Source of the DNA: Escherichia phage RB69
Length of the DNA stretch: 64,000 bases
Strand: one strand, 5' to 3'
Sequence record: NC_004928.1
Positions 1 through 64,000 of the stretch are shown here, piece after piece. The first letter of the stretch is position 1, and each line of letters opens with the position of its first letter. The notes below the pieces were generated by a model that saw only the letters and a program-made list of their open reading frames with translations, searched no databases and was not told where the DNA came from. Made by a program: the position numbers and the translations under genes.

Positions 1-2214
1 TTATTTGGCCGCTTCCACGGCCTTCATGAATTTAACGATTTGAGCGACCTGTTCTTTGGAAAGAGTACCACGTCGTCCCATGTATTCTGACACAATATGA
101 TAATTGGTTTCAAATTCAATAACCATTTTATCATCATTATCGTAAGCATTATCTTTAAGCTTATCGAAAATTTTAGCACACAATTCTAACTTCCTGTTCA
201 GGTCTCTGTTATCAGCACCTGTGAATCGATTCCATCCCCAGCGATTATTTACTGTTGAGAGTTTTGCAAAGTCTTTACTGATTTCTTTGTTCTTAGAGCT
301 AAAATATTTACTAAGGAAATTAAGCTCTTCATTACGAGTAATATGATTCAAATAAGGCTGTGCTCTACGACTTGGTGATACATACTCATCATAATCCACT
401 TTATCAATTAGCGTAATATAGTCATTAATTGATTTTTCGAACAAACATTCTACTTCACCAAGTTTACGAACTTTCTTAACAATCTGCGGACGGACTACAG
501 TGAACTCTTTAATACCTGACAAATCGGCAATACGAGTCAAGAAATTAGAATCATAGTTCAACCAACCTTTATCTGCGTCAAGACATTCAGCGTTAGAACG
601 ATTACGAATTACAACATAACCTTGAATCTCATCAGCTTTACCGGCCGGAATAAAGAGATCTTCTGATACCCAAACATCGTTTTCATTCTTAAAGAACCGA
701 TGAGCACTTGGGGATTTAGGACGAGGCTGCGATGAACGTTCTTTAACTTCAATCCATGGTTTAACTAATGCAAGAATTTCAGAGGTCTTATAAAATTTAA
801 GGCTATCACCAGCGAAAATAACCTTTAATCGTTCCAGAAGTTTCATTGCAACTTCATCTTCCGGGTTAATGAATAATACGCTACTACCCCGTCCGGAAGG
901 AACCTTATCAACGAGTGTTGATGCATCTGTGGAAGTCAAAGCATCGTTCAGAGCACGCATCATTGGTACGCGGCCTTTCACATCGTCAATAACAATATCA
1001 ATATGCTTACGACTAATACCTAGCAGGCTATTAATTGAAATAGTTGCAGACGAGCTTCCGCTTTCACGAATACGACGAAGACGTGGGTCTGAAACGATAT
1101 CATATACAACGCCAAGGTTGCACCATTCAGGTCCCATTTTAAAACGTTTGTACAACTCAGAATAAGTTAGCTGTTCTTTAGAATATTTCAGTGATTCAAT
1201 ATTAGAACCAGCTTTTTCCATGTATTTACGAGCAGAGTAACCAAGAGAATCTATTTCACGGAATACATGACGTGGATATTCACAATCAATCCATTTCTTA
1301 GAATCTTCAGCAAATAATTTTGCATCAATTTCTGCAACACGTTTATGGATATTTGCTACTGTACGTTTATCAAATGACAATGCTTCACGAGACGGGGCTA
1401 CATCTAGTTCACCCATAGGGAATTTAATATAAGCTGTAGTGCATCGCGTCATCATCCATGTTTGTTCTTTAATAACACTTCCGATTGGATATACAATACC
1501 ACCATAAACAGCCATGATATTACCACGTTCACCCCATGGAGCTTCCTTGGCTAAATAAACATCATCGAATTCAGGGAAGTATTTGATATCTTTAACACCA
1601 CGAACTTCTGCAATATCGCCGAGAGGACGCATAACATAAGCAATTTCGGATGCGAACTTTTCAAAATCTTCTGGGTTAACAGGCACAACTACTTCAACGC
1701 CGGTCCGGTCATCAGGACCCATCTTATCTACAAAGGTCGGCTTAATTTGTGGACCTGTGTCATCTTGGTAGATTACGTAACCACGAACTTCACCATTATG
1801 ATAAGAAGTAATGTTAAACGTATCAGTATATGCTAATGGAGCTTTAGAACCGAGCCCGAATCCACCAATGAAATCGTTACTCGATGTTTTAGTTGAAGCA
1901 AAATATGAGTTATAAATTCCTGGCTCTTCGTCATTACCTCGAATGGTGAAATCGCTCATACCCGGTCCAAAATCACGAACTACAAAACGTGGGTCTAAAC
2001 GACCTGGAGCCTGAACAATAAACTTATCAGTGCAACCGTTAAGAATTTGTCCATCGATACAGTTTGTAATTAATTCACGTACACAAGCCAATTCTTTGTT
2101 TGTATAAAGGTCATTAGACAAAATCTTATAAACTTTGCTATTGCCTTGAATAGTGAATGCTGTGCTCTTACCGCCTGAACCAATAATCGTTTCTTTAGCC
2201 GTTTCGATAATCAT
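1..2214 (-). CDS. rIIA: rIIA membrane-associated rapid-lysis/exclusion-protection protein
   Basis: 737-aa ORF, stop TAA at 1-3; size and position as T4 rIIA; ATPase-like glycine-rich motifs near the N-terminus. Confidence 0.85.
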   Translation of the reverse strand: MIIETAKETIIGSGGKSTAFTIQGNSKVYKILSNDLYTNKELACVRELITNCIDGQILNGCTDKFIVQAPGRLDPRFVVRDFGPGMSDFTIRGNDEEPGIYNSYFASTKTSSNDFIGGFGLGSKAPLAYTDTFNITSYHNGEVRGYVIYQDDTGPQIKPTFVDKMGPDDRTGVEVVVPVNPEDFEKFASEIAYVMRPLGDIAEVRGVKDIKYFPEFDDVYLAKEAPWGERGNIMAVYGGIVYPIGSVIKEQTWMMTRCTTAYIKFPMGELDVAPSREALSFDKRTVANIHKRVAEIDAKLFAEDSKKWIDCEYPRHVFREIDSLGYSARKYMEKAGSNIESLKYSKEQLTYSELYKRFKMGPEWCNLGVVYDIVSDPRLRRIRESGSSSATISINSLLGISRKHIDIVIDDVKGRVPMMRALNDALTSTDASTLVDKVPSGRGSSVLFINPEDEVAMKLLERLKVIFAGDSLKFYKTSEILALVKPWIEVKERSSQPRPKSPSAHRFFKNENDVWVSEDLFIPAGKADEIQGYVVIRNRSNAECLDADKGWLNYDSNFLTRIADLSGIKEFTVVRPQIVKKVRKLGEVECLFEKSINDYITLIDKVDYDEYVSPSRRAQPYLNHITRNEELNFLSKYFSSKNKEISKDFAKLSTVNNRWGWNRFTGADNRDLNRKLELCAKIFDKLKDNAYDNDDKMVIEFETNYHIVSEYMGRRGTLSKEQVAQIVKFMKAVEAAK

Positions 2215-2226
2215 GTTTTTCTCTCA

Positions 2227-2427
2227 TCACAAGTTACGTTTAAAAATTTCTGCCACTTCGAGAAGTTCTTCTTTAGTAGCTGTGTCGGTTTGTATTTTAT
2301 ATCGAATTTCTTTAAAGCGTTCTTTAAAGGACTCTGCTGATTCGATATCAAAAAATCTTTGGATAAGCCGGAATTCCCGGAGCACTGCTTTATCAAAAAG
2401 TTCCAAGTCCACGTTATATGTTCTCAT
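2227..2427 (-). CDS. rIIA.1: rIIA.1-like small protein
   Basis: 66-aa ORF immediately upstream of rIIA, as in T4. Confidence 0.55.
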   Translation of the reverse strand: MRTYNVDLELFDKAVLREFRLIQRFFDIESAESFKERFKEIRYKIQTDTATKEELLEVAEIFKRNL

Positions 2428-2519
2428 AATATTCTCTTCAGTAGATTCCTAGGGCGCTATTACTAAAGACCATATAATCTATCATCTTATGTGTAATAGT
2501 GCCTCAGGCTATTCAGGAT

Positions 2520-3620
2520 TTACGCTGTGAAGATTTTATCCCACATCGCAACAACCGCATCTCGGTTATACTTCTTCCATACTGCTTCAGCACGTTTAAC
2601 TCGAGCTTCGTATGTGTCAGTGAATTCTAATACAGCTTTTATGTAAAGCGCAACTACTTCTTTTTTAGGAGTAGAGGAATCAATTTCTACACGCACAGTA
2701 TCTGGGTCGTATTCAAATGTCGCATGAGGATAATCCTTAAAAACTAACTGGATTACAGGGACACCTTTAGAGATGGCTTCAATAGAACTATTCTCTACCG
2801 TACCTGTGTCAGGACACGTATTAATAAGTGCTTTAGCTGTTTTAAGACGTTCCATAATTTCACTATGTGGAGCATCAATAATAACAGGATATTTAGCTGG
2901 TGGTGCCCATTTACTAGGACAGTATCCTGCACCATTTTCGCCTAGTGCTTTAATCGCTTCAAGAGCAACATCAGTACGACGCATTTTAGTGTCATAGCGT
3001 TGTGCACTAATAATCAGATCAGTCGCCGGAAGAACTTCAGGTTTCTCATTCAAACAAATAACCGGATAATCTTCGGCTTCAAACAACGGATTTGCTCGCC
3101 AATAATCATAATCGATTTTGTCAGTCAGACCTGAAGTCATATAACAATATTTGCGTTCAAATTCACGGAAGGCTTTAGTAGGAGCATAACTCTTACCACC
3201 ATTCTTATGAATTTGAATAGTCTGGTCCCAAATTTGAACAATGCCACGAGATACCGGTTCAAATGGTGTTGCCATAAAATTCTTATGAACTTTAGAGAGA
3301 CCTGCGTCTTTAATTGCCTGAACGGTTAGTTTAGTCGGTTCCATAGTAACAACAAAATCGTATTCATGGATGCCGGCTAGTTCAACAATCTTACGAGCCA
3401 TAGTATAACTCATACCTAGACTGAATTTAGTCAGATGACCAACAGGATGATGATTAACCTTCCAATCACCAAATGTGTCATTATCAAAGCCAATATAATC
3501 AATATCAGCACCGATGGACACAAGATATTTCAACACATTTAAATGTACTGCTTCAAGACCACCTTGTACACGGTCAGGGTTAAATGGGACTGCGCGAGAT
3601 GGGATAAACATAACTTTCAT
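2520..3620 (-). CDS. candidate sugar transferase for DNA modification (position of T4 mobA)
   Basis: 366-aa ORF between rIIA.1 and gene 39; no endonuclease motifs; transferase-sized; function inferred from context. Confidence 0.4.
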   Translation of the reverse strand: MKVMFIPSRAVPFNPDRVQGGLEAVHLNVLKYLVSIGADIDYIGFDNDTFGDWKVNHHPVGHLTKFSLGMSYTMARKIVELAGIHEYDFVVTMEPTKLTVQAIKDAGLSKVHKNFMATPFEPVSRGIVQIWDQTIQIHKNGGKSYAPTKAFREFERKYCYMTSGLTDKIDYDYWRANPLFEAEDYPVICLNEKPEVLPATDLIISAQRYDTKMRRTDVALEAIKALGENGAGYCPSKWAPPAKYPVIIDAPHSEIMERLKTAKALINTCPDTGTVENSSIEAISKGVPVIQLVFKDYPHATFEYDPDTVRVEIDSSTPKKEVVALYIKAVLEFTDTYEARVKRAEAVWKKYNRDAVVAMWDKIFTA

Positions 3621-3632
3621 AATTAAGCCTTA

Positions 3633-3664
3633 TTAAAATTAAAATGAAGCTCCCGAAGGAGCTT
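3633..3664 (-). terminator. Intrinsic terminator, UUCG-tetraloop hairpin followed by U-rich tract
   Basis: plus-strand aagctcc-cgaa-ggagctt; on the minus-strand RNA the loop is UUCG and is followed by a U-rich run; overlaps the gene 39 stop. Confidence 0.5.
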
Positions 3665-5483
3665 AGGACATCCATTCTTTACGAAGTTCTGAATCATCAC
3701 CCATCAACATTTCAAAGAGTTCTTTCCAATTTTCAGGAAGTTTAACTACGTCGTACACAGGGTTCTGAATCATTTTACGATATTCTGACTTTTCAAGGGA
3801 GCCTAATCCCTTGATGTATCGAATACTATGCTTAGGCAGTGTATCTTTAGCTTCTTCATACTCAGCTACAGTATAAAACCATTTTTGAGTTTTGCCAATT
3901 TGTGCAATAATTACAGGCGTTTTAACAAAGCGAATACGTCCTTGTTCAAACAATTCAGGCCAATTACTAAAGAAAGCAAGCAAAGCCGGATAAATACTTC
4001 CAAGGCCGTCATGATCGGCATCGGTCATAATTGCAATATTACGATAGTTCGTATTCTCTGCCTTTTCACCAAGAATAAGACCTGTGATAGCACAGATATC
4101 AAAGAGCTCTTTGTTCTTCATCATATCAGCATATGACATACCCCAGCTATTCATCACCTTACCACGTAATGGGAATCCGCCGTGTAGTTCACGGTCACGA
4201 ACATCAATGAGATATCCAATTGCCGAATCACCTTCTGTTAAGAACAATGTCGTATCTGCATCTTTACCGCATTGGTTAGCTTTAATATGCTTATGAACCT
4301 TAGCTTTAGTTGCCTTTTTAGCTGCTTTAGTTTCTGCAGCCTTTTCTGCTGCCAATTTACGAGCTAATGCTGCTTCAACAATAGGCATAATCAAGGCTTC
4401 GTTTTTAAGAAGTGCCTGAGCAATTTTCTTAGCATCTAATTGGATATGATTACGAATATCACCATACGTTGACGTTAAACGTTCTTTAGTCTGAGAATCA
4501 AAACGCATGTTGCTCATATCTCTAATAAACATCAACATTGTGAGACATTCTTTAACACGAGCTTTAGTGACTTCAATACCCTTATATTTCTTTTTAATAC
4601 CAGGCAAAAGATGTTCGCAGATATCATCCATTACACATTCAACATGATGACCACCATTTTTAGTATGGATGTTATTCACATAAGTTAAATGACGGAAGCC
4701 ATCTGGTGATGTTGTGAATGCTATAGAGACTTTATCATTTTCTTGAATGATGTTATCTTCGCCAAATTGTTTAGCAAATCGTTTAAAATTACCATCAACC
4801 TTTTTACCATTAAATGTGAACTTGATATCAGGATAAACGACTGCCAATGTTTGAAGTCGGTCTAAAGTAATATCTAAATAAATTTGAGATAAATTATGCT
4901 CTTCAAATGAAGTGAAATCAGGAGTGAAGATTACTTTAGTTCCTTTACCTTTAGATTTCTTAGAAGACCATGATTTGTTTTCCATTCCGTTTGAACAGTT
5001 AACAGTGATTTCATTTTCGCCATCTGACGTGATGCCTGTAAACAACGTAGAGAAGATATTAGTTAAACTACTCCCGACGCCGTTCATACCACCGGTCTTG
5101 CGTTCAGAGTCATCGCCAAAGTTACCACCAGCCTTTGGAATAGTCCAGGCTGCTACAGGCCCAGGAATTTGTTCACCCGTTTGGTCGGTAACTAAACCTT
5201 GAGGAATACCACGTCCGTTATCTTCCACCGAAACTTGATTATTTTTAATTTGCACATCAATTTTATTTGCAAACTTAAATGATGTACGAATAGCTTCATC
5301 AACCGAGTTGTCAATAATCTCATCGATTAATTTAACCAGACCAAGGAACATTTCAACTGGTGAATAATTACCAACCAAAAACGGCTCGTGGGCTTCTTTA
5401 GCAGAAAGAACCAATATACATACCATACGGTTTCTTAATAATGGTTCTACATCTGACAATACCCTAATTTCATTTTTAATCAT
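3663..5483 (-). CDS. 39: DNA topoisomerase II large (ATPase) subunit, genes 39 and 60 fused
   Basis: 606-aa ORF, GyrB-like ATPase; length equals T4 gp39 plus gp60, so no split gene 60. Confidence 0.85.
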   Translation of the reverse strand: MIKNEIRVLSDVEPLLRNRMVCILVLSAKEAHEPFLVGNYSPVEMFLGLVKLIDEIIDNSVDEAIRTSFKFANKIDVQIKNNQVSVEDNGRGIPQGLVTDQTGEQIPGPVAAWTIPKAGGNFGDDSERKTGGMNGVGSSLTNIFSTLFTGITSDGENEITVNCSNGMENKSWSSKKSKGKGTKVIFTPDFTSFEEHNLSQIYLDITLDRLQTLAVVYPDIKFTFNGKKVDGNFKRFAKQFGEDNIIQENDKVSIAFTTSPDGFRHLTYVNNIHTKNGGHHVECVMDDICEHLLPGIKKKYKGIEVTKARVKECLTMLMFIRDMSNMRFDSQTKERLTSTYGDIRNHIQLDAKKIAQALLKNEALIMPIVEAALARKLAAEKAAETKAAKKATKAKVHKHIKANQCGKDADTTLFLTEGDSAIGYLIDVRDRELHGGFPLRGKVMNSWGMSYADMMKNKELFDICAITGLILGEKAENTNYRNIAIMTDADHDGLGSIYPALLAFFSNWPELFEQGRIRFVKTPVIIAQIGKTQKWFYTVAEYEEAKDTLPKHSIRYIKGLGSLEKSEYRKMIQNPVYDVVKLPENWKELFEMLMGDDSELRKEWMS

Positions 5484-5505
5484 GTTGTCTCCTCGTTATG
5501 AAGGT

Positions 5506-5531
5506 ATTCTATCATCCGAAATCTAAAGCAA
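5506..5531 (-). promoter_or_regulatory. T4 middle-type promoter (MotA box TGCTTTA plus -10 TAGAAT)
   Basis: minus strand reads tttTGCTTTA, 12 nt, TAGAAT, then GAGGAG ribosome-binding site and the gene 39 ATG. Confidence 0.5.
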
Positions 5532-5548
5532 AAAGGGCCGAAGCCCTT
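5527..5548 (-). terminator. Intrinsic terminator with UUCG tetraloop
   Basis: agggc-cgaa-gccct hairpin followed by UUUUUGCUUU on the minus-strand RNA. Confidence 0.55.
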
Positions 5549-5969
5549 ATTTAAATTTAATTTTCTGAAGTGCATCAATTGCAGCCAAACGCCCTTGTTC
5601 ACTTTTAACTGTAATGACCACATCGCCTGATACGATCACCGAACCATCAACAAATTCTATAGAGCCTTTTTTGAAATCGACAGCTGTATCTGGTTCCGGA
5701 ACTTCTTCAAAGAATTTAAATTCTGCACCATAAAGCAGAATATCACCTTGCATACTAATGATTGTACGTCCAGGTCCATCGGTTTCAGCGGCAATCATTG
5801 AAACACCGTAACCAATCATCTCTTCTACAATAAAATCTCTTGATAATAAAACTGTATGCAGAGTAGTGTTAAGACGTTTACCAGTTGTATTAAGAATTCT
5901 CAAGAAATTATCTTCTTGACCTTTGATAATACGATATTTCTTACCAACTTCAAAACCTTTAAAAGCCAT
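5547..5969 (-). CDS. hypothetical protein (size and position compatible with T4 goF)
   Basis: 140-aa ORF upstream of gene 39. Confidence 0.45.
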   Translation of the reverse strand: MAFKGFEVGKKYRIIKGQEDNFLRILNTTGKRLNTTLHTVLLSRDFIVEEMIGYGVSMIAAETDGPGRTIISMQGDILLYGAEFKFFEEVPEPDTAVDFKKGSIEFVDGSVIVSGDVVITVKSEQGRLAAIDALQKIKFK

Positions 5970-5971
5970 AA

Positions 5972-6151
5972 TTAACCCTTCTTAAGTAAGTCGTAAAAAC
6001 CACCGTTCACATGTTTAGGAGCAGAAACCCGACGAGTAGACAGACGATGACATTCAGGGCAAACATCGTTTTCTCGTTCAGAAATTCTTTTAATTTTTTC
6101 ATATTCATGACCACAATCTTCAGATTGGCATTTATAGTCGTATAACGGCAT
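5972..6151 (-). CDS. FmdB-like zinc-ribbon protein
   Basis: 59-aa ORF translated by hand: MPLYDYKCQSEDCGHEYEKIKRISERENDVCPECH...; two CxxC pairs; fills the gap between neighbouring genes exactly. Confidence 0.5.
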   Translation of the reverse strand: MPLYDYKCQSEDCGHEYEKIKRISERENDVCPECHRLSTRRVSAPKHVNGGFYDLLKKG

Positions 6152-6153
6152 TA

Positions 6154-6582
6154 TTATTCCTTAAAATATGCTTTCAACATTCGATACAAAGACCACGCCT
6201 GGTCGTTATTTTCGATAGTAATCGTCATCACAGGAAATTCAGACAATTCGTCAAGTTCACCAGAATCTTGCTCTTCGGACGCTTGATATGGATTTCCAAC
6301 TTCGTCAAAGAACTCTGCTTCATTCGTGGAGAGCCAGATAAAGTTTTCATCAAGGATATCACCGCCTGTTGCGTATCCAACCATGCCAGTAGATGTCACA
6401 ATTTTAGTAGGACGTCCAAGATGGTCAACATCTAATACTTTAAATGGTTCCATGCCAAGACGTCGTGCGTAAATCCCATTATCAGTGTGGTCTTTAATAA
6501 ACTCTTCTTGGGCACGTTTATCTTTAAATTGGTACCATGAGTTAACGCTGAATTTATTAGCCATTAGTAAGTTTCCTTCCAA
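6154..6582 (-). CDS. hypothetical protein
   Basis: 142-aa ORF. Confidence 0.5.
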
Positions 6583-6791
6583 TAAGTTGTACCATTTTCA
6601 GTGATTTCACGGAAGATACCATAGATAGGCATTTCATCACCGAGTTTTTCGTAAACATAAACCACTTCAGTGTAGCATAAAAATTCAGTCCAGTTTTTCT
6701 GTACAACAACTAAATCAGGATTAAACAGAACATCTTCAAACTCGTCACGATTCGATTCAGTGGTTACATTTTTAATAATTTGACGTTTCAT
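6564..6791 (-). CDS. hypothetical protein
   Basis: ORF track 6564..6836; the first 15 codons are a read-through of the promoter/ribosome-binding cassette, so the likely start is Met16 after GAGGAG. Confidence 0.45.
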
Positions 6792-6819
6792 AATATTCTC
6801 CTCTTGTTTTGATAGGTCT

Positions 6820-6848
6820 ATAGTATCATAGACCATAGTTGTTGTACA
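6820..6848 (-). promoter_or_regulatory. early-type promoter cassette (TGTACA, 17 nt, TACTAT) with ggtctat/atagacc inverted repeat
   Basis: sigma70-like -35 and -10 on the minus strand upstream of the GAGGAG site. Confidence 0.4.
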
Positions 6849-7373
6849 TCATTTTAGCAAAATAAAATCAACTTGTTCTGCTAACGAACGTCTGAACATT
6901 AATTGACAACTTCCGAGTATGAAATCAAGTGCTTCATAGACCGCGATGTAGTATCCTTTAGCTTTGAAGAGTTCAACATCCACCTGGTCATCAAACCATG
7001 CATAAACCGCGTCAACACTTTCAAATCCAAAATAGAACTCTTGAGCCCAATCTTCGTTCAATTCAAATGTGTGCTCAATTCTATAGTATCTTAAGATATT
7101 TTGTTCAAGGAGTTTGTCTTCATTTACTGTAGGACGATTAGGGACATTATAGTTGTCGCCGTGATGGTAGAAGTTACCTGAGATTATTCCATGTTTATCA
7201 AGGAATTCCCATGTTTCTTCAGAGTTGTCAGTGCCAGACCAACCGTAAGGTGAGCGAGGTTCTTTATTCCAAGAGGTTTCCCAAATTCTGACGGCTTTAC
7301 CGTCTTCGATAGCAATTCCTGGTAATGATTCACGTTGAGTACAAAAACTACGTTCTACGCGGTAAACTAACAT
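6849..7373 (-). CDS. hypothetical protein
   Basis: 174-aa ORF. Confidence 0.5.
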   Translation of the reverse strand: MLVYRVERSFCTQRESLPGIAIEDGKAVRIWETSWNKEPRSPYGWSGTDNSEETWEFLDKHGIISGNFYHHGDNYNVPNRPTVNEDKLLEQNILRYYRIEHTFELNEDWAQEFYFGFESVDAVYAWFDDQVDVELFKAKGYYIAVYEALDFILGSCQLMFRRSLAEQVDFILLK

Positions 7374-7399
7374 ATTATTCTCCTCTGGTTGATATGGGT

Positions 7400-7428
7400 T
7401 ATAATATCAAAACCAGAGGAGAAGTAAA
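7400..7428 (-). promoter_or_regulatory. early promoter (GTTTAC, 17 nt, TATTAT); spacer complementary to the downstream ribosome-binding site
   Basis: cctctggtt (7381-7389) and aaccagagg (7411-7419) form an inverted repeat around the -10. Confidence 0.5.
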
Positions 7429-7433
7429 CAACT

Positions 7434-7853
7434 TTATGCGAAAGCAGCTGGGCTATATTTTTTAATTTGGAATTCAGGAACTACCATGAACTGTCCAGCG
7501 AAAACGATGTTATAAAGCTTAACACCATCTTCTACCCAACGGTCGCTAATAAAACCAGCAATTTGCTTAGTTTTCCATGGCGTTCCATCAGTTGCCGCAG
7601 CAATAGTGAATTCATGGTCTTTTTCAACAGAAACTGATCTGCATAGTCCCCATTTGAACGCTTTTTCTTCTGGTTCAATGAATTGGCTTTTAACGTAACC
7701 AATGTTACCATCGGCGTCACGAACTTTAACTTCATTACGTCCAAAAACCGGATCGCTCACAGAAAGAACTTCAACCAACTTCCCGGCAACTTTAGAGCGA
7801 GAAGCATCTGATACGTGTACATAATCACCAATAGAGAGATTTGCAATATTCAT
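7434..7853 (-). CDS. hypothetical protein, tandem paralogue A
   Basis: 139 aa; shares RSK.AG.LVEV and FISD.WVEDG.KLYNIVF motifs with the next ORF. Confidence 0.55.
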   Translation of the reverse strand: MNIANLSIGDYVHVSDASRSKVAGKLVEVLSVSDPVFGRNEVKVRDADGNIGYVKSQFIEPEEKAFKWGLCRSVSVEKDHEFTIAAATDGTPWKTKQIAGFISDRWVEDGVKLYNIVFAGQFMVVPEFQIKKYSPAAFA

Positions 7854-7862
7854 AATAATTCC

Positions 7863-8318
7863 TTAAGCTTTACGAGGAGACACATAGCGAGTGATTTCAG
7901 ATTCTTTAACAACTCGGAAGTCACCTAAGAATACGATATTGTATAACTTTTCACCATCTTCAACCCATTGGTCGCTAATGAAGCCACACATGGTATCAGT
8001 TGTGCTTGGATAACCGTATTCGTCGATGTAATCAAATTCTTTATCGGTAATAAATTCAACACCTTTGCAAAGGGCCCATTTAAACTGTACATTAGGTTCA
8101 GTAGAAGCAAAATGAGCGCTCACAGGAGTTTCCAAAAATTTAGGACTTACGTAAGCGTACCGAGTTTCAGTTTTCCCAGAACTAGGAATGATTCGAACTT
8201 TAACTTCTTTAACACGACCAGTACCATTAGTACGAAGTCCTACCACTTCAACTAGACGACCTGCAGCTTTAGAACGAGATGCAGTTGATACACGCTTAAT
8301 TTCACCAATAGTAATCAT
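7863..8318 (-). CDS. hypothetical protein, tandem paralogue B
   Basis: 151 aa; paralogous to 7434..7853. Confidence 0.55.
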   Translation of the reverse strand: MITIGEIKRVSTASRSKAAGRLVEVVGLRTNGTGRVKEVKVRIIPSSGKTETRYAYVSPKFLETPVSAHFASTEPNVQFKWALCKGVEFITDKEFDYIDEYGYPSTTDTMCGFISDQWVEDGEKLYNIVFLGDFRVVKESEITRYVSPRKA

Positions 8319-8344
8319 AATTTTTCTCTCTTTGTTGTTAAGAT

Positions 8345-8376
8345 TTATACTCCATCCGTCCTTGGATGTACAACAT
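8345..8376 (-). promoter_or_regulatory. early promoter cassette, degenerate copy of the tccaaccatccttgg family
   Basis: minus strand TTGTACA, 17 nt, TATAAAT. Confidence 0.4.
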
Positions 8377-8473
8377 TAATTAAGGATATTAACCACAGCA
8401 CTACGTGGAACTACACTAAAATCACCTGCATGAACAACGTTCAGAAGTTCAACAACCGTCTTCAATCCACTGA

Positions 8474-8872
8474 TCAGTTACCCATCCACTCACTGGACCT
8501 GCGAAACGGACGTCGAATTGAAACAGCTTTACACAACAAATCAGTAGGCTCAATAGGCTTAATCAGAGTACCGTATATACAAGCGATATCCATATCAATA
8601 CAGATGTCTTTAACGGGTTCTACTTCTTCAATCAACAGTTCAAAGTCTGTGCTTGGAAGGGCGGTAGTAGAAATTGTACCATATGAATTTTTAATTTCTA
8701 AGAATAACCAAGGGCCTTCAGCTTGTTTGATGAAGTTAACAATAGTGAAACTATTACCTTGAGTGGCGCCTAAAATTTCACAAAACTTTTCATAAGCTCG
8801 CACTGAAGCACCGTACCAGTTAATTTGTTTTTCGTCTTTCAGGATGTAAGTAGCCGTAGTATTGATATTCAT
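8474..8872 (-). CDS. hypothetical protein
   Basis: 132-aa ORF. Confidence 0.5.
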   Translation of the reverse strand: MNINTTATYILKDEKQINWYGASVRAYEKFCEILGATQGNSFTIVNFIKQAEGPWLFLEIKNSYGTISTTALPSTDFELLIEEVEPVKDICIDMDIACIYGTLIKPIEPTDLLCKAVSIRRPFRRSSEWMGN

Positions 8873-8890
8873 AATGTTTTCCTGTTTGGT

Positions 8891-8938
8891 ATAAGATAGA
8901 AAGATTATACTCCAACCATCCTTGGTTGTAAACTGTTT
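8891..8938. repeat. about 48-bp direct repeat, copy 1 (second copy at 50964..51010)
   Basis: taagatagaaagattatactccaaccatccttggttgtaaactgtttt read by eye at both sites. Confidence 0.6.
8904..8933 (-). promoter_or_regulatory. early promoter (GTTTACA, 17 nt, TATAAT) with spacer hairpin
   Basis: minus strand GTTTACAACCAAGGATGGTTGGAGTATAAT; spacer holds caacca-agga-tggttg. Confidence 0.55.
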
Positions 8939-9615
8939 TATCGCTGTTTTACACTTAACGGGTCAGGATTCTCAGGGACATCTTCAAGGCCAAGCGCATA
9001 ACGCTGAGCATATTTTAACATCAAAATATCTTTAGCACAATCATGAATACTATCATGGGCAACGAATCCTTTTAGCGTACCCATCGGTAATGGACACATA
9101 CTTAATCCTCGTGTCAACGAGTAAGCTTCGATTGCTGTACGAATATCGCGTTGAGCCCAGAATTTAACCGGTTCTAATTTATCGGTATCAATCTCTGGTT
9201 CAAGAACACCTTCATCACGATAGAGGTCACGAATCAAATCGACCAAGATCGGGAAGTCAAAGCTCATACCACGGCACCACATCTGTGATTTCCATTGGTC
9301 AACTTTATTAGCTCGACAATAATCTAAAAAGATTTTAATGCCTTCAAGCGTAGTGACATCGTCTTCAGACGGGGCCAAGTTTTTACGTGCTTCAGCCGAT
9401 TGTTCTTTCCACCATTTCATAGTGGATTTAGCGAAAACTCGCTTCCCTTTCTGAGAAGCTAAATTAAATTTAATTCGCTTACCTCGTTGAACAAGTTCTT
9501 CAAATGATTCAACAACTTCAGGGTCGGAATTATATGCAATAACCGCAAGGTCAATAACAGCCGCTTTTGATGTATTGCCGAATGTTTCAAAATCTATAAT
9601 AACATCAGTGCTCAT
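8938..9615 (-). CDS. dexA: exonuclease A (DnaQ-like 3-prime to 5-prime exonuclease)
   Basis: 225 aa; N-terminal IIDFETFG exonuclease motif; T4 dexA size and position. Confidence 0.8.
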   Translation of the reverse strand: MSTDVIIDFETFGNTSKAAVIDLAVIAYNSDPEVVESFEELVQRGKRIKFNLASQKGKRVFAKSTMKWWKEQSAEARKNLAPSEDDVTTLEGIKIFLDYCRANKVDQWKSQMWCRGMSFDFPILVDLIRDLYRDEGVLEPEIDTDKLEPVKFWAQRDIRTAIEAYSLTRGLSMCPLPMGTLKGFVAHDSIHDCAKDILMLKYAQRYALGLEDVPENPDPLSVKQR

Positions 9616-9624
9616 AATTTTCTC

Positions 9625-10938
9625 TCAAATAAAATGGACGTCAAAACGACCACGAGTTGTGCCGACATACAATAACTGTTTAGCTAATTCTGAATCAGCA
9701 TAATGGATACACGGTGTATAAACAAAGGCCGTGTCAACAGACATACCCTGGGCCTTATGGAAGGTTGATACTGGTAGTGCCTTCACCTTAGTGAACATAC
9801 GTTTAGCATCCCAGAATTCGCTCCATGGAGCTTTACCACCTTTATTCCAGAATTTGTATGTTTCTGCGGTCTTAGCCAAAAACAAATTGAATTTATAAAG
9901 CTCTTCTTCGGAAGAAATAACCTTTATATCCTCGCGGATGTATTCTTCATCATCCCCATATGTTTCTACTGTAAGATTCCAATATCGTATCATATACTCG
10001 CCCGAAACACCACGTGCTTTAACGAATGTAGACGTTTCTACAGCATCTCGAATACGAACGAATTGCCCGTTATTGAAAAGCATTTCGGTCATATTTTTAC
10101 CATCTAGCTTGTACGTCTTAGTAAATGGCTCTTGTAGAACAATGACTTCGTCTTTAATAAATGGTTTTTCTGTTTCAAGAAGTTTTCGGCGAATAATTGA
10201 ATTTAACTTGTCCACTGACTTATTTGTGAATGCCATCATCCGATTTTCGAAAAGGTCTTCAGGAGTTTTAACGACATTAAAATAATTCATCATATATGAT
10301 TTAAGGTCGGTATATCCATGAACACCATGCCCGTCAACTACTTTATCATAAATCCATTTGCCATTACGAATATCGGTCGCAACATCAATAATTGGTGCAT
10401 TGCTACGTTTAACTTCTGTAAGGTCGCATTGCACGAAGTCTTTGTGAGTGAAGAAAGGACTTAGATATGCAGTGGATTCGCCTGGGTCTACCGGTCGAAT
10501 CTGACATCGGTCGCCAATTCCAATTACTGTGCACCATTTAGGGATACTAGCTAACATTATTTTAAACAGAGAACGGTCGCACATTGACGCTTCATCAAAT
10601 AACAGTACACGACACAAGGCTAAGTCGGGAACCTTTTTCTGTTCAAACAATACGTTTTCTTCGTATGTAGTTGGGTTGATTTTAAGAATGCTATGAATAG
10701 TCGATGCTTCTTGACCAGCAAGTTTGCTTAGAACCTTTTTAGCGGCATGTGTTGGTGCTGCTAAAATAATACCTGATTCTCCAGAAGAAATAAGAGCTTC
10801 AACGATAAATCTAGTAAGGGTTGTTTTACCTGTACCGGCAGGCCCATTAATAGTTACGTGATGTTTCTTTTCTTTAATAGCTTTCATAACAACGTTGAAG
10901 GCGTTTTTCTGGCCTTCAGTCAAATCATCAAATGTCAT
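9625..10938 (-). CDS. dda: Dda DNA helicase (superfamily 1)
   Basis: 437 aa; Walker A GPAGTGKTT; near-colinear with the T4 Dda sequence as I recall it. Confidence 0.9.
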   Translation of the reverse strand: MTFDDLTEGQKNAFNVVMKAIKEKKHHVTINGPAGTGKTTLTRFIVEALISSGESGIILAAPTHAAKKVLSKLAGQEASTIHSILKINPTTYEENVLFEQKKVPDLALCRVLLFDEASMCDRSLFKIMLASIPKWCTVIGIGDRCQIRPVDPGESTAYLSPFFTHKDFVQCDLTEVKRSNAPIIDVATDIRNGKWIYDKVVDGHGVHGYTDLKSYMMNYFNVVKTPEDLFENRMMAFTNKSVDKLNSIIRRKLLETEKPFIKDEVIVLQEPFTKTYKLDGKNMTEMLFNNGQFVRIRDAVETSTFVKARGVSGEYMIRYWNLTVETYGDDEEYIREDIKVISSEEELYKFNLFLAKTAETYKFWNKGGKAPWSEFWDAKRMFTKVKALPVSTFHKAQGMSVDTAFVYTPCIHYADSELAKQLLYVGTTRGRFDVHFI

Positions 10939-11246
10939 CGTAAAGTCCCTGCAATTGGAATACTAACAATACGGCCTGTGTCCAGGATTCGTTGATACAA
11001 TCTTTGCGTCTCCGCATCTAGTTTAACGTGTTTCATTTCAAGCTTATTAAACCAGAACTTACGCGGAGTTTCGACCATTCTTAGAACTCCCATTTTTAAA
11101 TCTGTTTTATACTGTGTTTTCAAAGTATCGAAAACTTTATCTGCAATATCCTTTCTAAAAAATACTGCAGGACGATGCTCATCAAGAGGAACCGGGACAG
11201 TAAATCCTTCCATATCTCGATAAACTATTGCATATACATAAACCAT
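10935..11246 (-). CDS. hypothetical protein (dda.1 position)
   Basis: 103-aa ORF overlapping the dda start by 4 nt. Confidence 0.5.
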   Translation of the reverse strand: MVYVYAIVYRDMEGFTVPVPLDEHRPAVFFRKDIADKVFDTLKTQYKTDLKMGVLRMVETPRKFWFNKLEMKHVKLDAETQRLYQRILDTGRIVSIPIAGTLR

Positions 11247-11248
11247 AA

Positions 11249-11995
11249 TTAACCTTTAATCAGTTGGAATAATGATGCGCTAAGTGGTAAGCCACGTTTC
11301 AATTTTAATTTACCAATGAAACCAATCTTTTCAAAACGTTGCAGACCTTGGATAACTTTATCATATGTATCGAAAAGCGATTCAGCGTCAGTTAATTTAG
11401 TTTTAGTTTTCCAGTCAGAGCCTTTAAGAAGAACGTTGAGTTTAGTAAGTTCATGGCCTTCTGCTTGATGTGAGCCATTAATGCGTGCTTTCAAAGCAAC
11501 AATTCTAAGTTTAGATTCGTTAGATAAAGGTTGATTTTTCATCATGTTTGCCATATGCTTAACACGGTTTTCACGTTTTGCTCGGATTTTTAAAATAGTA
11601 CCATAAACCTTTTTAATTTGGGCCCATTTCTTCTCGTCGAGATTAAGTTTCTCTACTTTACGAGCAGAAGGATTAGCGATACGTCTTGCAATAGCATCAC
11701 GTTTCTCAATAAGTTCTTCTAATGTTAAATCAGAACGAGCCGTGTTATATTTTTTCTTAACTGGGATAACATTACCTTTAATGTAGCCTATATCATTATT
11801 AAAACGTTCTAAGGATAATTTCTCACCTTCAACAGAGTTATTGAAAGATTCACCTGAGTAAGCGCAGACCTTTTGATCAAGAATGTTTTTAAGGTAATTA
11901 AAGTCTAAGTTAAAATCCTTAGAGCGTCTCTTCGCAGAAGCTCTGGTGTGGTCAAGACGACGATTGATTTTGTTAATTTTATTATTTGATAACAT
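11249..11995 (-). CDS. srd: Srd-like protein (putative anti-sigma / sigma-mimic)
   Basis: 248-aa basic protein at the T4 srd position upstream of modA. Confidence 0.5.
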   Translation of the reverse strand: MLSNNKINKINRRLDHTRASAKRRSKDFNLDFNYLKNILDQKVCAYSGESFNNSVEGEKLSLERFNNDIGYIKGNVIPVKKKYNTARSDLTLEELIEKRDAIARRIANPSARKVEKLNLDEKKWAQIKKVYGTILKIRAKRENRVKHMANMMKNQPLSNESKLRIVALKARINGSHQAEGHELTKLNVLLKGSDWKTKTKLTDAESLFDTYDKVIQGLQRFEKIGFIGKLKLKRGLPLSASLFQLIKG

Positions 11996-12044
11996 AATAT
12001 TTTCCTCTGTCTTACGGACGTTAAGGTCATTTAGCTGATAAGTC

Positions 12045-12073
12045 TATAATATCATGCCCTCAGGTAGTGTACA
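12045..12073 (-). promoter_or_regulatory. early promoter (TGTACA, about 16 nt, TATTAT) upstream of srd
   Basis: minus strand GTGTACActacctgagggcatgaTATTATagac. Confidence 0.4.
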
Positions 12074-12086
12074 CTCTTTTTTCATA

Positions 12087-12115
12087 AAATGCTTTAATTT
12101 TTTATGTGTTATAAT
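12087..12115 (+). promoter_or_regulatory. plus-strand MotA-box promoter-like site (aaaTGCTTTA, 13 nt, TATAAT)
   Basis: perfect MotA box and -10 on the plus strand, pointing antisense into modA and modB. Confidence 0.35.
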
Positions 12116-12148
12116 GGTTCTGAGTTCCATCCGGTTATTCCAATTCAG

Positions 12149-12757
12149 TCAGTAACTGACAATAGACAGATTCCAGATTGTATAATGTCCATCTTGAATA
12201 ATAGAATCTACACGCAGTGTAGTCCCTATAGGGAGCATAAATTCACATTCGTCAGATATAAGTCTAGCGTTAGACCGTCTTGTCGCTTCAGGGAAAGCTC
12301 CATTGAACTCACAAGATGGCGCAGCCAGAATCATGTTAAGCATATGTTCACGGAAGTTGAAAGCAAATGGTGCATCTTTGATGCAGAACATATTAAATGT
12401 TCCGTAAAAATTATACGAAGCAAAGTTACGTGCTACACCGAACACTGGACTGAAGCTCATTACTCTGTCAAATTTAATAATACTACCAATGCCTTTATCA
12501 TCAAGTGTGGCCATAGTTTTCTTAGAGATTCCACGATACATTGTCTCAGGAACAGAAGACGACCAATTTCTACGAACAATTGCACTTAAATCTTGTTGGA
12601 TGCTATCAGGCTTGTTTTCCATACACTGCCATAGTACACTTTGTTCAATGTCACTGAATTGCTCATCGATTTTGTACTGAAGCATATCTTGATAATCCGG
12701 GCATTGAGCACGACGAACCATTTCTTCAATTTCACACTCGTTATACGGCATAAACAT
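12149..12757 (-). CDS. modA: ADP-ribosyltransferase ModA-like
   Basis: 202 aa; YRGI and SFS motifs; paralogous to the next ORF; T4 modA position. Confidence 0.6.
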   Translation of the reverse strand: MFMPYNECEIEEMVRRAQCPDYQDMLQYKIDEQFSDIEQSVLWQCMENKPDSIQQDLSAIVRRNWSSSVPETMYRGISKKTMATLDDKGIGSIIKFDRVMSFSPVFGVARNFASYNFYGTFNMFCIKDAPFAFNFREHMLNMILAAPSCEFNGAFPEATRRSNARLISDECEFMLPIGTTLRVDSIIQDGHYTIWNLSIVSY

Positions 12758-12814
12758 TTAGGTTTCTCCTATGGTTGATAAAGGTATAGTATCATCATCG
12801 GAAGAGTTTGTACA

Positions 12815-13396
12815 CTAAAAATTCAACATTTTCAAATGAATGATTTTGTATAATCTAGATAAAGGGTCATATTCTAAGTCTTCAATTTCCACAATCTCAA
12901 ATCTAGAGATACCTGAGACCATGTACTCTTGTTCAGATTCAATCATATCTAGGACATCAACACGTGTTTCTTCCATAACATGCTTAGGGTTCTTTCCGGC
13001 AAGTACAATGTTAATCATGTTTTGGTAGTAATCAAAAATGAATGGAGCATTCCTGAGACTAAGAATAGTGTACGTCTGATATTCCCATCTCCCGGAGAAT
13101 TGACGAGCTGTACTGAAATCAGTTGTGAACGATGTTACTCGTCCAGGAGACCAATGGCATCCAACAGAAAGAAGTGAAAGACGTTCTACTTCTTCTGGAG
13201 TTACACCACGGTAGAGTTCTACTGGTACTGTAGAAGTCATATGCTTACGAACAAGATGGTCTAATTCATAGTGGAAATCCGGGTCTTCCTTAGAATCGGT
13301 GCAAGCCCAGAGAATGTTTTGTTCTTGGCGGGTGAATTTGCTATCAATCAGATTTGTTAGGTATTCGCGTTCTTGAAGTTCAGATTGACATGTCAT
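12815..13396 (-). CDS. modB: ADP-ribosyltransferase ModB-like
   Basis: 193 aa; YRGV motif; paralogue of modA. Confidence 0.6.
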   Translation of the reverse strand: MTCQSELQEREYLTNLIDSKFTRQEQNILWACTDSKEDPDFHYELDHLVRKHMTSTVPVELYRGVTPEEVERLSLLSVGCHWSPGRVTSFTTDFSTARQFSGRWEYQTYTILSLRNAPFIFDYYQNMINIVLAGKNPKHVMEETRVDVLDMIESEQEYMVSGISRFEIVEIEDLEYDPLSRLYKIIHLKMLNF

Positions 13397-13423
13397 GATA
13401 GACCTCCATTTAAAGATAAGCCT

Positions 13424-13452
13424 ATCATAACATGAGAGGAGGGAATGTAAAC
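13424..13452 (-). promoter_or_regulatory. early promoter (GTTTAC, 17 nt, TATGAT) upstream of modB
   Basis: spacer cctcc is complementary to the downstream GGAGG site. Confidence 0.5.
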
Positions 13453-13612
13453 TACTTTTTAAGCTTTCCTACTAAAGGTCCATCAGGACCGGGTTGTTCT
13501 AACATGAATAAGGACGCTTTAAAAAGCAATGTCAACCCTTTCACCATTCGATACCATGTCTCAAAGTCTTTTTCCTTGATTTCCAGTAAGAATTTCTCTT
13601 TCAATTTCTCTT

Positions 13613-13801
13613 TCATTTCCAAGGACTCCATGGTGGAGGGTCGTCATAATAAGAGGCAAGGTCTTTCAGGGCTTCGACAGGCAAACTAAAGCCGTGTCGT
13701 TGTATAATACTATCTAGTTCATCAACAAGTTCACTACGATGCACTTTAGGAGCCTCAACTTCAGGCTCGTCAAACATACTCATAAGGTCCATATTATTCA
13801 C
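13613..13801 (-). CDS. hypothetical small protein
   Basis: 62-aa ORF. Confidence 0.35.
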   Translation of the reverse strand: MNNMDLMSMFDEPEVEAPKVHRSELVDELDSIIQRHGFSLPVEALKDLASYYDDPPPWSPWK

Positions 13802-13979
13802 CTAAATAAAAACTAGGCTGCTCGGAGAATGTTTCTAGCGCTACACCTTTTGTCTTAAAAAATTTCCAAATAGCTCGTTGCAAATGGATTAAATCTGCTA
13901 ATGATGTAATAAAGTATTTTTTGGCAAAATACTTATGGTCTCGCTTTTCAAACAAATCTAAACGCTTTTCTGGATTCAC
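13794..13979 (-). CDS. hypothetical small protein
   Basis: 61-aa ORF. Confidence 0.35.
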   Translation of the reverse strand: MNPEKRLDLFEKRDHKYFAKKYFITSLADLIHLQRAIWKFFKTKGVALETFSEQPSFYLGE

Positions 13980-14049
13980 ATAAACGGCATTTTCCGTAGA
14001 TTCATAACCTAAGTCCTTTATGCCTTCTTCAAGACTAAACGGAGAATTT

Positions 14050-14259
14050 TTAGAATGAGTAATAGCTCCAACTCGCTCTACACGAATTTTTGTAACCTTT
14101 AGGAATCTGCAATTTGCAGAATTCTTCTACGATATATTGCGGATTATTTAGACTTTTGTTAATGAGAATAGCTATTTCTAGTGGAGTCTTATCTTCCACT
14201 GGTATATGTTTAAATGACTTGGCTTCAAGCAAATACATTTTAAATAACATAGCATCCAT
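14050..14259 (-). CDS. hypothetical small protein
   Basis: 69-aa ORF. Confidence 0.35.
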   Translation of the reverse strand: MDAMLFKMYLLEAKSFKHIPVEDKTPLEIAILINKSLNNPQYIVEEFCKLQIPKGYKNSCRASWSYYSF

Positions 14260-14434
14260 TATAATTTCCTCGATGGTTCACCCATATAAAGTTTTACAAT
14301 ACGTTCGCCTTCATCTTCGACGAGCTTTTCTTCATGTTTCTGGAGTTCTTTGACCATTTTCTCTTCAAAAACATCTAACCAATCTTCTGGTCCGACTCCA
14401 TCATTCAAGCTTTTAAACCATTTTACTACTCTGT

Positions 14435-14683
14435 TCATTCACAGCTCCCTGAGCTTGAACCACAATCAGAATAACTTGACCCAGAATCACCGGACCAAGA
14501 CGATACGTAAGAATGATTATAACTTGAAGAGCTTGAAGCATTCGCCTGGTTTGTTTTTAGACGAACAACTTCTTCCATCATTCCATCACCAATATATTCC
14601 CAACTTTTTTGATGTGTATCAGGAATACGAATCATCCCTTCGCCGGGTTTAACAACAAACAACTTGTTGAGCATCGGAAGCAT
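14435..14683 (-). CDS. hypothetical small protein, Ser/Gly-rich C-terminus
   Basis: 82-aa ORF. Confidence 0.4.
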   Translation of the reverse strand: MLPMLNKLFVVKPGEGMIRIPDTHQKSWEYIGDGMMEEVVRLKTNQANASSSSSYNHSYVSSWSGDSGSSYSDCGSSSGSCE

Positions 14684-14716
14684 TAATTGTTGCGTCGAAC
14701 AAAACGAACACCACCA

Positions 14717-14878
14717 TCATCCCCAACGGATTTGGGCATTAAATTTGACGTCTTCACCATCCATCATGAATGAGTGTACGAGTACGTCATCATAATATCC
14801 AAGACCGTATTTCAACGAAACTTCTTGAGCAATCAAAGCACCTAATGTGTTATTAGGTTTAATCCAACGATTTAACAT
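14717..14878 (-). CDS. hypothetical small protein
   Basis: 53-aa ORF translated by hand (MLNRWIKPNNTLGALIAQEV...), preceded by AGAGGAG. Confidence 0.35.
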   Translation of the reverse strand: MLNRWIKPNNTLGALIAQEVSLKYGLGYYDDVLVHSFMMDGEDVKFNAQIRWG

Positions 14879-14943
14879 ATTGTTCTCCTCTTGAGTAAGT
14901 AAGAATATCTTAACATAGTTTTTAGTGGTTGTAAACTCTAGAA

Positions 14944-14972
14944 ACGAAAAAAGGAATCCCGAAGGATTCCTT
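14944..14972 (-). terminator. Intrinsic terminator with UUCG tetraloop downstream of soc
   Basis: aaggaatcc-cgaa-ggattcctt followed by UUUUUUCG on the minus-strand RNA. Confidence 0.6.
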
Positions 14973-14979
14973 AAATTAT

Positions 14980-15216
14980 TTAACCACTTACTGGTGTAGG
15001 GGTAAACATTGCAGCGTTCTTAGTACGCCAATCTGCTGCGTCAGTCACCACAGTAGTGTAAGCAGCTTTTTCAGATGGGAAAGTCTGATAATGAGCATCA
15101 GCAATCCGATGTTCGTTTGAATAAATCTCAAACGGTACAGAAACTTCCATACCTTTAACTTCTTTACCTTCACCAGCAGGATGCGTAAAGGTTTTGATGT
15201 TTACATAACCACCCAT
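14980..15216 (-). CDS. soc: small outer capsid protein Soc
   Basis: 78 aa; GYVNIKTF and AHYQTFPSEKAAY match T4 Soc. Confidence 0.85.
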   Translation of the reverse strand: MGGYVNIKTFTHPAGEGKEVKGMEVSVPFEIYSNEHRIADAHYQTFPSEKAAYTTVVTDAADWRTKNAAMFTPTPVSG

Positions 15217-15247
15217 AATTAACTCCTTTGTTGTTTAATTACAGGTG

Positions 15248-15255
15248 TATTTATA
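15248..15255 (-). promoter_or_regulatory. T4 late promoter TATAAATA upstream of soc
   Basis: exact TATAAATA on the minus strand about 30 nt upstream of the soc ATG. Confidence 0.6.
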
Positions 15256-15450
15256 TCAATAATCGTCGTAGAAATCACTCAAAACATCGTATAGCTCTTT
15301 CTCATTATTGCAGATTAGCGACTTAATTGCGTCAGGGTGAGACTCCAGTGCACAAAGCTATATTGGCCGCGTGATGAGAATGTTTCTCAGATTCATATCA
15401 TCATTAGGGATGGCAATAACCAATCGGGTCTTTCTCGTAAAGGTCGTTCA

Positions 15451-15972
15451 TTAGTAACCTCGGTCTTGGCGAGCGAAGTTTTCAGCATTCTTCAGGTAAT
15501 ACAGTTTGAAGATTTCTTCAGCAGTGAGTCCAAGACCCTGGAACATATTCAGAACAAAGTGCAGAATATCAATCATTTCGAATTTAATTTCGAGCTGGTC
15601 TTCAGGAGACAGTTCATCGATACGACGATTTCGATATTCAGCATGTTGTGCCTTCCACGGCTTCCACACAGAAGAGGCAGCTTTCTCGCCGTTGCTCATA
15701 CCGCCAAGTGAAGTCAGCAGTTCACGAAATTCATCATCAATATAATCTTTCTGATTACGCAACCAATCAACAACATCGCCAGCAGTAGCCAATTCATCAG
15801 GATGTTTGTTATGTTCAGGCTTGTCATTTGCTAAGCGAACCTGTAAAGATTTCTGCATATCAAGCATTACCTGCAGTGGGTCTTTATCTTCGTGAATCAG
15901 AGCATTAAAATAAGCTTCTTCTGCTTTATCAACACCAGAAATAAGTTGTGAACATTCGTTAAAGTGTGCCAT
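15451..15972 (-). CDS. 56: dCTP pyrophosphatase gp56 (MazG-like)
   Basis: ORF track extends to 15987 from a TTG; the ATG start at MAHFNEC matches the T4 gp56 N-terminus. Confidence 0.85.
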   Translation of the reverse strand: MAHFNECSQLISGVDKAEEAYFNALIHEDKDPLQVMLDMQKSLQVRLANDKPEHNKHPDELATAGDVVDWLRNQKDYIDDEFRELLTSLGGMSNGEKAASSVWKPWKAQHAEYRNRRIDELSPEDQLEIKFEMIDILHFVLNMFQGLGLTAEEIFKLYYLKNAENFARQDRGY

Positions 15973-16060
15973 TATTTTTCCTTTCAATTCAGTATAAGAG
16001 AGTTAATTCTAACATTAATTTTATAAAGCGTAATAAATAATAGGTAACTAAGGAGATATT

Positions 16061-16258
16061 ATGTTTAAACTTCCATCGTTAATCAACGCTATTAAAGGCA
16101 ATAAAAAGAAAACTGCTATCGCTGCAATAGTTGTAGGTGGTATTATTTCATGGAACTTCGGGATTGCACCATTGTTAGTTGCCCATGGTATTATAGTTCC
16201 TTCTGTTCCATTGGATACTGTTGTTGACCTAGCTTTTGCTGTTATAGGGCTTGTTTAA
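16061..16258 (+). CDS. small hydrophobic membrane protein, the only convincing plus-strand gene
   Basis: 65 aa; strong AAGGAG site 7 nt upstream; convergent with gene 61. Confidence 0.45.
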   Translation: MFKLPSLINAIKGNKKKTAIAAIVVGGIISWNFGIAPLLVAHGIIVPSVPLDTVVDLAFAVIGLV

Positions 16259-17277
16259 ATCTTCGAATAACGAGATAATCTCATTTTAGCATGCAACCCA
16301 CTTGAAATATTCTGTTTCATATATTCTAAAATTTCTTGTGGTGTTGCATTTTCTTTCATTACCATATCATTCACATCCTTTGAACTCCATGGAGCTCGGT
16401 CCCAGAACATGACACGTTCGCCTGCATCAACTAATCGCTTCATGCGAGCTATAGTATCCGGATGCCTAGGTTCATTATCCATTACCCATACCCGACGTTC
16501 TTTAAATGGTACCACATCTAAATCTATCGAGCCGCCTGTAATAGCGATTGCATTAGGTATGAATAAACTATCAATAGGGCCTTCCATTACCCAGACGTCT
16601 CCTTCCTTAACACGTTCAACACCATAAATTTTTGTTGCAGACTCAAACGCTTTAATAGTGATATATTTCTGAGGAGCATCTTTACGAAGTGCACGTCCTT
16701 GGAATGACTCGGCCTTCCCGTCTTTATTAAAAATAGGAATCACTAAACGTGGTTCGGGAATCTCTTTCTTATACGTACCAGGTTGAATCTTGTTGACCAA
16801 TTTGGGCCATTCTAATGTGAACCATAATCTGTTCCATGATTCTTTAGGAATACACCGAGACTTAACATATTTCACAATAGGATGCTCTTCAGGCAACTTG
16901 TCCAGACGAGAACAAGACGGCAAAGAATTTATAGTCTTTTTCTCTGGCTCTGGCTTAGCTTCAGGAACCTTTTCAATCTTTGGTTCCATTCTAGCTTTTT
17001 CTTTACGAACTTCCATTAGATATTCGCGATAAAGCTCTTCATCATACTCCTTTAAGTATCCGGAAATTGTATTGTGGTATTGACAGTTATAGCAATGTAC
17101 ATTACCAGGAGTACCGCCATAATACCAACCGCGAGCTTTCATTGCATCTGTCTGGGAGTCGCCACAAACTGGACAACGAAACGTTAATTTAAATGTGCTT
17201 GAATTATTGATTTGTCTAAAACGAGGGAGGTGAGAAAACGCACGATAAGCAAATTCATTATCTATCCATTCAGCCAT
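16255..17277 (-). CDS. 61: DNA primase gp61
   Basis: 340 aa; zinc ribbon CPVCGD...CYNC; matches T4 gp61. Confidence 0.9.
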   Translation of the reverse strand: MAEWIDNEFAYRAFSHLPRFRQINNSSTFKLTFRCPVCGDSQTDAMKARGWYYGGTPGNVHCYNCQYHNTISGYLKEYDEELYREYLMEVRKEKARMEPKIEKVPEAKPEPEKKTINSLPSCSRLDKLPEEHPIVKYVKSRCIPKESWNRLWFTLEWPKLVNKIQPGTYKKEIPEPRLVIPIFNKDGKAESFQGRALRKDAPQKYITIKAFESATKIYGVERVKEGDVWVMEGPIDSLFIPNAIAITGGSIDLDVVPFKERRVWVMDNEPRHPDTIARMKRLVDAGERVMFWDRAPWSSKDVNDMVMKENATPQEILEYMKQNISSGLHAKMRLSRYSKI

Positions 17278-17316
17278 AGTATTCTCCAGAGGCCTTATTA
17301 ATTTAAGGCCATCATA

Positions 17317-17595
17317 TCACAACTTATTAATATTTACTTTAATTCGCTTTCTTTTCTTGGAAGGAATTTGTTCTGGACCTTTATTTACGACTGCACCTGT
17401 AGTTGTTCCTGATGCAATAGCTTGAGGACTGCCGCCTGAATCACCAGCAACCATATCCTCAAATAAAGGGAGTTCTTTAAATATTTCTTTCTGTTGTTCT
17501 TCTGTAATGTTATAGCGTGAAGCTACAGCACTCCAGGCGGACATCATTGAGGCCATTCCATTAAGACCTGGAACAGTGCTCATCATTCGCTTCAT
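17317..17595 (-). CDS. hypothetical protein
   Basis: 92-aa ORF. Confidence 0.4.
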   Translation of the reverse strand: MKRMMSTVPGLNGMASMMSAWSAVASRYNITEEQQKEIFKELPLFEDMVAGDSGGSPQAIASGTTTGAVVNKGPEQIPSKKRKRIKVNINKL

Positions 17596-17810
17596 TGAAC
17601 GAACTGAAGCATGAAAAGGTGTATAAGCCGCTTCTCTTCAGGAGTGGAAGGACGTTTAAGAACACTTCCACGTTCATCGATGATTTTGGCTTCGTATGCT
17701 TTCCATTCGGTAAAAGGTTTTTGCATTAGTCGAATAAACTTATATGCATAAACAGAATCTATTGCAGTGTTAATAATACCCATAGGTACCTCCTGAGTAT
17801 ATTTAATCAA
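17592..17810 (-). CDS. hypothetical protein
   Basis: 72-aa ORF. Confidence 0.4.
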   Translation of the reverse strand: MIKYTQEVPMGIINTAIDSVYAYKFIRLMQKPFTEWKAYEAKIIDERGSVLKRPSTPEEKRLIHLFMLQFVQ

Positions 17811-18000
17811 TTACAAAGATTGCTTTGTCACCATTTATATCTGTGACTTCATATGTGGTGCCTTCATACTGTGGAATATTCCAAATTACACCGTCATTAG
17901 CTTTTACGCTAATATGGCATTGGTGTTTTGAAACAACTTCATAATCTTCAAAACTTGTAAAAACACTAATTTTAGAACCAGTGCAAATTGCAGTAGTCAT
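17803..18000 (-). CDS. hypothetical protein
   Basis: 65-aa ORF. Confidence 0.4.
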   Translation of the reverse strand: MTTAICTGSKISVFTSFEDYEVVSKHQCHISVKANDGVIWNIPQYEGTTYEVTDINGDKAIFVID

Positions 18001-18001
18001 T

Positions 18002-18661
18002 TTAACCTCGATTCATAAATGCATTAAATATTTGGTCATCAACAGAAATTTCTAATTCGACTTCAATTGCTTCAGCCTTTTCTTCAGGTGGTAATTCGTA
18101 TCCACACACTACAATTTTTTCATCGATATCAAAATATACAGAAGCAATACGATTAATGTTATTTTCAGTTAAGTCCAAATCAACATCAACATCTTTTTGG
18201 CTTACACTTAGAGGATAACTAATACGGGTTATTTTATTATCTTTAACAAAGAGTCCACCAACATACTCTGTACTACGTTTGAAGTTTACACGTTTCCGAA
18301 TTGAAAGATATGATGCATCTTTACCGTGAGCTCGGCTCATAGGACATAATGAATAGCTAGAATAAGAGATGTCAAATCCTACACCTTCAATATGAGCCAA
18401 CGTGTCATGATTAAACCAATTATAATCATATGCCAAATCCATTATATTGTAATATGTGAAAGGCACAGGATTAACATCATATGTTGTACCTTTAAAATCT
18501 GCCCAGGCAACGATTTCGTTATCTTTAACAATTACAAAAATTACACCGATATGGTATCCGTTATTATTTTCATTCGGCGTTATATTATAACATTGTGCAT
18601 TAGGAAATTTACCATATTTAAATGGCGCGTTTTTGTGCATGTAATAAATCATATTATTCAC
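18002..18661 (-). CDS. hypothetical protein
   Basis: 219-aa ORF. Confidence 0.5.
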   Translation of the reverse strand: MNNMIYYMHKNAPFKYGKFPNAQCYNITPNENNNGYHIGVIFVIVKDNEIVAWADFKGTTYDVNPVPFTYYNIMDLAYDYNWFNHDTLAHIEGVGFDISYSSYSLCPMSRAHGKDASYLSIRKRVNFKRSTEYVGGLFVKDNKITRISYPLSVSQKDVDVDLDLTENNINRIASVYFDIDEKIVVCGYELPPEEKAEAIEVELEISVDDQIFNAFMNRG

Positions 18662-18947
18662 CTGTGATTTCGGTTATGATATCTTTGTTATCGAAATTAG
18701 GGTCACAATACAAAACATAGTTGTACTGCATGATACCGCCAGACTTAAGTTGTTCAACAACTTTATTAACCATATTAGGACGGTCTCGTTTAGTGATGTT
18801 CATGATATCAGAGAAGATTTGTTGTTCAACATCTTCTTGATTTGCAGTCATTGACCACTCACAGAGGTCTTTATCATAACCTGCCGTAACTGGAGCCGGT
18901 GCACATGATACTGCAAGTAAGATTGCTGCCAATGATAACTTTTTCAT
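18654..18947 (-). CDS. predicted lipoprotein
   Basis: 97 aa; signal peptide ending in lipobox LAVSC. Confidence 0.5.
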   Translation of the reverse strand: MKKLSLAAILLAVSCAPAPVTAGYDKDLCEWSMTANQEDVEQQIFSDIMNITKRDRPNMVNKVVEQLKSGGIMQYNYVLYCDPNFDNKDIITEITGE

Positions 18948-18976
18948 TTTAACTCCTTAGTTGATTTGATAGGACT

Positions 18977-19006
18977 ACTATACTATAGTCCATCTATAAT
19001 GTAAAC
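18977..19006 (-). promoter_or_regulatory. early promoter (GTTTAC, 18 nt, TATAGT), ggactat-type cassette
   Basis: upstream of the AAGGAG site of the lipoprotein gene. Confidence 0.45.
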
Positions 19007-19010
19007 AAGT

Positions 19011-19259
19011 TTATTCTTTTTCGCGAATAATAATTACTTGTTGAGGCTGCTGAGCCGATTTCTTTTCGGCAACGATAGACCAAATTAAAGTTCCAATCCA
19101 ACCAACCATCGTCCAGTTAAAGAGTAAAGATACAAAGAAGATTGCTGTTGTGCTTTTTGTGCCACGAATAAGTGCGATTACCCAAGGCAACATGTAAATG
19201 ATGATTGAACCAATACCTGCGATTAAAACTGCTACTGAACTAGCTACGAATAATTCCAT
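19011..19259 (-). CDS. small integral membrane protein
   Basis: 82 aa; two hydrophobic helices. Confidence 0.5.
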   Translation of the reverse strand: MELFVASSVAVLIAGIGSIIIYMLPWVIALIRGTKSTTAIFFVSLLFNWTMVGWIGTLIWSIVAEKKSAQQPQQVIIIREKE

Positions 19260-19320
19260 GTTAATTTCCTCTTGATTTGTTATGTTTATAGTATCTTGTT
19301 TTAACTTTGGTGTAAACCAA

Positions 19321-19689
19321 TTAATTAAATTTGTTTAAACGTTCAATACACTGGACGTAGTTATTCGCGATTTGTTTCTGGGTAGGCTCTTTACCAGTTG
19401 TTTCAACATAGCGAATGAACGCGATTTCAGTAGCCTGTAAGCAATGTTCTTTAACGCGTTGTTCTTTTGACAATGCTACAGTATCAGAATCACGATAACG
19501 TTGAGCATGGGCATCAGCTTGAATCATTCGATTACCTACAGTAACCGGGTCTTCCACTTCAACTTTAGGTTGGTTGTACTGTTTAACATTCGGATTGTAA
19601 ATCAGTTGGCCAACGTTATTAGGGATAAAGCCATGGGCACCACATCCAGTTAATCCGAATACCATTGCTAAAGCGATTAATTTTTTCAT
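19321..19689 (-). CDS. predicted lipoprotein
   Basis: 122 aa; signal peptide with lipobox LTGC. Confidence 0.5.
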   Translation of the reverse strand: MKKLIALAMVFGLTGCGAHGFIPNNVGQLIYNPNVKQYNQPKVEVEDPVTVGNRMIQADAHAQRYRDSDTVALSKEQRVKEHCLQATEIAFIRYVETTGKEPTQKQIANNYVQCIERLNKFN

Positions 19690-19749
19690 TTCAATTTCCT
19701 CTGTAGTTGATAGAAAGATAGTAACACAGTATGTGGTGCTTGTAAACAG

Positions 19750-19962
19750 CTATTTTAAACTTTTGCGAAATTTGCGTTTTTCTTGACGAATCTGTCGTTT
19801 AGTCGGACGTACAGCAAATTTAACGAAGTCCACTTTGCCGTGTGGAAACTTTTCAGATGCTTCACAGTCCATCATTAGTTCCCATCCTTCCAGAATAAGA
19901 GCTTTCCATTGTGTAGTTGATGCAAATTCGTATGTTGATGGTTTAAACACAGTTGAATACAT
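19750..19962 (-). CDS. small basic-tail protein (C-terminal VRPTKRQIR motif)
   Basis: ORF track 19750..20001; likely start Met14 after GAGGA; C-terminus resembles the two small ORFs near gene 49. Confidence 0.45.
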   Translation of the reverse strand: MYSTVFKPSTYEFASTTQWKALILEGWELMMDCEASEKFPHGKVDFVKFAVRPTKRQIRQEKRKFRKSLK

Positions 19963-19963
19963 A

Positions 19964-20176
19964 TTATCCTCTGAAATCAGCTTCAAAAACTTTCTCGTCA
20001 TTAATAAATGCTTTAACTAATGCATTGTTCACTTCAGCAAGTTGTACCGTAACCCACTCGATTTCTTCGCGATCACCTGATAACATGATATCTTTAGTGA
20101 ACATCTCACCGCTTTTAAACCAACCGATAAAAGTAACTTTAGTTAATTTGCTCATATTTCCTCGCAAAATGCCCAT
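19964..20176 (-). CDS. hypothetical protein
   Basis: 70-aa ORF. Confidence 0.4.
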   Translation of the reverse strand: MGILRGNMSKLTKVTFIGWFKSGEMFTKDIMLSGDREEIEWVTVQLAEVNNALVKAFINDEKVFEADFRG

Positions 20177-20469
20177 TCAGCGTGATAAACTGTAGCACCT
20201 TTAGTATTATTCATTTGAACTACGTCTACCGGAGAAATTACTCGATAGAGACGTGGTTCACCTCCATAAGAGCGTGCTGCTCGTCCTGCATAAATCTTTG
20301 CTAAACCGATATCTTCAGTAAAGAATACACGATCCAAGTTTTTCTTACGTCCAGTTTCAGACAGAACTCCTGTTTCCTCAGGAGGACAAAGCATGTTTTC
20401 GATGTTAGCTGAACTACTTGAACCGTGATAAAAAATCTTAAATTCTGCTTTACAATCGATGGTTTTCAT
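20152..20469 (-). CDS. hypothetical protein
   Basis: 105-aa ORF with its own early promoter. Confidence 0.45.
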   Translation of the reverse strand: MKTIDCKAEFKIFYHGSSSSANIENMLCPPEETGVLSETGRKKNLDRVFFTEDIGLAKIYAGRAARSYGGEPRLYRVISPVDVVQMNNTKGATVYHAEWAFCEEI

Positions 20470-20495
20470 TTTGTTCTCCAGTAGGTGATAGGTCT

Positions 20496-20523
20496 ATAAT
20501 ACACAACTACTGGAGAAGTAAAC
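20496..20523 (-). promoter_or_regulatory. early promoter (GTTTAC, 16 nt, TATTAT); spacer complementary to downstream ribosome-binding site
   Basis: ctccagtag (20476-20484) and ctactggag (20508-20516) form a 9-bp inverted repeat that includes the GGAG site. Confidence 0.5.
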
Positions 20524-20898
20524 TTAAAAACGTAATTTAGATATATCTGCGTTGATTTCGTTTTGGTTTGCGTCGTATGCAATTAAACGAACCGCTTTAG
20601 ATGGGTCATTCAATGCATAGAAATGATGGAACATTGCTCGAACGATATCACCATTTACGAGTTCTACCTGGATAGGAGAACCTTTTTCGAGTTGGAAATG
20701 TTCATAAGCTTTGATGGTTCGCAGATAATCAAGTTTTTGATTTCCGGCTCCAACAATTTGTACGATACGTTTGCCCATGTTTTCCATACGAGATACAATA
20801 GTTTTAGGAGCAAGAATAACGTAGGTTGCCAGCGGAGAAACTACTTCAACAGTTGTGTTTTCGGTGATTGCAGTAAAAATTGCTTGAGACATATTCAT
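20524..20898 (-). CDS. hypothetical protein
   Basis: 124-aa ORF. Confidence 0.5.
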   Translation of the reverse strand: MNMSQAIFTAITENTTVEVVSPLATYVILAPKTIVSRMENMGKRIVQIVGAGNQKLDYLRTIKAYEHFQLEKGSPIQVELVNGDIVRAMFHHFYALNDPSKAVRLIAYDANQNEINADISKLRF

Positions 20899-20927
20899 AA
20901 TGTTTTCCTCTTGGTTGGTGTAAGTAC

Positions 20928-20957
20928 ATCATATCATGTCTAGAGGAAGATGTAAAC
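20928..20957 (-). promoter_or_regulatory. early promoter (GTTTAC, 18 nt, TATGAT)
   Basis: minus strand GTTTACatcttcctctagacatgaTATGAT. Confidence 0.4.
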
Positions 20958-20963
20958 CCCGAA

Positions 20964-20988
20964 AGGAGACCGAAGTCTCCTTTTTATT
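20964..20988 (+). terminator. hairpin aggagac-cgaa-gtctcct with T-tract on the plus strand
   Basis: the U-tract follows the stem only on the plus strand; on the minus strand it is a UUCG hairpin just after the gene 41 stop. Confidence 0.4.
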
Positions 20989-22429
20989 AAAATTTTAACT
21001 CATTGGCTAAGCTATCTAGGTCAGCACGTGTTGCTTTGGCTTTACCTACGCGTTCCGTACGATTCACCTCTGCCTGACGCATCTGAGCACCTGCGTTTTC
21101 ATTTACTGTGTTAGGTGTGTTCATGCCTTCTTGCTCAATCTCAACCCATTTCTGATTGCCTTTACGTACACCCATCAGGAATTTATTCCACTTATTCTTA
21201 TCGCCGTATCGTGATTTGATTTGCTTGATAAGTTGTTGTTCAGCTTGTGCAAGTTCTTCGGTTTCAATTACAGCCAACATGAAATCTGCCGTTGCTGGTA
21301 AACCTGCTGATTCTGCGATATCACTCATGTTCATGTCTGAAGCATCCCATGCTGCACGTCCTACTTGAGCTGCAGTCCATAGAACTGTTTCAGATTCTAC
21401 TGCTAATGCACGAAGTTCTTCTGCGATAGCTTTAACTAATGTGTAGCTATTTTCAGTGTAAACTCTGATACGACAAGACCCACAAATACCTAAGTAATCA
21501 ACCATGATTACAGATGGCACAAAGTTCTTCTTAAGTTTTAACTCATTAAGCAATGCACGGAATGTATTAGCATTAGCTCCACCAGTAGGATACTGTTTAA
21601 CTACTAAACGTCCTAATGTTGTTTTTGAACGCCATTTTTCCATCTTGGCTTTATATTCAGCATAAGATACGTTACCATCATCAATATCATCAAGTGATAC
21701 GTCAAGCATGTTTGCATCTATACGCTTAGCGCAAACTTCTTCAGCCATTTCCATAGAAATATAAAGAACGTTATGACCTGTTTGAAGATAATCTGCAGCA
21801 AGTGAACAAAGGCCTAAAGATTTACCGACGTTAACACCAGCCATTAAAACGTTTAGTGTACCGGTTTCAGCACCACCTTTGGTTATTTTATTCAAAATGT
21901 TTAATTTGAACGGGACCTTACGTGCTTTATTTAGATAAGAAAGCCAGCGTGCTTCGTAGTCTTCCATCCAGTCATGTCCAACATAACTATCGAACGAAAT
22001 TGAAAGTGCTTGACGCATAATATCAGGAATAGCTCCTACGTCAGGCATTTTCTTGTTACGTTGTTCTGGAGGTAGTTCAGCATTAGACTGAATTTCAATG
22101 ATTTTGGACGTAGCATTATACATCGCTTTTTGCTGGACATATTTCTCAGTTTCTTTAACCAACCATTCGTGGTCTTCAGGAGTATCAGCCAATTTTTCAA
22201 TTAGGTCTGAAGTTCCTTTATATTCGGCTTCAGTTAAAGAACTGTTATCTAAAGCCACCTTTAATGCATTGATAGATGGCATTGCATTATATTCGTTAAC
22301 GTGGCTCTTTATAATTTTAAAGACGTTTTTTGCCGGTCCACGCTCAAAGTAATCAGAATCCATATAAGGCCAGACCTTAGAAAAATAAGCCTGGTCATAT
22401 ACTAGATGAGACAAAATAATTTCTACCAC
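20987..22429 (-). CDS. 41: replicative DNA helicase gp41 (DnaB-like)
   Basis: 480 aa; colinear with the T4 gp41 sequence as I recall it. Confidence 0.9.
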   Translation of the reverse strand: MVEIILSHLVYDQAYFSKVWPYMDSDYFERGPAKNVFKIIKSHVNEYNAMPSINALKVALDNSSLTEAEYKGTSDLIEKLADTPEDHEWLVKETEKYVQQKAMYNATSKIIEIQSNAELPPEQRNKKMPDVGAIPDIMRQALSISFDSYVGHDWMEDYEARWLSYLNKARKVPFKLNILNKITKGGAETGTLNVLMAGVNVGKSLGLCSLAADYLQTGHNVLYISMEMAEEVCAKRIDANMLDVSLDDIDDGNVSYAEYKAKMEKWRSKTTLGRLVVKQYPTGGANANTFRALLNELKLKKNFVPSVIMVDYLGICGSCRIRVYTENSYTLVKAIAEELRALAVESETVLWTAAQVGRAAWDASDMNMSDIAESAGLPATADFMLAVIETEELAQAEQQLIKQIKSRYGDKNKWNKFLMGVRKGNQKWVEIEQEGMNTPNTVNENAGAQMRQAEVNRTERVGKAKATRADLDSLANELKF

Positions 22430-22438
22430 GATAACTCC

Positions 22439-22783
22439 TTAAAAGAATTTAAATTTTTTCTTGGCCCGTTCATTAAAAGCTTGTTGTACTTGCATTGTAA
22501 CACATTTTTCAACATGTGGTGCAAGTTCTGCCTTTTCTGTCCTGGTCAAGAACTGCAAAGTCCATTTCGATTTTACCATCAACCCAGTGCTAGTTTTGTA
22601 ATATAGACTTATATGATGGGAACCGTCTTCAAGTGTAATCAGAATCTCTTGAATGACATTTTCCATTGCCGAACGGATAATTTTAAGAGATTCATTAAAC
22701 ACTCGTTCTTTGCGAATGTCTTCCCCTTCCGAAGAAGGGGATTCATCAACGATTTCTAGATTTAAATCATCGAGATTATTCAT
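22439..22783 (-). CDS. 40: gp40-like head vertex assembly chaperone
   Basis: ORF track 22439..22804; start at Met8 gives 114 aa as in T4 gp40 and avoids overlap with uvsX. Confidence 0.5.
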   Translation of the reverse strand: MNNLDDLNLEIVDESPSSEGEDIRKERVFNESLKIIRSAMENVIQEILITLEDGSHHISLYYKTSTGLMVKSKWTLQFLTRTEKAELAPHVEKCVTMQVQQAFNERAKKKFKFF

Positions 22784-23948
22784 CGAAATCTTCCATTTCG
22801 TCAAGGTCGTTTTCTATATCTGCTGCAGACGGAGCATCAGAAGTTTTAACCGGAACTTTAGTTGTTGCTTTGCAATTAATAAGGTCGTTAACAGCGTCAT
22901 CAACTTCTTTAATAGAAGAGATAGCACCTAGTTTATATTTAGTTTCAATTGCATCTCGGAAAGGTTTGTGTTTAAACAACGGTCCCCAGAATTCTACACA
23001 ATCAGTAGCTTTAGCACGCCACGATTTCTCTTCACGAATCATTTCACCTGTTTCTTCGTCAAGGAATTCACGAGCATACCACCCGGCTTTAGGCTTAACC
23101 ACAAAACCGATTTCAGTTGCCATTTCTAACAAGCCACTGAATGGGTCGATACCACCATCAAAATTAACCGTGATTGGGAAAGTAGATTTTTCTTTAACGG
23201 TGCGAGATTTTTCTGCTTTCAACGTGAAGTCATAACCGGTCAATTCTGTACCTTCTTTAACCTGACGTTTAGAGATAAAAAATACCGTGTTGGCAGAATA
23301 AAGAATACCTGTACCACCACCCATAATCTCTTTAGGATACAATCCGCCAATTTCCATTGCTGTATGGTTGATTGCAACACATGGAATATCTTTAATAGTC
23401 AGATAAGGAGTCACAATGCGGAACAGAGATTTAAGTGCCTTAGCACGAGACATATCACCTACAACTTTCTCGTTCAATGCATCTTCAGTTTCTTTCTTAG
23501 ACGCAGTATTACCAATCGAGTCAATAAAGATAATAACTTTATCACCGCGTTCAATAGCGTCAAGCTGATTAGTCATATCAACTTTAAGTTGTTCGACAGA
23601 TTGAATCGGAGTATGAACTACACGGTCTAAATCAACACCCATTGAACGAAAATAAGATTCTGAAGCACCGAATTCTGAGTCATAAAACAAACAGATTGCA
23701 TCTTTATATTTCTTCATATACGCTGCAACCATAGTTAGTCCAAACAACGTTTTAAAGTGTTTAGAAGGAGCAGCAAAAATAGTTAAGCCTGATTGCAACC
23801 CTGCATTCAGTGCACCACCTAATGCAATATTCAACATCGGAATACGAGTAGGGACTTCATCGCGATTATTAAACAGCTTAGACTTAGTCAAGTCTGCAGT
23901 CATTTTAGAAGTAGAAGCTTTAATCAGACGAGATTTTAAATCAGACAT
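22776..23948 (-). CDS. uvsX: UvsX recombinase (RecA-like)
   Basis: 390 aa; matches T4 UvsX throughout. Confidence 0.9.
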   Translation of the reverse strand: MSDLKSRLIKASTSKMTADLTKSKLFNNRDEVPTRIPMLNIALGGALNAGLQSGLTIFAAPSKHFKTLFGLTMVAAYMKKYKDAICLFYDSEFGASESYFRSMGVDLDRVVHTPIQSVEQLKVDMTNQLDAIERGDKVIIFIDSIGNTASKKETEDALNEKVVGDMSRAKALKSLFRIVTPYLTIKDIPCVAINHTAMEIGGLYPKEIMGGGTGILYSANTVFFISKRQVKEGTELTGYDFTLKAEKSRTVKEKSTFPITVNFDGGIDPFSGLLEMATEIGFVVKPKAGWYAREFLDEETGEMIREEKSWRAKATDCVEFWGPLFKHKPFRDAIETKYKLGAISSIKEVDDAVNDLINCKATTKVPVKTSDAPSAADIENDLDEMEDFDE

Positions 23949-24046
23949 TGTATTTTTCCATAGGCATCATTATATTTTACTCATGTTTAAAAGATAAGAT
24001 GATTATATACTAAGGGTTATACAGCATTTAAAACTTTAAATGGCTC

Positions 24047-24595
24047 TTAACGAGCCCATTTGATGATTTCTGTAATCAAATCATTACGTTCGCTTGCATT
24101 AAATCCTATAACTTTGTTAGCACCATCATGATTAAGTAATTGATACGTTTGGATTTCGTTATGAATTGCAAACTCTTCAAAATGTGAAATGACTGTATTA
24201 AAACCGAATGAAGACAAAGTAATAAGGTCGTCTTCAAAACTTTCAGTCATTTCGTTACGTGTTAAAATAATTGTGAACACATCATGGTTTTGGCAAAGAC
24301 GAACATAATCCTGTTCATAAACGTCAAGAACCGAGTCCGCATCTTGTCGAATACGTCCATAAACCCAGTTACTAATATATCCACGATCTAACAGATAAAT
24401 CTTAGTAGGGTCTAAATAATTCAACATCGTTTCGAAACAGCCAACTTCATTTCGAGACTTAACATCAAAACGTCCATCAACTGTTCGTTTAGGGAAATCA
24501 ATCTTTACATATCTTTCACTAATTTCCATTATGTCATTAATGAAAGTTGTTTTACCAGCATTATCCGGGCCATCTACTAAAATAATTTTAGCCAT
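24047..24595 (-). CDS. P-loop NTPase, small kinase-like protein
   Basis: 182 aa; Walker A GPDNAGKTT at the N-terminus; sits where T4 has beta-glucosyltransferase. Confidence 0.5.
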   Translation of the reverse strand: MAKIILVDGPDNAGKTTFINDIMEISERYVKIDFPKRTVDGRFDVKSRNEVGCFETMLNYLDPTKIYLLDRGYISNWVYGRIRQDADSVLDVYEQDYVRLCQNHDVFTIILTRNEMTESFEDDLITLSSFGFNTVISHFEEFAIHNEIQTYQLLNHDGANKVIGFNASERNDLITEIIKWAR

Positions 24596-24596
24596 T

Positions 24597-24947
24597 TTAT
24601 TCCTCGATTACGACATCTTCATATTTAGGTATATTATACGGCGAAGAAATTAAAGCGTTAAAGTAGATGAACTCACCAAGACCTGGATGGAATACTTCTT
24701 CAGGATTTTCGAAATATTGAATCTTCGGACGTCCTTTAAGAATTTGATAGTACTCAGTTTTAGTTGGTTTAAAAATTCGAATCAGCGCTTCTTCAGGATA
24801 CTTATTTCTGTCGAAGCTATTATTTGGATCGGTTATATAAAGCGGTTGGCCTAATTGAATTGCACATTCAACCACTTGTTCAAAACGATAGCACGGGTCA
24901 CTAATTCGAAATGGATGAAAAATACCATCTAGATGAATAGGAGCCAA
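24597..24947 (-). CDS. hypothetical protein
   Basis: 116-aa ORF. Confidence 0.45.
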   Translation of the reverse strand: MAPIHLDGIFHPFRISDPCYRFEQVVECAIQLGQPLYITDPNNSFDRNKYPEEALIRIFKPTKTEYYQILKGRPKIQYFENPEEVFHPGLGEFIYFNALISSPYNIPKYEDVVIEE

Positions 24948-24948
24948 A

Positions 24949-25497
24949 TCACACTACAAGACGCTGCATGATGGAAGGACGTATAACTTTCTGCGTTACG
25001 ATAATCTTATTACCATCTGCACCTGCGTTAACCAGCACTTCTTTTTGACGTTCATTCAACACAGTAGTTTGAAGTGAACGATTAACCGACAACATATCGG
25101 TTTTTAAGAATTCGTCAATATAAAAACGTGGTTTATTAGGGTCTGCAGTGATATTGAAAATGAATTCCACATCAAAAGCGCCGTCATATCCAGTGATATC
25201 TGTGATTAGAAAATCACAATCATAATAAGCAATTAATGAATCAACCACAAATTCATTTTCAGACCAGAAATATTTACGAGTGTTATACGCGTTATCTTTA
25301 TACCATAATGGAACAAACTTAAATTCCGGGAAAAGACGTTCGCATTCTTTAATATCAGATGCATTACGTGGATATGTAATCACATCACCTGGATTAGCAC
25401 GGTGCAAATGAAGTTGGAAGTTGCCATCCTTAAGGATAGAATACTGTCCAGTTTCATAAGACCGCATACTCAAGATAGGTACGCGGAAAATAGCCAT
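24949..25497 (-). CDS. hypothetical protein
   Basis: 182-aa ORF. Confidence 0.45.
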   Translation of the reverse strand: MAIFRVPILSMRSYETGQYSILKDGNFQLHLHRANPGDVITYPRNASDIKECERLFPEFKFVPLWYKDNAYNTRKYFWSENEFVVDSLIAYYDCDFLITDITGYDGAFDVEFIFNITADPNKPRFYIDEFLKTDMLSVNRSLQTTVLNERQKEVLVNAGADGNKIIVTQKVIRPSIMQRLVV

Positions 25498-26213
25498 TAG
25501 TCAAGGAATCCTTTAACATAATCAAAATCACGTTCAAACACATGGGCACTTACCATGGTATGAGTATAATCACCAACTTCTACACCACATTCGTTAGCGA
25601 TATAATGAAGTAATTTTCCTTGGAGATAAAAATCCAACTGCATAACAACAGCACAGTTCTGGGAACGCATATGGCAGTGGGTATAAAGCTTACCATCACG
25701 AATATAATAAGTCACTGAGTCAGTACATGGATATTCAAGCGTTTCGTCCGAATCAAGCAAAGCCTGATCAGAACTTTCTAGAATTTGGAACACAACTCTT
25801 CGGGAGTTAGGCTTCTCTTTAAGTTCTTTTAGAAGAGCTGGTAATTGGGCCGCAATGCGAGGACCGTAGAAAGTGTTGAAGTTTGCAGGCAAAGCGTCTG
25901 ATTTAGGTTTAGAAATAAATTTAGCAACGTTAGGATATGCCTTAAACGCTTCTTCTGCATCAGTACCACCAGAAATCATAAACTTCCAGAAGTCTTCGGC
26001 ATATTCATAAGAGATGCGGTTAATACGTGGGTCGGTCATTTTGAATGATGATGGAGTGTCAACAACTACTGTCATAGACCCAATTTCATTACAACGTCCA
26101 ATACGAGAATCAGTTACGAATTCCGGGTTTTCTAAAATTTCACGATTGACTGCTTTAAATGCGGTTTGAAAATCTGCGGCTTTGATATATTTCATTGTGT
26201 TATGTTTTCCCAT
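25497..26213 (-). CDS. 42: deoxypyrimidine-nucleotide hydroxymethylase (gp42-like, thymidylate-synthase fold), divergent
   Basis: 238 aa; catalytic region EYPCTDSVTYYIRDGKLYTHCHMRSQN aligns with T4 gp42 FMCTNTVQYLIRD...MRSND. Confidence 0.6.
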   Translation of the reverse strand: MGKHNTMKYIKAADFQTAFKAVNREILENPEFVTDSRIGRCNEIGSMTVVVDTPSSFKMTDPRINRISYEYAEDFWKFMISGGTDAEEAFKAYPNVAKFISKPKSDALPANFNTFYGPRIAAQLPALLKELKEKPNSRRVVFQILESSDQALLDSDETLEYPCTDSVTYYIRDGKLYTHCHMRSQNCAVVMQLDFYLQGKLLHYIANECGVEVGDYTHTMVSAHVFERDFDYVKGFLD

Positions 26214-26255
26214 GTTTACCTCAATACAATTTATTATATACTCAATTCATAAAGC

Positions 26256-26495
26256 TTATTTGAATTTCTTAGCGATGTTGATATAACGTAAAGCTTCAGC
26301 ATCGATATTTCCAAGAACACTATGAAGAAATGCATCAGCGTAGTATTCCAATTGAACAGGTTCTTTAATCACTTTAGCCGCTTTAGTTTCAAACAGGCCC
26401 ATCAGGGCCTTTTTAAGAATTTGTTCGTTGCTGTTAATTTTCATAGTCAAAATCTCTTCATTAAGTTGGTGGTTAAAAGTTTTTCTAGAAATCAT
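26256..26495 (-). CDS. hypothetical protein
   Basis: 79-aa ORF. Confidence 0.4.
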   Translation of the reverse strand: MISRKTFNHQLNEEILTMKINSNEQILKKALMGLFETKAAKVIKEPVQLEYYADAFLHSVLGNIDAEALRYINIAKKFK

Positions 26496-27661
26496 TCTGG
26501 GTACCTCAAAGCGTCATCAGAGTTAGTTACATCAATAATAGATATAGAATTTTCTGATAACCCATTTTTAGATAACTGACGTTTATAATATCTTTCACAA
26601 TATGTACACGTCGTCCCGCAGATTTCATTAGCACAATCGAAATCTGGATGTCTGAACCACCTTTTTTCTAAAAAGCCATCTAACAAAGAGGTTTCAATAT
26701 TTACTGTATGTGAAAACTCAGTTTCGTTTTCAAGAGTGAAAATAGTCTCTAAAGGCTTCCACAGTTCTAACAAATTACCTTCAAACTTTTCAGAAGCGTA
26801 TGCTTCAAGAACTTTCAAAATGTAGTCTGTGCTACCTGTACGTCCTGAAACTTTGAATTGAGTGATACCAATATCATTATAAAGTTTCAAATCTTGAGGA
26901 CGAACAAAACGAGTTCTCAACCAGTTAAATGGGTCTGTATCACGAGCTTTAATACAGTGCTGCATAGGATATCCGTTTAAGGATTTAGCATCATCAGCTG
27001 TAACATCAGTACTATGGAAAATATAGCAAGAGTCACGATAGCTACAATGTGTTGTATACCCTTTACCAGCATTAGAACAGAACTCATTTACAAGAACTTC
27101 AAATATTATATTGTTCTTATTGCAAAACTCTGCTGCACGCTTCAGGAAAGAAACTGAACGGTTTTTATGAATTCCACAGCAGACCTTTTTGATATTATAT
27201 TGGTCATGCAAGTATTTGATTTGAGTTACAGCATCGACATGTAGAATTGTTGAAACTTCAATCTCAATGTCTTTATTGACTTCACGAACAATTTCCATAA
27301 CAACAGGGTTAGCGATAGTAATACGCCATACGCCTATTGACCAAAGATACTGAACATAATCCTGAATAGCTTTCTTCTTCCACTCAACTAGTTCTCTTTT
27401 TGAACCAGGATTTATCGTGTTGAGTGTATAGTTAAAGCAAATACCTAATTCGTTACAACGTTTAACGTAATCTTCTAACATCTTTTTGTCAACGTCAGGA
27501 AGCCTAAAATCAGGTCTGGCTGCTACAAAAGCCATTTCTCTTGTAGAGCCGTATACTTCGTTTATCAAGCTATTAGGATAAGTTTTATTGAGCTCTACGA
27601 TTTTATCAAGAAGAGCTAAATCAAAATTCGTTCCGATTTTAAAAGTATTCATTTTTTGCAT
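26492..27661 (-). CDS. U32-family-like protein with C-terminal Cys cluster
   Basis: 389 aa; N-terminal pattern EVYGS...FVAARPDF...LNT and cysteine-rich segments; weak, motif-level only. Confidence 0.4.
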   Translation of the reverse strand: MQKMNTFKIGTNFDLALLDKIVELNKTYPNSLINEVYGSTREMAFVAARPDFRLPDVDKKMLEDYVKRCNELGICFNYTLNTINPGSKRELVEWKKKAIQDYVQYLWSIGVWRITIANPVVMEIVREVNKDIEIEVSTILHVDAVTQIKYLHDQYNIKKVCCGIHKNRSVSFLKRAAEFCNKNNIIFEVLVNEFCSNAGKGYTTHCSYRDSCYIFHSTDVTADDAKSLNGYPMQHCIKARDTDPFNWLRTRFVRPQDLKLYNDIGITQFKVSGRTGSTDYILKVLEAYASEKFEGNLLELWKPLETIFTLENETEFSHTVNIETSLLDGFLEKRWFRHPDFDCANEICGTTCTYCERYYKRQLSKNGLSENSISIIDVTNSDDALRYPE

Positions 27662-27707
27662 CTCGCGTTAATTGATGCGATGGTTTTTGCAGGTCTTACT
27701 TAAATTA

Positions 27708-28109
27708 TTATAGATTCGGTTTATATGATTTAAATGTTTCGAATTCGCCTTTATTCATAAGAGCTTTGAATTCGTCAGGACGCATAGCTTTGTCGTCGAT
27801 AATCCAATCATATACTGGTTTATGTGTTAGCAAATTATGGTACTTCAAGCCAATGTTTGCCAAGTTCTGAATCAGACTTGGGAGAATGTCAATTGCTATA
27901 CGTCCAGGACCTACTGACTTCATACCGCGAGCAGTGTAAAGCGTTATGGTATGCCCTGCATCATACAGAGCATTAATGGCAGACACCATTTCGACGTCTG
28001 GTTTGAAGTTCACGTAATCACGATTGTTATTCCACTCTGTTATACAATCATCGACATCAAAACAAAGATTAAGCATGTTTTCTACATGGTGCATTAGATT
28101 CGTTCCCAT
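27708..28109 (-). CDS. HAD-superfamily phosphatase (small, KdsC-like)
   Basis: 133 aa; HAD motif I FDVDDCIT; true start may be Met12 near 28076. Confidence 0.55.
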   Translation of the reverse strand: MGTNLMHHVENMLNLCFDVDDCITEWNNNRDYVNFKPDVEMVSAINALYDAGHTITLYTARGMKSVGPGRIAIDILPSLIQNLANIGLKYHNLLTHKPVYDWIIDDKAMRPDEFKALMNKGEFETFKSYKPNL

Positions 28110-29134
28110 TGATGAGTGATATCGCCACCGATTGGACGATAAGAAACACCAGTTTCTTTATCGGTTAGTACCCATTTACCAGGATTTTTTGTAATCAGAG
28201 TAGCCGTTACAGGTTCTGCTACGTCATAACTAATAGAGCCGTCTTGAAGTACACGGCCCATGTTACGTAATTGCTTAGTCAGAAGTTCCATACCTTTATA
28301 ATACGCGGCTACCGCTTTAAGTGGATTATTCTTGAAATAACCACCTAATGCAATCCAGATAATTGCTACAGCCAAATGATGATACTCGTTAAACGAACTC
28401 ATCTTTCCATATTTGTAAACTAATGGATTGATGTTAATAGTCACATTACAAGTTGTTTCGTCAATAGTAAACTGTCCCCAGGTCGGATTAGCGTTGAATT
28501 CATCATAACCTGAAACGGCATAAAGCACTTTAGCTTCATCGTACAATTTTGGTCCGTAAATCTTGGTTTCGCCAAAATATCCACGAGGGTCGATAAACTT
28601 GACTTCGCCGTTATCAGTAATCATAGTATTACTGAAGTTCGGGTCACCGTGAATAACAGAGTACTGTCCCTGAGAACGGTTATGATAACGAATAAGGTGT
28701 TCTAAAGCTTGTTTCAGCATTGGCTTCAGACGTCCAATCTTAGTGTAGTTCACATGTGTGATTTTACCAAATGAATCAATCAATGGTTGAATGCTTTCAC
28801 AACGATCAATAACTTTCGTATAGAATTCTTTAGTGAAATCACGACGAACAGTTTCAGGACTTACAAAATAAGTGTCTGTGCTGAATTTCAGTGCATCTAA
28901 AATTGCATCAACAATTTGTGGACGAGCAAGACTTGATTTGGATTTAATATATTCAAATGCCGGCTTACCTTTAATGCGTTCCATTTCAAAGTTATTTTCA
29001 TTAACAGAAACTAACTGAGGAACTGAATCTGATTTCACTTTAAGATACCATGAAATCTCATCTTTCTGAAGAGCTCGACCATGTTCGGTTAATGCGAATT
29101 TAGTTACAGTTTCTTCACCAATTTCGAACTGCAT
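28094..29134 (-). CDS. sugar kinase of the aminoglycoside-phosphotransferase / choline-kinase fold
   Basis: catalytic loop HGDPNFSN; ORF track begins at a GTG (29191); ATG at Met20 used here; start uncertain. Confidence 0.55.
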   Translation of the reverse strand: MQFEIGEETVTKFALTEHGRALQKDEISWYLKVKSDSVPQLVSVNENNFEMERIKGKPAFEYIKSKSSLARPQIVDAILDALKFSTDTYFVSPETVRRDFTKEFYTKVIDRCESIQPLIDSFGKITHVNYTKIGRLKPMLKQALEHLIRYHNRSQGQYSVIHGDPNFSNTMITDNGEVKFIDPRGYFGETKIYGPKLYDEAKVLYAVSGYDEFNANPTWGQFTIDETTCNVTININPLVYKYGKMSSFNEYHHLAVAIIWIALGGYFKNNPLKAVAAYYKGMELLTKQLRNMGRVLQDGSISYDVAEPVTATLITKNPGKWVLTDKETGVSYRPIGGDITHQWERI

Positions 29135-29780
29135 TAAAACTACGATTAAGTTCACGAACTTCATGAGCTTTTTCAAGTTTAGGCATATCACCTAAATCAA
29201 TTAGATTCATAAGCTCTGATTTATTGAATGCACTGCCGTAAAGGAATTCTACGAAATCACGTCCTTTGCAGTATTCGTGAATTTCCTCATCAGTAGAACC
29301 CATGTAGAATTCCCAGTCTTTGAACTGATAAATTCCTACAACGTTACCGCCTGTTGAACCTACGTTAGTGATATTTTCACCATCGAAATTATATCGACAT
29401 TCATCACCCTTAACATAGATTGCGTTAACATTCCAAGACCATGAACCAAAATCAGGAATAATATCACACCAGTTAACAATTACGTTATGGCCATCTAAAT
29501 CTTTGTATAATTTAGCAAGAGCATAAGCAGAACCATACGCTTCATCAACTGTACGAATAGTCACATTGAACCCTTCTTGCTCACAATAAGCTCGAACAGT
29601 TTCAGCAAATTTTGAATGAACTACTACAATAATTTCATCTGCGCCAAGGTCAGAATAAATTGTATACAAATTGCTCAGAATAGTGTCTTGTTTATAGTTA
29701 ACAAGCACCTTAGGAATATGATGCGTTATTGGATACAAACGAGTTGCTAATCCAGCACCAAGAATAACAGCTTTTTTCAT
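29115..29780 (-). CDS. sugar-1-phosphate nucleotidyltransferase
   Basis: N-terminal AVILGAGLATRL motif; start at Met6 after GAGGA. Confidence 0.65.
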   Translation of the reverse strand: MKKAVILGAGLATRLYPITHHIPKVLVNYKQDTILSNLYTIYSDLGADEIIVVVHSKFAETVRAYCEQEGFNVTIRTVDEAYGSAYALAKLYKDLDGHNVIVNWCDIIPDFGSWSWNVNAIYVKGDECRYNFDGENITNVGSTGGNVVGIYQFKDWEFYMGSTDEEIHEYCKGRDFVEFLYGSAFNKSELMNLIDLGDMPKLEKAHEVRELNRSFNAVRNW

Positions 29781-29822
29781 GTTGAAGATCCTCATTGGTA
29801 AGTAGGTGTATTGTACACTATT

Positions 29823-29966
29823 CTAGTTAAAGCATTCATACTTTGCTTGTAGTCCAATCATAATCCATCCAATTACAAGTGTTGGAATCATTACTGGAGC
29901 CGTTAAGCTCCAGTAGATAGTCATGACAAGCATCAATAGTAAAAGTCCTATTGTTATTGCTTTCAT
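29823..29966 (-). CDS. small hydrophobic membrane protein
   Basis: 47 aa translated by hand (MKAITIGLLLLMLVMTIYWSL...); ATG overlaps the upstream TGA as ATGA. Confidence 0.35.
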   Translation of the reverse strand: MKAITIGLLLLMLVMTIYWSLTAPVMIPTLVIGWIMIGLQAKYECFN

Positions 29967-30598
29967 TGTTCGCCTCGTAACATAGCACCTAGTGCACCGC
30001 CTGGATGGAACTTAAGGAAGTCATTAGAGGTAAATCCACGTTCAGACGAAAGGTTGATAGCAAACGTATCGATAAGCGCTAACAACAATGTAGTGGACAT
30101 AGTCGGAGCCAGAGAATTCTCATCAACCTCTACCGCGATGCCTGTACAGAAAGAGTAATCAAAAAGGGCTTCATTTTCTTGTGGAATGTCTGGGTTACAA
30201 TGCAACAGAATCTGTTTGACGTTCGGTCGAATCATTTTAAGATGCTTAGCCACGCCTATCATTTCTTCAGTTTTACCAGAACGACTAATATGAATCAACA
30301 CGTCATTAGGCGCAATAAATCCTGCATCACCGTGAGAATAATGCCCAGTGTTCAAGTACATACTCGGGATACCGAGTGAAGCAAATGTCTCAGAAGCTTT
30401 AGTTGCAATATTAGCATTCTTACCAACACCTGTAATAATTACTCGGCTTTCATAATTACTAAGTCCCGGGCGTCGAAGAGTTTCTAGAATAGCATTATAA
30501 CGAGCAGGGTTTTGACTAATTACTTTGGCCATAGCGGCCAAAGAAGAAGCTTGTTTTATGATTGCGTCAATAGCGATAGTAATAGGAGTAGTTTTCAT
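29963..30598 (-). CDS. SIS-domain sugar-phosphate isomerase (arabinose-5-phosphate isomerase-like)
   Basis: 211 aa; SIS motifs VIITGVGKNANIATKASETF and HISRSGKTEE. Confidence 0.7.
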   Translation of the reverse strand: MKTTPITIAIDAIIKQASSLAAMAKVISQNPARYNAILETLRRPGLSNYESRVIITGVGKNANIATKASETFASLGIPSMYLNTGHYSHGDAGFIAPNDVLIHISRSGKTEEMIGVAKHLKMIRPNVKQILLHCNPDIPQENEALFDYSFCTGIAVEVDENSLAPTMSTTLLLALIDTFAINLSSERGFTSNDFLKFHPGGALGAMLRGEQ

Positions 30599-30638
30599 AT
30601 TTCTCTCATTTAATTAGTTTACCGTCCATGACATTATA

Positions 30639-33350
30639 TCAAAAATCGAACATATCGAACAGAGATGCTTTCTTCTCGTAATCGAGTTTCGCTGCTGATG
30701 TGAATCCTTCAAGTGGTTTAATAAATGTCTTCTCAAGGAGAACAGTGTAGTCCATCCAATGAAGTACGTCGTCTTTAATTAAATCTGTGATTTCAGTACC
30801 AGAAGGCCATGCGATACATTTATCACCGAATGGGTTTCCTTCACGTAAAGGCAGAACATATACTTTTTCACCTTCTACAACTTGTGGTGCATCAATATTA
30901 CCTTTGATAGCTCGGTTATATGTCAGAATTCCACGAATATGGAACGGGCATTTGGGACCAGGGAATCCACCTACGTCATATTTAGCAATGTTATTCGCAG
31001 AAGATACCGACGCGATGCTAATATAATTCAATTGACGGAATTCTTTTTCAAACTCTTTAAAATATTCTTGTAATGATTCTTCACCTTCTTGAAGCATACG
31101 ACGAATACATTCTTTAAGAGCTTTCTGTACTGCTTTAGGAGTCGAAGATTTCTGAGTCTCTAGACCCATGATTTTGAGTTTAGGCTCAGCGTAACGAGTA
31201 CCTTCCATATCCCACACGTTTAATGCATAACGTTTCTTACCAGTCCAAAATCCGCCAATACCTTTAGAACCAAGCGGAGGCCCAGCGATAGCTTCTCGGT
31301 CCATGAACATTAAGTGTTGTTTATTGTTCATGTATTCACACATTTCACGGAAACCTCTATCAATAGCTGGTTCCATACGTTCACGTGCAAACTTATCTAA
31401 GAAGTCTACCCAATGGTTGGTATCACGGAATTTAGATTCACCAACCTTATCGATAATTTTATCAGCAGATACGTAAATAGAGTCTGTATCACCATAAAGA
31501 ACGAAAGCTTCACCTTCTGTACCACAAACTTCATTCAGATATTCATTAACTTTACGTTCAATCCACTGTAAAGCCATTTGCCCGAATGTTGTGATTGCAG
31601 TAGCATTACGCAAATCATAATAACGGAACCAAACGTTGCCAAGTGCACCATAAAGTGAGTTGATAAGCAATTTACGGTTAATTTGTGCAGTCATACCTGC
31701 AACTTCAGTACGTTGAGCTCTAAACAACATTTCATTAAGAGATTTAGCAGACAACTTTTTAATCTTTTCTTTAATCTCATCGCTGAAGTCGAAACGATAA
31801 TCAACATCTAATGGTTCGTCAACAGAAAGATTAGGATTATGCAATGCCTCTTTAATTATTTCACCATTACGTTGAGCTGCAAGCATGTAACCTTTATGTT
31901 CTTTACGTTGATTAAAGACCTTAGTGATTTCAGTTGGAACTACACCATCACGGTCTTTATAATACATCATGCCGTTAGGAGAACAACTGTACACATCAGA
32001 AGGACGTTCAGCAACAGCGTTAATATAATCATGCAATGGAGCTACTTTAAACGTTCCTGCTATTGTTTCTGGGCTAATATTCACTTGGCGAATAATACTT
32101 GGATATAGAGATGTAAGGTCGAAACTCATTACATATTTGTATCGATTTGGAATAGGTTCCTTAACAAAAGCGCCGGGATAAGGTTGAACCGGGTGAGAAC
32201 GACCTTGTGGAATCACCTTGTTCTGCTCTTTAAGGCTATTAAAAATAATAGCATCCCATGTTTTAATTGGGCTAAACACAGATTGAATCTGTATCTTAGC
32301 ATAATAACCCATGTCCAAACTCAAGTTGATGAACTGACGCTTAGCATCAATTTGCAATACACGATACACGTCGATAATGTTATAAGAAATATATCGTTGG
32401 TGATTGCTTTCACGAAGCTTAGAAATAGGGCCGTCATATTTCAGTTTACCAACGTTCAATTCAAATTCTGAAATGTAATCCAGAGAATACGACGGTTGAT
32501 TGGTAAAAGAGAATTTTTTGTAAAGGTCAATGTAATCAAGAACAGAGATACCGAACAATGTAATGATTTCACGAGAACCATACATGTTTTCGATAACTTT
32601 AACACGAGTTTTACGATGTGGTGATAAACGTTTCGCAGTTGATTCGCCAAAAATATTCTTGATTCGGTTATACACGTACGGAATATCAAATGACTCAACG
32701 TTCCATCCAGTCAAAATGACAGGAGTTTTCTGTTGCCAGAAGTTGAGATATTCCATCAACAATTCTTTTTCGTTATCGAACGGCATATAAATGATTTTAT
32801 CAATAATTTCAGATGGAACTTCATCACCACCTTGTTCTTGAAGCTTAGCAGCGATTTCAATAGACCATTCTTCTACATTACCATATGGAGAATTCAATAG
32901 ATCAAATACGTAGAACCTGTCGTCAATTGAGTCATAATGGGTGATAGCATCAATCGGATGTTTTGCTTGTGACGGCTCAGGGAACCCATCCGGAGATGTT
33001 ACTTCGATGTCGAAGTTAGCCACACGAATTTTTGTATGGTCGTATTTGATTTCATAGTTATAAGTGTCAGACAAATACGCCAATTTGAAATCGTCCATGC
33101 CAAGTGCTTCAAGTCCGATATCTTCCATGCGTTTAATCCATTGGGAGGCATCACGCATATTAGCGAACAACTTACGAGTACACGGTTTACCGTAGATATC
33201 GAAATATTTCGTAGCCTGACTTTCTGGACAATGAGCAAACAGTGATGGTTTATATTCTACTTCACGAGTACGTTCACGGCCATTAGAATCGATGTAACGT
33301 TCAAAAATTGAATCACCAATCTGTTCAACCGTTAAGTAAAATTCTTTCAT
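30639..33350 (-). CDS. 43: DNA polymerase gp43 (family B)
   Basis: 903 aa; exonuclease motif FDIEV, polymerase motifs DxxSLYPS and YGDTDS. Confidence 0.95.
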   Translation of the reverse strand: MKEFYLTVEQIGDSIFERYIDSNGRERTREVEYKPSLFAHCPESQATKYFDIYGKPCTRKLFANMRDASQWIKRMEDIGLEALGMDDFKLAYLSDTYNYEIKYDHTKIRVANFDIEVTSPDGFPEPSQAKHPIDAITHYDSIDDRFYVFDLLNSPYGNVEEWSIEIAAKLQEQGGDEVPSEIIDKIIYMPFDNEKELLMEYLNFWQQKTPVILTGWNVESFDIPYVYNRIKNIFGESTAKRLSPHRKTRVKVIENMYGSREIITLFGISVLDYIDLYKKFSFTNQPSYSLDYISEFELNVGKLKYDGPISKLRESNHQRYISYNIIDVYRVLQIDAKRQFINLSLDMGYYAKIQIQSVFSPIKTWDAIIFNSLKEQNKVIPQGRSHPVQPYPGAFVKEPIPNRYKYVMSFDLTSLYPSIIRQVNISPETIAGTFKVAPLHDYINAVAERPSDVYSCSPNGMMYYKDRDGVVPTEITKVFNQRKEHKGYMLAAQRNGEIIKEALHNPNLSVDEPLDVDYRFDFSDEIKEKIKKLSAKSLNEMLFRAQRTEVAGMTAQINRKLLINSLYGALGNVWFRYYDLRNATAITTFGQMALQWIERKVNEYLNEVCGTEGEAFVLYGDTDSIYVSADKIIDKVGESKFRDTNHWVDFLDKFARERMEPAIDRGFREMCEYMNNKQHLMFMDREAIAGPPLGSKGIGGFWTGKKRYALNVWDMEGTRYAEPKLKIMGLETQKSSTPKAVQKALKECIRRMLQEGEESLQEYFKEFEKEFRQLNYISIASVSSANNIAKYDVGGFPGPKCPFHIRGILTYNRAIKGNIDAPQVVEGEKVYVLPLREGNPFGDKCIAWPSGTEITDLIKDDVLHWMDYTVLLEKTFIKPLEGFTSAAKLDYEKKASLFDMFDF

Positions 33351-33410
33351 TTAATTTCCTTTAGACGAGTTATTGTCTTTTGTTTGTTGATGAACTTATT
33401 ATACTCCAAA

Positions 33411-33426
33411 TGGGACCGAAGTCCCA
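33411..33426 (-). promoter_or_regulatory. UUCG-tetraloop hairpin between regA and gene 43
   Basis: tgggac-cgaa-gtccca; only a short U run follows; a TATAAT sits just downstream on the minus strand. Confidence 0.4.
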
Positions 33427-33431
33427 TTGCT

Positions 33432-33800
33432 TTAATTACCAATTGTATATTTTGCTTTCAAAGTCCAGTCATCTTTCTGTTTAAAAGAGATAACACGGAA
33501 GTTATTAGTCAGGCCAAACAGATCTTCACGAGCAGAGTCTTCAATAACAATCAATCCCCAGTCTTCAAGCAACTGAGCAATCGAATCACGTCGCTGATAG
33601 TCTTCACCATCAATATCAACCTGACGTCCGTCCATACGCAGCATTTCTTTAAAGTGGACGATGTAATATTTACCTTGCTTTTGGAGGATATGACAGGACT
33701 GATAAAGAACTTTATCCTTGTTATTAGCGATGCCCATACGGGTCAGAGTCTCTTTGACTTTCAGAAAATCTTCAGGGTTCTTCAATTTAATTTCAATCAT
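33432..33800 (-). CDS. regA: translational repressor RegA
   Basis: matches T4 RegA from MIEI onward; ORF track starts three codons earlier at 33809. Confidence 0.85.
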   Translation of the reverse strand: MIEIKLKNPEDFLKVKETLTRMGIANNKDKVLYQSCHILQKQGKYYIVHFKEMLRMDGRQVDIDGEDYQRRDSIAQLLEDWGLIVIEDSAREDLFGLTNNFRVISFKQKDDWTLKAKYTIGN

Positions 33801-33802
33801 TT

Positions 33803-34366
33803 TTACCATTCCAATGCTAATTTTTTAAATTGTTTTTGTTCTTTCACATTTTTTGTAACTTCTTTGAGAAACTCATCAGTGACCATGGCCTTCAGTTCTT
33901 TAAGGACTATTGGCAACTTGTTATTTTTTTCAAGGAGCCGTTTATACTCGGTGGCATCATTCATGTTGATTGTGTAATGTTTCATCAACAATTTGATAAC
34001 TAGTAACTCTGAAGTGTCTTCGACTAGTTTAGCCCATTTAGAGAATCGACGACCACGCGGAATTGCCGCCATCATATAGTTGAAGTGCGCTTCATCACTT
34101 AATTCAGAACCGACTAAGTTCATCATGTAAACGGCTGGCATACATTCTGGGAACTGGGATAATGAGTTCTCAACCATAAATTTTGAGTAGTCGACCTGAG
34201 CAATTGACATAGATTTCTTTTCATTAATAGCATTAATGATTTTAAAGAATTCATTCTCAGGTTTTTCTTTAAACATATCAGCACATTTTTGAATCGCATC
34301 AGCGTCATTAGACTTCCATGCAATTTGATGCTCGTTAAGTTGGACGTCATCATCAAATAAGTTCAT
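33803..34366 (-). CDS. 62: clamp-loader subunit gp62
   Basis: 187-aa ORF upstream of regA and downstream of 44. Confidence 0.8.
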
Positions 34367-34367
34367 A

Positions 34368-35330
34368 TTATTTCCAAGTCAGTTCGCAGGTCAGTTGAAG
34401 AAGCATATACATAACATGTAATTCAATATTACTTGCTAGTCCATGAAACTTATTATTTTCGCCTGCAATTTCGTAAAGCGAAATAATACTTTTACCAGGT
34501 GCAACTTGGTCATAACATTCTGAAACTAATTTATCGATGAACCATGAATAATCTGCAGCATATTTTGGAGCTAATGCACGAAGTTGTTTGATATCTTTGT
34601 TCTTCATTGCTTCGATAACATCAGAGACTGTGCCACGGTCATTAGTTACGATAGACAGAATACCTGCATCAAGAACACCTTTAGACGAGTACTGGTCTAA
34701 TTGGCCAATTGTACGACGAAAGTCCGGGAAGTTCTTTTTAACCAGAGCTGCAACAACTTTCATATCAGCGATTTCGATATTTTCATTCTTACAGATTTCA
34801 ACCATACGATGAATCATTTTCTTCATCATCGAGATTTTATCTTCTTCGGTTGGACGTCCGAATTCGATAACTCGACAACGACTACGTAACGGTTCAATAA
34901 TTCCATCGATGTTGTTAGCAGTAATAATAATAGAACAGTTACTAGAGAATTCTTCCATAAACGTACGAAGGTGACGTTGTGATTCGGCGAGGCCACTACG
35001 GTCAAATTCATCAATAACAATAACTTTCGGCTTGCCTTCCATTGAGACTGAACGAGCAAATGCAGTTAACGGACCGCGTACAAAATCAATTTTACAATCA
35101 GAACCGTTGACGAACATCATTTCAGCGTTGATATCGTTACATAATGCTTTTGCCACGGTTGTTTTACCGGTACCAGGAGATGGAGAGTGTAAAATAATAT
35201 GAGGAAGTTTTCCTTTAGATACTAAAGACTTGAATGTTTCATGGTCATACGCAGGCAGAATACATTCGTCAATGGAAGAAGGACGATATTTCTGTTCTAG
35301 AATGTGTTCTTTGGAATTGATAGTAATCAT
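34368..35330 (-). CDS. 44: clamp-loader ATPase gp44 (AAA+)
   Basis: 320 aa; Walker [11 protein letters not shown]. Confidence 0.9.
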
Positions 35331-35356
35331 GTAATTTTCCTCATTATCATTAAACT

Positions 35357-35372
35357 GGAGGATTTCTCCTCC
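35357..35372 (-). promoter_or_regulatory. hairpin with GAAA tetraloop in the 45-44 intergenic region
   Basis: ggagga-gaaa-tcctcc on the minus-strand RNA, about 25 nt upstream of the gene 44 ATG; no U-tract. Confidence 0.35.
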
Positions 35373-35405
35373 ATAATCGTACTACATTAAACGTAAAGCT
35401 TTGAC

Positions 35406-36092
35406 TTAGAAGTCGTGGGTAGAATCGGCTTCCATCGCAATAACATAACTTACTTGAGAGCTTTCAAACTTAGCTGCAACTTTATCACCAGCTCCCCACA
35501 ACATTACTTTATAGTTACCTGGCTGAATTTTCATATTAGCCATATTGATTACGAAGTTAAAGTTGTTAGAACCATCATAATCGGTAAGAGTCAAAGAATA
35601 CTTAGGACGAGTTAGTCCGGAATCTTCAACTTTATTATAGCCATTGATAACAATTTTACCATCTTTATTTGTAATAGCAATTGTATCAATCTGAAGACCA
35701 CGTGAAACTCGAAGCAATTGTTGAAGGTCTTCGGCTTTAATTTCAGTAATCACAGAAGCCACTGGGAATTGAATTGGCTTATTAGGAAAAACAATGGTGC
35801 TCTTGTCAGCGGCAGGCCAATAAACTGTGGAACGTGTATCTGCAATTTTAATATTACCATCAGTGTGCATTGAAATTTCAGCATCGTCAGACACTAGACT
35901 CAAAATGCTTAAGAAGCTATTCAAATCATAAAGTGCTACGTCAAAATCAATTTCATCAGAGATATTTGCTTCCGCATAAGTGGTGCCATTAACTGCACGA
36001 GTCATAATAAATTTACCTTGACTCAGCAGAATGCCTGAGTTAATAGAGGCAAAGTTTTTCAGAATAGCGATAGTATCTTTAGACAGTTTCAT
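35406..36092 (-). CDS. 45: sliding clamp gp45
   Basis: matches T4 gp45 from MKLSKDT; ORF track extends five codons upstream from a TTG. Confidence 0.9.
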   Translation of the reverse strand: MKLSKDTIAILKNFASINSGILLSQGKFIMTRAVNGTTYAEANISDEIDFDVALYDLNSFLSILSLVSDDAEISMHTDGNIKIADTRSTVYWPAADKSTIVFPNKPIQFPVASVITEIKAEDLQQLLRVSRGLQIDTIAITNKDGKIVINGYNKVEDSGLTRPKYSLTLTDYDGSNNFNFVINMANMKIQPGNYKVMLWGAGDKVAAKFESSQVSYVIAMEADSTHDF

Positions 36093-36134
36093 TTTATTTC
36101 CTTTCAAGACAATTCAAAGTTTATAACAAATTTA

Positions 36135-36551
36135 TTATGCAGCAACCATCTGCTTTTTAATAGCTTCAGGCAGTGATTCAATATATTCTGGAATTTTAGA
36201 AGCAACAATTTCGCCAGCTGCAATTAGTTGTTCGTCGGCATCAACACAATAGAAATCTTCTAGACGCTCAGAACCGTCTTTATCAAGAACGATTTTTCCG
36301 CCAGCTTCAATAGAATCTTTATAGTGCTTACGCATCAGATGAATCCACATATCAGATACATCGTTATCAATAAAACCATAAATCATAAAACGAGTTTCTT
36401 GTGGCAAAGATTGAAGTTTTTTAGCACTTGCGTCATCACAATGCAGGACCCATGCTTTACGAACACGATTATGGTTATGTGGGTTAGCGTCAGTACGGAT
36501 AGAAGTAACTTTCAGATCAGCAGCAGTGAAACCTTTAGCAGTAGTAAACAT
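36135..36551 (-). CDS. rpbA: RpbA-like RNA polymerase-binding protein
   Basis: 138-aa ORF at the T4 rpbA position. Confidence 0.5.
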   Translation of the reverse strand: MFTTAKGFTAADLKVTSIRTDANPHNHNRVRKAWVLHCDDASAKKLQSLPQETRFMIYGFIDNDVSDMWIHLMRKHYKDSIEAGGKIVLDKDGSERLEDFYCVDADEQLIAAGEIVASKIPEYIESLPEAIKKQMVAA

Positions 36552-36563
36552 ATTATTTCTCTC

Positions 36564-36764
36564 TTATTCGTAGAAGTCGGTAACTGTCCATGCGGAATTG
36601 CGATTAGACATTATTTTATTATACTCATCTTTAAAAGCAGATTTGAGCATTTGTTCAGTAACAATATGTTCTTCACCTGAAAACGTATTGGTCAGAACAT
36701 ATTTTTTAATTTCAGGGACAACAAGAAGATGTTGACCGGTTGAATACTCCATGTTGTTCTCCAT
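36564..36764 (-). CDS. hypothetical small protein (45.2 position)
   Basis: 66-aa ORF. Confidence 0.4.
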   Translation of the reverse strand: MENNMEYSTGQHLLVVPEIKKYVLTNTFSGEEHIVTEQMLKSAFKDEYNKIMSNRNSAWTVTDFYE

Positions 36765-36806
36765 TTAATTTGATGTGGTCATTATAACCACATCGTGTTA
36801 AAGCGT

Positions 36807-38495
36807 TTATGAAACAGTCATTACAGTAAATCGTCCAACTTTGCTCATTTGAAGATGTTGTCCATAAGCTTGTGGGTCATGGTCTCTGTGACTAATTATA
36901 AACACGTTTGCATCGGTTAGAGAGTTAAGAATTGTTGAAATAGCTTTAATACCTTCAGAATCAGTCGCTGAATCCATGACTTCGTCCATAATTAATGTAT
37001 TGATTCTAACACCAGAGACCTTTTCGGCAATATCTCGCCATGTAAACAACAATGCGATATCGATACGTGCCTTTTCACCTTGACTAAATGAAGCATAACT
37101 AAACTCTTCACGGCCACGTGATTTTATAGATTCATTGAATTCTTCATCAATAGAAAACACGTAATCAGCTTCCATGATTTTAAGGTAATGGTTAATCTGC
37201 TTGTTGAACAGAGGCACATATTTTTTAATGATAGCACCTTTAATACCAGAATCTTTTAACATATCTGTGATAATACCACGATGGTATTTTTCAAGAACGA
37301 TATCCGATTTTGTTTTAATGATTTTATCAAGTTCTTTTTGAAGCAAAGCTATCTCATCGGCATGGTCGATAAATTCCGCCGAGGCTTGTTCTATTGCAGC
37401 TTTAACTTTCTTAGCTTTATCAATAGTGGCAATCATTGCTTGTTTCTTGGTACGAATATCAGATGCAAGGTCCTGTTTAGTCTTAACATTAGCTCTATAT
37501 TCGTCCACTAGGACACTCAGATTATCTCTGTGACAGGTAAGTTGCTCGAATGAGTGATTACATTCATGAAGCTTATCGGTAATCTTAGAGACAATAGGAT
37601 CACCCTGGTGCAACTGTGATGCACAAGTAGGACATGTACCACCATCATGATACATCTTAATAACTTTGTTATATGAGTCAATTTTAGATTTAATCAAGAA
37701 TGCTTCTTGTCCGATCTTGTTGAATGCCTCAGTAGGGTCTTCATCAAGAACGATATTAAGTAGTCGCTCATTAGCTTCTTCGATTTCTGCTTTTAATGAA
37801 CGAGCTTCTTTGGCTAGGTCGTCATACATATTCTGTAGACGCGCTACATTATCACCAGATAATTTCTTTTGACGTTCGATATTCTCATTATAAATCTTAA
37901 TTTGTTGGATAACACCATCTTTCTTGGCATCGAGAACTTGTCCCTGGGAATTAAGTTCTCGAACTTGAGACTTATTGATTTTATCCATTTCAGCGAGTGT
38001 GCCAACTTCTAAAAGGTCTTCGACAAGTTTTCTACGAGCAGGGGTGCTAAGAGCCATGAAAGGGGTATACCCTGCCGTCCCAAGCACAACGATTTGTTTA
38101 AAAGACGCGTATGACATTCCGATGCTACGTTCAAATTCTTCTTGGAAGTCACGACTGCTGGCAGATTCATCAAGACGAACACCGTCAACGGAGATTTCGA
38201 AAATATTGGGCTTTTGGCCACGTTTAATGAAGTATTTTTTATCATCGAATTCCATCCAAAGCTCAACTAAGAGCTCTTTCTTGTTCGTGCTATTAATGAT
38301 TTGTCCTTTCTTAACATCACGAAATGGTTTACCGAAAAGTCCGAAAGTAATGGCTTCTAACATCGTAGATTTACCACCGCCATTTTTACCAGTGATTAAT
38401 GTCTTTTGGACTTTATCTAATTGGATATCAATAGGATTCCCACCTACCGACATGATGTTTTGATAACGAACACGATTTAATTTAAATGATTTCAT
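36807..38495 (-). CDS. 46: recombination endonuclease subunit gp46 (Rad50/SbcC-like ATPase)
   Basis: 562 aa; Walker A GKNGGGKST, coiled-coil middle with CPTC hook, C-terminal signature. Confidence 0.9.
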   Translation of the reverse strand: MKSFKLNRVRYQNIMSVGGNPIDIQLDKVQKTLITGKNGGGKSTMLEAITFGLFGKPFRDVKKGQIINSTNKKELLVELWMEFDDKKYFIKRGQKPNIFEISVDGVRLDESASSRDFQEEFERSIGMSYASFKQIVVLGTAGYTPFMALSTPARRKLVEDLLEVGTLAEMDKINKSQVRELNSQGQVLDAKKDGVIQQIKIYNENIERQKKLSGDNVARLQNMYDDLAKEARSLKAEIEEANERLLNIVLDEDPTEAFNKIGQEAFLIKSKIDSYNKVIKMYHDGGTCPTCASQLHQGDPIVSKITDKLHECNHSFEQLTCHRDNLSVLVDEYRANVKTKQDLASDIRTKKQAMIATIDKAKKVKAAIEQASAEFIDHADEIALLQKELDKIIKTKSDIVLEKYHRGIITDMLKDSGIKGAIIKKYVPLFNKQINHYLKIMEADYVFSIDEEFNESIKSRGREEFSYASFSQGEKARIDIALLFTWRDIAEKVSGVRINTLIMDEVMDSATDSEGIKAISTILNSLTDANVFIISHRDHDPQAYGQHLQMSKVGRFTVMTVS

Positions 38496-38740
38496 ATGTA
38501 TTCTCTTCGAATGAAGTCCTCTACATATTTTAACATGTCATCTCTATCAGCAAAATACTCGTCTAGTTCTGCATACATAACAACACCCGGTGCGTACTCA
38601 CAGGTAACATACATTGTTCCAAAGAAACGAGGAGTTGTCTCCTCGTAATTCTCAGTCCATTCAACGATACCAATATAACCGTCACCAATACTAAATTCAT
38701 GACGATGGATTTCATAATCAGTCTTCGTCATTATACGCAT
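38492..38740 (-). CDS. hypothetical small protein (46.1 position)
   Basis: 82-aa ORF. Confidence 0.4.
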   Translation of the reverse strand: MRIMTKTDYEIHRHEFSIGDGYIGIVEWTENYEETTPRFFGTMYVTCEYAPGVVMYAELDEYFADRDDMLKYVEDFIRREYI

Positions 38741-38975
38741 CCTTGATACATGCTTCAGCCATTTTAAGAATAGAGCCAGGAGTATCGTTGTCCATTATAT
38801 TAAAGCTAAATTCAATAGCCCAGTCGGTGCAGACATGAACTGCTTTAACTTCATCGCCTTCAACGCGTAATGGCTCAATCCAATACTTGATAGTGTTCTC
38901 GAATCCATCATCATCTTTAACGTCCATTTCAACTTCAAGCCTGAGTCCAGCATTGTTAAATTCATCTAAAGTCAT
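38718..38975 (-). CDS. hypothetical small protein (46.2 position)
   Basis: 85-aa ORF. Confidence 0.4.
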   Translation of the reverse strand: MTLDEFNNAGLRLEVEMDVKDDDGFENTIKYWIEPLRVEGDEVKAVHVCTDWAIEFSFNIMDNDTPGSILKMAEACIKDAYNDED

Positions 38976-39991
38976 TGTGTTGCCTCAATATAAAGTTCGT
39001 TGGAATATTTGACCAGCGCTTCTCTGTCTTCGTCTGAGATATCTGGAATCGCGTCAATATATTCTTTAATGATATCTTGAAGTGATTTAATCTCGATTTC
39101 CTGGTCGTCATCAGATTCAACACTGTTATCAACTTTAGAAACCATACGAAGAGAGTGAACTACTTTTTCAAGTTCAGATTCAAACTTAGTCAACTCTGAA
39201 TCAATTTCTGATACTATAACACGTACGGCTAGATTGGTATAATCAGAATAATTGATTTTGCCTTTAAACGGATAAGTGATTCGTCGATGCCATGTTGTTT
39301 CATTAGGAATAAATTCCATACGTTCAACATCAGTGTCAAATACCCAGAATCCGCGCGGGTCGTTCTCATCACCTGCAGTAAGAGTCCATGGTGTCCCAAT
39401 ATATTTGACGTTAGCAGCTTCAGAGATTGTGTGGAAGTGGCCGGACCAGACTTGTTTATAAGTCTTTAAGAAATCAGGTTCAAGCCCATGAGACTTCATC
39501 CCTTTATAGAAATAAAAGCCATTCAGTTCCCAATGACCAACACAATACGCGGCAGAAGAAGTCTTGATGTGCTCTAAGATTTCACCTGTATTTTCTTCAC
39601 ACATCCATGGAACGATATCAATCAGACATCCGTCAAAATCTACAGTAGTTGGATGCTCGTAAATAGTAAAGTTTTCAAATTGAGTTAACAATTCAGAAAC
39701 AGTGTTAGGTGTTATTGTATTCTTAAACGCCATGTCATGGTTTCCTATCGTGACATGAACGTGAATACCTGCTTTAGAAATCATATCAACGATTTCACGA
39801 TTGAATTCCATTGTACGATGTGTTATTGCTTTACGGACATCAAACCAATCGCCGTACTGAATCCAAGTTTTAATCCCGTGTTTCTTAGAGTATTCAATTG
39901 CTTGACGAATACCATCACGTTGAATATCTTGAACCCATGGGTCGTCTTGTTTGACTCCGATATGGAAGTCGCCTAAGTGCAAAATTTTCAT
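38972..39991 (-). CDS. 47: recombination nuclease gp47 (Mre11/SbcD-like)
   Basis: 339 aa; phosphoesterase motifs LHLGDFH and GNHD. Confidence 0.9.
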   Translation of the reverse strand: MKILHLGDFHIGVKQDDPWVQDIQRDGIRQAIEYSKKHGIKTWIQYGDWFDVRKAITHRTMEFNREIVDMISKAGIHVHVTIGNHDMAFKNTITPNTVSELLTQFENFTIYEHPTTVDFDGCLIDIVPWMCEENTGEILEHIKTSSAAYCVGHWELNGFYFYKGMKSHGLEPDFLKTYKQVWSGHFHTISEAANVKYIGTPWTLTAGDENDPRGFWVFDTDVERMEFIPNETTWHRRITYPFKGKINYSDYTNLAVRVIVSEIDSELTKFESELEKVVHSLRMVSKVDNSVESDDDQEIEIKSLQDIIKEYIDAIPDISDEDREALVKYSNELYIEATQ

Positions 39992-40014
39992 ATTATTTCC
40001 TCATTAGTTAATTC

Positions 40015-40039
40015 ATTTTATCATCCGTTTATAAAGCAA
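40015..40039 (-). promoter_or_regulatory. T4 middle-type promoter (MotA box TGCTTTA, 11 nt, TAAAAT) upstream of gene 47
   Basis: minus strand tttttGCTTTAtaaacggatgaTAAAAT then GAGGA and ATG. Confidence 0.5.
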
Positions 40040-40062
40040 AAAAGGAACTCCGAAGAGTTCCT
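40035..40062 (-). terminator. Intrinsic terminator with UUCG tetraloop
   Basis: aggaactc-cgaa-gagttcct followed by UUUUUGCUUU on the minus-strand RNA. Confidence 0.6.
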
Positions 40063-40234
40063 ATCCACATAGTACACCGTACAGAGGCTCATTTGAACTT
40101 TTAAATCGAATGGGCTTGTATGTAATAGTTCCTTCGGCTTTAGCTTTATCATAAGACTCTTTAAAACGTCTCGTTCTTTCTGCTTTGCCTTTACGGATTT
40201 TATCGAAATTTTCAGAGGTCAGGTCGTTCGTCAT
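40061..40234 (-). CDS. hypothetical small protein
   Basis: 57 aa translated by hand (MTNDLTSENFDKIRKGKAERTRRFKESYDKAKAEG...); its stop lies inside the terminator stem. Confidence 0.35.
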   Translation of the reverse strand: MTNDLTSENFDKIRKGKAERTRRFKESYDKAKAEGTITYKPIRFKSSNEPLYGVLCG

Positions 40235-40273
40235 GCATAATTATCTCTCAGAAAATACCTAAACCGATTTCTC

Positions 40274-40495
40274 TCATCGTTTCCACCATTTCTTAACTTG
40301 AAATGAATCAACCCACACGAGTTGTTTTGGGTCTGCCTTTACAATAGGCGGACAAATTTCTGTAATAGAACCGTCGTGATATTCCTTTTCAGAAATTTTA
40401 ACACAAAGAGGACCTCCCAATTTAAGGGTGAACCCTGCGTTCAGCTTCAGACGTTTAAACTTTGTTTGAACTAGCGCCATTAATGATGTCCTCAA
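40274..40495 (-). CDS. hypothetical small protein
   Basis: 73-aa ORF. Confidence 0.4.
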   Translation of the reverse strand: MRTSLMALVQTKFKRLKLNAGFTLKLGGPLCVKISEKEYHDGSITEICPPIVKADPKQLVWVDSFQVKKWWKR

Positions 40496-40778
40496 TAGCT
40501 TGACGAGTAGTAACCCACTGGATTTTAATTAACTTGTCATTGTATGGTTGTCGTAGAATATCCCGAGATTTCTTAATAGCATATTCGTAAGCTTCGAAGT
40601 TGTTTTGAATTGCTGCTTCTTGAGCATGAGCATAAAGACGGTTTAGTTCAAAACGATTCTTTTTAAGAATCTTTTCGGATTTTTTACGTGCTTCAGCTTC
40701 ATTTTTCTTTTGGATTTCTTGTAGCATTTTAGCTACTGCATCTTCTGCTTCTTTATTTTCAATAATCTCGGTAGTCAT
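40455..40778 (-). CDS. hypothetical protein
   Basis: 107-aa ORF. Confidence 0.4.
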   Translation of the reverse strand: MTTEIIENKEAEDAVAKMLQEIQKKNEAEARKKSEKILKKNRFELNRLYAHAQEAAIQNNFEAYEYAIKKSRDILRQPYNDKLIKIQWVTTRQAIEDIINGASSNKV

Positions 40779-40779
40779 A

Positions 40780-40995
40780 TTATCTCATTAAATTAAAATA
40801 AAAACGTCCATCCTCTTCAATACAGAACTCGTACTCAACTGGAGTCCCATTTATTGAAAATGACACGTCATGCGGGTTCAAAGGGTCGATGTCAAAATTA
40901 ATTTTAAATTCACGACCCAACAGTTTTACCAAATAAGGGATTGCTTCGTCAAAAGGTTCTTCTAAGTAGTTAGAGATGTCAATTGTCATCCTCAT
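40780..40995 (-). CDS. hypothetical small protein
   Basis: ORF track extends to 41073 and overlaps gene 55; internal Met27 start assumed. Confidence 0.35.
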
Positions 40996-41554
40996 ATAAA
41001 AAATCCAAACTAGGCGAATCGCTAACAACTTCCTTCTTTTCAGCCCCAGGAGCTTTATAAGCGGATTCTTCATAATGCGTCATTTTATCGTAGATGTCTT
41101 GAATAAACGTTTCATCTACCAACGCTACCATATCATCGTCATGACTGTCGTAGACATTATGAACGAAGTAACTATATTTCTTTGCAACTTCCTTACGTTC
41201 TTTTTTGATACGTTGGACAAAAGCATTAAAACAAGCTCGAGTTATGTATGCATGTGGGTTATTGTACTTAGTTTCGTCGAAATTATGAAGTCCCTTAATA
41301 GAGGCTTCAATCCCATCTGCAATCATCTCCTGCTTCCAAGACTGGGTATATCCTGAAAAGTTGAAACGTTTGGACAGGCCTTCGGCGATAAGCATAATTG
41401 CTAAACCGATGGTATCATTCTGACGAATAATTTTGTTTGGGTCTTTATTATTTAAGAGCTCCTTTTTCCACTCGATTATCCCGGCGAGAAGCTCTTTATT
41501 ATTCACATAGTTATTTTTAGGTTTTTGTTCAGTCATAAGTACCTCTTGGCTCAA
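40979..41554 (-). CDS. 55: late-transcription sigma factor gp55
   Basis: 191 aa; near-colinear with T4 gp55 (NYVNNKELL...[30 protein letters not shown]). Confidence 0.9.
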
Positions 41555-41608
41555 TTCATAGGTCTATTATATCATAATATTTAGAGACCTATCTTAAAGC
41601 ACGAGATA

Positions 41609-41878
41609 CTATCGGAGCAAACAATAAGCCCGAAACACTTTTTCCATTGAACGTTTGAACTCATTGATATCGATATAAAGCTCAGTAAGACCGGCATTAT
41701 AAAGAAAATCTAAAAAGTTCTCATGTGTTTCGTTATAGTCGCCTTCGTTTAATTGAGATACATGAGTTTCCCAAAAACCAACACCTTTAACGAATGGAAA
41801 ATACGTGACTTTCATGTATTCGTCAACATAAAATTCGCCCAGCTTTTCTTCAGTTATACTGATTCGAGTTAATTTCAT
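41609..41878 (-). CDS. hypothetical protein
   Basis: 89-aa ORF. Confidence 0.4.
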   Translation of the reverse strand: MKLTRISITEEKLGEFYVDEYMKVTYFPFVKGVGFWETHVSQLNEGDYNETHENFLDFLYNAGLTELYIDINEFKRSMEKVFRAYCLLR

Positions 41879-42102
41879 TCTATTTCCTTTGCTGCTTCAA
41901 GAGCAGCATCCAGCGAATCAAATTGGTCGACGAAATCAATATTCAACGCATCGTCAACCGTAGCATATAACCACCATTGTTTGAATTCATATTCTAGGAT
42001 AAATCCAGGCCCTTCAATCTGAGGAAGACCTAGGCTATTTGTACCAACTTCGTAACCAGCTAGACGCAGGTCATTAATCAAAGTTTCTGTTAATACGCTC
42101 AT
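41875..42102 (-). CDS. hypothetical protein
   Basis: 75-aa ORF. Confidence 0.4.
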   Translation of the reverse strand: MSVLTETLINDLRLAGYEVGTNSLGLPQIEGPGFILEYEFKQWWLYATVDDALNIDFVDQFDSLDAALEAAKEIE

Positions 42103-42482
42103 TTTACCGCCTTAACAATTTTCAAGTCAGCGAATTTTTTCTTACGTTGATTTTTCATACTACGGATAGTCTTTTCAGAGATTTCATGTTTCTGATAAGC
42201 TTTAGATTCAACACCAAATGCAGCACCGTCAAATTCAGAAAGAATATATTGTACTCGAATTTCACGAATAGAATTACGTCCAATTTTCTGGTCCGTGTTT
42301 TTGCATGATTTCCATAAAGACGGAAATTCCCACGCGTCAAGAACTTGAGGAGTAACAATATTGCCAGATTCCAGAAGAGCAACAACTTTATCGAAAGCGA
42401 AAGAATTAACTACGCTTTTGATTTTAGTAGACATATTATTTTCCTCGGTTATTTTATTATCCAACGAGAGAATTATACTCAT
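42099..42482 (-). CDS. hypothetical protein
   Basis: 127-aa ORF. Confidence 0.45.
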   Translation of the reverse strand: MSIILSLDNKITEENNMSTKIKSVVNSFAFDKVVALLESGNIVTPQVLDAWEFPSLWKSCKNTDQKIGRNSIREIRVQYILSEFDGAAFGVESKAYQKHEISEKTIRSMKNQRKKKFADLKIVKAVK

Positions 42483-42500
42483 CTCTCGAGAGTTTGTATA

Positions 42501-42740
42501 CTATTTTTGAAGCATGGAAAGTAAGTAATTTGTATCACGTGGAGTAATATCAACACCCATATCAAAGATGCCTTTATAGATTGGGTATTTGTTTTCGGTT
42601 GTATGGAAGCTGAAACTATTTCCATCACAACTAACAGTAATAGCATCTGTTAAAATGTCATACTCAATCCTAACAATTGAATCCCCAATTTTAACGTCGA
42701 GGTGTTTTTTGAATTTGATAAAATCTAATTCTTGGGCCAT
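42501..42740 (-). CDS. hypothetical protein
   Basis: 79-aa ORF. Confidence 0.4.
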   Translation of the reverse strand: MAQELDFIKFKKHLDVKIGDSIVRIEYDILTDAITVSCDGNSFSFHTTENKYPIYKGIFDMGVDITPRDTNYLLSMLQK

Positions 42741-43018
42741 GATATTTTCCTCATTTTAAGACGATAGGAAGATAATAACATGTCTTCCCTATCGTTGTAC
42801 ATTATTAACCGAACTTTTTTGGCGCCTTTCCAGCCTTCGTACATAACTGCACAAGTCAGTAGTACAGCGTGCTGGCATTCTTTGTATTTGTAAATCCAGA
42901 ACCAGCGTAAGAAGTCTTCATCCTCAACGCCGGTGGATTTCATATTGGCAAAGAATTCGGCACGTTCTTCACGAAGCTTTTGCGATAACATAGATTCAGG
43001 ATTCATTTTGTGTTCCAC
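42725..43018 (-). CDS. hypothetical protein
   Basis: 97-aa ORF. Confidence 0.4.
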   Translation of the reverse strand: MEHKMNPESMLSQKLREERAEFFANMKSTGVEDEDFLRWFWIYKYKECQHAVLLTCAVMYEGWKGAKKVRLIMYNDREDMLLSSYRLKMRKISWPKN

Positions 43019-43137
43019 ACCCCATTTTCATCGATGAACTTAATCCAGTCATTTACAGACCATTTAGTTGTATCACCCTTTGGATTAACATTTAAAGTAT
43101 ATAATCCCTGCTTAAAAAGCATTCGTTTGATATTCAT
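43003..43137 (-). CDS. hypothetical small protein
   Basis: ORF track 43003..43230; internal Met32 start preceded by GAGGA avoids overlap with the upstream gene. Confidence 0.3.
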   Translation of the reverse strand: MNIKRMLFKQGLYTLNVNPKGDTTKWSVNDWIKFIDENGVWNTK

Positions 43138-43144
43138 AATTTCC

Positions 43145-43438
43145 TCAACTGTAACGATAACATTCGTTAGCTTTACGTTTGGCTTCAGTATGAGAAGTAT
43201 TATAATCATAATCTTCTTTACTGTAAACATCTTTTTTCAACTTACGAACTTCTTTGCGGAGTTGTCGATTCATTTCATTCTTGACTTCAGAATCAACGCC
43301 TTTCATACGTTTCCATTTATCTGAGCGGAAAATGTTTTCAACCATGTCTTTGTGGCTAACACCGTCAGGAGCTTTACGTTTACCAATGTAATAAAAATCT
43401 TTAGAAGACAAATCTTTACGACGATACGTTTTACCCAT
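43145..43438 (-). CDS. hypothetical basic protein
   Basis: ORF track 43145..43489; internal start Met18 assumed. Confidence 0.4.
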   Translation of the reverse strand: MGKTYRRKDLSSKDFYYIGKRKAPDGVSHKDMVENIFRSDKWKRMKGVDSEVKNEMNRQLRKEVRKLKKDVYSKEDYDYNTSHTEAKRKANECYRYS

Positions 43439-43445
43439 AAGTACC

Positions 43446-43694
43446 TCAGAGATTGATTTCAATGATACGTTTGATATACTGCACATCACTTACTGAAAGG
43501 TCTTTAAGACCAATTGATTCTAAACGTTGTGCAAATGTTAACATATGGGTGAAGTCCAATTGCGTTTTAGTCATTTGATAAGTGTGAATGCCATTAGCAA
43601 ATTCAACCTTCAAATCGTTAATGGTGACGAAAATCATTCGTTCATCATTCATGTTAAGAACTAGAACAACTTTCTTTGAGTCTAAACTAATCAT
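43446..43694 (-). CDS. hypothetical protein
   Basis: 82-aa ORF. Confidence 0.4.
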   Translation of the reverse strand: MISLDSKKVVLVLNMNDERMIFVTINDLKVEFANGIHTYQMTKTQLDFTHMLTFAQRLESIGLKDLSVSDVQYIKRIIEINL

Positions 43695-43873
43695 AGTTTA
43701 ATTTCCTTCGCAATTGAACAGAAGATGCCACGGTCACAAATCATTTCACCGATTCCAGGATACTTGATTGAGCGATACCAAACATCTAGAGTTGAAACTT
43801 TGGTTATTATAATAACATTGCCGTTAACGGAATAATACTGATCAACCTTAATTTCTTTATCTTCAATTGTCAT
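43691..43873 (-). CDS. hypothetical small protein
   Basis: ORF track 43691..44035; likely start Met55 after AGGAGAA. Confidence 0.35.
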   Translation of the reverse strand: MTIEDKEIKVDQYYSVNGNVIIITKVSTLDVWYRSIKYPGIGEMICDRGIFCSIAKEIKL

Positions 43874-44088
43874 TTTGTTTTCCTCTGTGGTAGATGATGC
43901 TAATCTTAACATATCTATCGAGGATGTAAACTGTTTTATGAAAATATTTTTGATTTGAGAGGGGCACAAGGAGATAGTGAAGTGAAGATTCCAATGGATT
44001 ATATTAGAAATGAGATAAAGAAGACCAGGCGGCACCTGGTCAATCTTCTATGATATCAGAGTCGTATCCTAATGAAATCAAGGACTTT

Positions 44089-44361
44089 TTAAACTCTGCA
44101 ATATCTTTGTTTCTTATCATTTAAAAATATGACAGGATAACGAATATTAAGTGAAGTGAATCCTGCACGTTTAGCAAGAGATACGATTAAAGGACGGTCA
44201 TATTCAATCTTACCATTATTAGTGAGGACTTTATAAAATGTATAAGGAGCATTGAGCTCCTTTAAAAGTTTTGTAACAGTATAACATCCTGGACAACGTC
44301 CAACTTCTTCAGGGATGCCATATATTTCAATCTTGTTCTTTAAGTTCGAGTTTTGTTCCAC
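44089..44361 (-). CDS. nrdH: thioredoxin-fold glutaredoxin-like protein (NrdH-like)
   Basis: CPGC active site after a short beta-strand (KIEIYGIP); no in-frame ATG, so GTG start at 44361 assumed. Confidence 0.45.
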   Translation of the reverse strand: MEQNSNLKNKIEIYGIPEEVGRCPGCYTVTKLLKELNAPYTFYKVLTNNGKIEYDRPLIVSLAKRAGFTSLNIRYPVIFLNDKKQRYCRV

Positions 44362-44644
44362 GAGAAATAATTCCTTGGTAAGCCCAATAAGGAGGATTAA
44401 CAGAATCCTCACCAGAGTTTTCTTCAGGAAAATAAACCTGGATAACAAATCCAGATGCATCAAAGGTAAAATAAACCGTAGGCAGTTCACCTAACAATTC
44501 GGCACGAGCATTAATTTCTTCGAGATCCCGTTCACGTCCAGCCCAAAAACTAGGATTTAGATTACATTCGTAAAAATAATAGTCATTACCGAACATATCA
44601 AACCCCTTCCAACTCTCTACCACATACCGCTCAAAACTAATCAT
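44327..44644 (-). CDS. hypothetical protein
   Basis: 105-aa ORF. Confidence 0.4.
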   Translation of the reverse strand: MISFERYVVESWKGFDMFGNDYYFYECNLNPSFWAGRERDLEEINARAELLGELPTVYFTFDASGFVIQVYFPEENSGEDSVNPPYWAYQGIISRGTKLELKEQD

Positions 44645-44646
44645 AA

Positions 44647-44862
44647 TTAAGCCTTTTTATCAAGAACAGAATTCAGTTTATTAGTAATTTTGTCCAAACG
44701 TTCATTGAATTCGCTGGAGGATAAACCCTTTTCCGGAGAAATTAAACTAATCACGAAAAATACACCAGTAAAAGGAATAAGAAAAATAGCTCCAACTGCC
44801 ATAAACAGAAAGAATGTTACAGTTGTAAGAAAATCAGCTAAACCTTTACGAAATTTATACAT
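44647..44862 (-). CDS. small membrane protein
   Basis: 71 aa, hydrophobic. Confidence 0.4.
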   Translation of the reverse strand: MYKFRKGLADFLTTVTFFLFMAVGAIFLIPFTGVFFVISLISPEKGLSSSEFNERLDKITNKLNSVLDKKA

Positions 44863-44976
44863 ATTTACCCTTAATTAATTAACCAAACATTGATAAGCAC
44901 TAAACTATATTGCGAATAAAATTCTGGGCCAAAATGAAAAATCATATCATTTATAGTGTCCATAATGTAATTCAAT

Positions 44977-45447
44977 TTAATCATGTTTCCACACCCCATC
45001 GGTATTTGACCAAAGTCGCTGATTATCTGATCCTCGCCATAGCTTTTTGGTCGGAAGATTTTTCTCATACTTCCCATCAATAATAACATCAACATATTTA
45101 AGCATTTCTAGTTGTTTAATATCTTCAAACTTGTATCCTGTCCACAACCAAATGCTTTTATTGGGATAAAGATTTTTTACTGTTTGAGCAATGCAATGAA
45201 TAACATCTCGATTGTCAGGATAGAGAGGGTCACCTCCGGTTATAGTCAATCCTTCTATATAATCGTTATTCAAACATTCAATTAATTGTTCTAGTGTTTC
45301 ACCAGTGAATGGAACACCATTTCTAGCATTCCATGTTGATTTATTATAACACCCTTCACATTTATGCAAACAACCTGTAACGAAAAGAACGACCCTACAA
45401 CCAGGGCCATTCACAAAATCGCAAGGATAAAATCTATCATAATTCAT
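44977..45447 (-). CDS. nrdG: anaerobic ribonucleotide reductase activating protein NrdG (radical SAM)
   Basis: 156 aa; CLHKCEGC cluster. Confidence 0.85.
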   Translation of the reverse strand: MNYDRFYPCDFVNGPGCRVVLFVTGCLHKCEGCYNKSTWNARNGVPFTGETLEQLIECLNNDYIEGLTITGGDPLYPDNRDVIHCIAQTVKNLYPNKSIWLWTGYKFEDIKQLEMLKYVDVIIDGKYEKNLPTKKLWRGSDNQRLWSNTDGVWKHD

Positions 45448-47261
45448 TGGTGTTTAACCCTATGCATGATTTCTTTATTTTTACCGAGATTAAATCCGCG
45501 TTCGTTCGGATTTCCCAAATAACCGCATGTTCTTCTTATGGTGTTCATCTTTTTAGGATCAGTTTCTCCACAAATAGAACAAACAAATCCGGTTTCAGTA
45601 GGAGTCATTTCATGGGTACTTCCGCATGTAAAACATTTATCTACTGGCATATTAACACCAAAATAATCTAAATGTTGTGCAGCATAATCCCACACGGCCT
45701 CAAGACCTTTTAAGTTATTTTTCATATCAGGAAGTTCAACATAAGAAATGTGACCACCTGTCGCAATGAAATGATATGGCGCTTCACGAGAAATCTTTTC
45801 AAACGGAGTAATATTTTCTTCTACTGAAACATGGAAACTATTAGTGTACCAGCCTTTATCAGTAACATCCTTTACACTTCCATATTTTTCTGTATCAAGT
45901 TTACAGAAGCGATAACAAAGGTTTTCAGCAGGTGTAGAATACAAGCTAAAAGCAAACCCAGTTCTTTCAGTCCATTGTTTAAGAAGAGCATTCATTTTAG
46001 TTAAAATTTCTTGTCCAATATCACGACCGACAAGAATATTCAATTCGTGAATACCAATGTATCCTAGGGACACTGAACTTCTACCATTTTTAAATAACTC
46101 AATTATGTCATCATCAGGTTTAAGACGAACCCCGAATGCACCTTCTTGGTAAAGAATAGGAGCAACAGTAGCTTTAACTCCTTTTAAGGAACTAATTCTA
46201 CACATCAAAGCTTCAAAACACAGGTCCATTCGCTCATCGAACAATTCAGTAAATTTCTGTTCATTGAACTGTGTTCCAATATAAGAATCTAACGCAATAC
46301 GAGGAAGATTCAGTGTTACAACGCCAAGATTATTGCGTCCATCAAGAATTTCATTGCCAGTTGAATCTTTCCATATGCTCAAGAAACTACGGCAACCCAT
46401 TGGAGAAACAGGAACTGAAGAACCGGTAATAGCTTTATTATTCTTAACCGAAATAATGTCAGGATACATTCTTTTGCTTGCGCACTCTAACGCAAGTTGT
46501 TTAATATCATAGTTCGGATCATCTTTATAAAGATTAACACCTTCTTCAACAAACATAACAAGTTTAGGAAAAATAGGAGTTATTCCATCACGACCAAGAC
46601 CTTTAATGCGGTTTTTAAGAATTGCTTTCTGAATCATTCGTTCAGTCCAGTCAGTTCCCGTACCAAATGTAATTGTTACAAAAGGCGTTTGTCCGTTTGA
46701 ACTAAAGAGAGTATTTACTTCATATTCATAAGCTTGGAATGCATCGTATACGTCTTTTTCTGTTTTAGACTGGGCATAATTCAACGCATCAGCGATTTGC
46801 CATTTTTCTGCATCCTCAATATGTTTTGCATAGGTGCGTTTAACATAAGGAGAAAGTACTTTATCTACATTAGCAAAAGTCGTTCCGCCGTATTGATGGG
46901 AAGCAACCTGTGCAGTAATTTGTGCCATAATTGCAGTAGCAACGCCAATAGATTTAGGCGTTTCAATTTGAGCATTGCCTAATTTAAATCCATTCTCAAG
47001 CATCCCCTTTAAATCGACTAAACAGCAATTGGTAAACGGAAGAGCAGGAGAATAATCAATATCATGCATGTGAATGATTCCGCTTTCATGCGCATGCATA
47101 ATAAAAGACGGGACCATATTTTTGGCAATGTGCTTAGACACAATACCAGCCATAAGGTCCCGTTGAGTTGGAAAAACACGAGAATCTTTATTAGCATTCT
47201 CGTTCAAAAGATCTTTATTAGTTTTATAAATTAATCCTTCAATTTCTTTTTCAATTTTCAT
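45444..47261 (-). CDS. nrdD: anaerobic ribonucleoside-triphosphate reductase NrdD, uninterrupted
   Basis: 605 aa; glycyl-radical motif RRTCGYLG near the C-terminus; continuous ORF, no intron. Confidence 0.9.
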   Translation of the reverse strand: MKIEKEIEGLIYKTNKDLLNENANKDSRVFPTQRDLMAGIVSKHIAKNMVPSFIMHAHESGIIHMHDIDYSPALPFTNCCLVDLKGMLENGFKLGNAQIETPKSIGVATAIMAQITAQVASHQYGGTTFANVDKVLSPYVKRTYAKHIEDAEKWQIADALNYAQSKTEKDVYDAFQAYEYEVNTLFSSNGQTPFVTITFGTGTDWTERMIQKAILKNRIKGLGRDGITPIFPKLVMFVEEGVNLYKDDPNYDIKQLALECASKRMYPDIISVKNNKAITGSSVPVSPMGCRSFLSIWKDSTGNEILDGRNNLGVVTLNLPRIALDSYIGTQFNEQKFTELFDERMDLCFEALMCRISSLKGVKATVAPILYQEGAFGVRLKPDDDIIELFKNGRSSVSLGYIGIHELNILVGRDIGQEILTKMNALLKQWTERTGFAFSLYSTPAENLCYRFCKLDTEKYGSVKDVTDKGWYTNSFHVSVEENITPFEKISREAPYHFIATGGHISYVELPDMKNNLKGLEAVWDYAAQHLDYFGVNMPVDKCFTCGSTHEMTPTETGFVCSICGETDPKKMNTIRRTCGYLGNPNERGFNLGKNKEIMHRVKHQ

Positions 47262-47731
47262 TTTAAACTCTTTCTAAGCTGCTTTTTGAATGAAGCTATT
47301 AATTGTGTTTTAGTATCAGATTCATTATATTCAAATCCTCTTTGAAGCATCTCAGCCATCATTTCCTCTTTACCTAGTCTTGAGAACTCTTTAGTTTTGT
47401 CTGGAACAAAATTAGGATGGATATTATTATCAGAATAATCTTGTTTCAAATAAGCAAGAAGAGCTTCAAGCCATTCTAAGTAGTCAACGTTTTGTCCTTT
47501 CAAACCGGAACGGTTGAACTTATGCTTCATTTGACCTTCTGCTGCGTTGCACAGATTACAGAGTAATCCACGAACTCTACCGGCTTTTGGCCCGTTTAAT
47601 TCATGGTCGTGGTCAAGATGGTTACCTTGAACATCAGGGTCTAATTCACGGTGGCAAATAGGACACTTACCGTTCTGTGCATCATAAAATTTTTGTTTTT
47701 CTTCTTTATATTTTGCGCCTGATAATAACAT
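47258..47731 (-). CDS. 49: endonuclease VII (Holliday-junction resolvase) gp49
   Basis: 157 aa; near-identical to T4 endo VII as I recall it. Confidence 0.9.
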   Translation of the reverse strand: MLLSGAKYKEEKQKFYDAQNGKCPICHRELDPDVQGNHLDHDHELNGPKAGRVRGLLCNLCNAAEGQMKHKFNRSGLKGQNVDYLEWLEALLAYLKQDYSDNNIHPNFVPDKTKEFSRLGKEEMMAEMLQRGFEYNESDTKTQLIASFKKQLRKSLK

Positions 47732-47737
47732 GATAAA

Positions 47738-47768
47738 CCCTTACCTTAAATAGATAAGGGTATTTATA
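47738..47768 (-). promoter_or_regulatory. late promoter TATAAATA (47761-47768) with hairpin (47738-47760) covering the gene 49 ribosome-binding site
   Basis: minus strand TATAAATAcccttatctatttaaggtaagggtttatcATG; ccctta/taaggg stem includes the AAGG site. Confidence 0.55.
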
Positions 47769-47770
47769 AT

Positions 47771-47950
47771 TTAGTAAACGTTATAAAAGTCTCGATGAAA
47801 ACGTTTATATTGACGAATCATTTTCTTAGTAGGACGTGTTACTGAAATAATTGAAGTAGTCATAGTCGGATTGTTTGGAGCGCCAGTCATAACAAATTTC
47901 CAGGATTTTTGGCCATTTTTTCTTTCACCATAAAATAATTCAGTTTTCAT
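47771..47950 (-). CDS. small basic-tail protein, family member 1
   Basis: 59 aa translated by hand (MKTELFYGERKNGQKSWKFVMTGAPNNPTMTTSIISVTRPTKKMIRQYKRFHRDFYNVY). Confidence 0.4.
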   Translation of the reverse strand: MKTELFYGERKNGQKSWKFVMTGAPNNPTMTTSIISVTRPTKKMIRQYKRFHRDFYNVY

Positions 47951-47959
47951 AATAAACCT

Positions 47960-48373
47960 TTAACTTAAACGTCTTTCTAAATATTCAATGTATTCCGCTG
48001 CGGCTTGCATCAGATTACCTTCATAACCGTCATTATTTTCTTGGGCGGCTAATTTAGCTAAAGCATAAGAAATACGTTCACCTTCGAATTCGCCAAGTCC
48101 ACCATCACAAACTACTTGGTCAATTTCTTCGAGTTCATCTATTGAATGGGATTCCCAGAAGCACCAAAGAGAAGTATCACGGTCATAGATGCAAAGTTTC
48201 TCACCTGTGTTCAACATCACTTCGATAATGCCATGGTCGCCATAACCATCTTCGGTAGTAGTACCAATTACCTTGATGATTGTTCCTTTCTTTAATTCAG
48301 GAAACTTGACTTGTAGTTCTTCATCTTCTTTAACAATCTTGAACCATTTACCGCGAGTTTCAGAAATATTCAT
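47960..48373 (-). CDS. hypothetical acidic protein
   Basis: ORF track extends to 48511; likely start Met47 (MNISETRGKW). Confidence 0.45.
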   Translation of the reverse strand: MNISETRGKWFKIVKEDEELQVKFPELKKGTIIKVIGTTTEDGYGDHGIIEVMLNTGEKLCIYDRDTSLWCFWESHSIDELEEIDQVVCDGGLGEFEGERISYALAKLAAQENNDGYEGNLMQAAAEYIEYLERRLS

Positions 48374-48374
48374 A

Positions 48375-48546
48375 TCAATATTCTCTATAAAAGTTACGAT
48401 GAGAACGTTTAGCTTTGCGAAGCTGACGTTTAGTAGGACGAACTGTAAATGGTTGTCCAGAGAAAAAATTCGGATCGGTTTTAATAAGCAAATACCAATC
48501 ATGTTTGCCATTTTTTTAATAAACGGTACAATAATTTAACTTGCAT
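48375..48546 (-). pseudogene. frameshifted paralogue of 47771..47950, broken at an A7 tract (48511-48517)
   Basis: frame 1 gives MQVKLLYRLLKKWQT then stop; the -1 frame continues KNGKHDWYLLIKTDPNFFSGQPFTVRPTKRQLRKAKRSHRNFYREY; removing one A restores a single ORF. Confidence 0.4.
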
Positions 48547-49028
48547 AATAATCTCTTCCCATTTCCATATCAATTAATTCATTTATTGAAGGTTCATCAT
48601 AACATGGTTCTTCGTCGTTGTAAACCGTTTCGACGTCTGGCTCGACAGTCTCCCATCGAGCAGAATACCACGGTTTAACCCCGGAGTTTATTGAGCTCTT
48701 CATAATCAATCCAGGATTCTAGCCCTGACGGCAGGTCACATTCAATGTTCCACAGAAGCTCTTCAATGGCTTGCAGGCGATTATATTCTTCAACGGTAAT
48801 GGTAACCATTGGTGCAACCGGTTCTGCCTTTTTAACCATCATATCGTTCATCAGGACGTAAAGGTCATCACGAACGACAGTGTCCGTTCCAACCCCATGA
48901 TTTGGCTTCGTAAGCTAATGATGAAGGGAGCACATTTAAAACTTCAAAAATAGTTGGAGCATCAGGACCAAGTTCATTGGCACAAACTTCGTATACATCT
49001 TGGAAATCTTTAAGATTTAATGAATATG

Positions 49029-49292
49029 TCATTTAAAATATTCTCGCAGTTGGTCAAATCCACCAATGTGACTTCCGTCAGGAGCAAACACTTGAGGCAT
49101 AGTCAATCCGACTTGTGATTCACGTCCAAGCTTAACCAGAAGCTCAGCAATTTTCTCATCATCAAAAACACCTTTTTCTGGCATAACATTAATGAATTCG
49201 AACGGCTGTTTCTTAACAGTCAGCAATCGTTTCGCATTATCACAATAAATGCATTTATGAATAGTAGAGTCATACCCGTACACTTTAAACAT
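49029..49292 (-). CDS. nrdC: phage thioredoxin/glutaredoxin NrdC
   Basis: matches T4 NrdC from MFKVYGYDS..CIYCDNAKRLL; ORF track adds five codons upstream. Confidence 0.85.
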   Translation of the reverse strand: MFKVYGYDSTIHKCIYCDNAKRLLTVKKQPFEFINVMPEKGVFDDEKIAELLVKLGRESQVGLTMPQVFAPDGSHIGGFDQLREYFK

Positions 49293-49698
49293 TATTTTTC
49301 CTTTCATCGATTAAATATGCAATGCCAAATACAATACATGTAATAAAACCTGTGATACAGATAGAAACCAACAACACTGTACCAAAGAACCAAATCAAGT
49401 TATCTTTAGTAGTTTGTTTGATATCCATCTCACGAATTTCTATAGCTATCGTATCACCTTTATTCAGAAGCGTATAAAACGATGGTGATACACGCCTGTC
49501 AAAAACTCGTCCTTGCTCATCTTTATAGACTGCAATAAATTCTAATTTAGAATATTTTCCTGTAGATTGGCCTGAGATTAATTCCACTACCTCCACAGGA
49601 ATTACTTTAGTTTCCATGTAAGTATTCTGGCTGTTCCAAATGAATGGAATAATAGCAAAAACTAAAGCTGCGATAAAACAACGAAGGCTATATCTCAT
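49285..49698 (-). CDS. membrane protein
   Basis: 137 aa; N- and C-terminal hydrophobic helices. Confidence 0.45.
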   Translation of the reverse strand: MRYSLRCFIAALVFAIIPFIWNSQNTYMETKVIPVEVVELISGQSTGKYSKLEFIAVYKDEQGRVFDRRVSPSFYTLLNKGDTIAIEIREMDIKQTTKDNLIWFFGTVLLVSICITGFITCIVFGIAYLIDERKNNV

Positions 49699-50003
49699 TA
49701 TAATGTTCTCTCAAATTTGTGGAAGCATTTACGGCATTTCAATTTCAAGTTATCAGTGGTCCAGTTAACCAGTTGGACTTGGATAGTTCCACATTCCGGA
49801 TATGGATGGTTTGATGCCGATTTGGCAGCATTTTCACGTCGTTCAACCATTTTCATTATTTCGTTCCATGCTGGAGGAACGAACTCTTCTTCACCATGAA
49901 TTTTATCTCGCTGAACAAATTCAATCTTTGAACTATCGTCAATAAACTTAACCAAGCCATGATTAGTGCTCATATCAATATCCTCTAAAAGACGTAGTTT
50001 CAT
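49698..50003 (-). CDS. hypothetical protein, possible zinc-binding C-terminus
   Basis: 101 aa; C-terminal Cys/His pairs. Confidence 0.4.
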   Translation of the reverse strand: MKLRLLEDIDMSTNHGLVKFIDDSSKIEFVQRDKIHGEEEFVPPAWNEIMKMVERRENAAKSASNHPYPECGTIQVQLVNWTTDNLKLKCRKCFHKFERTL

Positions 50004-50947
50004 TATAACACCTCAATGGCATTTCGTAAACCATCCGCTTTCGCATTCAGAGCTTTTAACGATTTAGTTTGTTCTGCAATCTGGGCTTCGACTTCTTTCA
50101 GACGAGATTTGAGATATTCGCGTTCTTCTCTTAAGTTATCAACCTTTTCTGCTTTAGGTTCTTTAATAGGCTTAAACACATTAGGGTTCTTCAGTTTAAT
50201 TTTAATTCGAGAACTGAATAACATTGAACCGTTATCTTCGGTTTCACTGTGCATTTCTACCACGTCCATGATTCTTAACATCATGCGAAGTTTATAAGAC
50301 AGCGAACGAACGGTTTTATTGTGCTTCTTAATTTCTTCAGCTTTCATGGTGCCGAGATTACGTGAGTAATAATAAGGAACCTGAATATCAATTGATAATG
50401 ATGCGGTACCATTACCGGTTGGTTTGAACACTGCAGTAACCCAATCTTTAACATGAACTTTATTTGTACGATCATCGCCGCCAGTGAATAATTTACAAGA
50501 ATGTTTAAAAAGCATATTCACTTGGTTATTGAATTCACAAGCAAATTTATCAGCAAATTTAGTTTCAGGAATGGTAGAGAACCAATCAGCTAAATGAGTC
50601 TTTTTAACATCATTAACAATAGTGAATTCAACCAAATCGGTTTTAGATGTCACAGATTTAATAAAGCTCGGCTTCATAAAGTTTTTGATGTTATCACGAG
50701 CTACAGTAGAAGATAATAAACGAGAACGTTTGAACCATTGAAGCAGTGTCCCTAATGAATGAGAATACGCATTCTGAGTATCTTTACAGATATGATTTTC
50801 TTGGCCCGTGTATGTACCAAAATCGCGAAGAATACCACTTACTACATCTCGGTGTGGAACATCAAATCCTAGTGCACCAACAGCGCGCTGGGCATGAACG
50901 TTAGCGATAAGACCGGCAAAGTATTCAATGTAATGTGAACGTGTCAT
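50003..50947 (-). CDS. hypothetical protein
   Basis: 314-aa ORF, coiled-coil C-terminus. Confidence 0.5.
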   Translation of the reverse strand: MTRSHYIEYFAGLIANVHAQRAVGALGFDVPHRDVVSGILRDFGTYTGQENHICKDTQNAYSHSLGTLLQWFKRSRLLSSTVARDNIKNFMKPSFIKSVTSKTDLVEFTIVNDVKKTHLADWFSTIPETKFADKFACEFNNQVNMLFKHSCKLFTGGDDRTNKVHVKDWVTAVFKPTGNGTASLSIDIQVPYYYSRNLGTMKAEEIKKHNKTVRSLSYKLRMMLRIMDVVEMHSETEDNGSMLFSSRIKIKLKNPNVFKPIKEPKAEKVDNLREEREYLKSRLKEVEAQIAEQTKSLKALNAKADGLRNAIEVL

Positions 50948-50963
50948 AATGTTTTCCTCTCGT

Positions 50964-51010
50964 TAAGATAGAAAGATTATACTCCAACCATCCTTGGTTG
51001 TAAACTGTTT
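50964..51010. repeat. about 48-bp direct repeat, copy 2 (first copy at 8891..8938)
   Basis: same sequence as copy 1 read by eye. Confidence 0.6.
50976..51005 (-). promoter_or_regulatory. early promoter (GTTTACA, 17 nt, TATAAT) within the repeat
   Basis: identical to the 8904..8933 cassette. Confidence 0.55.
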
Positions 51011-51069
51011 TTATGATTTTAATGCATTCATTGCGTTAAAAAGTTTAGAATACTGCAACTGGAGATTCG

Positions 51070-51972
51070 TTACAACACTTTGAGCATCACGGAGCTTAGC
51101 TTGTGCCTTGTCCAGTTCAACAGACAGTTGGTCCACGGGGGCTTTGATTTGGTTGTAATGGTAATCTTCGGCCGGAAGAAGGCATTAGAACATTTAGTTT
51201 TACTGCCGACAGTTTGCACACATTTGGCAACCTTTAACATACCAGGTTGTGCCGGAGCTGGAGAATATGCACCTAAGACTTCGGCATTACCAACTGGTGT
51301 TGCAGTAATTGACGCTTCGAACGTTGCATTTTCCTTTTTAAGATTTTGATAGTATTCAGAGTCTTTGTGCCACCATGGCGCAGGAACCTTTTTACCAATA
51401 GATACACGAGCCTGGATAGCAATATGACCCTTATTCTTGATGGGGTCGATAATATTAAGCTCACGAGAATAAATTGCTTTAATCTGGTGGATATTATCAC
51501 CTAACACTTCCAACGCTTGGTGGAATACACGAGCAACGTTATCATTCTTAGGTTTATACGTAAGAGTGAACTCATTCTCACTGATAACCATGATTTCCAA
51601 CTTATCGTAAGTATATTTCAAATGTTTCATGTTAATTGCTTGAGGACGAATACGAGAAGCAATGGCCAACAGATTGTTAAGGTTATTTCTGAACTGTTTA
51701 GCAAAATATTGTCCGTAGCCGCCGATACAAAAATTACGAAGTTTCTGTTTGGCTAATAAACGGCTGAACTCACCATTTTTAATGAACTCTTTAACGGGTG
51801 TGTTAGTAACGCATTCAAATTGAGTAAACTTACGAGAATTAATCCCATAATATGAACAGATTTCCTCAATCTCTTCAGGAGTCTTTACAGGCATACGGAT
51901 AGGATTAGGTCCTGGAGTATATGCGTTCGAGGTAAATTCTTTGATAAGTTCTCTACGTGTAATAGAAGCCAT
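51070..51972 (-). CDS. hypothetical protein
   Basis: 300-aa ORF. Confidence 0.5.
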   Translation of the reverse strand: MASITRRELIKEFTSNAYTPGPNPIRMPVKTPEEIEEICSYYGINSRKFTQFECVTNTPVKEFIKNGEFSRLLAKQKLRNFCIGGYGQYFAKQFRNNLNNLLAIASRIRPQAINMKHLKYTYDKLEIMVISENEFTLTYKPKNDNVARVFHQALEVLGDNIHQIKAIYSRELNIIDPIKNKGHIAIQARVSIGKKVPAPWWHKDSEYYQNLKKENATFEASITATPVGNAEVLGAYSPAPAQPGMLKVAKCVQTVGSKTKCSNAFFRPKITITTKSKPPWTNCLLNWTRHKLSSVMLKVL

Positions 51973-51997
51973 TTTATATTCCTCATGTTGAAAAATT

Positions 51998-52028
51998 TAT
52001 TATACTCCAACCATCCTTGGTTGTACAT
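51998..52028 (-). promoter_or_regulatory. early promoter cassette, third copy of the tccaaccatccttgg family
   Basis: minus strand TGTACAACCAAGGATGGTTGGAGTATAAT. Confidence 0.5.
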
Positions 52029-53023
52029 CATTCCTTAAGAAGTTTTACTACTTGAATAAGATTAGCTCGTTCTGTTTTATTTTTACCGTTTAAGCCTGCT
52101 AATCGTGAGATTTCATCGTCAGTCTGTTGAATAGTTACATTAAGTTCGTTAATCAAAGCTTCAAAGTATTTGATTTGCTCAGCATGTTTTGATTCAAATT
52201 TCTGAACCGGAATAACGTCTTGGTTTAGTTCGTCAATAAGGTCTTTAAGAGCATCTTCTTGGTTGATATCATATTCAACTTCTTTTATTTCTTCAACGAG
52301 CTCGTCTTTATATCTAACGTCTTTTAGTCCTGGTGCTGGTCCTGAAATCTCTTCTTTAAGAGTACAAACATACCCAATACGGTATCCAATGCCGTCTCGC
52401 TTGATATCAACTTCGTCGATAAATCCACAATGTTTAAGACCAGAGCCGATTAGGTTAAAATATCCTTGACGTCGTCCTTCAAACGTTACACGAACTACTA
52501 AGACGGTTTTGCCACCGACCTTTTGAAGCTCACATTTATAAAAGTCAGTTGAACCTGAATAACGTGGATGAGTTTTAAAGTTCATCTGACGATCTAGGCC
52601 CATTTGTAAACGTGCTGATACGGCCAGAAAACGTGTTTGGTTCTCGTTAAGATGAGCAACAATCTGTTTCAAAGGCATTTTACCCTGTTCACGTCCGAAC
52701 AAATCAGTACGTCCTAGATTACGCAGGATGTTGTTAGAGTTAATCATCGACAGAACGTTAAGTTTATTCAGCGCGCTGAAGATTCCATCAGCCATTGATT
52801 TTCCATAACCTTTACACGCTTTAATAAGTGCTCGCGGCAGATTAGTATAGATTTCAGACGGCATATGAAAATCAAATTTACTAGTCAGTAATTGATGAAC
52901 TTGGATAGCAATTTGCTCATAATTAAGTGCTCTGCGATCGTTATGGTCTTTAAACCACACTTTAATCTGTGAAGCACATAAACCGTTAATTTCATGTTTT
53001 ACCGCATCAGATGTAATGCTCAT
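52028..53023 (-). CDS. hypothetical protein
   Basis: 331-aa ORF. Confidence 0.5.
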   Translation of the reverse strand: MSITSDAVKHEINGLCASQIKVWFKDHNDRRALNYEQIAIQVHQLLTSKFDFHMPSEIYTNLPRALIKACKGYGKSMADGIFSALNKLNVLSMINSNNILRNLGRTDLFGREQGKMPLKQIVAHLNENQTRFLAVSARLQMGLDRQMNFKTHPRYSGSTDFYKCELQKVGGKTVLVVRVTFEGRRQGYFNLIGSGLKHCGFIDEVDIKRDGIGYRIGYVCTLKEEISGPAPGLKDVRYKDELVEEIKEVEYDINQEDALKDLIDELNQDVIPVQKFESKHAEQIKYFEALINELNVTIQQTDDEISRLAGLNGKNKTERANLIQVVKLLKE

Positions 53024-53085
53024 AACTATTTCCTCAGATTGAATTGGAACTCAAAACCATTATAACCCGTCCTTGGGTAAAGCGT

Positions 53086-53613
53086 TTATGCGTGAACCGT
53101 CTTTAAACGTTCTTCAAATTTCCGAAGAGTACTAATACGTTCTGCTTTCTGTTTTGTATAGTTTGCAATACGTTCTGAAGTGAGAGCGTATCGTTCGTTT
53201 ACTGTTTCTTTCATGAAGTCAGGGATTTCACGAGAATCTCCAATTTCATCAAACTTATCGAGTACTGCCTGGTCTTCAGCAATTAAATTTTCGTACATCT
53301 CGATATCTTTCTTAATAAACTCGATATCTTCCTGGGTTACTTTGGATAAACGAGATGCTTTATCCTTTTTGTGCTGTTCGTTAGTTTCACGAGACCAGAA
53401 TAATGTACGTTTTTTGTTAGTGTTTTTGTAGACTTCCACAATTCCAACTGAATCGATGATAACAATCCAATTCCAGCGAGATTTGAAAATCTGACCTCCG
53501 TCCACGGTAATCTCGTTACCATAAGCAACGTCATTAAAGAACTTGCTTTGTGCTTCAGATTTAAATTTACCGTCGTTATAATTTACCAGGTTGAAAATAT
53601 CTTTAGCGTTCAT
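53086..53613 (-). CDS. hypothetical protein
   Basis: 175-aa ORF. Confidence 0.5.
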   Translation of the reverse strand: MNAKDIFNLVNYNDGKFKSEAQSKFFNDVAYGNEITVDGGQIFKSRWNWIVIIDSVGIVEVYKNTNKKRTLFWSRETNEQHKKDKASRLSKVTQEDIEFIKKDIEMYENLIAEDQAVLDKFDEIGDSREIPDFMKETVNERYALTSERIANYTKQKAERISTLRKFEERLKTVHA

Positions 53614-53640
53614 GTTTTACCTCCAGTAGTTGATAGGTCT

Positions 53641-53669
53641 ATAATAACATAACCATAGACCTTGTAAAC
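53641..53669 (-). promoter_or_regulatory. early promoter (GTTTAC, 17 nt, TATTAT), ggtctat cassette
   Basis: minus strand GTTTACaaggtctatggttatgtTATTATagacc. Confidence 0.5.
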
Positions 53670-53671
53670 AA

Positions 53672-53947
53672 CTAAAAGAAACTTTTTTCGGTATTTTTTC
53701 CACTGAACCAAACTGACTTCGGGATTTTTTGTAATTTTTCAGATTTAAGTTTCTCTTCCTGTTCTTTCTTATATACACCCTTGTCGTACTGGAGCATCTC
53801 TAGGGCATTCTTTTGCAAACGATCTAAGGTAATTAAGGCTTTAGTTTTTCCTTTCAAGGAAGAGTCTTGGCGAACCTCCTCGCTATATTGTTCTGTTGCA
53901 CTAATCATACGATGGGCATATAATTCACGACGGGCTTGGATATTCAT
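53672..53947 (-). CDS. hypothetical protein
   Basis: 91-aa ORF. Confidence 0.4.
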   Translation of the reverse strand: MNIQARRELYAHRMISATEQYSEEVRQDSSLKGKTKALITLDRLQKNALEMLQYDKGVYKKEQEEKLKSEKLQKIPKSVWFSGKNTEKSFF

Positions 53948-53997
53948 AATTTCCTCATTTCAGTAAAGTAACTTCCGAGATTTCCTCCCAACCATCT

Positions 53998-54948
53998 TTA
54001 TCCAGTTGAAATAAAATCTGCTACATAAAGAGCCGTACGTAATGATACATTGCGAAGACGAGATACGTTAGCCTTCATCCAGGACAATGCTTTGTACGTT
54101 TCTGCATCCGTCAGGCCACGTTTCTGCATCATGTCAGTAGATAATATTACATCTTCAACTCTGACCATAATCTCTTCATTAGAGTGTACTCCAAGGTCCA
54201 AATACACTGAACGAGATACTAAAGCTTGAAGGTGTGGAGCAAGTTTCGAACCGCGTTCTAACTCTTTATCGATATCAACGTTTGTAATGAAAACGATAGT
54301 ACCTTCAAACTCAAATTCTTTATCGATACCCTTATCATCAAGATAAGATGATGCAGTGCTCCAGCAAACTTTGCGTTTATCACCAGTATCTAATGCGGCT
54401 TTAAGAAGGTTCAAGATATCCATATCTGAGAATACGTCAACGTCGTCGATTAAGAGAACACTGTCTGCATCACGGTTGAGCCAAAGTTGTTCGTAAAGGC
54501 CAATACCAGAGATTTTGCCATTAATGCTTTTGTATTTGATGAAACCATTATCATTAGCATTATTAAGCGCTTTATCCAGAGAATACGTCTTACCAATACC
54601 TGCTGCACCTGAAATAATGAGTGAACGAATTTTGCCATCAATAATGCCATTCGTCATCATGTTCATTACTTTAAAGCGTTTGTTGATACGAGTTTTCATA
54701 TCTTCAGCGCTTTCAACAACTGCAACTGGTGATGTCTCAACTCCTTCCATTACGATGTCTGATTTGAAGACCCATACTCCACGTTCAGAACCATCAATCA
54801 TACCGAAAATTTTACCGTCACCTAAGTGGGAACATTCAGGATTAAGCTTTGCCGGGAACCATGTCTTTGTGGCAACATAAGAACCAGAGATTTCGTTATT
54901 ACGATAGATACCTTTTTTGATTTGAACGTTGAACATTTTATTCTCCAA
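53998..54948 (-). CDS. P-loop ATPase (AAA-like)
   Basis: 316 aa; Walker A SGAAGIGKT and Walker B VLLIDDVD. Confidence 0.55.
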   Translation of the reverse strand: MENKMFNVQIKKGIYRNNEISGSYVATKTWFPAKLNPECSHLGDGKIFGMIDGSERGVWVFKSDIVMEGVETSPVAVVESAEDMKTRINKRFKVMNMMTNGIIDGKIRSLIISGAAGIGKTYSLDKALNNANDNGFIKYKSINGKISGIGLYEQLWLNRDADSVLLIDDVDVFSDMDILNLLKAALDTGDKRKVCWSTASSYLDDKGIDKEFEFEGTIVFITNVDIDKELERGSKLAPHLQALVSRSVYLDLGVHSNEEIMVRVEDVILSTDMMQKRGLTDAETYKALSWMKANVSRLRNVSLRTALYVADFISTG

Positions 54949-54975
54949 ATTTACTCATTTCGTTTCGATAGGTCT

Positions 54976-55004
54976 ATAATAACATGTTTAAAGCAAAAGT
55001 AAAC
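54976..55004 (-). promoter_or_regulatory. early promoter (GTTTAC, 17 nt, TATTAT)
   Basis: minus strand GTTTACttttgctttaaacatgtTATTATagacc. Confidence 0.5.
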
Positions 55005-55006
55005 AA

Positions 55007-55225
55007 TTATTTGCGACGAGATTTTTTGGTAAGAGGTTGAAAGAACACTGCTTTACCAGCAGGAGTCAAAGTGACTCGTAATGCATTACCGATTCCCAAG
55101 GATGCTTTAACCAGACCTTTAGATTTCAGTTCACCGAATGCTTGACGTTGGTCTGCATCACGAGTGTTAACCATAAGACCTTTATCACCAGCTTCACGAA
55201 TCATTTCTAACATTTTGGTTTTCAT
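55007..55225 (-). CDS. small helix-turn-helix-like protein
   Basis: ORF track extends to 55282 through the promoter cassette; likely start Met20 (MKTKMLEMIREAGDKGL) after GAGGAG. Confidence 0.4.
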   Translation of the reverse strand: MKTKMLEMIREAGDKGLMVNTRDADQRQAFGELKSKGLVKASLGIGNALRVTLTPAGKAVFFQPLTKKSRRK

Positions 55226-55253
55226 TTTGTTCTCCTCTTGTTTTGATAGGTCT

Positions 55254-55281
55254 ATAATAACATATCCTAAAAGCATGTACA
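55254..55281 (-). promoter_or_regulatory. early promoter (TGTACA, 16 nt, TATTAT)
   Basis: ctcctcttgttttgataggtctataataa cassette, same as at 6795-6830. Confidence 0.45.
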
Positions 55282-55310
55282 CTACTTTTTAAAAATATTT
55301 TGACCCCCTA

Positions 55311-55328
55311 AAGGGCCCGAAGGCCCTT
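55311..55328 (-). promoter_or_regulatory. stable UUCG-tetraloop hairpin just after the 55330..56319 stop
   Basis: aagggcc-cgaa-ggccctt; no clear U-tract. Confidence 0.4.
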
Positions 55329-55329
55329 A

Positions 55330-56319
55330 TCATTTATAGTACGAATTGTGGTTTTCTAAGTAGACTTGTTCAAGGAAGTCGTCCCAGAAACTCATATCTA
55401 CTTTTTGCTGCATACCGTTCTTAGCAGCTTGTTCTGCCGCATGTTCAACTTGGTCAACGATATCTTCTAAGAATTCCTGTACGGTTTTAAACGTATGTTT
55501 ACCAAGCTTAACATCGAGAATAAATGGAGCATCCTGAAGCGGGTAAACCAGGTCGCCGGTTTTGTAAATTTCTAAGAGCTGAAGTCCACCACGGCATGCA
55601 TGACTCAATGCTTTCCAGTCAATACCTTCGTTAGCTTCTGCCTTACGAGCACGTTCACCATAGTTCTCTTCCAGTTTAACCAGGATGGCATTGAACTCTT
55701 TATTGGTTAACGTATCTTGGAATTTACGGTCTAACAGATTATAGAATGTTTGCTTACCTGTTTTCTCGTTTTCAGTTTCAACCCACGAAGCAAATTCACC
55801 TACAGGCAGAACATTCTTCATATGTGATAAACGAATTACTGCACCATTATCAAAGTATTGTCCCCATTCATTAGAACGTTTAAGGGCTTGACGAAGAACA
55901 GCCAGTCGAGAACCCTTGACACCGTATTTAGAAGCTTGCTTACGGACATACCCTAAATAAGATTTCATGTTAGTGGTATAGAAACGAGACCTGTTATCTT
56001 GAATATACTTCCATACATCAGGCAAATCAGATTTAACTACTAGACTTTGTGGAGTGTGAAGCATATCTAATGCGACGGTTTCACCATCTGCAGCTAGTTT
56101 AAAGAAATATTTGAGACTATACAGCTCATGGTCCACGTCGTCTTTTGTGTTCTTAGAAGCAGTGTTATTCGTGTTCTTGCTCATGTGTTCTTTAACGTTA
56201 CCGGTCAAGATATCACGAGCATGAGGGACATAAATTTCTTTAAAATCAACGTCAGATTCAGGAGTAGACGTTCCATAAAGGTGGCTACCAAAGTAGCCTT
56301 TCATAATTGTTTTCATCAT
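55330..56319 (-). CDS. polymerase-beta-superfamily nucleotidyltransferase-fold protein
   Basis: 329 aa; N-terminal GSHLYGTSTPESDVDF fits the minimal nucleotidyltransferase motif. Confidence 0.5.
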   Translation of the reverse strand: MMKTIMKGYFGSHLYGTSTPESDVDFKEIYVPHARDILTGNVKEHMSKNTNNTASKNTKDDVDHELYSLKYFFKLAADGETVALDMLHTPQSLVVKSDLPDVWKYIQDNRSRFYTTNMKSYLGYVRKQASKYGVKGSRLAVLRQALKRSNEWGQYFDNGAVIRLSHMKNVLPVGEFASWVETENEKTGKQTFYNLLDRKFQDTLTNKEFNAILVKLEENYGERARKAEANEGIDWKALSHACRGGLQLLEIYKTGDLVYPLQDAPFILDVKLGKHTFKTVQEFLEDIVDQVEHAAEQAAKNGMQQKVDMSFWDDFLEQVYLENHNSYYK

Positions 56320-56789
56320 TTAGCCTTATATTCAAGAGTAGGACAGACTTTTTCTTTACGAGCTTTAAGGTATTCACCTATTAATGATTTCTTACGTTCA
56401 ATAGGCTCAAGTCCATTTTTAATTCGTTCTTGGTTTTGTGCAATGAGCTCAATTTCTTTATAATATTTTCTGTCGTTATATTTGTCTAACAACCAAGACG
56501 GACCAATTACCAACCCGGTAGAAATAAAAGCCATGACTGCTACAATTAAAACGCCTACACCAATTGAGGCTGGAACTAATGTCCATAGACTGCTAAAAAC
56601 AAAGAATTTAGTTAAAATTTCATGGCCAATGATTGTGACTGCTGCTAAAATCGCAAATCCAATAATCGAAACAGCCAATACCGGGAGAAATGTTTTCCAA
56701 AAATAAGAACACAACGTTTTCGGGCGATTCCATGTACTATTGAATGCGGCATAAATTTTATAGTGCCAAGAGTTTTCATTGATAATCAT
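56316..56789 (-). CDS. integral membrane protein
   Basis: 157 aa; three hydrophobic helices. Confidence 0.5.
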   Translation of the reverse strand: MIINENSWHYKIYAAFNSTWNRPKTLCSYFWKTFLPVLAVSIIGFAILAAVTIIGHEILTKFFVFSSLWTLVPASIGVGVLIVAVMAFISTGLVIGPSWLLDKYNDRKYYKEIELIAQNQERIKNGLEPIERKKSLIGEYLKARKEKVCPTLEYKAK

Positions 56790-56798
56790 AATAATTCC

Positions 56799-57329
56799 TT
56801 ATTTCAAAGTCGGGATAATAGAATCAAGATAAGCTTTAAGAGCAACTGCTTCATCTTTGTCTAATGTAATGATATGTTGACGAAGGTCATCAATTTGGCG
56901 AATAACTACGACATCACCGTCTTCATAAGAAGGATTAACGCCTAAGACTGTTGTATAGTCAGGGCGGTCCTGATTTGTAATAAAAGCATTACGGCATTTA
57001 GCCCATTGAAGTTTGGCTTTTTTGACTGTTTCAGATTCCATGAATTCTTTCACCTTAGTGACGAATGTTTTCCAATTATTAATAGAAAAACATTCGTCTT
57101 CAGTTTCGATATTAACCCCACTATAAAGTCCGTGATAAAAACGAACTTGAAGGTCTTCGTCAATGTTAATTACAGATGCATGGCCTGGTGGATTGAGTTT
57201 CAAAATCTTGTCCAGTTCCATAGGAAGAATAGTAACAGCATCATCTTCTTGTGTCAGAACGTAAGCATAACCACGTTTTTCGATACATAAATCGCCAAAC
57301 AACTCGGTTGTTTCAATTACAGTTTTCAT
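56799..57329 (-). CDS. hypothetical protein
   Basis: ORF track starts at a TTG (57341); ATG start at MKTVIETTELF. Confidence 0.5.
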   Translation of the reverse strand: MKTVIETTELFGDLCIEKRGYAYVLTQEDDAVTILPMELDKILKLNPPGHASVINIDEDLQVRFYHGLYSGVNIETEDECFSINNWKTFVTKVKEFMESETVKKAKLQWAKCRNAFITNQDRPDYTTVLGVNPSYEDGDVVVIRQIDDLRQHIITLDKDEAVALKAYLDSIIPTLK

Positions 57330-57330
57330 A

Positions 57331-57510
57331 TTATTCACCAATTAAAGTTTCAACAAAATTCACCAAATCATTCAGACAAGCATCAACCTGATTTTCATAA
57401 AAGTCTTCGTTATCATTTACTGCATGATAAGCTACATCATTCAAATCTGATTCGGCCTCACGTAAGTGAGGGATAAGTTCCATCAATTTATTAGCTTGTT
57501 CACGGGTCAT
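57331..57510 (-). CDS. hypothetical small acidic protein
   Basis: 59 aa translated by hand (MTREQANKLMELIPHLREAESDLNDVAYHAV...); start overlaps an upstream 38-aa ORF as ATGA. Confidence 0.3.
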   Translation of the reverse strand: MTREQANKLMELIPHLREAESDLNDVAYHAVNDNEDFYENQVDACLNDLVNFVETLIGE

Positions 57511-57646
57511 TTTACCATACTCGCTTCAATAAGATTAATTACACCATTTACCATGTTATACGTAAACATCGGATAATTGTATTGTACTATAACATAAGCG
57601 ATAAGCAAAAGTTTCATTTTGTTCTCCATTTGTTTTGATAGGACTA

Positions 57647-57675
57647 CTATAACATAGTCCTACCAAGATGTAAAC
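57647..57675 (-). promoter_or_regulatory. early promoter (GTTTAC, 17 nt, TTATAG), ggactat cassette
   Basis: minus strand GTTTACatcttggtaggactatgTTATAGtagtcc. Confidence 0.45.
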
Positions 57676-57908
57676 TACCGATTGTGTTTTAAATGTTGAT
57701 AAAGTTCTTCAACTTGTTTAGGGTCCAAAACAATTAAGTCATTTTCTTGGCGAAGATAATTCCATCCCTTATCCCCAGGGCCATTTTTACAAAACATCAC
57801 CGTCGTCATATCATCATCAGCGCTTTCAGGTAAAAGTTTAAGTACACCGTCTTCAGATTTTCCAGTATAATCGTAAAGCATAATGTCCTCACATAATCTC
57901 GTTAACAT
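57675..57908 (-). CDS. hypothetical protein
   Basis: 77-aa ORF. Confidence 0.4.
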   Translation of the reverse strand: MLTRLCEDIMLYDYTGKSEDGVLKLLPESADDDMTTVMFCKNGPGDKGWNYLRQENDLIVLDPKQVEELYQHLKHNR

Positions 57909-58068
57909 ACATTTGCAATTCGGTGTGGGCGTCGGCCATCTTTTTCATAGCTCTGTTAATGTCGATGTCTCCATCTTCGCAACCATGAGCATTTTCCCAA
58001 TCGGATACAGAATTAGCATACTCTTCAATCAAAAACATCAACTTAGAAATCTTTTCTTTACGTGTCAT
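57889..58068 (-). CDS. hypothetical small protein
   Basis: ORF track extends to 58137 through the cassette; likely start Met24 (MTRKEKISKLMF). Confidence 0.4.
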   Translation of the reverse strand: MTRKEKISKLMFLIEEYANSVSDWENAHGCEDGDIDINRAMKKMADAHTELQMYVNEIM

Positions 58069-58096
58069 AACGTTCTCCTCTAGTAAGTAAGGACTA

Positions 58097-58124
58097 CTAT
58101 AACACAACCTGAGGAGAAGTAAAC
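58097..58124 (-). promoter_or_regulatory. early promoter (GTTTAC, 16 nt, TTATAG)
   Basis: spacer ctcctc is complementary to the downstream GAGGAG. Confidence 0.45.
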
Positions 58125-58169
58125 TGATAGATGCCAAAAAGCCCCAACCTTTCGGAAGGGGCTAGTAAA

Positions 58170-58472
58170 TTAGATAGATGTAGGCTCTAATTTTATTTTC
58201 ATGAACTCAGCAAATTTTCTGGCAGTTTTTATGCCTTGTTCATGACATTCAAATGCATCATCACAGGGGCTATTTTTGTAATGCTTTGCCATATACTTAT
58301 AAAATTTTTCAGAATTCTCAACATTTTGAATTTCGAACAAAGTATATACGTTTTTAATCCCTGATTCCATAAAGTTATCAAAGTACGGGTCAACATATGC
58401 AGTGCCAACAATAGGAGTCGTTGCTGCAAAAAACCCCAGCATCGCCACAATGGCTATCGCTCTTAAGGCCAT
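58170..58472 (-). CDS. secreted or periplasmic small protein
   Basis: 100 aa; N-terminal signal-like hydrophobic segment. Confidence 0.45.
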   Translation of the reverse strand: MALRAIAIVAMLGFFAATTPIVGTAYVDPYFDNFMESGIKNVYTLFEIQNVENSEKFYKYMAKHYKNSPCDDAFECHEQGIKTARKFAEFMKIKLEPTSI

Positions 58473-58484
58473 ATAGGCCTCCTG

Positions 58485-58697
58485 TTAATTTTGGCCAGTA
58501 TTTATTTTTCGCCTTTGGACGGCCTTAACATCTGCGAGGTATTTTTCCAGCTTACGCTTACGAGTATAATCTGCTTTAGAACCAGTTTGACGGATATCCT
58601 CATTTAAATGAGAAATAGAATGTCCTAATTCTCTTCGGATTTCATCCAATTGGGTTACAGTAAGATTACGAAGTTGTCTTTCGTTTAATTGCTGCAT
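58485..58697 (-). CDS. hypothetical protein
   Basis: 70-aa ORF. Confidence 0.4.
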
Positions 58698-58724
58698 ATA
58701 TACCTCTTGGTTAGATATTAGTAT

Positions 58725-59306
58725 TTATAACAACCCTGTCAAATCGTTCCAATGCTTCCGGCATAATGACACGTATCTATCGGTATCACCAATTTCAATT
58801 TGACTGCCATCTGTAATTGGAAGTCCGTCTTCCGTGACTCTAGCTACCATTGTGGCCTTTTTACCGCAATGACAGACACCTTTAAGTTCAACAAGCTTAT
58901 CGGCAATAGCCATTAATGCTTGAGAACCTTCAAATAGATTACCTTTAAAATCTGTTCGTAGTCCGTATGCCATTACCGGCACATTGTATACGTCAACAAT
59001 ACGACTAAGTTGATACACCTTTTCAGTAGTTAAGAACTGAGCTTCGTCAACAAATACACAGTGAATATCCTTTTGTGCTGCAGCCCATTTATAGAATTCA
59101 AAGATATCCATGTCTTTTGTAATTATATTGGCGTCCTGACGAATACCAATACGAGAGACTATTTCACCTTTTGAATCGCGAGTATCAATAGCCGGTTTAA
59201 GAACTAATACACCCATGCCACGTTCTTTATAGTTATGTGCGGCAGTAAGTAATGAAGCAGACTTACCAGCGTTCATAGCGGCATATGTAAAAATTAAACT
59301 AGCCAT
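58725..59306 (-). CDS. tk: thymidine kinase
   Basis: 193 aa; P-loop AMNAGKS and C-terminal zinc-ribbon cysteines. Confidence 0.9.
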   Translation of the reverse strand: MASLIFTYAAMNAGKSASLLTAAHNYKERGMGVLVLKPAIDTRDSKGEIVSRIGIRQDANIITKDMDIFEFYKWAAAQKDIHCVFVDEAQFLTTEKVYQLSRIVDVYNVPVMAYGLRTDFKGNLFEGSQALMAIADKLVELKGVCHCGKKATMVARVTEDGLPITDGSQIEIGDTDRYVSLCRKHWNDLTGLL

Positions 59307-59315
59307 AAGAGTCCC

Positions 59316-59498
59316 TTATAGTGAATTCACGTAGTCAATGAGTTCTTGTTCTTTCCTGTCAAATGATTCCATCAATGCGTGATATTCTTCATCTGTTAAA
59401 GGAGCATATTCATCGTACGCATTGGTGGCTGCTTGTTCATCCAATAGGTCATGGATAAGTTCGAACAGTTTAGCTTTCTCTTCTTTAGTTAATTTCAT
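59316..59498 (-). CDS. hypothetical small acidic protein
   Basis: 60-aa ORF. Confidence 0.4.
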   Translation of the reverse strand: MKLTKEEKAKLFELIHDLLDEQAATNAYDEYAPLTDEEYHALMESFDRKEQELIDYVNSL

Positions 59499-59989
59499 TT
59501 AGGTTCCCAATCAACAATCACAATTTCTAGTTTAGTGGAATACGTATCTAAAATCTCTTCGATGACATCCCAGTTTCCGCCACCGATACCTGCACCAATT
59601 CTTGGCATATAAATTACAGGCTTTGTTATCTTATTCTTTCCGAATTCATTTAATTCTATTATACAATTCATTAAAGCAGAGTACTCAAAATTAGGTCCCG
59701 GCTCAAACTGCGTATAAAGATTAAAGCAATAAGCTTTATGGGTCTTAAAATATTTTTCATAAACCGAATAAGTCCCGAGTTTAGACTCGTCTCCAAATTC
59801 GGTTTGAAGTTTATCGGCTTCCAGAATTTTTGGATAAGCCTTTGCTAATTGTCCTGCCACACCACCGCCCATTGTATGAAAACAATTACATCCATGAGCA
59901 ATATTATTACCTTTAGAAAACAGGGCGACAATATCGCCCTTGATATAGTTTTTAATCACTTGCTGCAAGTCCTCTAGTATAAGAGTCAA
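59495..59989 (-). CDS. macro-domain protein (ADP-ribose binding or processing)
   Basis: 164 aa; glycine-rich loops HGCNCFHTMGGGVAGQL and IGAGIGGG. Confidence 0.55.
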   Translation of the reverse strand: MTLILEDLQQVIKNYIKGDIVALFSKGNNIAHGCNCFHTMGGGVAGQLAKAYPKILEADKLQTEFGDESKLGTYSVYEKYFKTHKAYCFNLYTQFEPGPNFEYSALMNCIIELNEFGKNKITKPVIYMPRIGAGIGGGNWDVIEEILDTYSTKLEIVIVDWEPK

Positions 59990-60299
59990 CTAGACGGTCC
60001 ACCATAGAATTGCATGCTGCCTTATCTTTAGGTTCCGCCACCGAGCATTCTAATATTTGCCATTTTTTATAGTATCTTTTAATTAAGGTAGACGCCTTGA
60101 ACCTACTAGACGCCCCATCTTTTTCTCCGTCTTTATACGCATATAACAATTTTTGTGAAAAATCTACTTTACACTCTTGACTTTTACCGCAATAATCAGA
60201 CGCCGTTCTGTTTGTATACTCCGTTACATCAGTATATGTAGTATTAGCAAGAGCGTTAAATGAAACCAAGCCAACTATTAAAGCCAACATTTTGGTCAT
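59952..60299 (-). CDS. secreted or periplasmic protein
   Basis: 115 aa; signal peptide MTKMLALIVGLVSFNALA; four cysteines. Confidence 0.45.
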   Translation of the reverse strand: MTKMLALIVGLVSFNALANTTYTDVTEYTNRTASDYCGKSQECKVDFSQKLLYAYKDGEKDGASSRFKASTLIKRYYKKWQILECSVAEPKDKAACNSMVDRLVDSYTRGLAASD

Positions 60300-60838
60300 T
60301 CTTTTATTTCCAGTAGTTTATTTGATTTAAGGTAATTAGCCTTTTCTAGGACTTCAGAAGCATATTTACTTCCAGCACTTGTCTTCCATCCCGCATTATA
60401 TGAGGATATAGCTTTTCTTATATCCCCGTTATGTATATTTAACCAATAAGAAAATTCGATATAAGCCCATCTGGCTGAATTAGACCGCTTAGATAGCATT
60501 TTCTTAATTTGGGCGTCAGTCATATTATAACCAAGCTGGTTAATTCTTGCCCTCATTGTCGGTAGATAATTTTGGAACATTCCATACGCATGGTGACCTT
60601 TCTTATCTTTAAGATTAATACCGGCAGATGATTCCTGCCATAGTATTGCGGCCATTATGTATCCAAGTCCTTTCTTATGCATATTTTCATGCGTTTTAAA
60701 TTTTCCGTCCTTAGAAAACTGTTCCCCAAACTGATAAGCATAATTCAAGTTATCGAGTTGGACATTACTAAAAGTATGCTCGGAGCTATGTGCTGATAAC
60801 GAAAGAGCAAATAGACCAGCGAGTAGTGCTTTTCTCAT
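60296..60838 (-). CDS. periplasmic lytic-transglycosylase-like protein
   Basis: 180 aa; signal peptide; ILWQESS...AYGMFQ resembles the soluble lytic transglycosylase catalytic motif. Confidence 0.5.
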   Translation of the reverse strand: MRKALLAGLFALSLSAHSSEHTFSNVQLDNLNYAYQFGEQFSKDGKFKTHENMHKKGLGYIMAAILWQESSAGINLKDKKGHHAYGMFQNYLPTMRARINQLGYNMTDAQIKKMLSKRSNSARWAYIEFSYWLNIHNGDIRKAISSYNAGWKTSAGSKYASEVLEKANYLKSNKLLEIKE

Positions 60839-60846
60839 GTTTACCT

Positions 60847-61305
60847 CTAGATTTTAATCACTGCTTTAGAAGCTTTTCCTGGTAGTCGTTTACTGTTAAT
60901 AATAGCCATTCTGCATTGAAGAGTCTTCATTTTGAATGCTGGATTTTCGCGACAAACTGTAAGTCCTAACCAAAGATTTCCATCAGTTATTTCTAAACGG
61001 CCCGGGCGATATTCGACACCTTCGACAAAATCTTCATCAACATCTGGACGTGCCGGCATTGATAAAAATTCTGCAACTTCTTTAACATGATTTTTTACTT
61101 TATGAAATAATTCAAAAACGTAATTCTCATCTATTTCTCTCTGGATGGCACGATCTAAGAGATGTTGAGAATACTTGATATGAAAGCCTGGTAGTCCAAG
61201 AGACTTTGCAGCATCTTTTATACTGGCATTTATTTTGCGGAACTCCGTTTCAAAGATTCGACGGAGTTTATTACGGCGGATAAAAACGTCTGAATTGATA
61301 GTCAT
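60847..61305 (-). CDS. regB: RegB site-specific endoribonuclease
   Basis: matches T4 RegB from MTINSDVFIRRNKLRR; ORF track extends upstream into the promoter cassette. Confidence 0.85.
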   Translation of the reverse strand: MTINSDVFIRRNKLRRIFETEFRKINASIKDAAKSLGLPGFHIKYSQHLLDRAIQREIDENYVFELFHKVKNHVKEVAEFLSMPARPDVDEDFVEGVEYRPGRLEITDGNLWLGLTVCRENPAFKMKTLQCRMAIINSKRLPGKASKAVIKI

Positions 61306-61333
61306 TTTGATTTCTCCTCTAGTTGACAGGTCT

Positions 61334-61362
61334 ATAGTAACACAACTAGAGGAGAAGTAAAC
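61334..61362 (-). promoter_or_regulatory. early promoter (GTTTAC, 17 nt, TACTAT); spacer forms a 13-bp inverted repeat with the regB ribosome-binding site
   Basis: tctcctctagttg (61313-61325) and caactagaggaga (61343-61355). Confidence 0.55.
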
Positions 61363-61583
61363 TACTTTATTGATAAAATGAGAGTTAAGGCCCAAGATTC
61401 TTTAGATACTATATTGGCGAAGTGCCTCATCTCTTCGATTTGGCGACGACGCTGGTCAGCATAGTCTTCTTCGCCTTCTTCCTTACAATCTTCAAGGTCT
61501 TCTTCAAGATACTTTAAGTATTCACTACAAATTTTGTTGACCTTTTCCTGGAAGTCCAACAACCCAGTAATAGTAGAAGCCAT
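61362..61583 (-). CDS. hypothetical acidic protein
   Basis: 73-aa ORF. Confidence 0.4.
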   Translation of the reverse strand: MASTITGLLDFQEKVNKICSEYLKYLEEDLEDCKEEGEEDYADQRRRQIEEMRHFANIVSKESWALTLILSIK

Positions 61584-61849
61584 TAGTATTTTTCCTCAGG
61601 TCGAAATACTGCACGACATGCCCACATGCTGGCTTCTTTTAGATGTTGCTTAGCATACTTAAGAGCCTGCACTGCATCCATATCTTCTTTGGTTTGTTGC
61701 TCTGTTTCATTTTCTTTCAAGATATATGCTTCTTCAATCAGAGCATCAAACATCAATCCAAGACGGACTTCTGCATCTTTAATAGCGTTCACTTTACCGA
61801 TTTTATCATCGGTATGCGGCTTGTAGCCTTTGATGTCTTCAATCGACAT
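61583..61849 (-). CDS. hypothetical protein
   Basis: ORF track extends to 62017; likely start Met57 after GAGGA. Confidence 0.4.
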   Translation of the reverse strand: MSIEDIKGYKPHTDDKIGKVNAIKDAEVRLGLMFDALIEEAYILKENETEQQTKEDMDAVQALKYAKQHLKEASMWACRAVFRPEEKY

Positions 61850-62063
61850 AAGGAATTTCCTCATCGGTGGCAAGGTCATATTCGACCAATTGGATAGGCT
61901 CGTTAATACCATATCCACGTACAGTGATATCGGTTGTCGGATATTTTCCAGTAATATCACCCATTCTAAATGCTTCAGTGAATGATTGCTCGCCTGAGCA
62001 ACTAAACCAGGCGGCAAAACATTTTAAAACATCTTCAGACCCTTCTATAATCAATTTAGCCAT
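61839..62063 (-). CDS. hypothetical protein
   Basis: 74-aa ORF. Confidence 0.4.
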   Translation of the reverse strand: MAKLIIEGSEDVLKCFAAWFSCSGEQSFTEAFRMGDITGKYPTTDITVRGYGINEPIQLVEYDLATDEEIPYVD

Positions 62064-62425
62064 TATAGACTCTCAGTAAAGGTACGAGCGATAACGTCGC
62101 GCTGCTGTTCCGGAGTCAGAGAGTTAAAGCGAACTGCATAACCGGATACACGGATGGTCAGCTGCGGATATTTTTCCGGATGCTTAACTGCATCTTCCAG
62201 AGTTTCGCGACGCAGAATGTTAACGTTCAGGTGTTGACCACCTTCAATTTTAACTTTAGGTTGATGTTCAATTTCAATTTCACGGGCATTCAAACCGTAG
62301 AAAATTTCCGGGTCTACAATAGAGTCTTCTTTAAAAGTCTTAGAGACAATAATCCGGGCTTGAGTACCGTCTTCAAAATAAATAGTGCCTTTATGTGCAC
62401 CTTCAAGAATTTGATATGCTTTCAT
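62063..62425 (-). CDS. hypothetical protein
   Basis: 120-aa ORF. Confidence 0.45.
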
Positions 62426-62431
62426 ATAACC

Positions 62432-62740
62432 TCAATTAGAAAATAAATTTATCCAAGTTTTTTCTTTAATCAAAAATGGGTCGGAATTAAACGCCATTAA
62501 ACTTTGAGTGATTAATCCCTTAAATGGCCCATCAATAAATTCCATTTTGAAATGCGGAATACTAGTCATCAACCGTGCATTAGGAGCAGTACAAAGAACC
62601 TGCTGCCCTGCGAACGGACCTTTAGTCAAACGGTATCGTTTAGGTTTAAAATGGTAAATCTCGTAATTTTCTACAAGAGCCCTTTTATTGCATACTGGGC
62701 TGTTATAACAATATTCAAAAACTTCAATAGTGGTCATCAT
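62432..62740 (-). CDS. hypothetical Cys-rich protein
   Basis: ORF track extends to 62803; Met22 start overlaps the upstream stop as ATGA. Confidence 0.4.
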   Translation of the reverse strand: MMTTIEVFEYCYNSPVCNKRALVENYEIYHFKPKRYRLTKGPFAGQQVLCTAPNARLMTSIPHFKMEFIDGPFKGLITQSLMAFNSDPFLIKEKTWINLFSN

Positions 62741-63312
62741 TGCATTCCAATCACAAAAAATTGAGGACGAGCAATACCGCCGATGCAATATTTGCTTTTG
62801 CAACAGTGTTGGACTGTTTTAATATGTATGTCGTAAATCTTATCCATATCAGGAGCTTTAATAGGCTCGTCAATTATATACAGAATACGAGAAAGCGTTA
62901 ATCCACGGAATTTAGAACCTTCATTGCCAATAAAACTACGAACAGAATCAGTAAATAAACGGAATCGAATATCGTCGCTAGAATAACGAGAAAATTCTTT
63001 TTCAATGTTGCCAGCAGAAATTTTAGCATAAGCTGAAGTATTAGAAAGAACAATAACTGTTCCACCATCATACAGCCAATTAGCAGCAAAGTTAGTCACA
63101 GCAATTGATTTACCTGATTGTCGGCCGCCGTCTAAACGAAGTGTACAGTACTGCTTGAGTACGTCTTCAAATGGTGGGACATAACCGTTCTTACAAATTT
63201 CTTCTACTCTAGCATCAGAATGGTGTGTAAAAGCATTCATCAGGGATAGATAAGGTCCAGTTAAAAATGTTCTCATATTATTTCTCTTAAGGTTTTGGCC
63301 ATTCCGTGGCAC
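62737..63312 (-). CDS. P-loop NTPase-like protein
   Basis: 191 aa; Walker-A-like GGRQSGKS. Confidence 0.45.
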   Translation of the reverse strand: MPRNGQNLKRNNMRTFLTGPYLSLMNAFTHHSDARVEEICKNGYVPPFEDVLKQYCTLRLDGGRQSGKSIAVTNFAANWLYDGGTVIVLSNTSAYAKISAGNIEKEFSRYSSDDIRFRLFTDSVRSFIGNEGSKFRGLTLSRILYIIDEPIKAPDMDKIYDIHIKTVQHCCKSKYCIGGIARPQFFVIGMQ

Positions 63313-63448
63313 ATGTTAGGTCCTTAGACTCGCTATGTAAACCCATTACCGCATTGCGCTCGACCTTATTACAGGTTGGAAAAGGTACATCACTCAGAGG
63401 ACTCGACGTTCATAAGGAGAGGTTGCGTTTCCCTTTATTAGGCAAGAA

Positions 63449-63778
63449 TTATACTCTAGGCTTTTGAGCTTGTTTGGTATTGGATTCCCATGCGGCTTTG
63501 GTAATTTTGTTAGCGGCATAACCAAAGGCATTAGATAGAACACCTTTAGAGTTGAATACATCCAATCCAATAAGTACACCGGCTGTGTTAAATTTAGGAG
63601 CAAAGTACGCATTAGTTTTAGAAAGAGCTTTTTTCAATTCAGGGTCTTGAACCAAGCCATCAAAAACGCCTTTACTATTTACTTTGTATGTTACTTTGGG
63701 ATTTTTACCTTCTTCGATAGCAGCTTTCTGTTCCGCAGATAATGTAACTGCAGCGATAAACTCCTGATATGTTTTCAT
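63449..63778 (-). CDS. capsid internal protein with N-terminal capsid-targeting sequence
   Basis: 109 aa; N-terminus MKTYQEFIAA matches the conserved T4 internal-protein targeting sequence. Confidence 0.7.
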   Translation of the reverse strand: MKTYQEFIAAVTLSAEQKAAIEEGKNPKVTYKVNSKGVFDGLVQDPELKKALSKTNAYFAPKFNTAGVLIGLDVFNSKGVLSNAFGYAANKITKAAWESNTKQAQKPRV

Positions 63779-63847
63779 TTTGTTCCTATTGTTTTAATTT
63801 ATGTTATTCTTTAGGGAAGTTTTTAGAGTATGCATCATAAAGTTTAT

Positions 63848-64000
63848 TACCAATACGACGGAAGACTTTCAGCTGCAAAACGGTTTTCAGGGTTTTTAAT
63901 CATGATTTGCATCATGTAAGTTCCTGCATCCGAAAGAGCTTCTTCATAGTACCCATTAATTTCTTTAAGAGTCCTACGTTTACCGCCAGGACCGTCAACA
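63848..64000 (-). CDS. C-terminal fragment of a gene that starts beyond the window
   Basis: open minus-strand frame from the window edge to a TAA near 63848 (VDGPGGKRRTLKEINGYYEE...); absent from the ORF track because it is partial. Confidence 0.35.

What the first reader, a model, noticed from the sequence alone, without database searches (positions are those of the whole stretch)
20964..20988. Terminator-like hairpin oriented for the plus strand, downstream of gene 41
The hairpin aggagac-cgaa-gtctcct has its T-tract on the plus strand only. On the coding (minus) strand it is just a stable UUCG hairpin after the gene 41 stop. It may stop antisense or late-strand transcription entering the early region, or act as an RNA 3-prime stability element.
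Basis: seen in the sequence. Interest (0 to 1): 0.35.

Follow-up and report, generated by a model that had tools for sequence, protein, structure and literature searches.

The report
Known hairpin terminator after helicase gene 41
The hairpin after the phage helicase gene is real, but it is one of a known set of extra-stable UUCG-loop mRNA hairpins, already published as a predicted coding-strand terminator, so it is ordinary and not an antisense terminator.

Summary
The hairpin exists exactly as described: + strand 20962-20983, AAAGGAGAC-CGAA-GTCTCCTTT, then TTATT. It starts right after the tandem TAA TAA stops of gene 41.

The window matches phage RB69 coordinate for coordinate. Nolan et al. 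2006 list a TransTerm terminator at 20965-20980, strand '-', named 'RB69ORF041c<--41'. Related GenBank records annotate the same hairpin as an ARNold terminator on the gene-41 strand.

On the mRNA (minus) strand it is a C(UUCG)G tetraloop hairpin.
- Eight of nine CUUCGG hexamers in minus-sense RNA are closed by 6-9 bp stems. None of 18 in plus sense has a stem above 5 bp.
- The stem covaries in other genera (A-U/G-C/C-G, with a G-U intermediate).
- The Yersinia-phage version carries its U-tract on the coding strand.
- The plus-strand T-run is not conserved. It largely comes from the stop codons plus an A-run.
- No late or HMM-predicted early promoter reads into it on the plus strand.

The hairpin sits directly upstream of early promoter Pe:20971, forming a terminator-promoter cassette like the published PeSL elements.

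Most likely it is a leaky terminator and 3'-end protector of the uvsX-40-41 mRNAs. It is already known as a prediction, and interest is low.

The parts
20962..20983 (-). C(UUCG)G tetraloop hairpin on the mRNA strand: AAAGGAGAC-UUCG-GUCUCCUUU, 9 bp. Loop at 20974-20971.
   Evidence: Covariation. Published as a TransTerm terminator at 20965-20980, strand '-'. Annotated as an ARNold terminator in ATK47 and WFL6982.
20984..20989 (-). Tandem in-frame stop codons TAA TAA of gene 41. With the AAA of the stem they form the A-run whose complement is the + strand T-run.
   Evidence: The A-run varies in length among isolates.
20981..20988 (+). Judged incidental.
   Evidence: Not conserved in orthologs. 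Unique among the 8 UUCG hairpins of the window.
20987..22429 (-). Gene 41, replicative DnaB-like helicase, the last gene of the uvsX-40-41 block.
   Evidence: PF03796 DnaB_C, E = 9e-18.
20921..20956 (-). Early sigma-70-type promoter. The -35 TTTACA is at 20956-20951, spacer 17 nt, TG-extended -10 TATGAT at 20933-20928, expected start near 20921. The hairpin occupies about -41 to -62.
   Evidence: 10 of 12 matches, TG present. Published HMM prediction Pe:20971, spanning 20921-20971, strand '-'. The -35 and the preceding TTTCGGGG are conserved across genera.
20940..20950 (-). Promoter-spacer segment UCUUCCUCUAG, complementary to the Shine-Dalgarno region of the next gene. It is present only in read-through transcripts coming from gene 41.
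   Evidence: fold of 20900-21000, minus strand; duplex -10.1 kcal/mol against -4.3 for shuffled arms, 0 of 200 shuffles as good.
20903..20912 (-). Shine-Dalgarno region AAGAGGAAAA of ORF 20524..20898, the pairing partner of 20940-20950.
20524..20898 (-). RB69ORF041c-type ORFan, 124 aa, phrog_10668, function unknown. It is the first gene served by the promoter and is missing in some Mosigviruses.

Best explanation
The element works as RNA on the minus (mRNA) strand. It is a C(UUCG)G-capped 9-bp hairpin placed immediately after the stop codons of gene 41, and it marks the 3' boundary of the uvsX-40-41 transcription unit.

Inferred mechanism:
- RNA polymerase transcribing gene 41 forms the hairpin, followed by UUUCGGGGUUU.
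- With this imperfect U-tract, a fraction of complexes terminate, so it acts as a leaky intrinsic terminator or attenuator.
- Whatever the route to the 3' end (termination or 3'-to-5' trimming), the very stable tetraloop hairpin then protects the gene 41 mRNA from 3' exonucleases.

The hairpin is the upstream half of a terminator-promoter cassette. The early promoter (-35 at 20956-20951) starts 5 nt downstream of the hairpin and restarts transcription for the ORFan 20524..20898. Read-through transcripts carry a spacer segment that pairs with that ORF's Shine-Dalgarno sequence.

The plus-strand T-run is a by-product of the TAA-TAA-AAA sequence.

Shown here: the structure, its strand bias, covariation, position and cassette context. 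Inferred only: termination and stabilisation.
For: - Published and deposited annotations put it on the coding strand. RB69 TransTerm site 20965-20980, score 100, strand '-'. ARNold terminators in ATK47 and WFL6982.
- Strand bias of the motif: 8 of 9 CUUCGG hexamers in minus-sense RNA sit on 6-9 bp stems, against 0 of 18 in plus sense with a stem above 5 bp. By my reading of their coordinates against the ORF list, most lie at or just after a minus-strand stop codon. Three (closing C at 5543, 14964, 40055) have canonical U-tracts on the minus strand.
- Covariation: 97.8% of cells paired, and 2 of 9 pairs changed on both sides (A-U/G-C/C-G and G-C/A-U). The loop and closing pair are invariant. 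L212 carries a G-U intermediate.
- Orthologs in Yersinia phages TG1 and fHe-Yen9-01 have the same position, loop and downstream promoter, with a proper U-tract on the coding strand, GGCUCUUUUUGG. Their score is 25.7 (minus) against 1.1 (plus).
- Coding-strand scores are non-negative in every lineage tested, while plus-strand scores range from 0.2 to 23.
- The promoter immediately downstream is supported.
- PeSL stem-loops of this layout reduced lacZ read-through like a strong terminator in RB49/phi1 (Arbiol et al. 2010, PMC2839356).
Against: - In this genome the coding-strand U-tract is poor (UUU, then CGGGG). The recalled d'Aubenton-Carafa-type score is only 1.8, against 19-23 for the plus orientation. 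The built-in scan did not call it.
- Five of the eight UUCG hairpins have no clear U-tract on the mRNA strand (four none, one at 3647-3664 only moderate; this one has UUU then CGGGG), so termination may not be the shared function.
- T4 and several other T-even lineages have no hairpin between gene 41 and the promoter, so it is dispensable.
- The conserved Shine-Dalgarno-occluding pairing implies substantial read-through.
- I found no experimental 3'-end data for RB69-type phages.
Confidence: 0.6

Rival explanations
1. It is a purely post-transcriptional mRNA element. The C(UUCG)G hairpin does not terminate transcription. It only serves as a 3'-exonuclease barrier or processing end-point, and as a structural insulator between the gene 41 cistron and the downstream cistron in long read-through transcripts.
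For: The coding-strand U-tract is weak. Five of the eight UUCG hairpins in the window lack a clear U-tract, and one lies inside the gene 40 coding region. The conserved Shine-Dalgarno-occluding pairing argues that read-through RNAs are common and matter. The exceptional stability of C(UUCG)G hairpins in T4 mRNAs is established knowledge (Tuerk et al. 1988, cited from memory).
Against: The Tegunavirus ortholog and three sister hairpins in the window are canonical terminators on the same strand. TransTerm and ARNold both accept this hairpin as a terminator. Comparable stem-loops terminated in a reporter assay.
Confidence: 0.22
2. It is a plus-strand or bidirectional intrinsic terminator. The hairpin plus the T5ATT run stops antisense or late-mode transcription running rightward into gene 41.
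For: In this genome the + strand has the better tail: TransTermHP-style tail score -5.1 against -3.6, and d-type score 19-23 against 1.8. The A-run/U-run symmetry is what bidirectional terminators look like. One regex-level early-type promoter match exists on the + strand at 18285.
Against: - No TATAAATA on the + strand anywhere in the window.
- No + strand late promoter in RB69 between 1 and 72,830. The nearest one reading this way is at 159,154, tens of kb away around the permuted map.
- No HMM-predicted + strand early promoter upstream, and sigma-70-like hits are at chance level.
- There are no + strand genes.
- The T-run is not conserved in orthologs (Kosakonia 305 scores 0.2, TG1 1.1).
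- The loop is CGAA on the + strand, with no special stability. The 8-versus-0 strand bias of UUCG points to the other strand.
Confidence: 0.1
3. It is mainly a DNA-level cassette boundary. The inverted repeat plus the -35 box is a conserved recombination linker (PeSL-like) that is kept because it mediates gain and loss of ORFans. Any RNA function is secondary.
For: The same hairpin/-35 module follows a different gene in Serratia phage 4S (topoisomerase II medium subunit) and in L214/L216. ORF041c is present or absent among Mosigviruses, with breakpoints at the -35 (LF82-5) or at the Shine-Dalgarno region (TH58, C06). The PeSL model is published.
Against: A recombination linker needs sequence identity, not pairing. 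Yet the stem evolves by compensatory changes while the UUCG loop stays strand-specific. This indicates selection on RNA structure.
Confidence: 0.06

Closest known systems
Predicted rho-independent terminator 'RB69ORF041c<--41' of phage RB69 (Nolan et al. 2006, Virol J 3:30, Additional file 6), with equivalent ARNold annotations in Mosigvirus GenBank records
   Same: It is the same element. The coordinates are identical (20965-20980), with a 6-bp core stem and strand '-'. It is annotated on the gene 41 strand in ATK47 and WFL6982.
   Different: Nothing differs in sequence. Those calls are computational only.
C(UUCG)G hairpins of T4 intercistronic regions (Tuerk et al. 1988, PNAS 85:1364; cited from memory, the paper is not held in the library)
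   Same: UUCG tetraloop closed by C-G, located between cistrons on the mRNA strand of a T-even phage, sometimes with and sometimes without a U-tract.
   Different: T4 itself has no hairpin at this position. There the gene 41 TAG stop abuts the -35 TTTACA. Stability and function of this particular copy are untested.
PeSL (promoter-early stem-loop) cassettes of RB49/phi1 (Arbiol et al. 2010, Genome Biol Evol 2:140, PMC2839356)
   Same: Intergenic cassette made of an upstream stop codon in A/T-rich sequence, a stem-loop, a strong sigma-70-like early promoter, a Shine-Dalgarno sequence and an ORFan. One described subclass has the stem-loop upstream of the -35. Both are associated with ORFan gain and loss.
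   Different: The PeSL stems described are typically GGGG...CCCC tracts and mostly lie between or over the -35 and -10 boxes. Here the stem is AGGAGAC with a UUCG loop. The phage genus differs, and sequence homology to RB49 PeSLs was not tested.
Canonical E. coli intrinsic terminators, including bidirectional ones
   Same: A short G+C-containing hairpin next to T/A-runs, directly after a stop codon.
   Different: The coding-strand U-tract is interrupted after 3 U. The strand with the good T-run has no identifiable transcription unit.

Membership tests
Intrinsic (rho-independent) terminator, coding/minus strand | Stable G+C-containing stem-loop, 5-14 bp with a 3-8 nt loop | tested here: met
   9-bp perfect stem with a UUCG loop. 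Free energy is -12.1 kcal/mol for the 22-mer and -13.6 kcal/mol in 56-nt context.
Intrinsic (rho-independent) terminator, coding/minus strand | U-rich tract (about 5 or more U in 8 nt) immediately 3' of the stem | tested here: inconclusive
   The tail is UUUCGGGGUUUACA. It fails the tool's criterion. The TransTermHP-style tail score is -3.64 with a 6-bp stem. I recall the program's default cut-off as about -2.5, so I read this as a pass, but that threshold is from memory. TransTerm and ARNold accept it. The d-type score is 1.8, borderline. The feature is clearly met in the TG1 ortholog (score 25.7).
Intrinsic (rho-independent) terminator, coding/minus strand | Lies at the end of a transcription unit, downstream of a stop codon | tested here: met
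   It starts directly after the TAA TAA of gene 41, and a new promoter follows.
Intrinsic (rho-independent) terminator, coding/minus strand | Transcript 3' ends or termination observed at the site | not testable with these tools
   No RB69-type 3'-end data were found in the literature searches.
   GTCTCCT is followed by TTTTATT. Tail score is -5.1 and d-type score 19-23.
   There are 0 TATAAATA motifs on the + strand in 64 kb. No published + strand late or early promoter prediction lies upstream. No + strand genes exist. The only candidate is a regex-level match at 18285.
   Kosakonia 305 and Q7622 have TCTTAGAA (score 0.2). TG1 has TTATTTAG (score 1.1). PEi26 keeps T4 (score 20.6).
C(UUCG)G tetraloop hairpins of T-even mRNAs | UUCG loop closed by a C-G pair on the transcribed mRNA strand | tested here: met
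   The minus strand reads GAC-UUCG-GUC. The loop and closing pair are invariant in 5 of 5 lineages.
C(UUCG)G tetraloop hairpins of T-even mRNAs | Recurrent, strand-specific, intercistronic occurrence | tested here: met
   Eight hairpins in minus sense against 0 in plus sense. By my reading coordinates against the ORF list, most lie at or just after a stop codon.
PeSL promoter-early stem-loop cassette (Arbiol et al. 2010) | Strong sigma-70-like early promoter joined to a stem-loop in one intergenic cassette, between an upstream stop codon and a downstream Shine-Dalgarno/ATG | tested here: met
   The order is stop codon, hairpin, TTTACA-17-TG-TATGAT, Shine-Dalgarno, ATG, all within 91 nt. The stem-loop-upstream-of--35 subclass is described.
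PeSL promoter-early stem-loop cassette (Arbiol et al. 2010) | Association with ORFan insertion or deletion, with breakpoints inside the cassette | tested here: met
   ORF041c is absent in LF82-5 (breakpoint at the -35) and in TH58 and C06 (breakpoint near the Shine-Dalgarno region). The module is reused after other genes.
PeSL promoter-early stem-loop cassette (Arbiol et al. 2010) | Typical polyG/polyC stem, and sequence relatedness to the RB49/phi1 repeats | tested here: not met
   The stem is AAAGGAGAC/GUCUCCUUU, not GGGG...CCCC (compared). Homology to RB49 PeSLs was not examined.
PeSL promoter-early stem-loop cassette (Arbiol et al. 2010) | Formation of mini-circles by recombination between cassettes | not testable with these tools
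   This needs inverse PCR on infected cells.

The most novel reading that the evidence does not exclude
The hairpin plus the TTTCGGGG-TTTACA (-35) module is a portable terminator-promoter linker shared across several genera of T-even-like phages. It follows gene 41 in Mosigvirus, Kanagawavirus and Tegunavirus, and follows a topoisomerase gene or another gene elsewhere. It would drive gain and loss of ORFans such as ORF041c, while its paired spacer/Shine-Dalgarno arm restricts their translation to promoter-initiated transcripts. This would extend the PeSL concept, with a UUCG-type stem, to the RB69 group. A separate and less likely novel reading is a true bidirectional terminator that blocks antisense RNA (about 0.1).
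Probability: 0.35. Interest if true: 0.35.

Novelty: already known. Interest (0 to 1): 0.12.

Why it matters
It matters little beyond good annotation. The hairpin helps define the 3' end of the uvsX-40-41 replication and recombination transcripts, and the start of an early ORFan unit in RB69-type phages. The case shows that which strand carries the better T-run is a poor guide to terminator polarity in A/T-rich phage DNA. Loop identity (UUCG against CGAA), strand bias of the motif, and comparison with orthologs are more informative. The cassette context (terminator, promoter, Shine-Dalgarno-occluding arm, ORFan polymorphism) is a tidy natural example of modular shuffling, but the concept is published.

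Tried and rejected
- The built-in promoter/terminator scan did not list the hairpin on either strand. This is an artefact of maximal stem extension using up the T-run, not evidence against the hairpin.
- A loose collection scan, CTTCGG-N(5-25)-GTTTACAT, returned 120 mostly unrelated contigs and was useless. The tighter pattern gave 6 informative loci.
- Distant T4-like phages (43-52% gp41 identity, mostly metagenomic) generally have no hairpin after gene 41. The element is therefore lineage-specific, and those loci add nothing.
- RNAalifold on the promoter-to-ATG alignment predicted no pairs, because MAFFT misaligned the Shine-Dalgarno regions. It was replaced by per-sequence duplex energies with shuffles.
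- Rfam gave no match at E <= 1.
- The RB69 records NC_004928 and AY303349 are not in the phage collection. Identity with RB69 is inferred from exact agreement of the published terminator and promoter coordinates.
- Miller et al. 2003 and Tuerk et al. 1988 are not held in the library, so they are cited from memory only.
- Other functions were considered and rejected. A RegB cleavage site or a Shine-Dalgarno function for the AGGAG in the stem is unlikely: it is sequestered in the helix, no start codon follows, and the motif is absent from the TG1 stem. An RNase III site is unlikely because the stem is far too short. A chance palindrome is excluded by the covariation and the strand bias.

Full report
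**What is there**

The window is the early region of an RB69-type T-even phage (genus Mosigvirus). The 1-kb region around the finding is 95-99.5% identical to about 150 Mosigvirus genomes. All real genes lie on the minus strand.

The coordinates of published RB69 features coincide to the base with what I find in the window.
- TransTerm terminators at 3649-3662, 14953-14970, 20965-20980, 40044-40061 and 55313-55326 match the hairpins.
- Late promoters at 15237-15279, 47750-47792 and 58711-58753 match the TATAAATA motifs.

The window is therefore RB69 positions 1-64000, or an isolate collinear with it.

The + strand at 20962-20983 reads AAAGGAGAC-CGAA-GTCTCCTTT, a perfect 9-bp hairpin, followed by TTATT. 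Gene 41 (20987..22429, minus; DnaB_C domain) ends with TAA at 20989-20987 and a second in-frame TAA at 20986-20984. On the mRNA strand the hairpin therefore starts right after the stops. It reads AAAGGAGAC-UUCG-GUCUCCUUU and is followed by CGGGGUUUACA.

**Is it more than chance?**

Taken alone the evidence is modest. Fold z-scores are about -2.1 to -2.2 on either strand. Nine-pair stems with G-U allowed occur at the rate expected from shuffles. Three other results settle the question.

- Strand bias. Of 9 CUUCGG hexamers in minus-sense RNA, 8 are closed by stems of 6-9 bp (closing C at 3658, 5543, 14964, 20975, 22734, 33421, 40055, 55322). Of 18 CUUCGG hexamers in plus sense, the best stem is 5 bp and the rest are 2 bp or less.
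- Covariation. In an alignment of five lineages the helix is 97.8% paired. Two of nine pairs change on both sides (A-U/G-C/C-G and G-C/A-U), while the loop and the closing C-G are invariant. Slid controls fall to 36-64% paired. One metagenomic relative (L212) has the G-U intermediate.
- Local conservation. The 22-mer is identical in six Mosigvirus loci whose flanks differ.

**Which strand does it serve?**

The + strand tail (T5ATT) is better than the minus tail (UUU, then CGGGGUUU). TransTermHP-style tail scores are -5.1 against -3.6. A d'Aubenton-Carafa-type score, using a formula recalled from memory, gives 19-23 against 1.8. Everything else points to the mRNA strand.

1. The loop is the special UUCG only on the minus strand, and the whole family of such hairpins is minus-specific.
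2. By my reading of their coordinates against the ORF list, most of the eight sit at or just after a minus-strand stop codon. Three are canonical minus-strand terminators (closing C at 5543, 14964, 40055). Only this one has a + strand T-run.
3. The T-run is the complement of TAA-TAA-AAA. The A-run varies in length (A6 in ATK47).
4. Orthologs occupy the same place: gene 41 stop, then hairpin, then -35 TTTACA.
 - Kanagawavirus (PEi26, Kosakonia 305, Q7622) has (A/G)AGGAGGC-UUCG-GCCUCCUU, then UC(A/G)GGGUUUACA.
 - In Kosakonia 305 and Q7622 the + strand tail is TCTTAGAA (score 0.2).
 - Tegunavirus (TG1, fHe-Yen9-01) has AAGAGCC-UUCG-GGCUCUU, then UUUGGUUUACA. That is a proper U-tract on the coding strand, scoring 25.7 against 1.1.
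 - The coding-strand score is never negative, whereas the + strand score swings from 0.2 to 23.
5. Nothing obvious transcribes the + strand.
 - There is no TATAAATA on the + strand in 64 kb.
 - RB69 has no predicted + strand late promoter between 1 and 72,830. The nearest one reading this way is at 159,154.
 - There is no HMM-predicted + strand early promoter between 1 and 62,007.
 - Sigma-70-like hits are at the shuffle level, 32 against 24.8 +/- 4.6.
 - A single regex-level early-type match lies at 18285 on the + strand.
6. Previous annotators reached the same polarity. These are TransTerm in RB69 (strand '-', score 100, 'RB69ORF041c<--41') and ARNold in ATK47 and WFL6982.

**Context**

Five nucleotides downstream of the hairpin, on the mRNA strand, begins an early promoter. 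It has -35 TTTACA at 20956-20951, a 17-nt spacer and a TG-extended -10 TATGAT at 20933-20928. It equals the published Pe:20971. The hairpin thus occupies about -41 to -62.

The promoter serves ORF 20524..20898 (RB69ORF041c, phrog_10668, function unknown). T4 has the same promoter directly after the gene 41 stop, with no hairpin, and there it serves dmd.

The layout matches the PeSL cassettes of RB49/phi1: stop codon in A/T-rich sequence, stem-loop, early promoter, Shine-Dalgarno sequence, ORFan. Those include a subclass with the stem-loop upstream of the -35. A PeSL stem-loop reduced lacZ read-through like the rrnB T1 terminator (Arbiol et al. 2010).

Two observations fit the PeSL idea of modular shuffling.
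- ORF041c is missing in some Mosigviruses. The breakpoint is at the -35 in LF82-5, and near the Shine-Dalgarno region in TH58 and vB_VIPECOMC06.
- The same hairpin/-35 module follows a topoisomerase gene in Serratia phage 4S, and another gene in two IMG/VR contigs.

**Mechanism**

The best-supported reading (confidence about 0.6) is that the hairpin acts in the uvsX-40-41 mRNAs.
- It is a leaky intrinsic terminator or attenuator.
- It is also a 3'-end cap against exonucleases.
- It insulates the upstream unit from the early promoter that follows.

Leakiness is suggested by two things. The U-tract is interrupted. The promoter spacer (20950-20940, UCUUCCUCUAG) is complementary to the Shine-Dalgarno region of ORF041c (20912-20903). 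The duplex energy is -10.1 kcal/mol against -4.3 for shuffled arms, with 0 of 200 shuffles as good.

The same design recurs at the next promoter (20517-20507 with 20484-20474; -18.6 against -5.4). It covaries in relatives: UCCUC/GAGGA in PEi26, AUCUCC/GGAGAU in TG1 and Kosakonia 305. Only read-through RNAs contain the occluding arm. This resembles the T4 arrangements at genes e, soc and I-TevI, which I cite from memory.

Structure, polarity and context are shown here. Termination and stabilisation are inferred.

**Rivals**
- A purely post-transcriptional stability or insulator hairpin without termination: 0.22.
- A plus-strand or bidirectional terminator: 0.10.
- A DNA-level recombination linker only: 0.06.
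- A chance palindrome: rejected.

**Novelty and score**

The element is already in the literature as a predicted coding-strand terminator of RB69, and it is in GenBank annotations. C(UUCG)G hairpins in T-even intercistronic regions have been known since 1988, and terminator-promoter cassettes since 2010. There are no experimental data for this copy. It is an ordinary, correctly observed feature whose proposed plus-strand polarity is not supported. Interest is 0.12.

Noticed in passing
window 20940-20950 with 20903-20912 (minus strand); also 20507-20517 with 20474-20484: The spacer of each early promoter, just after the -35, is complementary to the Shine-Dalgarno region of the gene it serves. 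Read-through transcripts should therefore occlude the ribosome site, while promoter-initiated transcripts lack the occluding arm. Duplex energies are -10.1 and -18.6 kcal/mol, against about -4 to -5 for shuffles. The arms covary with the Shine-Dalgarno sequence in Kanagawavirus and Tegunavirus relatives.
   Followed up: partly
window 20524-20898; loci L204, L210, L211: ORF041c (124 aa, phrog_10668, function unknown) is present or absent among Mosigviruses. LF82-5 lacks it with the breakpoint exactly at the -35 box. TH58 and vB_VIPECOMC06 lack it with the breakpoint near the Shine-Dalgarno region. This fits promoter-cassette-mediated shuffling.
   Followed up: partly
window 3647-3664, 5535-5550, 14951-14972, 22722-22741, 33409-33428, 40043-40062, 55311-55328: Seven further C(UUCG)G hairpins, all on the mRNA (minus) strand. 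Three have canonical U-tracts and four do not. The one at 22722-22741 lies inside the 5' part of gene 40, about 35 nt after the uvsX stop. The one at 33409-33428 sits between regA and gene 43.
   Followed up: partly
L003 2060-2100 (T4); L009, L013, L014 just downstream of the gene 41 stop: In T4-type and CC31/PG7-type phages the promoter after gene 41 is spanned by a 10-12 bp stem-loop whose loop contains the -10 hexamer. The stem sequences differ between lineages but stay complementary: GACAAGACTA/TAGTCTTGTC, GATAGGGCTA/TAGCCCTATC, GTGTAGGAGC/GCTCCTACAC. This resembles the commonest PeSL subclass.
   Followed up: no
L205 about 700-757 (Serratia phage 4S); L214 2840-2864; L216 1961-1985: The hairpin/TTTCGGGG/TTTACA module occurs after genes other than gene 41. 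It follows the topoisomerase II medium subunit gene in phage 4S, and an unrelated ORF in two IMG/VR contigs. In those contigs the stem is AAGGGCC/GGCCCTT, identical to the window hairpin at 55311-55328.
   Followed up: partly
window 18285-18314 (+): An early-type promoter-like match on the + strand (TTTACA-18-TATGAT, 10 of 12), inside a minus-strand ORF and 2.7 kb upstream of the hairpin in the + direction. It is absent from the published RB69 HMM promoter list and is probably a chance match.
   Followed up: no
window 20984-20988; L001 1984-1989: The A-run between the gene 41 stops and the hairpin is a length-variable homopolymer, A5 in the window and A6 in phage ATK47.
   Followed up: yes
window 20152-20469 (minus strand): A 105-aa ORF (phrog_2110, no Pfam hit) lies downstream of ORF041c. 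It is conserved next to gene 41 in Mosigvirus, Tegunavirus and PEi26, all beginning MKTIDCK. Its function is unknown.
   Followed up: no

What the first reader, a model, noticed from the sequence alone, without database searches (positions are those of the whole stretch)
24047..30598. Candidate DNA hypermodification system: sugar-nucleotide pathway where T4 has its glucosyltransferases
Between uvsX and the DNA polymerase gene, T4 has beta-gt, gene 42 and imm. Here that block is larger and different. It holds a divergent gp42-like hydroxymethylase (25497..26213), a SIS-domain isomerase (29963..30598), a small HAD phosphatase (27708..28109), a phosphotransferase-fold kinase (28094..29134) and a sugar-1-phosphate nucleotidyltransferase (29115..29780), tightly packed with overlapping stops and starts. 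It also holds a P-loop kinase-like protein and a U32-like protein. No alpha- or beta-glucosyltransferase homologue sits at the T4 positions, since 47 runs almost directly into the 55 region. The enzyme set is what is needed to go from a pentose phosphate to an activated NDP-sugar, so the phage probably decorates hydroxymethylated pyrimidines with a sugar other than glucose. I recall reports of arabinosyl-hmC in RB69-type phages; this cluster would be its natural genetic basis, though I cannot confirm what has been assigned experimentally.
Basis: partly seen in the sequence, partly recalled or inferred. Interest (0 to 1): 0.85.

Follow-up and report, generated by a model that had tools for sequence, protein, structure and literature searches.

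The report
RB69 arabinosyl-hydroxycytosine DNA modification genes
This is the already published gene cluster that lets phage RB69 replace every cytosine in its DNA with an arabinose-decorated 5-hydroxycytosine, and its one unexplained gene may be an oxygen-independent way of making that base.

Summary
The window is the RB69 reference sequence. The same block is 95-99% identical in about 150 phage genomes.

The sugar-nucleotide reading is correct: an arabinose-5-phosphate isomerase, a kinase fused to a pyrophosphorylase, and a HAD phosphatase make NDP-arabinose.

The base chemistry is wrong. The "gp42-like hydroxymethylase" carries the D169N signature of the flavin/O2-dependent 5-hydroxy-dCMP synthase. 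RB69 DNA carries arabinosyl-5-hydroxycytosine, not arabinosyl-hmC (Lee 2026, revising Thomas 2018).

- The first arabinosyltransferase lies inside the block, split by one extra base.
- The kinase and nucleotidyltransferase ORFs are one gene, also split by one extra base.
- A second transferase lies at 2520-3620.

The finding as written is already known.

One gene remains unassigned in the papers I could read: the U32 protein. It keeps the residues essential in RlhA, the bacterial cytidine C5 hydroxylase. In 28 unrelated metagenomic phage loci it sits beside homologues of the transferase and sugar genes, with no hydroxylase-type ThyA homologue in the DNA I hold. In four of these loci it sits near a chorismate mutase, which makes prephenate. 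I propose it is an oxygen-independent hydroxylase.

The parts
24047..24595 (-). RB69 ORF045c: P-loop nucleotide kinase-like protein, 182 aa, Walker A motif GPDNAGKTT. Its substrate is unknown.
   Evidence: ORF. PHROG thymidylate kinase 1.6e-45. Only sub-threshold Pfam and NCBIfam hits. 46% identical to DLP3 gp78 and 38% to the Dhakavirus counterpart. Lee 2026 Table 1 lists it as 'nucleotide kinase'.
24597..25497 (-). RB69 ORF046c and ORF047c together: one GT-B glycosyltransferase of 299 aa, the proposed first (base-proximal) arabinosyltransferase. In this sequence one extra base at 24953 splits it into ORFs of 116 and 182 aa.
   Evidence: Alignment to a relative shows a single 1-base insertion. 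Removing it gives a 299-aa protein 98.7-99.3% identical to the intact genes of three relatives. AF2 model pLDDT 93.2, continuous across the junction. Foldseek matches UDP-sugar GT-B enzymes 5ze7, 3c4q and 6kih. No Pfam or NCBIfam hit. Lee 2026 calls the split a sequencing error.
25497..26213 (-). RB69 gp48: thymidylate-synthase-family 5-hydroxy-dCMP synthase, dependent on flavin and O2. It is not a hydroxymethylase.
   Evidence: Pfam Thymidylat_synt 2.4e-15. 24.8% identical to T4 gp42. Residues in E. coli numbering: C146 kept, L143E, N177D, D169N, Y209F; T4 gp42 keeps D169 and Y209. Activity, FMN and 18O2 labelling are shown in PMC13326640.
26256..26495 (-). RB69 ORF049c: 79-aa protein of unknown function. 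Its start overlaps the stop of the U32 gene.
   Evidence: ORF. phrog_8601, unknown function. No Pfam hit even at E<1. Found in only 5 of 16 T4-like loci that have U32.
26492..27661 (-). RB69 gp50: U32-family protein with ten conserved cysteines. No role is given for it in the papers I could read. Proposed here to be an O2-independent, prephenate-dependent pyrimidine C5 hydroxylase.
   Evidence: Pfam Peptidase_U32 7.4e-11. Weak NCBIfam UbiU hit. E188, C195 and C212 correspond to RlhA E161, C169 and C176. C-terminal CX4CX3CX2C motif invariant in 121 homologues. AF2 pLDDT 92.9, best PDB match the U32 protein 5d88. Genomic associations.
27708..28109 (-). RB69 gp51: small HAD-like phosphatase, counterpart of AfhF, proposed to convert arabinose-1,5-bisphosphate to arabinose-1-phosphate. 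Relatives start it at 28094.
   Evidence: NCBIfam TIGR01689 capsule biosynthesis phosphatase 4.3e-13, below cut-off. phrog_1238 1e-42. No Pfam hit. 59% identical to DLP3 gp81. Function by analogy in PMC13326640.
28094..29780 (-). RB69 ORF053c and ORF052c together: one bifunctional 561-aa enzyme, counterpart of AfhE. The N-terminal part is a sugar-1-phosphate nucleotidyltransferase and the C-terminal part an APH-fold kinase. One extra base at 29126 splits it here.
   Evidence: 1-base insertion relative to a relative. The repaired ORF is full length. Pfam NTP_transferase 1.3e-9 plus weak kinase hits. phrog_4098 covers residues 1-561. Thomas 2018 resequenced the region and found the extra C absent.
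29823..29966 (-). RB69 ORF054c: 47-aa hydrophobic protein of unknown function, between the isomerase and the bifunctional gene.
   Evidence: ORF. phrog_3610 6.8e-27. Conserved in most T4-like loci.
29963..30598 (-). RB69 gp55: SIS-domain arabinose-5-phosphate isomerase of the KdsD/GutQ type, converting ribulose-5-P to arabinose-5-P.
   Evidence: Pfam SIS 1e-10. NCBIfam KpsF/GutQ 2e-32 and KdsD 7e-31, both below equivalog cut-offs. phrog_5670 4e-116.
2520..3620 (-). RB69 ORF003c: second arabinosyltransferase, 366 aa, between rIIA and the topoisomerase gene. It lies outside the finding's coordinates.
   Evidence: ORF. phrog_8302. 43% and 41% identical to DLP3 gp77 and gp76. Proposed as the arabinosyltransferase in PMC6024577 and as beta-arabinosyltransferase 2 in PMC13326640.
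15451..15987 (-). NTP pyrophosphohydrolase, the dCTPase (T4 gp56) counterpart. It lies outside the finding's coordinates.
   Evidence: phrog_173 nucleoside triphosphate pyrophosphohydrolase 1.3e-45. It sits just upstream of the primase gene. Lee 2026 lists RB69p028 as a dCTPase. That it keeps unmodified dCTP out of the DNA is my inference from T4 gp56.

Best explanation
The block is the arabinosyl-5-hydroxycytosine hypermodification cluster of phage RB69. It works in three parts.

Base:
- The ThyA homologue (25497..26213) hydroxylates dCMP at C5, using a flavin and O2. This is shown in the literature.
- The phage dNMP kinase and host enzymes raise the product to the triphosphate. The polymerase then incorporates it in place of dC.
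- The dCTPase-like gene at 15451..15987 would remove dCTP. This step is my inference from T4 gp56.

Sugar:
- The SIS isomerase turns ribulose-5-P into arabinose-5-P.
- The C-terminal kinase half of the 561-aa fusion protein adds a phosphate at C1.
- The HAD phosphatase removes the 5-phosphate.
- The N-terminal half of the fusion protein makes UDP-arabinofuranose.
- These four steps are shown for homologues in phage HY126, as cited by Lee 2026. For RB69 they are inferred.

Transfer:
- The 299-aa GT-B enzyme (24597..25497) is proposed to put the first alpha-arabinose on the 5-hydroxyl.
- ORF003c (2520..3620) is proposed to add the second. Both assignments are inferred.

The two split genes are single-base errors in the old reference sequence.

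The U32 protein has no role in the papers I could read. My inference is that it provides a second, O2-independent route to the 5-hydroxyl, using prephenate as the oxygen donor. That would let the phage modify its DNA in an anoxic gut. I rate this part at about 0.55.
For: Identity of the window:
- The gp43 and cluster ORFs map one to one to RB69 ORF045c-055c in the notes of the JS09 record.
- The window carries the extra C that Thomas 2018 showed to be an error.

Domains and signatures:
- The 5hodCMP-synthase residues are E143, C146, N169 and D177.
- No T4 glucosyltransferase homologue is present.
- The two frameshifts can be repaired to full-length proteins.
- The first transferase has a GT-B fold.
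- The second transferase is homologous to DLP3 gp76 and gp77.
- The same cluster is present in Acinetobacter phage DLP3 and in a Dhakavirus.

Chemistry and enzymology from the literature:
- PMC13326640 and PMC13390438.

For the U32 inference:
- The family precedents RlhA, TrhP and UbiU/UbiV are prephenate-dependent (UbiU/V and TrhP O2-independent) hydroxylases; RlhA and UbiU/V are shown or genetically inferred to need Fe-S clusters. Two of them hydroxylate C5 of a pyrimidine.
- The residues essential in RlhA are conserved.
- In 28 non-T4-like phage loci, U32 lies in operons with homologues of the first transferase (19 of 28), a Tmk-like kinase (17 of 28), and the AfhE-like (10), SIS (9) and HAD (8) proteins.
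- None of those loci has a hydroxylase-type ThyA homologue in the DNA I hold.
- Six of the 28 loci have a DAHP synthase near U32. Four of these are fused to a chorismate mutase domain.
- gp48 needs O2, yet the phage carries the anaerobic reductase gene nrdG.
Against: - None of the RB69 sugar-pathway enzymes or transferases was assayed in RB69 itself. Lee 2026 saw no activity for single DLP3 transferases on 5hoC DNA.
- The HAD and kinase assignments rest on sub-threshold profile hits plus published structure comparisons.
- Lee 2026 Table 1 tentatively labels U32 'sugar or heterocycle reductase'.
- E. coli Dhakaviruses and Acinetobacter phages have the cluster without U32, so U32 is dispensable for the modification at least in air.
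- Sequence similarity of U32 to RlhA, TrhP and UbiU is weak: 18 bits against a UbiU cut-off of 440, and 7 to 16 bits in hmmsearch for RlhA, TrhP and UbiU (UbiV about -1.5 bits).
- Only 8-10 kb on each side of the metagenomic loci was examined. A ThyA-type hydroxylase could lie elsewhere on those genomes.
- Two key papers (He 2026, Mahler 2025) could not be read.
Confidence: 0.9

Rival explanations
1. A gp42-like dCMP hydroxymethylase makes hmC, and the cluster attaches arabinose to the hydroxymethyl group (arabinosyl-hmC).
For: Thomas 2018 named the modification ara-hmC, from released arabinose and mass data. The enzyme is a ThyA-family homologue of T4 gp42 with the dCMP-specifying N177D change.
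Against: The enzyme has N at position 169 where T4 gp42 has D. The MS/MS base fragment is m/z 128.05, not 142.06. NMR shows Araf C1 linked to cytosine C5 through oxygen. Expressing gp48 in E. coli yields 5hodC carrying 18O from 18O2. PMC13390438 calls the hmC assignment erroneous.
Confidence: 0.04
2. The U32 protein acts on the sugar or as a reductase, for example in shaping the arabinose donor. It has nothing to do with base hydroxylation.
For: Lee 2026 Table 1 labels it 'sugar or heterocycle reductase'. BASEL-collection records annotate it 'putative enzyme involved in UDP-arabinose biosynthesis'. In ten metagenomic loci it sits at the end of the SIS, AfhE and HAD sugar operon.
Against: In nine loci the operon is only Tmk-like kinase, transferase and U32, with no sugar-pathway genes. 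DLP3 and Dhakaviruses make or encode the arabinose pathway without U32. In the papers I read, no U32 member is a sugar enzyme or reductase. The characterised ones are hydroxylases. A nearby chorismate mutase fits a need for prephenate, not sugar chemistry.
Confidence: 0.25
3. The two split genes are real frameshift mutations, so this phage has a crippled pathway.
For: The window as given carries an extra base in each gene. A 2-base gap also disrupts nrdH.
Against: Thomas 2018 re-amplified and sequenced the 52/53 region from RB69. The extra C was absent, and a single band of about 64 kDa was expressed. RB69 DNA is fully mono- and di-arabinosylated. All three relatives examined have intact genes. 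The 24953 site itself has not, to my knowledge, been resequenced. Lee 2026 only asserts that it is an error.
Confidence: 0.03

Closest known systems
[quoted passage not shown]
   Same: This is that system, and the window is the RB69 reference sequence. The ThyA-type 5hodCMP synthase, the A5P isomerase, the AfhE-like bifunctional enzyme, the AfhF-like phosphatase and two GT-B transferases are all present.
   Different: Nothing differs for the core. Compared with DLP3 and the Dhakaviruses, RB69-type phages add the U32 gene and, in some, ORF049c. They carry two rather than three transferases.
T4 glucosyl-hydroxymethylcytosine system (gp42, alpha-gt, beta-gt, gp56, gp1)
   Same: Same genomic slot between uvsX and gene 43. 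Same logic: a ThyA-family enzyme modifies dCMP before replication, and a GT-B transferase adds sugar afterwards. By analogy with T4 gp56, a dCTPase homologue removes dCTP.
   Different: The enzyme makes a hydroxyl (flavin and O2), not a hydroxymethyl (folate). The sugar is arabinofuranose made by the phage, not host UDP-glucose. There is no sequence homologue of alpha-gt or beta-gt.
U32-family O2-independent hydroxylases: RlhA (ho5C2501 in 23S rRNA), TrhP (ho5U34 in tRNA), UbiU/UbiV (ubiquinone)
   Same: Pfam U32 domain. Counterparts of RlhA E161, C169 and C176. Further conserved cysteines, including a C-terminal cluster as in RlhA. The chemistry needed, C5 hydroxylation of a pyrimidine, is what RlhA and TrhP do.
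   Different: It is a separate, phage-only subfamily, far below the equivalog cut-offs. It is about 360-390 aa and lacks the DUF3656 domain of RlhA. The substrate would be a deoxynucleotide or DNA. No activity has been tested.
Rhizobium phage RL38J1 glycosyl-5-hydroxycytosine system
   Same: A ThyA-type 5hodCMP synthase plus several transferases. One metagenomic U32 locus (L015) also carries a UDP-galactopyranose mutase, as RL38J1 does.
   Different: RL38J1 uses hexoses and has no arabinose genes. No U32 hit was seen among Rhizobium phage records.

Membership tests
Arabinosyl-5-hydroxycytosine cluster (RB69/DLP3/HY126 type) | ThyA-family enzyme with catalytic Cys, N177D, L143D/E and the D169N signature of 5hodCMP synthases | tested here: met
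   C146, E143, D177 and N169 in the window protein. The same residues occur in DLP3 gp80 and the Dhakavirus protein. T4 gp42 has D169.
Arabinosyl-5-hydroxycytosine cluster (RB69/DLP3/HY126 type) | SIS-domain arabinose-5-phosphate isomerase | tested here: met
   Pfam SIS 1e-10. NCBIfam KpsF/GutQ 2e-32 and KdsD 7e-31. 58% identical to DLP3 gp83.
Arabinosyl-5-hydroxycytosine cluster (RB69/DLP3/HY126 type) | Single bifunctional nucleotidyltransferase and kinase protein (AfhE-like) | tested here: met
   Met after removing one base at 29126. The result is 561 aa, 57% identical to DLP3 gp82, with NTP_transferase and weak APH-like hits. As the raw sequence stands, it is two ORFs.
Arabinosyl-5-hydroxycytosine cluster (RB69/DLP3/HY126 type) | HAD-type phosphatase (AfhF-like) | tested here: inconclusive
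   No Pfam hit. NCBIfam TIGR01689 at 4e-13 is below its cut-off. 59% identical to DLP3 gp81. The HAD fold is reported from structure comparison in PMC13326640.
Arabinosyl-5-hydroxycytosine cluster (RB69/DLP3/HY126 type) | GT-B transferase next to the ThyA gene, plus at least one further transferase | tested here: met
   The repaired 299-aa protein gives an AF2 model with pLDDT 93.2 and GT-B matches. ORF003c at 2520..3620 is 41-43% identical to DLP3 gp76 and gp77.
Arabinosyl-5-hydroxycytosine cluster (RB69/DLP3/HY126 type) | Virion DNA carries Araf-O-5-cytosine | not testable with these tools
   Taken from the MS/MS, NMR and 18O2 data in PMC13326640 and from PMC13390438.
T4-type glucosyl-hmC system | Homologue of alpha- or beta-glucosyltransferase | tested here: not met
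   tblastn of T4 a-gt and b-gt against the whole window: best E 2.8-3.8.
T4-type glucosyl-hmC system | dCMP hydroxymethylase retaining Asp at ThyA position 169 | tested here: not met
   The window protein has Asn. It is only 24.8% identical to T4 gp42.
U32 Fe-S prephenate-dependent hydroxylases (RlhA, TrhP, UbiU/V) | Peptidase_U32 domain above Pfam's cut-off | tested here: met
   PF01136, 42.2 bits against a cut-off of 22.4. Best PDB fold match is the U32 protein 5d88.
U32 Fe-S prephenate-dependent hydroxylases (RlhA, TrhP, UbiU/V) | Counterparts of RlhA E161, C169 and C176, which are essential for ho5C formation, and a conserved set of four or more Cys | tested here: met
   E188 and C212 fall in columns invariant across all 14 aligned sequences. 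C195 is one column off RlhA C169 in that alignment. Ten Cys are 98-100% conserved in 121 homologues. Cluster geometry was not checked.
U32 Fe-S prephenate-dependent hydroxylases (RlhA, TrhP, UbiU/V) | Equivalog-level similarity to a characterised member | tested here: not met
   NCBIfam UbiU 18.4 bits against a cut-off of 440. The subfamily HMM scores 16, 10, 7 and -1.5 bits on TrhP, RlhA, UbiU and UbiV. It is a distinct subfamily.
U32 Fe-S prephenate-dependent hydroxylases (RlhA, TrhP, UbiU/V) | Hydroxylase activity that needs prephenate and not O2 | not testable with these tools
   Only indirect evidence. A DAHP synthase lies near U32 in 6 of 28 metagenomic loci, 4 of them fused to a chorismate mutase domain.

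The most novel reading that the evidence does not exclude
The U32 protein (26492..27661) would be an oxygen-independent, prephenate-dependent C5 hydroxylase of deoxycytidylate or of cytosine in DNA. It would be the anaerobic twin of the O2/flavin-dependent ThyA-type 5hodCMP synthase encoded next to it. In a large set of uncultured phages that have a homologue of the first transferase, and often the sugar genes, but no ThyA-type hydroxylase nearby, it would be the only hydroxylase. This would be the first DNA-directed member of the RlhA/TrhP/UbiUV class. It would define a second, widespread route to glycosylated 5-hydroxypyrimidines in phage DNA. I could not read He 2026 or Mahler 2025, so I cannot exclude that they already assign this gene.
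Probability: 0.5. Interest if true: 0.75.

Novelty: already known. Interest (0 to 1): 0.35.

Why it matters
As written, the finding rediscovers a published system. Its value is as a check: a tool-less reading found the right cluster and the right sugar logic, but the wrong base chemistry.

What could matter is the leftover gene. The known hydroxylase needs molecular oxygen. Yet these phages infect gut bacteria, encode a dCTPase homologue expected, as in T4, to destroy dCTP, and carry anaerobic ribonucleotide reductase genes. An oxygen-independent hydroxylase would explain how they replicate without air.

It would also extend prephenate-dependent hydroxylation from RNA and quinones to DNA. And it would give a marker (U32 beside a GT-B transferase and a Tmk-like kinase) for finding hypermodified DNA in uncultured phages of anaerobes.

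Tried and rejected
- RB69's own records (NC_004928, AY303349) are not in the phage collection, so identity had to be argued indirectly.
- Searching PDB sequences with the U32 protein found nothing.
- Foldseek against PDB gave only the uncharacterised U32 protein 5d88 and generic TIM barrels. The AlphaFold-database library was not available. Closeness to RlhA, TrhP or UbiU could therefore not be judged by fold.
- I considered whether ORF049c could be a small chorismate mutase that supplies prephenate. It has no CM_2 or any other Pfam hit even at E<1 and lacks the motif, so I rejected this.
- I first read the DAHP_synth_1 neighbour of U32 as a possible Kdo-8-P synthase, because an A5P isomerase is nearby. 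NCBIfam scores favour DAHP synthase by more than 20 orders of magnitude, and four copies carry a chorismate mutase domain, so I rejected this too.
- A simple host rule (U32 only in phages of facultative anaerobes) holds for Acinetobacter and Rhizobium phages. It fails for E. coli Dhakaviruses, which lack U32.
- He 2026 and Mahler 2025 are not held. No held paper links U32 with phage DNA modification.

Full report
**What is there**

Between uvsX (22776..23948) and DNA polymerase gene 43 (30639..33350), the minus strand carries a tight run of ORFs.

Pfam assigns four of them above its curated cut-offs:
- 25497..26213 to Thymidylat_synt (2.4e-15);
- 26492..27661 to Peptidase_U32 (7.4e-11);
- 29115..29795 to NTP_transferase (3.2e-10);
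- 29963..30598 to SIS (1e-10).

The other assignments are weaker:
- The kinase ORF has only sub-threshold APH-, fructosamine-kinase- and RIO-like hits.
- The small "HAD" ORF has no Pfam hit. It matches NCBIfam TIGR01689, a capsule-biosynthesis phosphatase of the HAD type, at 4e-13.
- The SIS protein matches KpsF/GutQ and KdsD arabinose-5-phosphate isomerases at 2e-32 and 7e-31.
- The first ORF matches PHROG "thymidylate kinase" at 1.6e-45.

The 6.5-kb block is present over at least 80% of its length in 150 phage records, nearly all at 95-99% identity. These are mostly Escherichia and Shigella Mosigviruses.

**Which phage**

The window is the RB69 reference sequence.
- The ORFs map one to one to RB69 ORF045c-055c in the notes of the JS09 record.
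- The window begins at the end of rIIA, with ORF003c and the topoisomerase gene following.
- It carries the extra cytosine that Thomas et al. reported as an error in the GenBank entry.
- RB69's own accessions are absent from the searchable collection.

In three relatives, the window ORFs 24597..24947 and 24949..25497 are one 900-bp gene, and 28094..29191 and 29115..29795 are one 1686-bp gene. Alignment shows one extra base in the window in each case, at 24953 and at 29126.

Removing these bases gives two proteins:
- a 299-aa protein 98.7-99.3% identical to the relatives' gene;
- a full-length 561-aa protein.

Thomas et al. resequenced the second site from phage stock. The base was absent, and they expressed a single protein of about 64 kDa. 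Lee et al. treat both splits as sequencing errors.

The repaired 299-aa protein has no profile hit. It nevertheless folds with pLDDT 93.2, continuously across the junction, into a GT-B fold. That fold matches UDP-sugar transferases: BH4 glucosyltransferase 5ze7, MshA 3c4q and sucrose-phosphate synthase 6kih.

A second transferase, ORF003c, lies at 2520..3620. It is 41-43% identical to DLP3 gp76 and gp77.

**The T4 comparison**

T4 a-gt and b-gt have no homologue anywhere in the window (best E 2.8-3.8). Gene 47 (to 39991) and gene 55 (from 40991) are about 1 kb apart, with only small ORFs between them. The same gap in T4 is 3.15 kb. T4's imm and imm.1 have moved to 19014..19683.

**The base is not hmC**

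The ThyA homologue is only 24.8% identical to T4 gp42. I aligned it with E. coli ThyA and T4 gp42, using E. coli numbering.
- It keeps the catalytic C146.
- It has L143E and N177D, as T4 gp42 does.
- It has Asn at D169, where T4 gp42 keeps Asp.
- It has Phe at Y209.
- DLP3 gp80 and the Dhakavirus protein share all of these.

Lee et al. 2026 name D169N as the signature of 5-hydroxy-dCMP synthases. Their experimental evidence is as follows:
- The MS/MS base fragment is m/z 128.05.
- NMR shows Araf C1 bonded through oxygen to cytosine C5.
- Expressing RB69 gp48 yields 5hodC that takes up 18O from 18O2.
- The enzyme carries FMN.

A second paper states that the ara-hmC assignment was erroneous. The arabinose part is.

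**How the sugar is made**

According to Lee 2026, citing He 2026 on phage HY126, the route has four steps:
1. ribulose-5-P to arabinose-5-P, by the SIS isomerase;
2. to arabinose-1,5-bisphosphate, by the kinase half of the fusion protein;
3. to arabinose-1-P, by the HAD phosphatase;
4. to UDP-arabinofuranose, by the nucleotidyltransferase half.

For RB69 these steps are inferred from homology. My searches agree with the folds but do not test activity.

**The leftover gene**

The U32 protein appears only in a table of Lee 2026, as "sugar or heterocycle reductase", and is not discussed there. It is not discussed in the Thanatos or Durham papers either. No held paper links U32 with phage DNA modification.

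The characterised U32 proteins are all hydroxylases:
- RlhA is required for 5-hydroxycytidine (ho5C2501) in 23S rRNA, which needs prephenate and Fe-S cluster biogenesis.
- TrhP is required for prephenate-dependent formation of 5-hydroxyuridine in tRNA, alongside an O2-dependent alternative, TrhO.
- UbiU/UbiV hydroxylate ubiquinone precursors without O2. Prephenate is the oxygen donor.

The phage protein shares key features with them:
- It keeps the counterparts of the RlhA residues shown to be essential. E188 and C212 fall in invariant alignment columns. C195 is one column off C169.
- Ten cysteines are 98-100% conserved in 121 homologues. They include a C-terminal CX4CX3CX2C motif.
- The AF2 model is confident (pLDDT 92.9), and its best PDB match is the U32 protein 5d88.

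At sequence level, however, it is a distinct subfamily, far below the equivalog cut-offs.

**Genomic associations of U32**

Among cultured phages, U32 is found in 220 records. All of those listed infect Enterobacterales or Shewanella. The ThyA-type hydroxylase is found in 372 records, including 57 Acinetobacter and 20 Rhizobium phages. DLP3 and an E. coli Dhakavirus have the cluster without U32.

Protein and IMG/VR searches found a large set of homologues 40-58% identical in uncultured phages. I examined 28 such loci, with 8-10 kb on each side. They fall into three arrangements:
- Nine loci have the operon Tmk-like kinase, homologue of the first RB69 transferase, U32, beside a DnaE-type polymerase.
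- Ten loci have transferase, SIS isomerase, AfhE-like enzyme, often a Tmk-like kinase and a HAD phosphatase, then U32. This is the RB69 cluster without the ThyA gene.
- Three loci have dCMP deaminase followed by U32.

Only one locus has a ThyA homologue. It is a canonical thymidylate synthase with L143, D169 and N177.

Six loci have a type I-beta DAHP synthase near U32. NCBIfam DAHP-synthase models score 1e-38 to 1e-70, against 1e-12 to 1e-17 for Kdo-8-P synthase. Four of the six carry a C-terminal chorismate mutase domain (Pfam CM_2 5e-20 to 2e-24). Chorismate mutase makes prephenate.

**Reading of the U32 gene**

The modification needs a C5 hydroxyl. The only known enzyme for it needs O2. 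The hosts live largely without O2, and the phage carries nrdG for anaerobic replication. The phage also encodes a dCTPase homologue, which I assume acts like T4 gp56.

A family whose known members perform this chemistry without O2 sits in the cluster. It recurs with the transferase where the ThyA enzyme is missing. It is sometimes paired with a prephenate-making enzyme.

I therefore propose that it is an O2-independent hydroxylase, at about even odds.

Four things argue against this:
- The Dhakavirus counter-example.
- The weak sequence similarity to characterised members.
- The limited flanks I could examine.
- Two papers I could not read.

**Verdict**

The finding as written is a correct rediscovery of a published system, with the base chemistry wrong and the transferase overlooked. 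It is already known. The U32 hypothesis is the one part that may be new and is directly testable.

Noticed in passing
window 44043..44340 (minus strand), indel at 44104/44105: The nrdH (glutaredoxin) gene is frameshifted. The window lacks two bases that Shigella phage ESh15 has, so the protein ends early (…KKQRYCRV*) instead of continuing …KKQKNIAEFKKSLISLGYDSDIIED. This is probably a third error in the old reference sequence.
   Followed up: yes
window 19014..19683 (minus strand): Homologues of T4 imm (64% identical) and imm.1 (32%) lie upstream of gene 41, near sp and dmd, not between genes 42 and 43 as in T4. The modification cluster has taken their place.
   Followed up: partly
L043 8411-9433, L046 7302-8357, L048 8332-9387, L044 9-971: Uncultured phages encode DAHP synthase fused to chorismate mutase, within a DNA-modification operon that ends in U32. 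I know of no earlier report of shikimate-pathway enzymes in such an operon. It suggests the phage boosts the supply of prephenate.
   Followed up: partly
L015 11098-12000 and 15073-16179: In one metagenomic phage, U32 is followed by a weak Tet-associated-glycosyltransferase (TAGT) match, then a dUTPase/dCTP deaminase and a UDP-galactopyranose mutase. This looks like a different glycosylation system built around the same U32 gene.
   Followed up: no
L001 10003-10764 (Escherichia phage NRG-P0074): A close relative has a homing endonuclease gene inserted between the HAD phosphatase gene and the bifunctional gene. The window has no such insertion.
   Followed up: no
window 24047..30598 and public records H2-H40: Public annotations of this cluster are misleading. 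The bifunctional enzyme is called 'GlmU' or 'dCMP deaminase', the HAD phosphatase 'phosphoheptose isomerase', the 5hodCMP synthase 'thymidylate synthase' or 'dCMP hydroxymethylase', and U32 'peptidase'.
   Followed up: yes
window 29823..29966 (minus strand): A 47-aa strongly hydrophobic ORF (ORF054c, phrog_3610) is conserved between the isomerase and the bifunctional gene in most T4-like relatives. A membrane peptide inside a cytoplasmic sugar pathway is unexplained.
   Followed up: no
window 25497..26213, residue aligned with E. coli ThyA Y209: All three 5hodCMP-synthase-type proteins compared have Phe where ThyA and T4 gp42 have Tyr209. This is a second candidate signature residue besides D169N.
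   Followed up: partly
window 26492..26630 (C-terminus of the U32 protein): The invariant C-terminal motif C343-X4-C348-X3-C352-X2-C355 contains a CX3CXYC stretch, which resembles the radical-SAM cluster motif. With four cysteines it is more likely an auxiliary Fe-S or zinc site.
   Followed up: no

What the first reader, a model, noticed from the sequence alone, without database searches (positions are those of the whole stretch)
26492..27661. U32-like protein inside the modification cluster
The 389-aa ORF shows the N-terminal motif pattern I associate with the U32 family and has Cys-rich segments, including a C-terminal cluster. Characterised U32 members are iron-sulfur, oxygen-independent hydroxylases of RNA bases and quinones. 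A U32-type enzyme beside a hydroxymethylase and a sugar pathway would suggest extra redox chemistry on the base or sugar, which is not part of the classical T4 scheme. The family call is weak.
Basis: inference. Interest (0 to 1): 0.7.

Follow-up and report, generated by a model that had tools for sequence, protein, structure and literature searches.

The report
Phage U32 iron-sulfur hydroxylase candidate
A gene in this RB69-like coliphage's DNA-modification cluster encodes a U32-family iron-sulfur enzyme that most likely makes 5-hydroxycytosine nucleotides without oxygen, which would let the phage keep its protective DNA modification in the anoxic gut.

Summary

My reading is inferred, not shown. 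The U32 protein would be the O2-independent, prephenate-dependent C5-hydroxylase of cytosine nucleotides, an anaerobic counterpart of that synthase.

- The subfamily is almost confined to viruses.
- In 40 distant loci it lies beside DNA glycosyltransferases (23) and dNMP-processing enzymes. Seven loci carry phage-encoded DAHP synthase or chorismate mutase, the route to prephenate. Only one has a thymidylate-synthase-fold gene.
- Phages of the aerobes Acinetobacter and Pseudomonas keep the synthase but lack U32.
- Enterobacterial Mosigvirus-like phages carry both.

It fails the membership tests for UbiU, RlhA and TrhP, so I file it as a new variant of the U32 hydroxylases. No biochemistry exists, and two key papers could not be read.

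The parts
26492..27661 (-). U32-family protein (RB69p050 homologue), 389-aa ORF. The likely real start is M4 at 27652 (386 aa). Proposed [4Fe-4S], prephenate-dependent, O2-independent pyrimidine C5-hydroxylase.
26256..26495 (-). 79-aa ORF overlapping the U32 stop (ATGA). No cysteines and no family match. Not a consistent partner of U32.
   Evidence: Detectable downstream of U32 in only 7 of 16 Straboviridae loci.
25497..26213 (-). Thymidylate-synthase homologue, 100% identical to that of Bas46. Homologue of RB69 gp48, the flavin- and O2-dependent 5-hydroxy-dCMP synthase.
   Evidence: Pfam PF00303 56.9 bits. 100% identity to Bas46. Function and 18O2 labelling in PMC13326640.
24597..25497 (-). 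DNA glycosyltransferase (RB69 gp46:47-like, arabinosyltransferase 1). It is split into two ORFs here by a one-base insertion at 24953.
   Evidence: ORFs. Single 299-aa CDS in Bas46. Indel. Assignment in PMC13326640.
24047..24595 (-). Thymidylate-kinase-like nucleotide kinase (RB69 gp45 homologue).
   Evidence: Bas46 annotation. PMC13326640 Table 1. No Pfam hit at E 0.01.
27708..28109 (-). HAD-like phosphatase (RB69 gp51 / AfhF-like), immediately upstream of U32.
   Evidence: Bas46 annotation. PMC13326640. The phosphatase-U32 adjacency is also seen in distant viral loci.
28094..29795 (-). Bifunctional sugar-1-P nucleotidyltransferase / arabinose-5-P kinase (RB69 gp52:53, AfhE-like). It is split here by a frameshift at 29126.
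   Evidence: Pfam NTP_transferase and weak kinase hits. Single 561-aa CDS in Bas46. Indels.
29963..30598 (-). Arabinose-5-phosphate isomerase (SIS domain; RB69 gp55 homologue).
   Evidence: Pfam SIS 41.9 bits. Annotations.
44977..47261 (-). nrdG (156 aa) and nrdD (605 aa), the anaerobic class III ribonucleotide reductase. This is context only: the phage is equipped to make dNTPs without O2.
   Evidence: ORFs. tblastn hits annotated as anaerobic ribonucleoside-triphosphate reductase, with the activating protein adjacent.

Best explanation
The gene encodes a virus-specific branch of the U32 iron-sulfur enzymes. These are the family of RlhA (5-hydroxycytidine in rRNA), TrhP (5-hydroxyuridine in tRNA) and UbiU/UbiV.

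I propose that it hydroxylates C5 of a cytosine deoxynucleotide, most likely dCMP and less likely cytosine already in DNA, without O2. The oxygen would come from prephenate. One or two Cys-ligated metal clusters would carry away the two electrons.

The product, 5-hydroxy-dCMP, would enter the same route as the product of the adjacent O2/flavin-dependent synthase: phosphorylation, incorporation into DNA, then arabinosylation.

In this coliphage the U32 protein would therefore be the anaerobic isozyme of the 5-hydroxy-dCMP synthase. The precedents are UbiU/V versus UbiI/H/F, TrhP versus TrhO, and the phage's own NrdDG versus NrdAB. In phages of strict anaerobes it would be the only hydroxylase.

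Shown: family, fold, conserved Glu/Cys residues, gene contexts and phyletic pattern. Inferred: substrate, O-donor, metal clusters and physiological role.

For: 2. Catalytic residues. The residues essential in RlhA (E161, C169, C176; PMC5727448) align with invariant E188, C206 and C212. Further invariant Cys at C195 and C236 could complete a four-Cys site. A second invariant four-Cys cluster lies at the C-terminus. RlhA also needs C-terminal Cys.

3. Chemistry precedent. U32 enzymes make 5-hydroxy pyrimidines in RNA and need prephenate and Fe-S (PMC5727448, PMC6599085, PMC10990095). The product needed here is 5-hydroxycytosine. The known phage synthase needs O2 (18O2 labelling).

4. Prephenate link. 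Seven of 40 distant U32 loci carry a DAHP synthase, a DAHP synthase-chorismate mutase fusion or a stand-alone chorismate mutase within 3.3 kb of U32, in three different gene contexts. Close homologues of the fusion are nearly absent from 50,697 isolated phage genomes: one human faecal contig at 43% identity, plus ten weak (27-30%) matches in unannotated records.

5. Nucleotide-level context. Distant loci place U32 beside MazG/dUTPase-like genes, TMPK-like kinases, dCMP deaminase, dUTPase/DCD and 5'-nucleotidases. It occupies the position that a T4 gp42-type base-modifying enzyme would hold.

6. Acceptor logic. A gp46:47-like DNA glycosyltransferase lies within 10 kb in 23 of 40 loci and a TAGT-like one in two more loci. 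A TS-fold gene occurs in only 1 of 40, and that one is a canonical TS.

7. Phyletic pattern.
- The synthase is found in 372 phage records, including 57 Acinetobacter and 20 Rhizobium.
- U32 is found in 220 records. All genera seen are Enterobacterales or Shewanella.
- The cluster region lacks it in Maestro, DLP3 and Pseudomonas phage PspYZU05.
- Of the seven cellular-genome bins that carry it, four are Oscillospiraceae, Erysipelotrichales, Tannerella and Phocaeicola, typical anaerobes.

8. U32 is not needed for the product. Per PMC13326640, DLP3 and Maestro DNA carries arabinosyl-5hoC, and neither phage has the gene at the cluster position.

9. The phage encodes anaerobic NrdD/NrdG, so replication without O2 is expected.

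10. U32 is the most conserved protein of the cluster: 82-89% identity across genera, against 73-82% for the synthase and 39-69% for the kinase domain.
Against: - There is no biochemical or genetic test of this protein in anything I could read. Direct hydroxylase activity has not been reconstituted in vitro for any U32 enzyme (PMC10990095).
- The classical U32 signature is absent, and the four-Cys spacing differs from CX6CX15CX3/4C.
- E. coli Dhakaviruses such as dhabil have the synthase and the arabinose genes but no U32. The gene is therefore dispensable for at least some phages of a facultative anaerobe.
- The absence of a TS homologue from the distant loci was tested only within about 10 kb on each side.
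- The DAHP synthase could instead serve a sugar-acid pathway. It sits between the KdsD-like isomerase plus nucleotidyltransferase/kinase and the KdsC-like phosphatase in several loci. The fused chorismate mutase could be a regulatory relic.
- Host assignments from metagenomic bins are weak.
- Lee et al. label RB69p050 'sugar or heterocycle reductase'.
- He et al. 2026 and Mahler et al. 2025 could not be read. They may contain contrary or confirming data.
Confidence: 0.55

Rival explanations
1. The U32 protein acts in the sugar branch. It would be an oxidoreductase or isomerase-like TIM-barrel enzyme working on an arabinose phosphate or NDP-arabinose. This is the sense of the BASEL annotation 'putative enzyme involved in UDP-arabinose biosynthesis' and of 'sugar or heterocycle reductase' in PMC13326640.
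For: - It sits between the phosphatase and the base-modifying enzyme, within a sugar-pathway block.
- In about 10 distant loci it directly follows isomerase, nucleotidyltransferase/kinase and HAD phosphatase.
- It has a TIM-barrel fold shared with many sugar enzymes.
- Published labels.
Against: - Maestro and DLP3 have the full arabinose pathway and the arabinosylated product without the gene at the cluster position.
- According, UDP-arabinose synthesis in HY126 is accounted for by AfhE and AfhF, following the isomerase.
- Most distant U32 loci have no isomerase, kinase or phosphatase genes, yet they have a glycosyltransferase and dNMP enzymes.
- No characterised U32 enzyme acts on a sugar.
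- A sugar role does not explain the neighbouring chorismate mutase.
Confidence: 0.12
2. It is a U32 hydroxylase, but for a different target on the DNA/dNMP side. Candidates are dUMP (giving 5-hydroxy-dUMP), post-replicative hydroxylation of cytosine in DNA, or a second minor modification. In this reading it does not duplicate the 5hodCMP synthase.
For: - In several distant loci U32 directly follows a dCMP deaminase or lies near a dUTPase/DCD. These enzymes produce dUMP.
- RlhA and TrhP act on polymers, not on mononucleotides.
- The cellular-type loci pair U32 with a guanylate-kinase/SAM-methyltransferase fusion.
Against: - RB69 DNA is reported to have cytidine completely replaced by arabinosylated 5hoC. 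No hydroxyuracil derivative is mentioned in the parts I read.
- The Straboviridae clusters offer no dedicated downstream enzyme for another product.
Confidence: 0.15
3. It modifies host or phage RNA (ho5U in tRNA or ho5C in rRNA, like TrhP or RlhA) to tune translation during infection. Its place in the DNA-modification cluster would be incidental.
For: The only nucleic-acid substrates known for U32 enzymes are RNAs. T-even phages encode their own tRNAs (general knowledge).
Against: - The RNA-binding or accessory domains of RlhA (DUF3656) and TrhP are missing. Pfam finds only PF01136.
- The linkage to DNA glycosyltransferases and dNMP enzymes is conserved across very distant phages.
- E. coli already has TrhP, TrhO and RlhA.
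Confidence: 0.05
4. It is a protease of the 'collagenase' type, as most GenBank records name it.
For: Database names. PHROG 5757 'peptidase'.
Against: - The name comes from the historical family label.
- Characterised members are Fe-S hydroxylation factors.
- Ten invariant cysteines and the genomic context fit redox chemistry.
- No protease catalytic residues are defined for U32; the catalytic mechanism is unknown.
Confidence: 0.02

Closest known systems
RlhA (YdcP), 23S rRNA 5-hydroxycytidine C2501 synthase of E. coli
   Same: - U32 domain.
- Makes 5-hydroxy-cytosine, the same base chemistry.
- The essential Glu and two Cys of the U32 motif align with invariant E188, C206 and C212.
- It also needs C-terminal cysteines.
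- It depends on prephenate and Fe-S.
   Different: - RlhA is 653 aa and has a DUF3656 domain.
- It acts on a ribosomal precursor.
- It carries the canonical U32 signature, which the phage protein lacks.
- Sequence identity is about 20%.
TrhP (YegQ) with its O2-dependent counterpart TrhO
   Same: U32 protein for prephenate-dependent C5 hydroxylation of a pyrimidine. It is paired with an unrelated O2-dependent enzyme that makes the same product. That is the same logic I propose for U32 and the TS-homologue synthase.
   Different: The substrate is tRNA U34. TrhP has the canonical signature and a longer C-terminal region. Its O2-dependent partner is a rhodanese-family protein, not a flavin-binding TS homologue.
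UbiU/UbiV (with UbiT), O2-independent ubiquinone hydroxylation
   Same: - U32 proteins that each bind a [4Fe-4S] cluster through four Cys.
- Prephenate is the O-donor.
- They are the anaerobic replacement of flavin monooxygenases.
- UbiV, like the phage protein, lacks the canonical signature and has a displaced first Cys.
   Different: - The substrate is a lipid.
- They form a heterodimer and need the SCP2 protein UbiT.
- The NCBIfam UbiU model scores 18 bits against a cut-off of 440.
- No partner U32 or SCP2 gene appears in the annotation of the homologous Bas46 stretch.
RB69 gp48 / DLP3 gp80 / HY126 homologue: thymidylate-synthase-fold, flavin- and O2-dependent 5-hydroxy-dCMP synthase
   Same: It gives the proposed same product (5hodCMP) and feeds the same kinase, polymerase and arabinosyltransferase route. 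It is encoded about 280 bp downstream of U32, after the 79-aa ORF.
   Different: Unrelated fold and cofactor. It needs O2. It is present in phages of strict aerobes, where U32 is absent.
Mk0906 (PDB 5d88), U32 protein of Methanopyrus kandleri
   Different: 14% identity and 247 aa. It lacks the C-terminal four-Cys extension. Its function is unknown.

Membership tests
Peptidase_U32 superfamily (PF01136) | Significant match to the family profile above the curated threshold | tested here: met
   42.2 bits against a gathering score of 22.4, E 7.4e-11. hhalign to UbiU/TrhP/RlhA 96.2%, E 2e-9.
Peptidase_U32 superfamily (PF01136) | U32 TIM-barrel fold as in Mk0906 (5d88) | tested here: met
Peptidase_U32 superfamily (PF01136) | Classical signature E-x-F-x2-G-[SA]-[LIVM]-C-x4-G-x-C-x-[LIVM]-S (pattern recalled from memory, checked on the E. 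coli paralogues) | tested here: not met
   The regex finds it in UbiU, RlhA and TrhP but not in UbiV or the phage protein. An 11-residue insertion carrying C195 interrupts it.
U32 Fe-S hydroxylases (RlhA/TrhP/UbiU type) | Conserved Glu and the Cys pair of the U32 motif (RlhA E161, C169, C176), which are essential for activity | tested here: met
   They align with E188, C206 and C212, all invariant in 35 homologues. Mutational data for RlhA are in PMC5727448.
U32 Fe-S hydroxylases (RlhA/TrhP/UbiU type) | Four-cysteine [4Fe-4S] motif CX6CX15CX3/4C | tested here: inconclusive
   The phage subfamily has invariant C195-X10-C206-X5-C212-X23-C236, a different spacing. UbiU and UbiV also deviate. Spatial clustering could not be checked.
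U32 Fe-S hydroxylases (RlhA/TrhP/UbiU type) | Binds iron-sulfur cluster(s) | not testable with these tools
   This needs anaerobic purification with UV-vis/EPR and Fe/S analysis.
U32 Fe-S hydroxylases (RlhA/TrhP/UbiU type) | Activity depends on prephenate as O-donor and is independent of O2 | not testable with these tools
   Only indirect support: DAHP synthase and/or chorismate mutase genes lie next to U32 in 7 of 40 distant loci.
UbiU (NCBIfam NF047963 equivalog) | Score above the equivalog cut-off; UbiV partner and UbiT (SCP2) accessory protein | tested here: not met
   18.4 bits against a cut-off of 440, and only residues 60-161 match. No second U32 or SCP2 gene appears in the annotated homologous stretch of Bas46.
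RlhA | DUF3656 domain and about 650-aa architecture | tested here: not met
   Pfam reports PF01136 only, and the protein is 389 aa. The architecture of RlhA is described.
TrhP | TrhP-type architecture (453 aa, canonical U32 signature, C-terminal extension) | tested here: not met
   Signature absent. 18% identity, and the C-terminal part is not alignable.
5-hydroxy-dCMP synthase (thymidylate-synthase superfamily) | Thymidylate-synthase fold | tested here: not met
   The U32 protein is a TIM barrel. The TS-fold gene is the separate ORF 25497..26213. Any similarity is functional only.

The most novel reading that the evidence does not exclude
A virus-restricted clade of U32 iron-sulfur enzymes is the first O2-independent hydroxylase of DNA precursors.
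- It takes its oxygen atom from prephenate.
- In phages of strict anaerobes it is the sole source of 5-hydroxypyrimidines, which are then glycosylated. Some of these phages carry their own DAHP synthase or chorismate mutase as auxiliary genes to supply the O-donor.
- In Mosigvirus-like coliphages it is the anaerobic twin of the flavin/O2-dependent 5-hydroxy-dCMP synthase.
Probability: 0.45. Interest if true: 0.85.

Novelty: new variant of a known kind. Interest (0 to 1): 0.72.

Why it matters
The newly described arabosyl-5-hydroxycytosine pathway of RB69-like phages rests on a hydroxylase that needs molecular oxygen. These phages, however, prey on gut enterobacteria and carry an anaerobic ribonucleotide reductase.

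If the U32 protein is the O2-independent route, several things follow:
- It explains how the DNA modification, and hence resistance to restriction and CRISPR, is kept up in anoxic habitats.
- It extends prephenate-dependent hydroxylation from RNA and quinones to DNA building blocks.
- It gives that poorly understood enzyme family a small soluble substrate (dCMP) with which the chemistry could finally be reconstituted in vitro.
- It predicts a large, unexplored set of 5-hydroxypyrimidine-based DNA hypermodifications in phages of anaerobes.
- It has practical weight for phage therapy, because efficacy in the gut may depend on this gene.
- It matters for reading phage 'auxiliary' shikimate-pathway genes.

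Tried and rejected
- phmmer of the protein against PDB sequences found nothing. Only fold comparison finds 5d88.
- A plain MAFFT alignment with the four E. coli paralogues misaligned the cysteine region. I replaced it with a profile-profile alignment.
- The AFDB Foldseek library was unavailable.
- He et al. 2026 (Nat Chem Biol) and Mahler et al. 2025 (Cell Host Microbe) are not held, and no preprints were found. I cannot say whether they tested this gene. The HY126 GenBank record calls it 'hypothetical protein'.
- I considered the 79-aa ORF overlapping the U32 stop as an accessory subunit or electron carrier and rejected it. It has no Cys and no family hit, and it is detectable in only 7 of 16 related phages.
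- A single-sequence scan of viral contigs found only close relatives. An alignment-based scan was needed.
- Promoter and terminator scans were at chance level.
- I looked for a U32 gene on the one isolated-phage-collection contig with a DAHPS-CM fusion (MT837090). The contig starts inside that gene, so the result is inconclusive. My script for it failed because the file was not yet available.
- I considered the DAHP-synthase-like genes as KDO8P synthases of a Kdo-type sugar pathway. NCBIfam scores favour DAHP synthase (114-221 bits against 30-67), and the stand-alone chorismate mutase in L052 cannot be explained that way. The idea is not fully excluded.
- I did not scan the whole genome of an Acinetobacter phage for U32. 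I relied on the cluster regions and on the organism counts of two tblastn searches.
Full report
**What is there**

The finding's coordinates delimit a real ORF of 389 codons on the minus strand. The plus strand is closed. The window is a Mosigvirus, an RB69-like T-even phage of E. coli. A 6-kb stretch around the ORF is 98.4% identical to phages mobillu, O157 typing phages 3, 6 and 13, and 98.2% identical to Bas46 'ChristianSchoenbein'.

The protein is at least 95% identical in about 150 phage records and 79-89% identical in Straboviridae of Klebsiella, Serratia, Proteus, Yersinia, Edwardsiella, Providencia, Kosakonia, Erwinia and Shewanella. In all, 220 of 50,697 phage genomes carry it. It corresponds to RB69p050.

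A one-base homopolymer difference from Bas46 at 27652 brings an upstream ATG into frame here only. Bas46 and all homologues start at 'MNTFK', so the real start is probably M4.

**Family**

The U32 assignment is solid:
- Pfam PF01136 scores 42.2 bits against a cut-off of 22.4.
- PHROG 5757 matches over the full length.
- The profile-profile match to E. coli UbiU, TrhP and RlhA has 96% probability.

It is not an orthologue of any characterised member:
- The UbiU equivalog model gives 18 bits against a cut-off of 440.
- The extra domain of RlhA is absent.
- The classical U32 signature is present in UbiU, RlhA and TrhP but absent here.

In the profile alignment, the residues that mutagenesis showed to be essential in RlhA (E161, C169, C176; PMC5727448) fall on E188, C206 and C212.

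Across 35 homologues down to 46% identity, ten cysteines are invariant. They are C161, C180, C195, C206, C212 and C236, plus a C-terminal CX4CX3CX2C at 343-355. U32 enzymes bind [4Fe-4S] clusters through four Cys, with variable placement in UbiU and UbiV (PMC6747719). RlhA also needs C-terminal Cys. One U32-type cluster plus a second metal site is therefore a reasonable reading, but it is untested.

**Surroundings in the window**

The gene lies in a co-directional block on the minus strand:
1. Arabinose-5-P isomerase (29963-30598)
2. Bifunctional kinase/nucleotidyltransferase (28094-29795)
3. HAD phosphatase (27708-28109)
4. U32 (26492-27661)
5. A 79-aa ORF (26256-26495)
6. Thymidylate-synthase homologue (25497-26213)
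7. Glycosyltransferase (24597-25497)
8. TMPK-like kinase (24047-24595)

A 2026 paper (PMC13326640) makes four relevant points:
- RB69 DNA carries arabinosylated 5-hydroxycytosine, not hydroxymethylcytosine.
- The TS homologue (RB69 gp48) makes 5-hydroxy-dCMP. It binds a flavin and takes its oxygen from O2 (18O2 labelling).
- UDP-arabinose synthesis is attributed to the isomerase, the bifunctional enzyme and the phosphatase.
- RB69p050 appears only in a table, as 'sugar or heterocycle reductase'.

That paper notes that U32-dependent RNA hydroxylation exists, but it does not connect this to gp50. Earlier work lists the gene only as 'homologs among peptidases' (PMC8056088) or does not mention it at all. 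The two other primary papers could not be read.

**Comparative evidence**

The subfamily is almost virus-restricted. Only 7 of 185,579 species genomes carry it, six of them metagenomic bins and one an isolate scaffold (Phocaeicola faecalis). About 280 homologues occur in metagenomes, many at 46-58% identity.

I collected 40 loci outside the Straboviridae and classified their neighbours by clustering, BLAST and Pfam/NCBIfam. Four points stand out.

1. Glycosyltransferases are common and TS-fold genes are not. A gp46:47-like DNA glycosyltransferase lies within 10 kb in 23 loci, and a TET-associated-type glycosyltransferase follows U32 in two more. A TS-fold gene occurs in only one locus, and that one is a canonical thymidylate synthase (243 bits). 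So these phages have the transferase that needs a hydroxylated base. They have U32, and they show no known hydroxylase within reach.

2. The recurrent neighbours are deoxynucleotide enzymes. They include MazG/dUTPase-like and TMPK-like proteins directly upstream of glycosyltransferase-U32, dCMP deaminase overlapping U32, dUTPase/DCD, NUDIX, 5'-nucleotidases and DnaE-type polymerases. This is the layout of a T4-style pathway that modifies the nucleotide first and polymerises it afterwards, with U32 in the place of the base-modifying enzyme.

3. Only about a quarter of the loci have the isomerase, kinase and phosphatase trio. U32 is therefore not tied to arabinose.

4. Seven loci, in three different contexts, encode shikimate-pathway enzymes within 3.3 kb of U32.
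- L033, L035, L036 and L038 have a type Iβ DAHP synthase fused to chorismate mutase.
- L023 and L059 have a DAHP synthase alone.
- L052 has a stand-alone chorismate mutase.
- Chorismate mutase makes prephenate. Prephenate is the oxygen donor of UbiU/V and is required by TrhP and RlhA (PMC10990095, PMC6599085, PMC5727448).
- Close homologues of the fusion are nearly absent from isolated phage genomes.

**Phyletic pattern in the Straboviridae**

- The O2-dependent synthase is found in 372 phage records, including 57 Acinetobacter and 20 Rhizobium phages.
- U32 is found only in phages of Enterobacterales and Shewanella.
- In Acinetobacter phages Maestro and DLP3 and in Pseudomonas phage PspYZU05, the phosphatase gene abuts or directly precedes the synthase gene with no U32 between them.
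- The pattern is one-directional. E. coli Dhakaviruses also lack the gene.
- According to PMC13326640, DLP3 and Maestro DNA carries arabinosyl-5hoC, so U32 is not needed for the product itself.
- Where it is present, it is the best-conserved protein of the cluster.
- The window also encodes the anaerobic ribonucleotide reductase NrdD/NrdG, so the phage is built to replicate without O2.

**Explanation**

The simplest account puts these observations together:
- a U32 Fe-S fold with the catalytic Glu/Cys residues;
- a pathway whose key intermediate is a 5-hydroxy pyrimidine;
- an adjacent O2-dependent enzyme for that intermediate;
- phage-borne prephenate-pathway genes next to U32 elsewhere;
- U32 alone in phages binned with anaerobes, the synthase alone in phages of aerobes, and both in many phages of facultative anaerobes.

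On this account, the protein hydroxylates C5 of dCMP (or of cytosine in DNA) with prephenate as O-donor. It would serve as the anaerobic isozyme of the 5-hydroxy-dCMP synthase. I put this at about 0.55.

Everything about substrate, donor and metal clusters is inference. No U32 enzyme has yet been reconstituted in vitro.

The rivals are:
- a role in the sugar branch (0.12);
- another DNA-side target such as dUMP or DNA cytosine with a distinct product (0.15);
- RNA hydroxylation (0.05);
- proteolysis (0.02).

**Novelty**

The gene and its family label are known. Its function is not, in any text I could read. It fails the membership tests for UbiU, RlhA and TrhP but keeps the family's core features. 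I therefore file it as a new variant of the U32 hydroxylases, acting in viral DNA hypermodification.

The finding is of high interest because it makes a concrete question testable with simple experiments: how do gut phages make 5-hydroxycytosine DNA without oxygen? Knockouts under anoxia, anaerobic co-expression with the dNMP kinase and 18O-shikimate labelling would answer it. It may also give the U32 field a soluble substrate.

Noticed in passing
window 24953 and 29126 (also 29042/29045, 29788): One-base insertions relative to phage Bas46 split the glycosyltransferase (24597-24947 + 24949-25497) and the bifunctional kinase/nucleotidyltransferase (28094-29191 + 29115-29795) into two ORFs each. 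PMC13326640 describes the same splits for RB69 genes 46/47 and 52/53 as sequencing errors. The window may therefore be RB69 itself or a very close relative. No record at 99% identity or above was found in the phage collection.
   Followed up: partly
window 27652-27661: A homopolymer-length difference from Bas46 just upstream of the M4 codon puts an extra ATG (M1) in frame. The annotated start in relatives is M4, so the ORF is probably 386 aa, not 389.
   Followed up: yes
L038:8332-9387, L033:8411-9433, L036:7302-8357, L035:9-971, L023:9384-10130, L059:9145-9891, L052:13321-13605: Uncultivated phage contigs encode DAHP synthase-chorismate mutase fusions, DAHP synthase alone or a stand-alone chorismate mutase next to the U32 gene. 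These are shikimate-pathway auxiliary genes. Close homologues of the fusion are nearly absent from 50,697 isolated phage genomes.
   Followed up: partly
L055-L058 (e.g. L058:3044-7137): In contigs binned to Tannerella, Woesearchaeota and BRC1, and in a Phocaeicola faecalis isolate, U32 ends a conserved four-gene set: GP88-family protein, guanylate-kinase/SAM-methyltransferase fusion, an unknown protein of about 267 aa, then U32. This may be a hydroxylate-then-methylate nucleotide pathway.
   Followed up: no
L060:5777-14179: In one metagenomic phage, U32 is flanked by a Gly_transf_sug glycosyltransferase, a TET-associated-type glycosyltransferase (weak match), a dUTPase/dCTP-deaminase-like gene and a UDP-galactopyranose mutase. 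This recalls the galactofuranosyl-5hoC system of Rhizobium phage RL38J1, but without a TS homologue nearby.
   Followed up: no
L032:8695-9957 versus L053:9291-11140: An IS605 OrfB/TnpB (Cas12f-like) gene is inserted between the HAD phosphatase and U32 in one viral contig. It is missing at that position in a 98-100% identical contig binned to Oscillospiraceae.
   Followed up: no
window 44977-47261: Anaerobic ribonucleotide reductase genes nrdG and nrdD are present. Among 2298 phage records with a close NrdD, Acinetobacter is not among the ten commonest genera, although at least 57 Acinetobacter Straboviridae are in the collection. This hints at the same loss of an O2-independent isozyme in phages of aerobes.
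   Followed up: partly
L051 (Escherichia phage dhabil, Dhakavirus) 8088-9699; L066 (Pseudomonas phage PspYZU05) 4321-5702: Related arabinosyl-5hoC clusters lack U32. In dhabil a TMPK-like gene of 178 aa sits between the phosphatase and the synthase. In PspYZU05 the phosphatase-like gene directly precedes the synthase.
   Followed up: yes
window 26256-26495: A 79-aa ORF overlaps the U32 stop codon (ATGA). It has no cysteines and no family match. It is poorly conserved (43-59% identity where detectable) and is absent from 9 of 16 related phages.
   Followed up: yes
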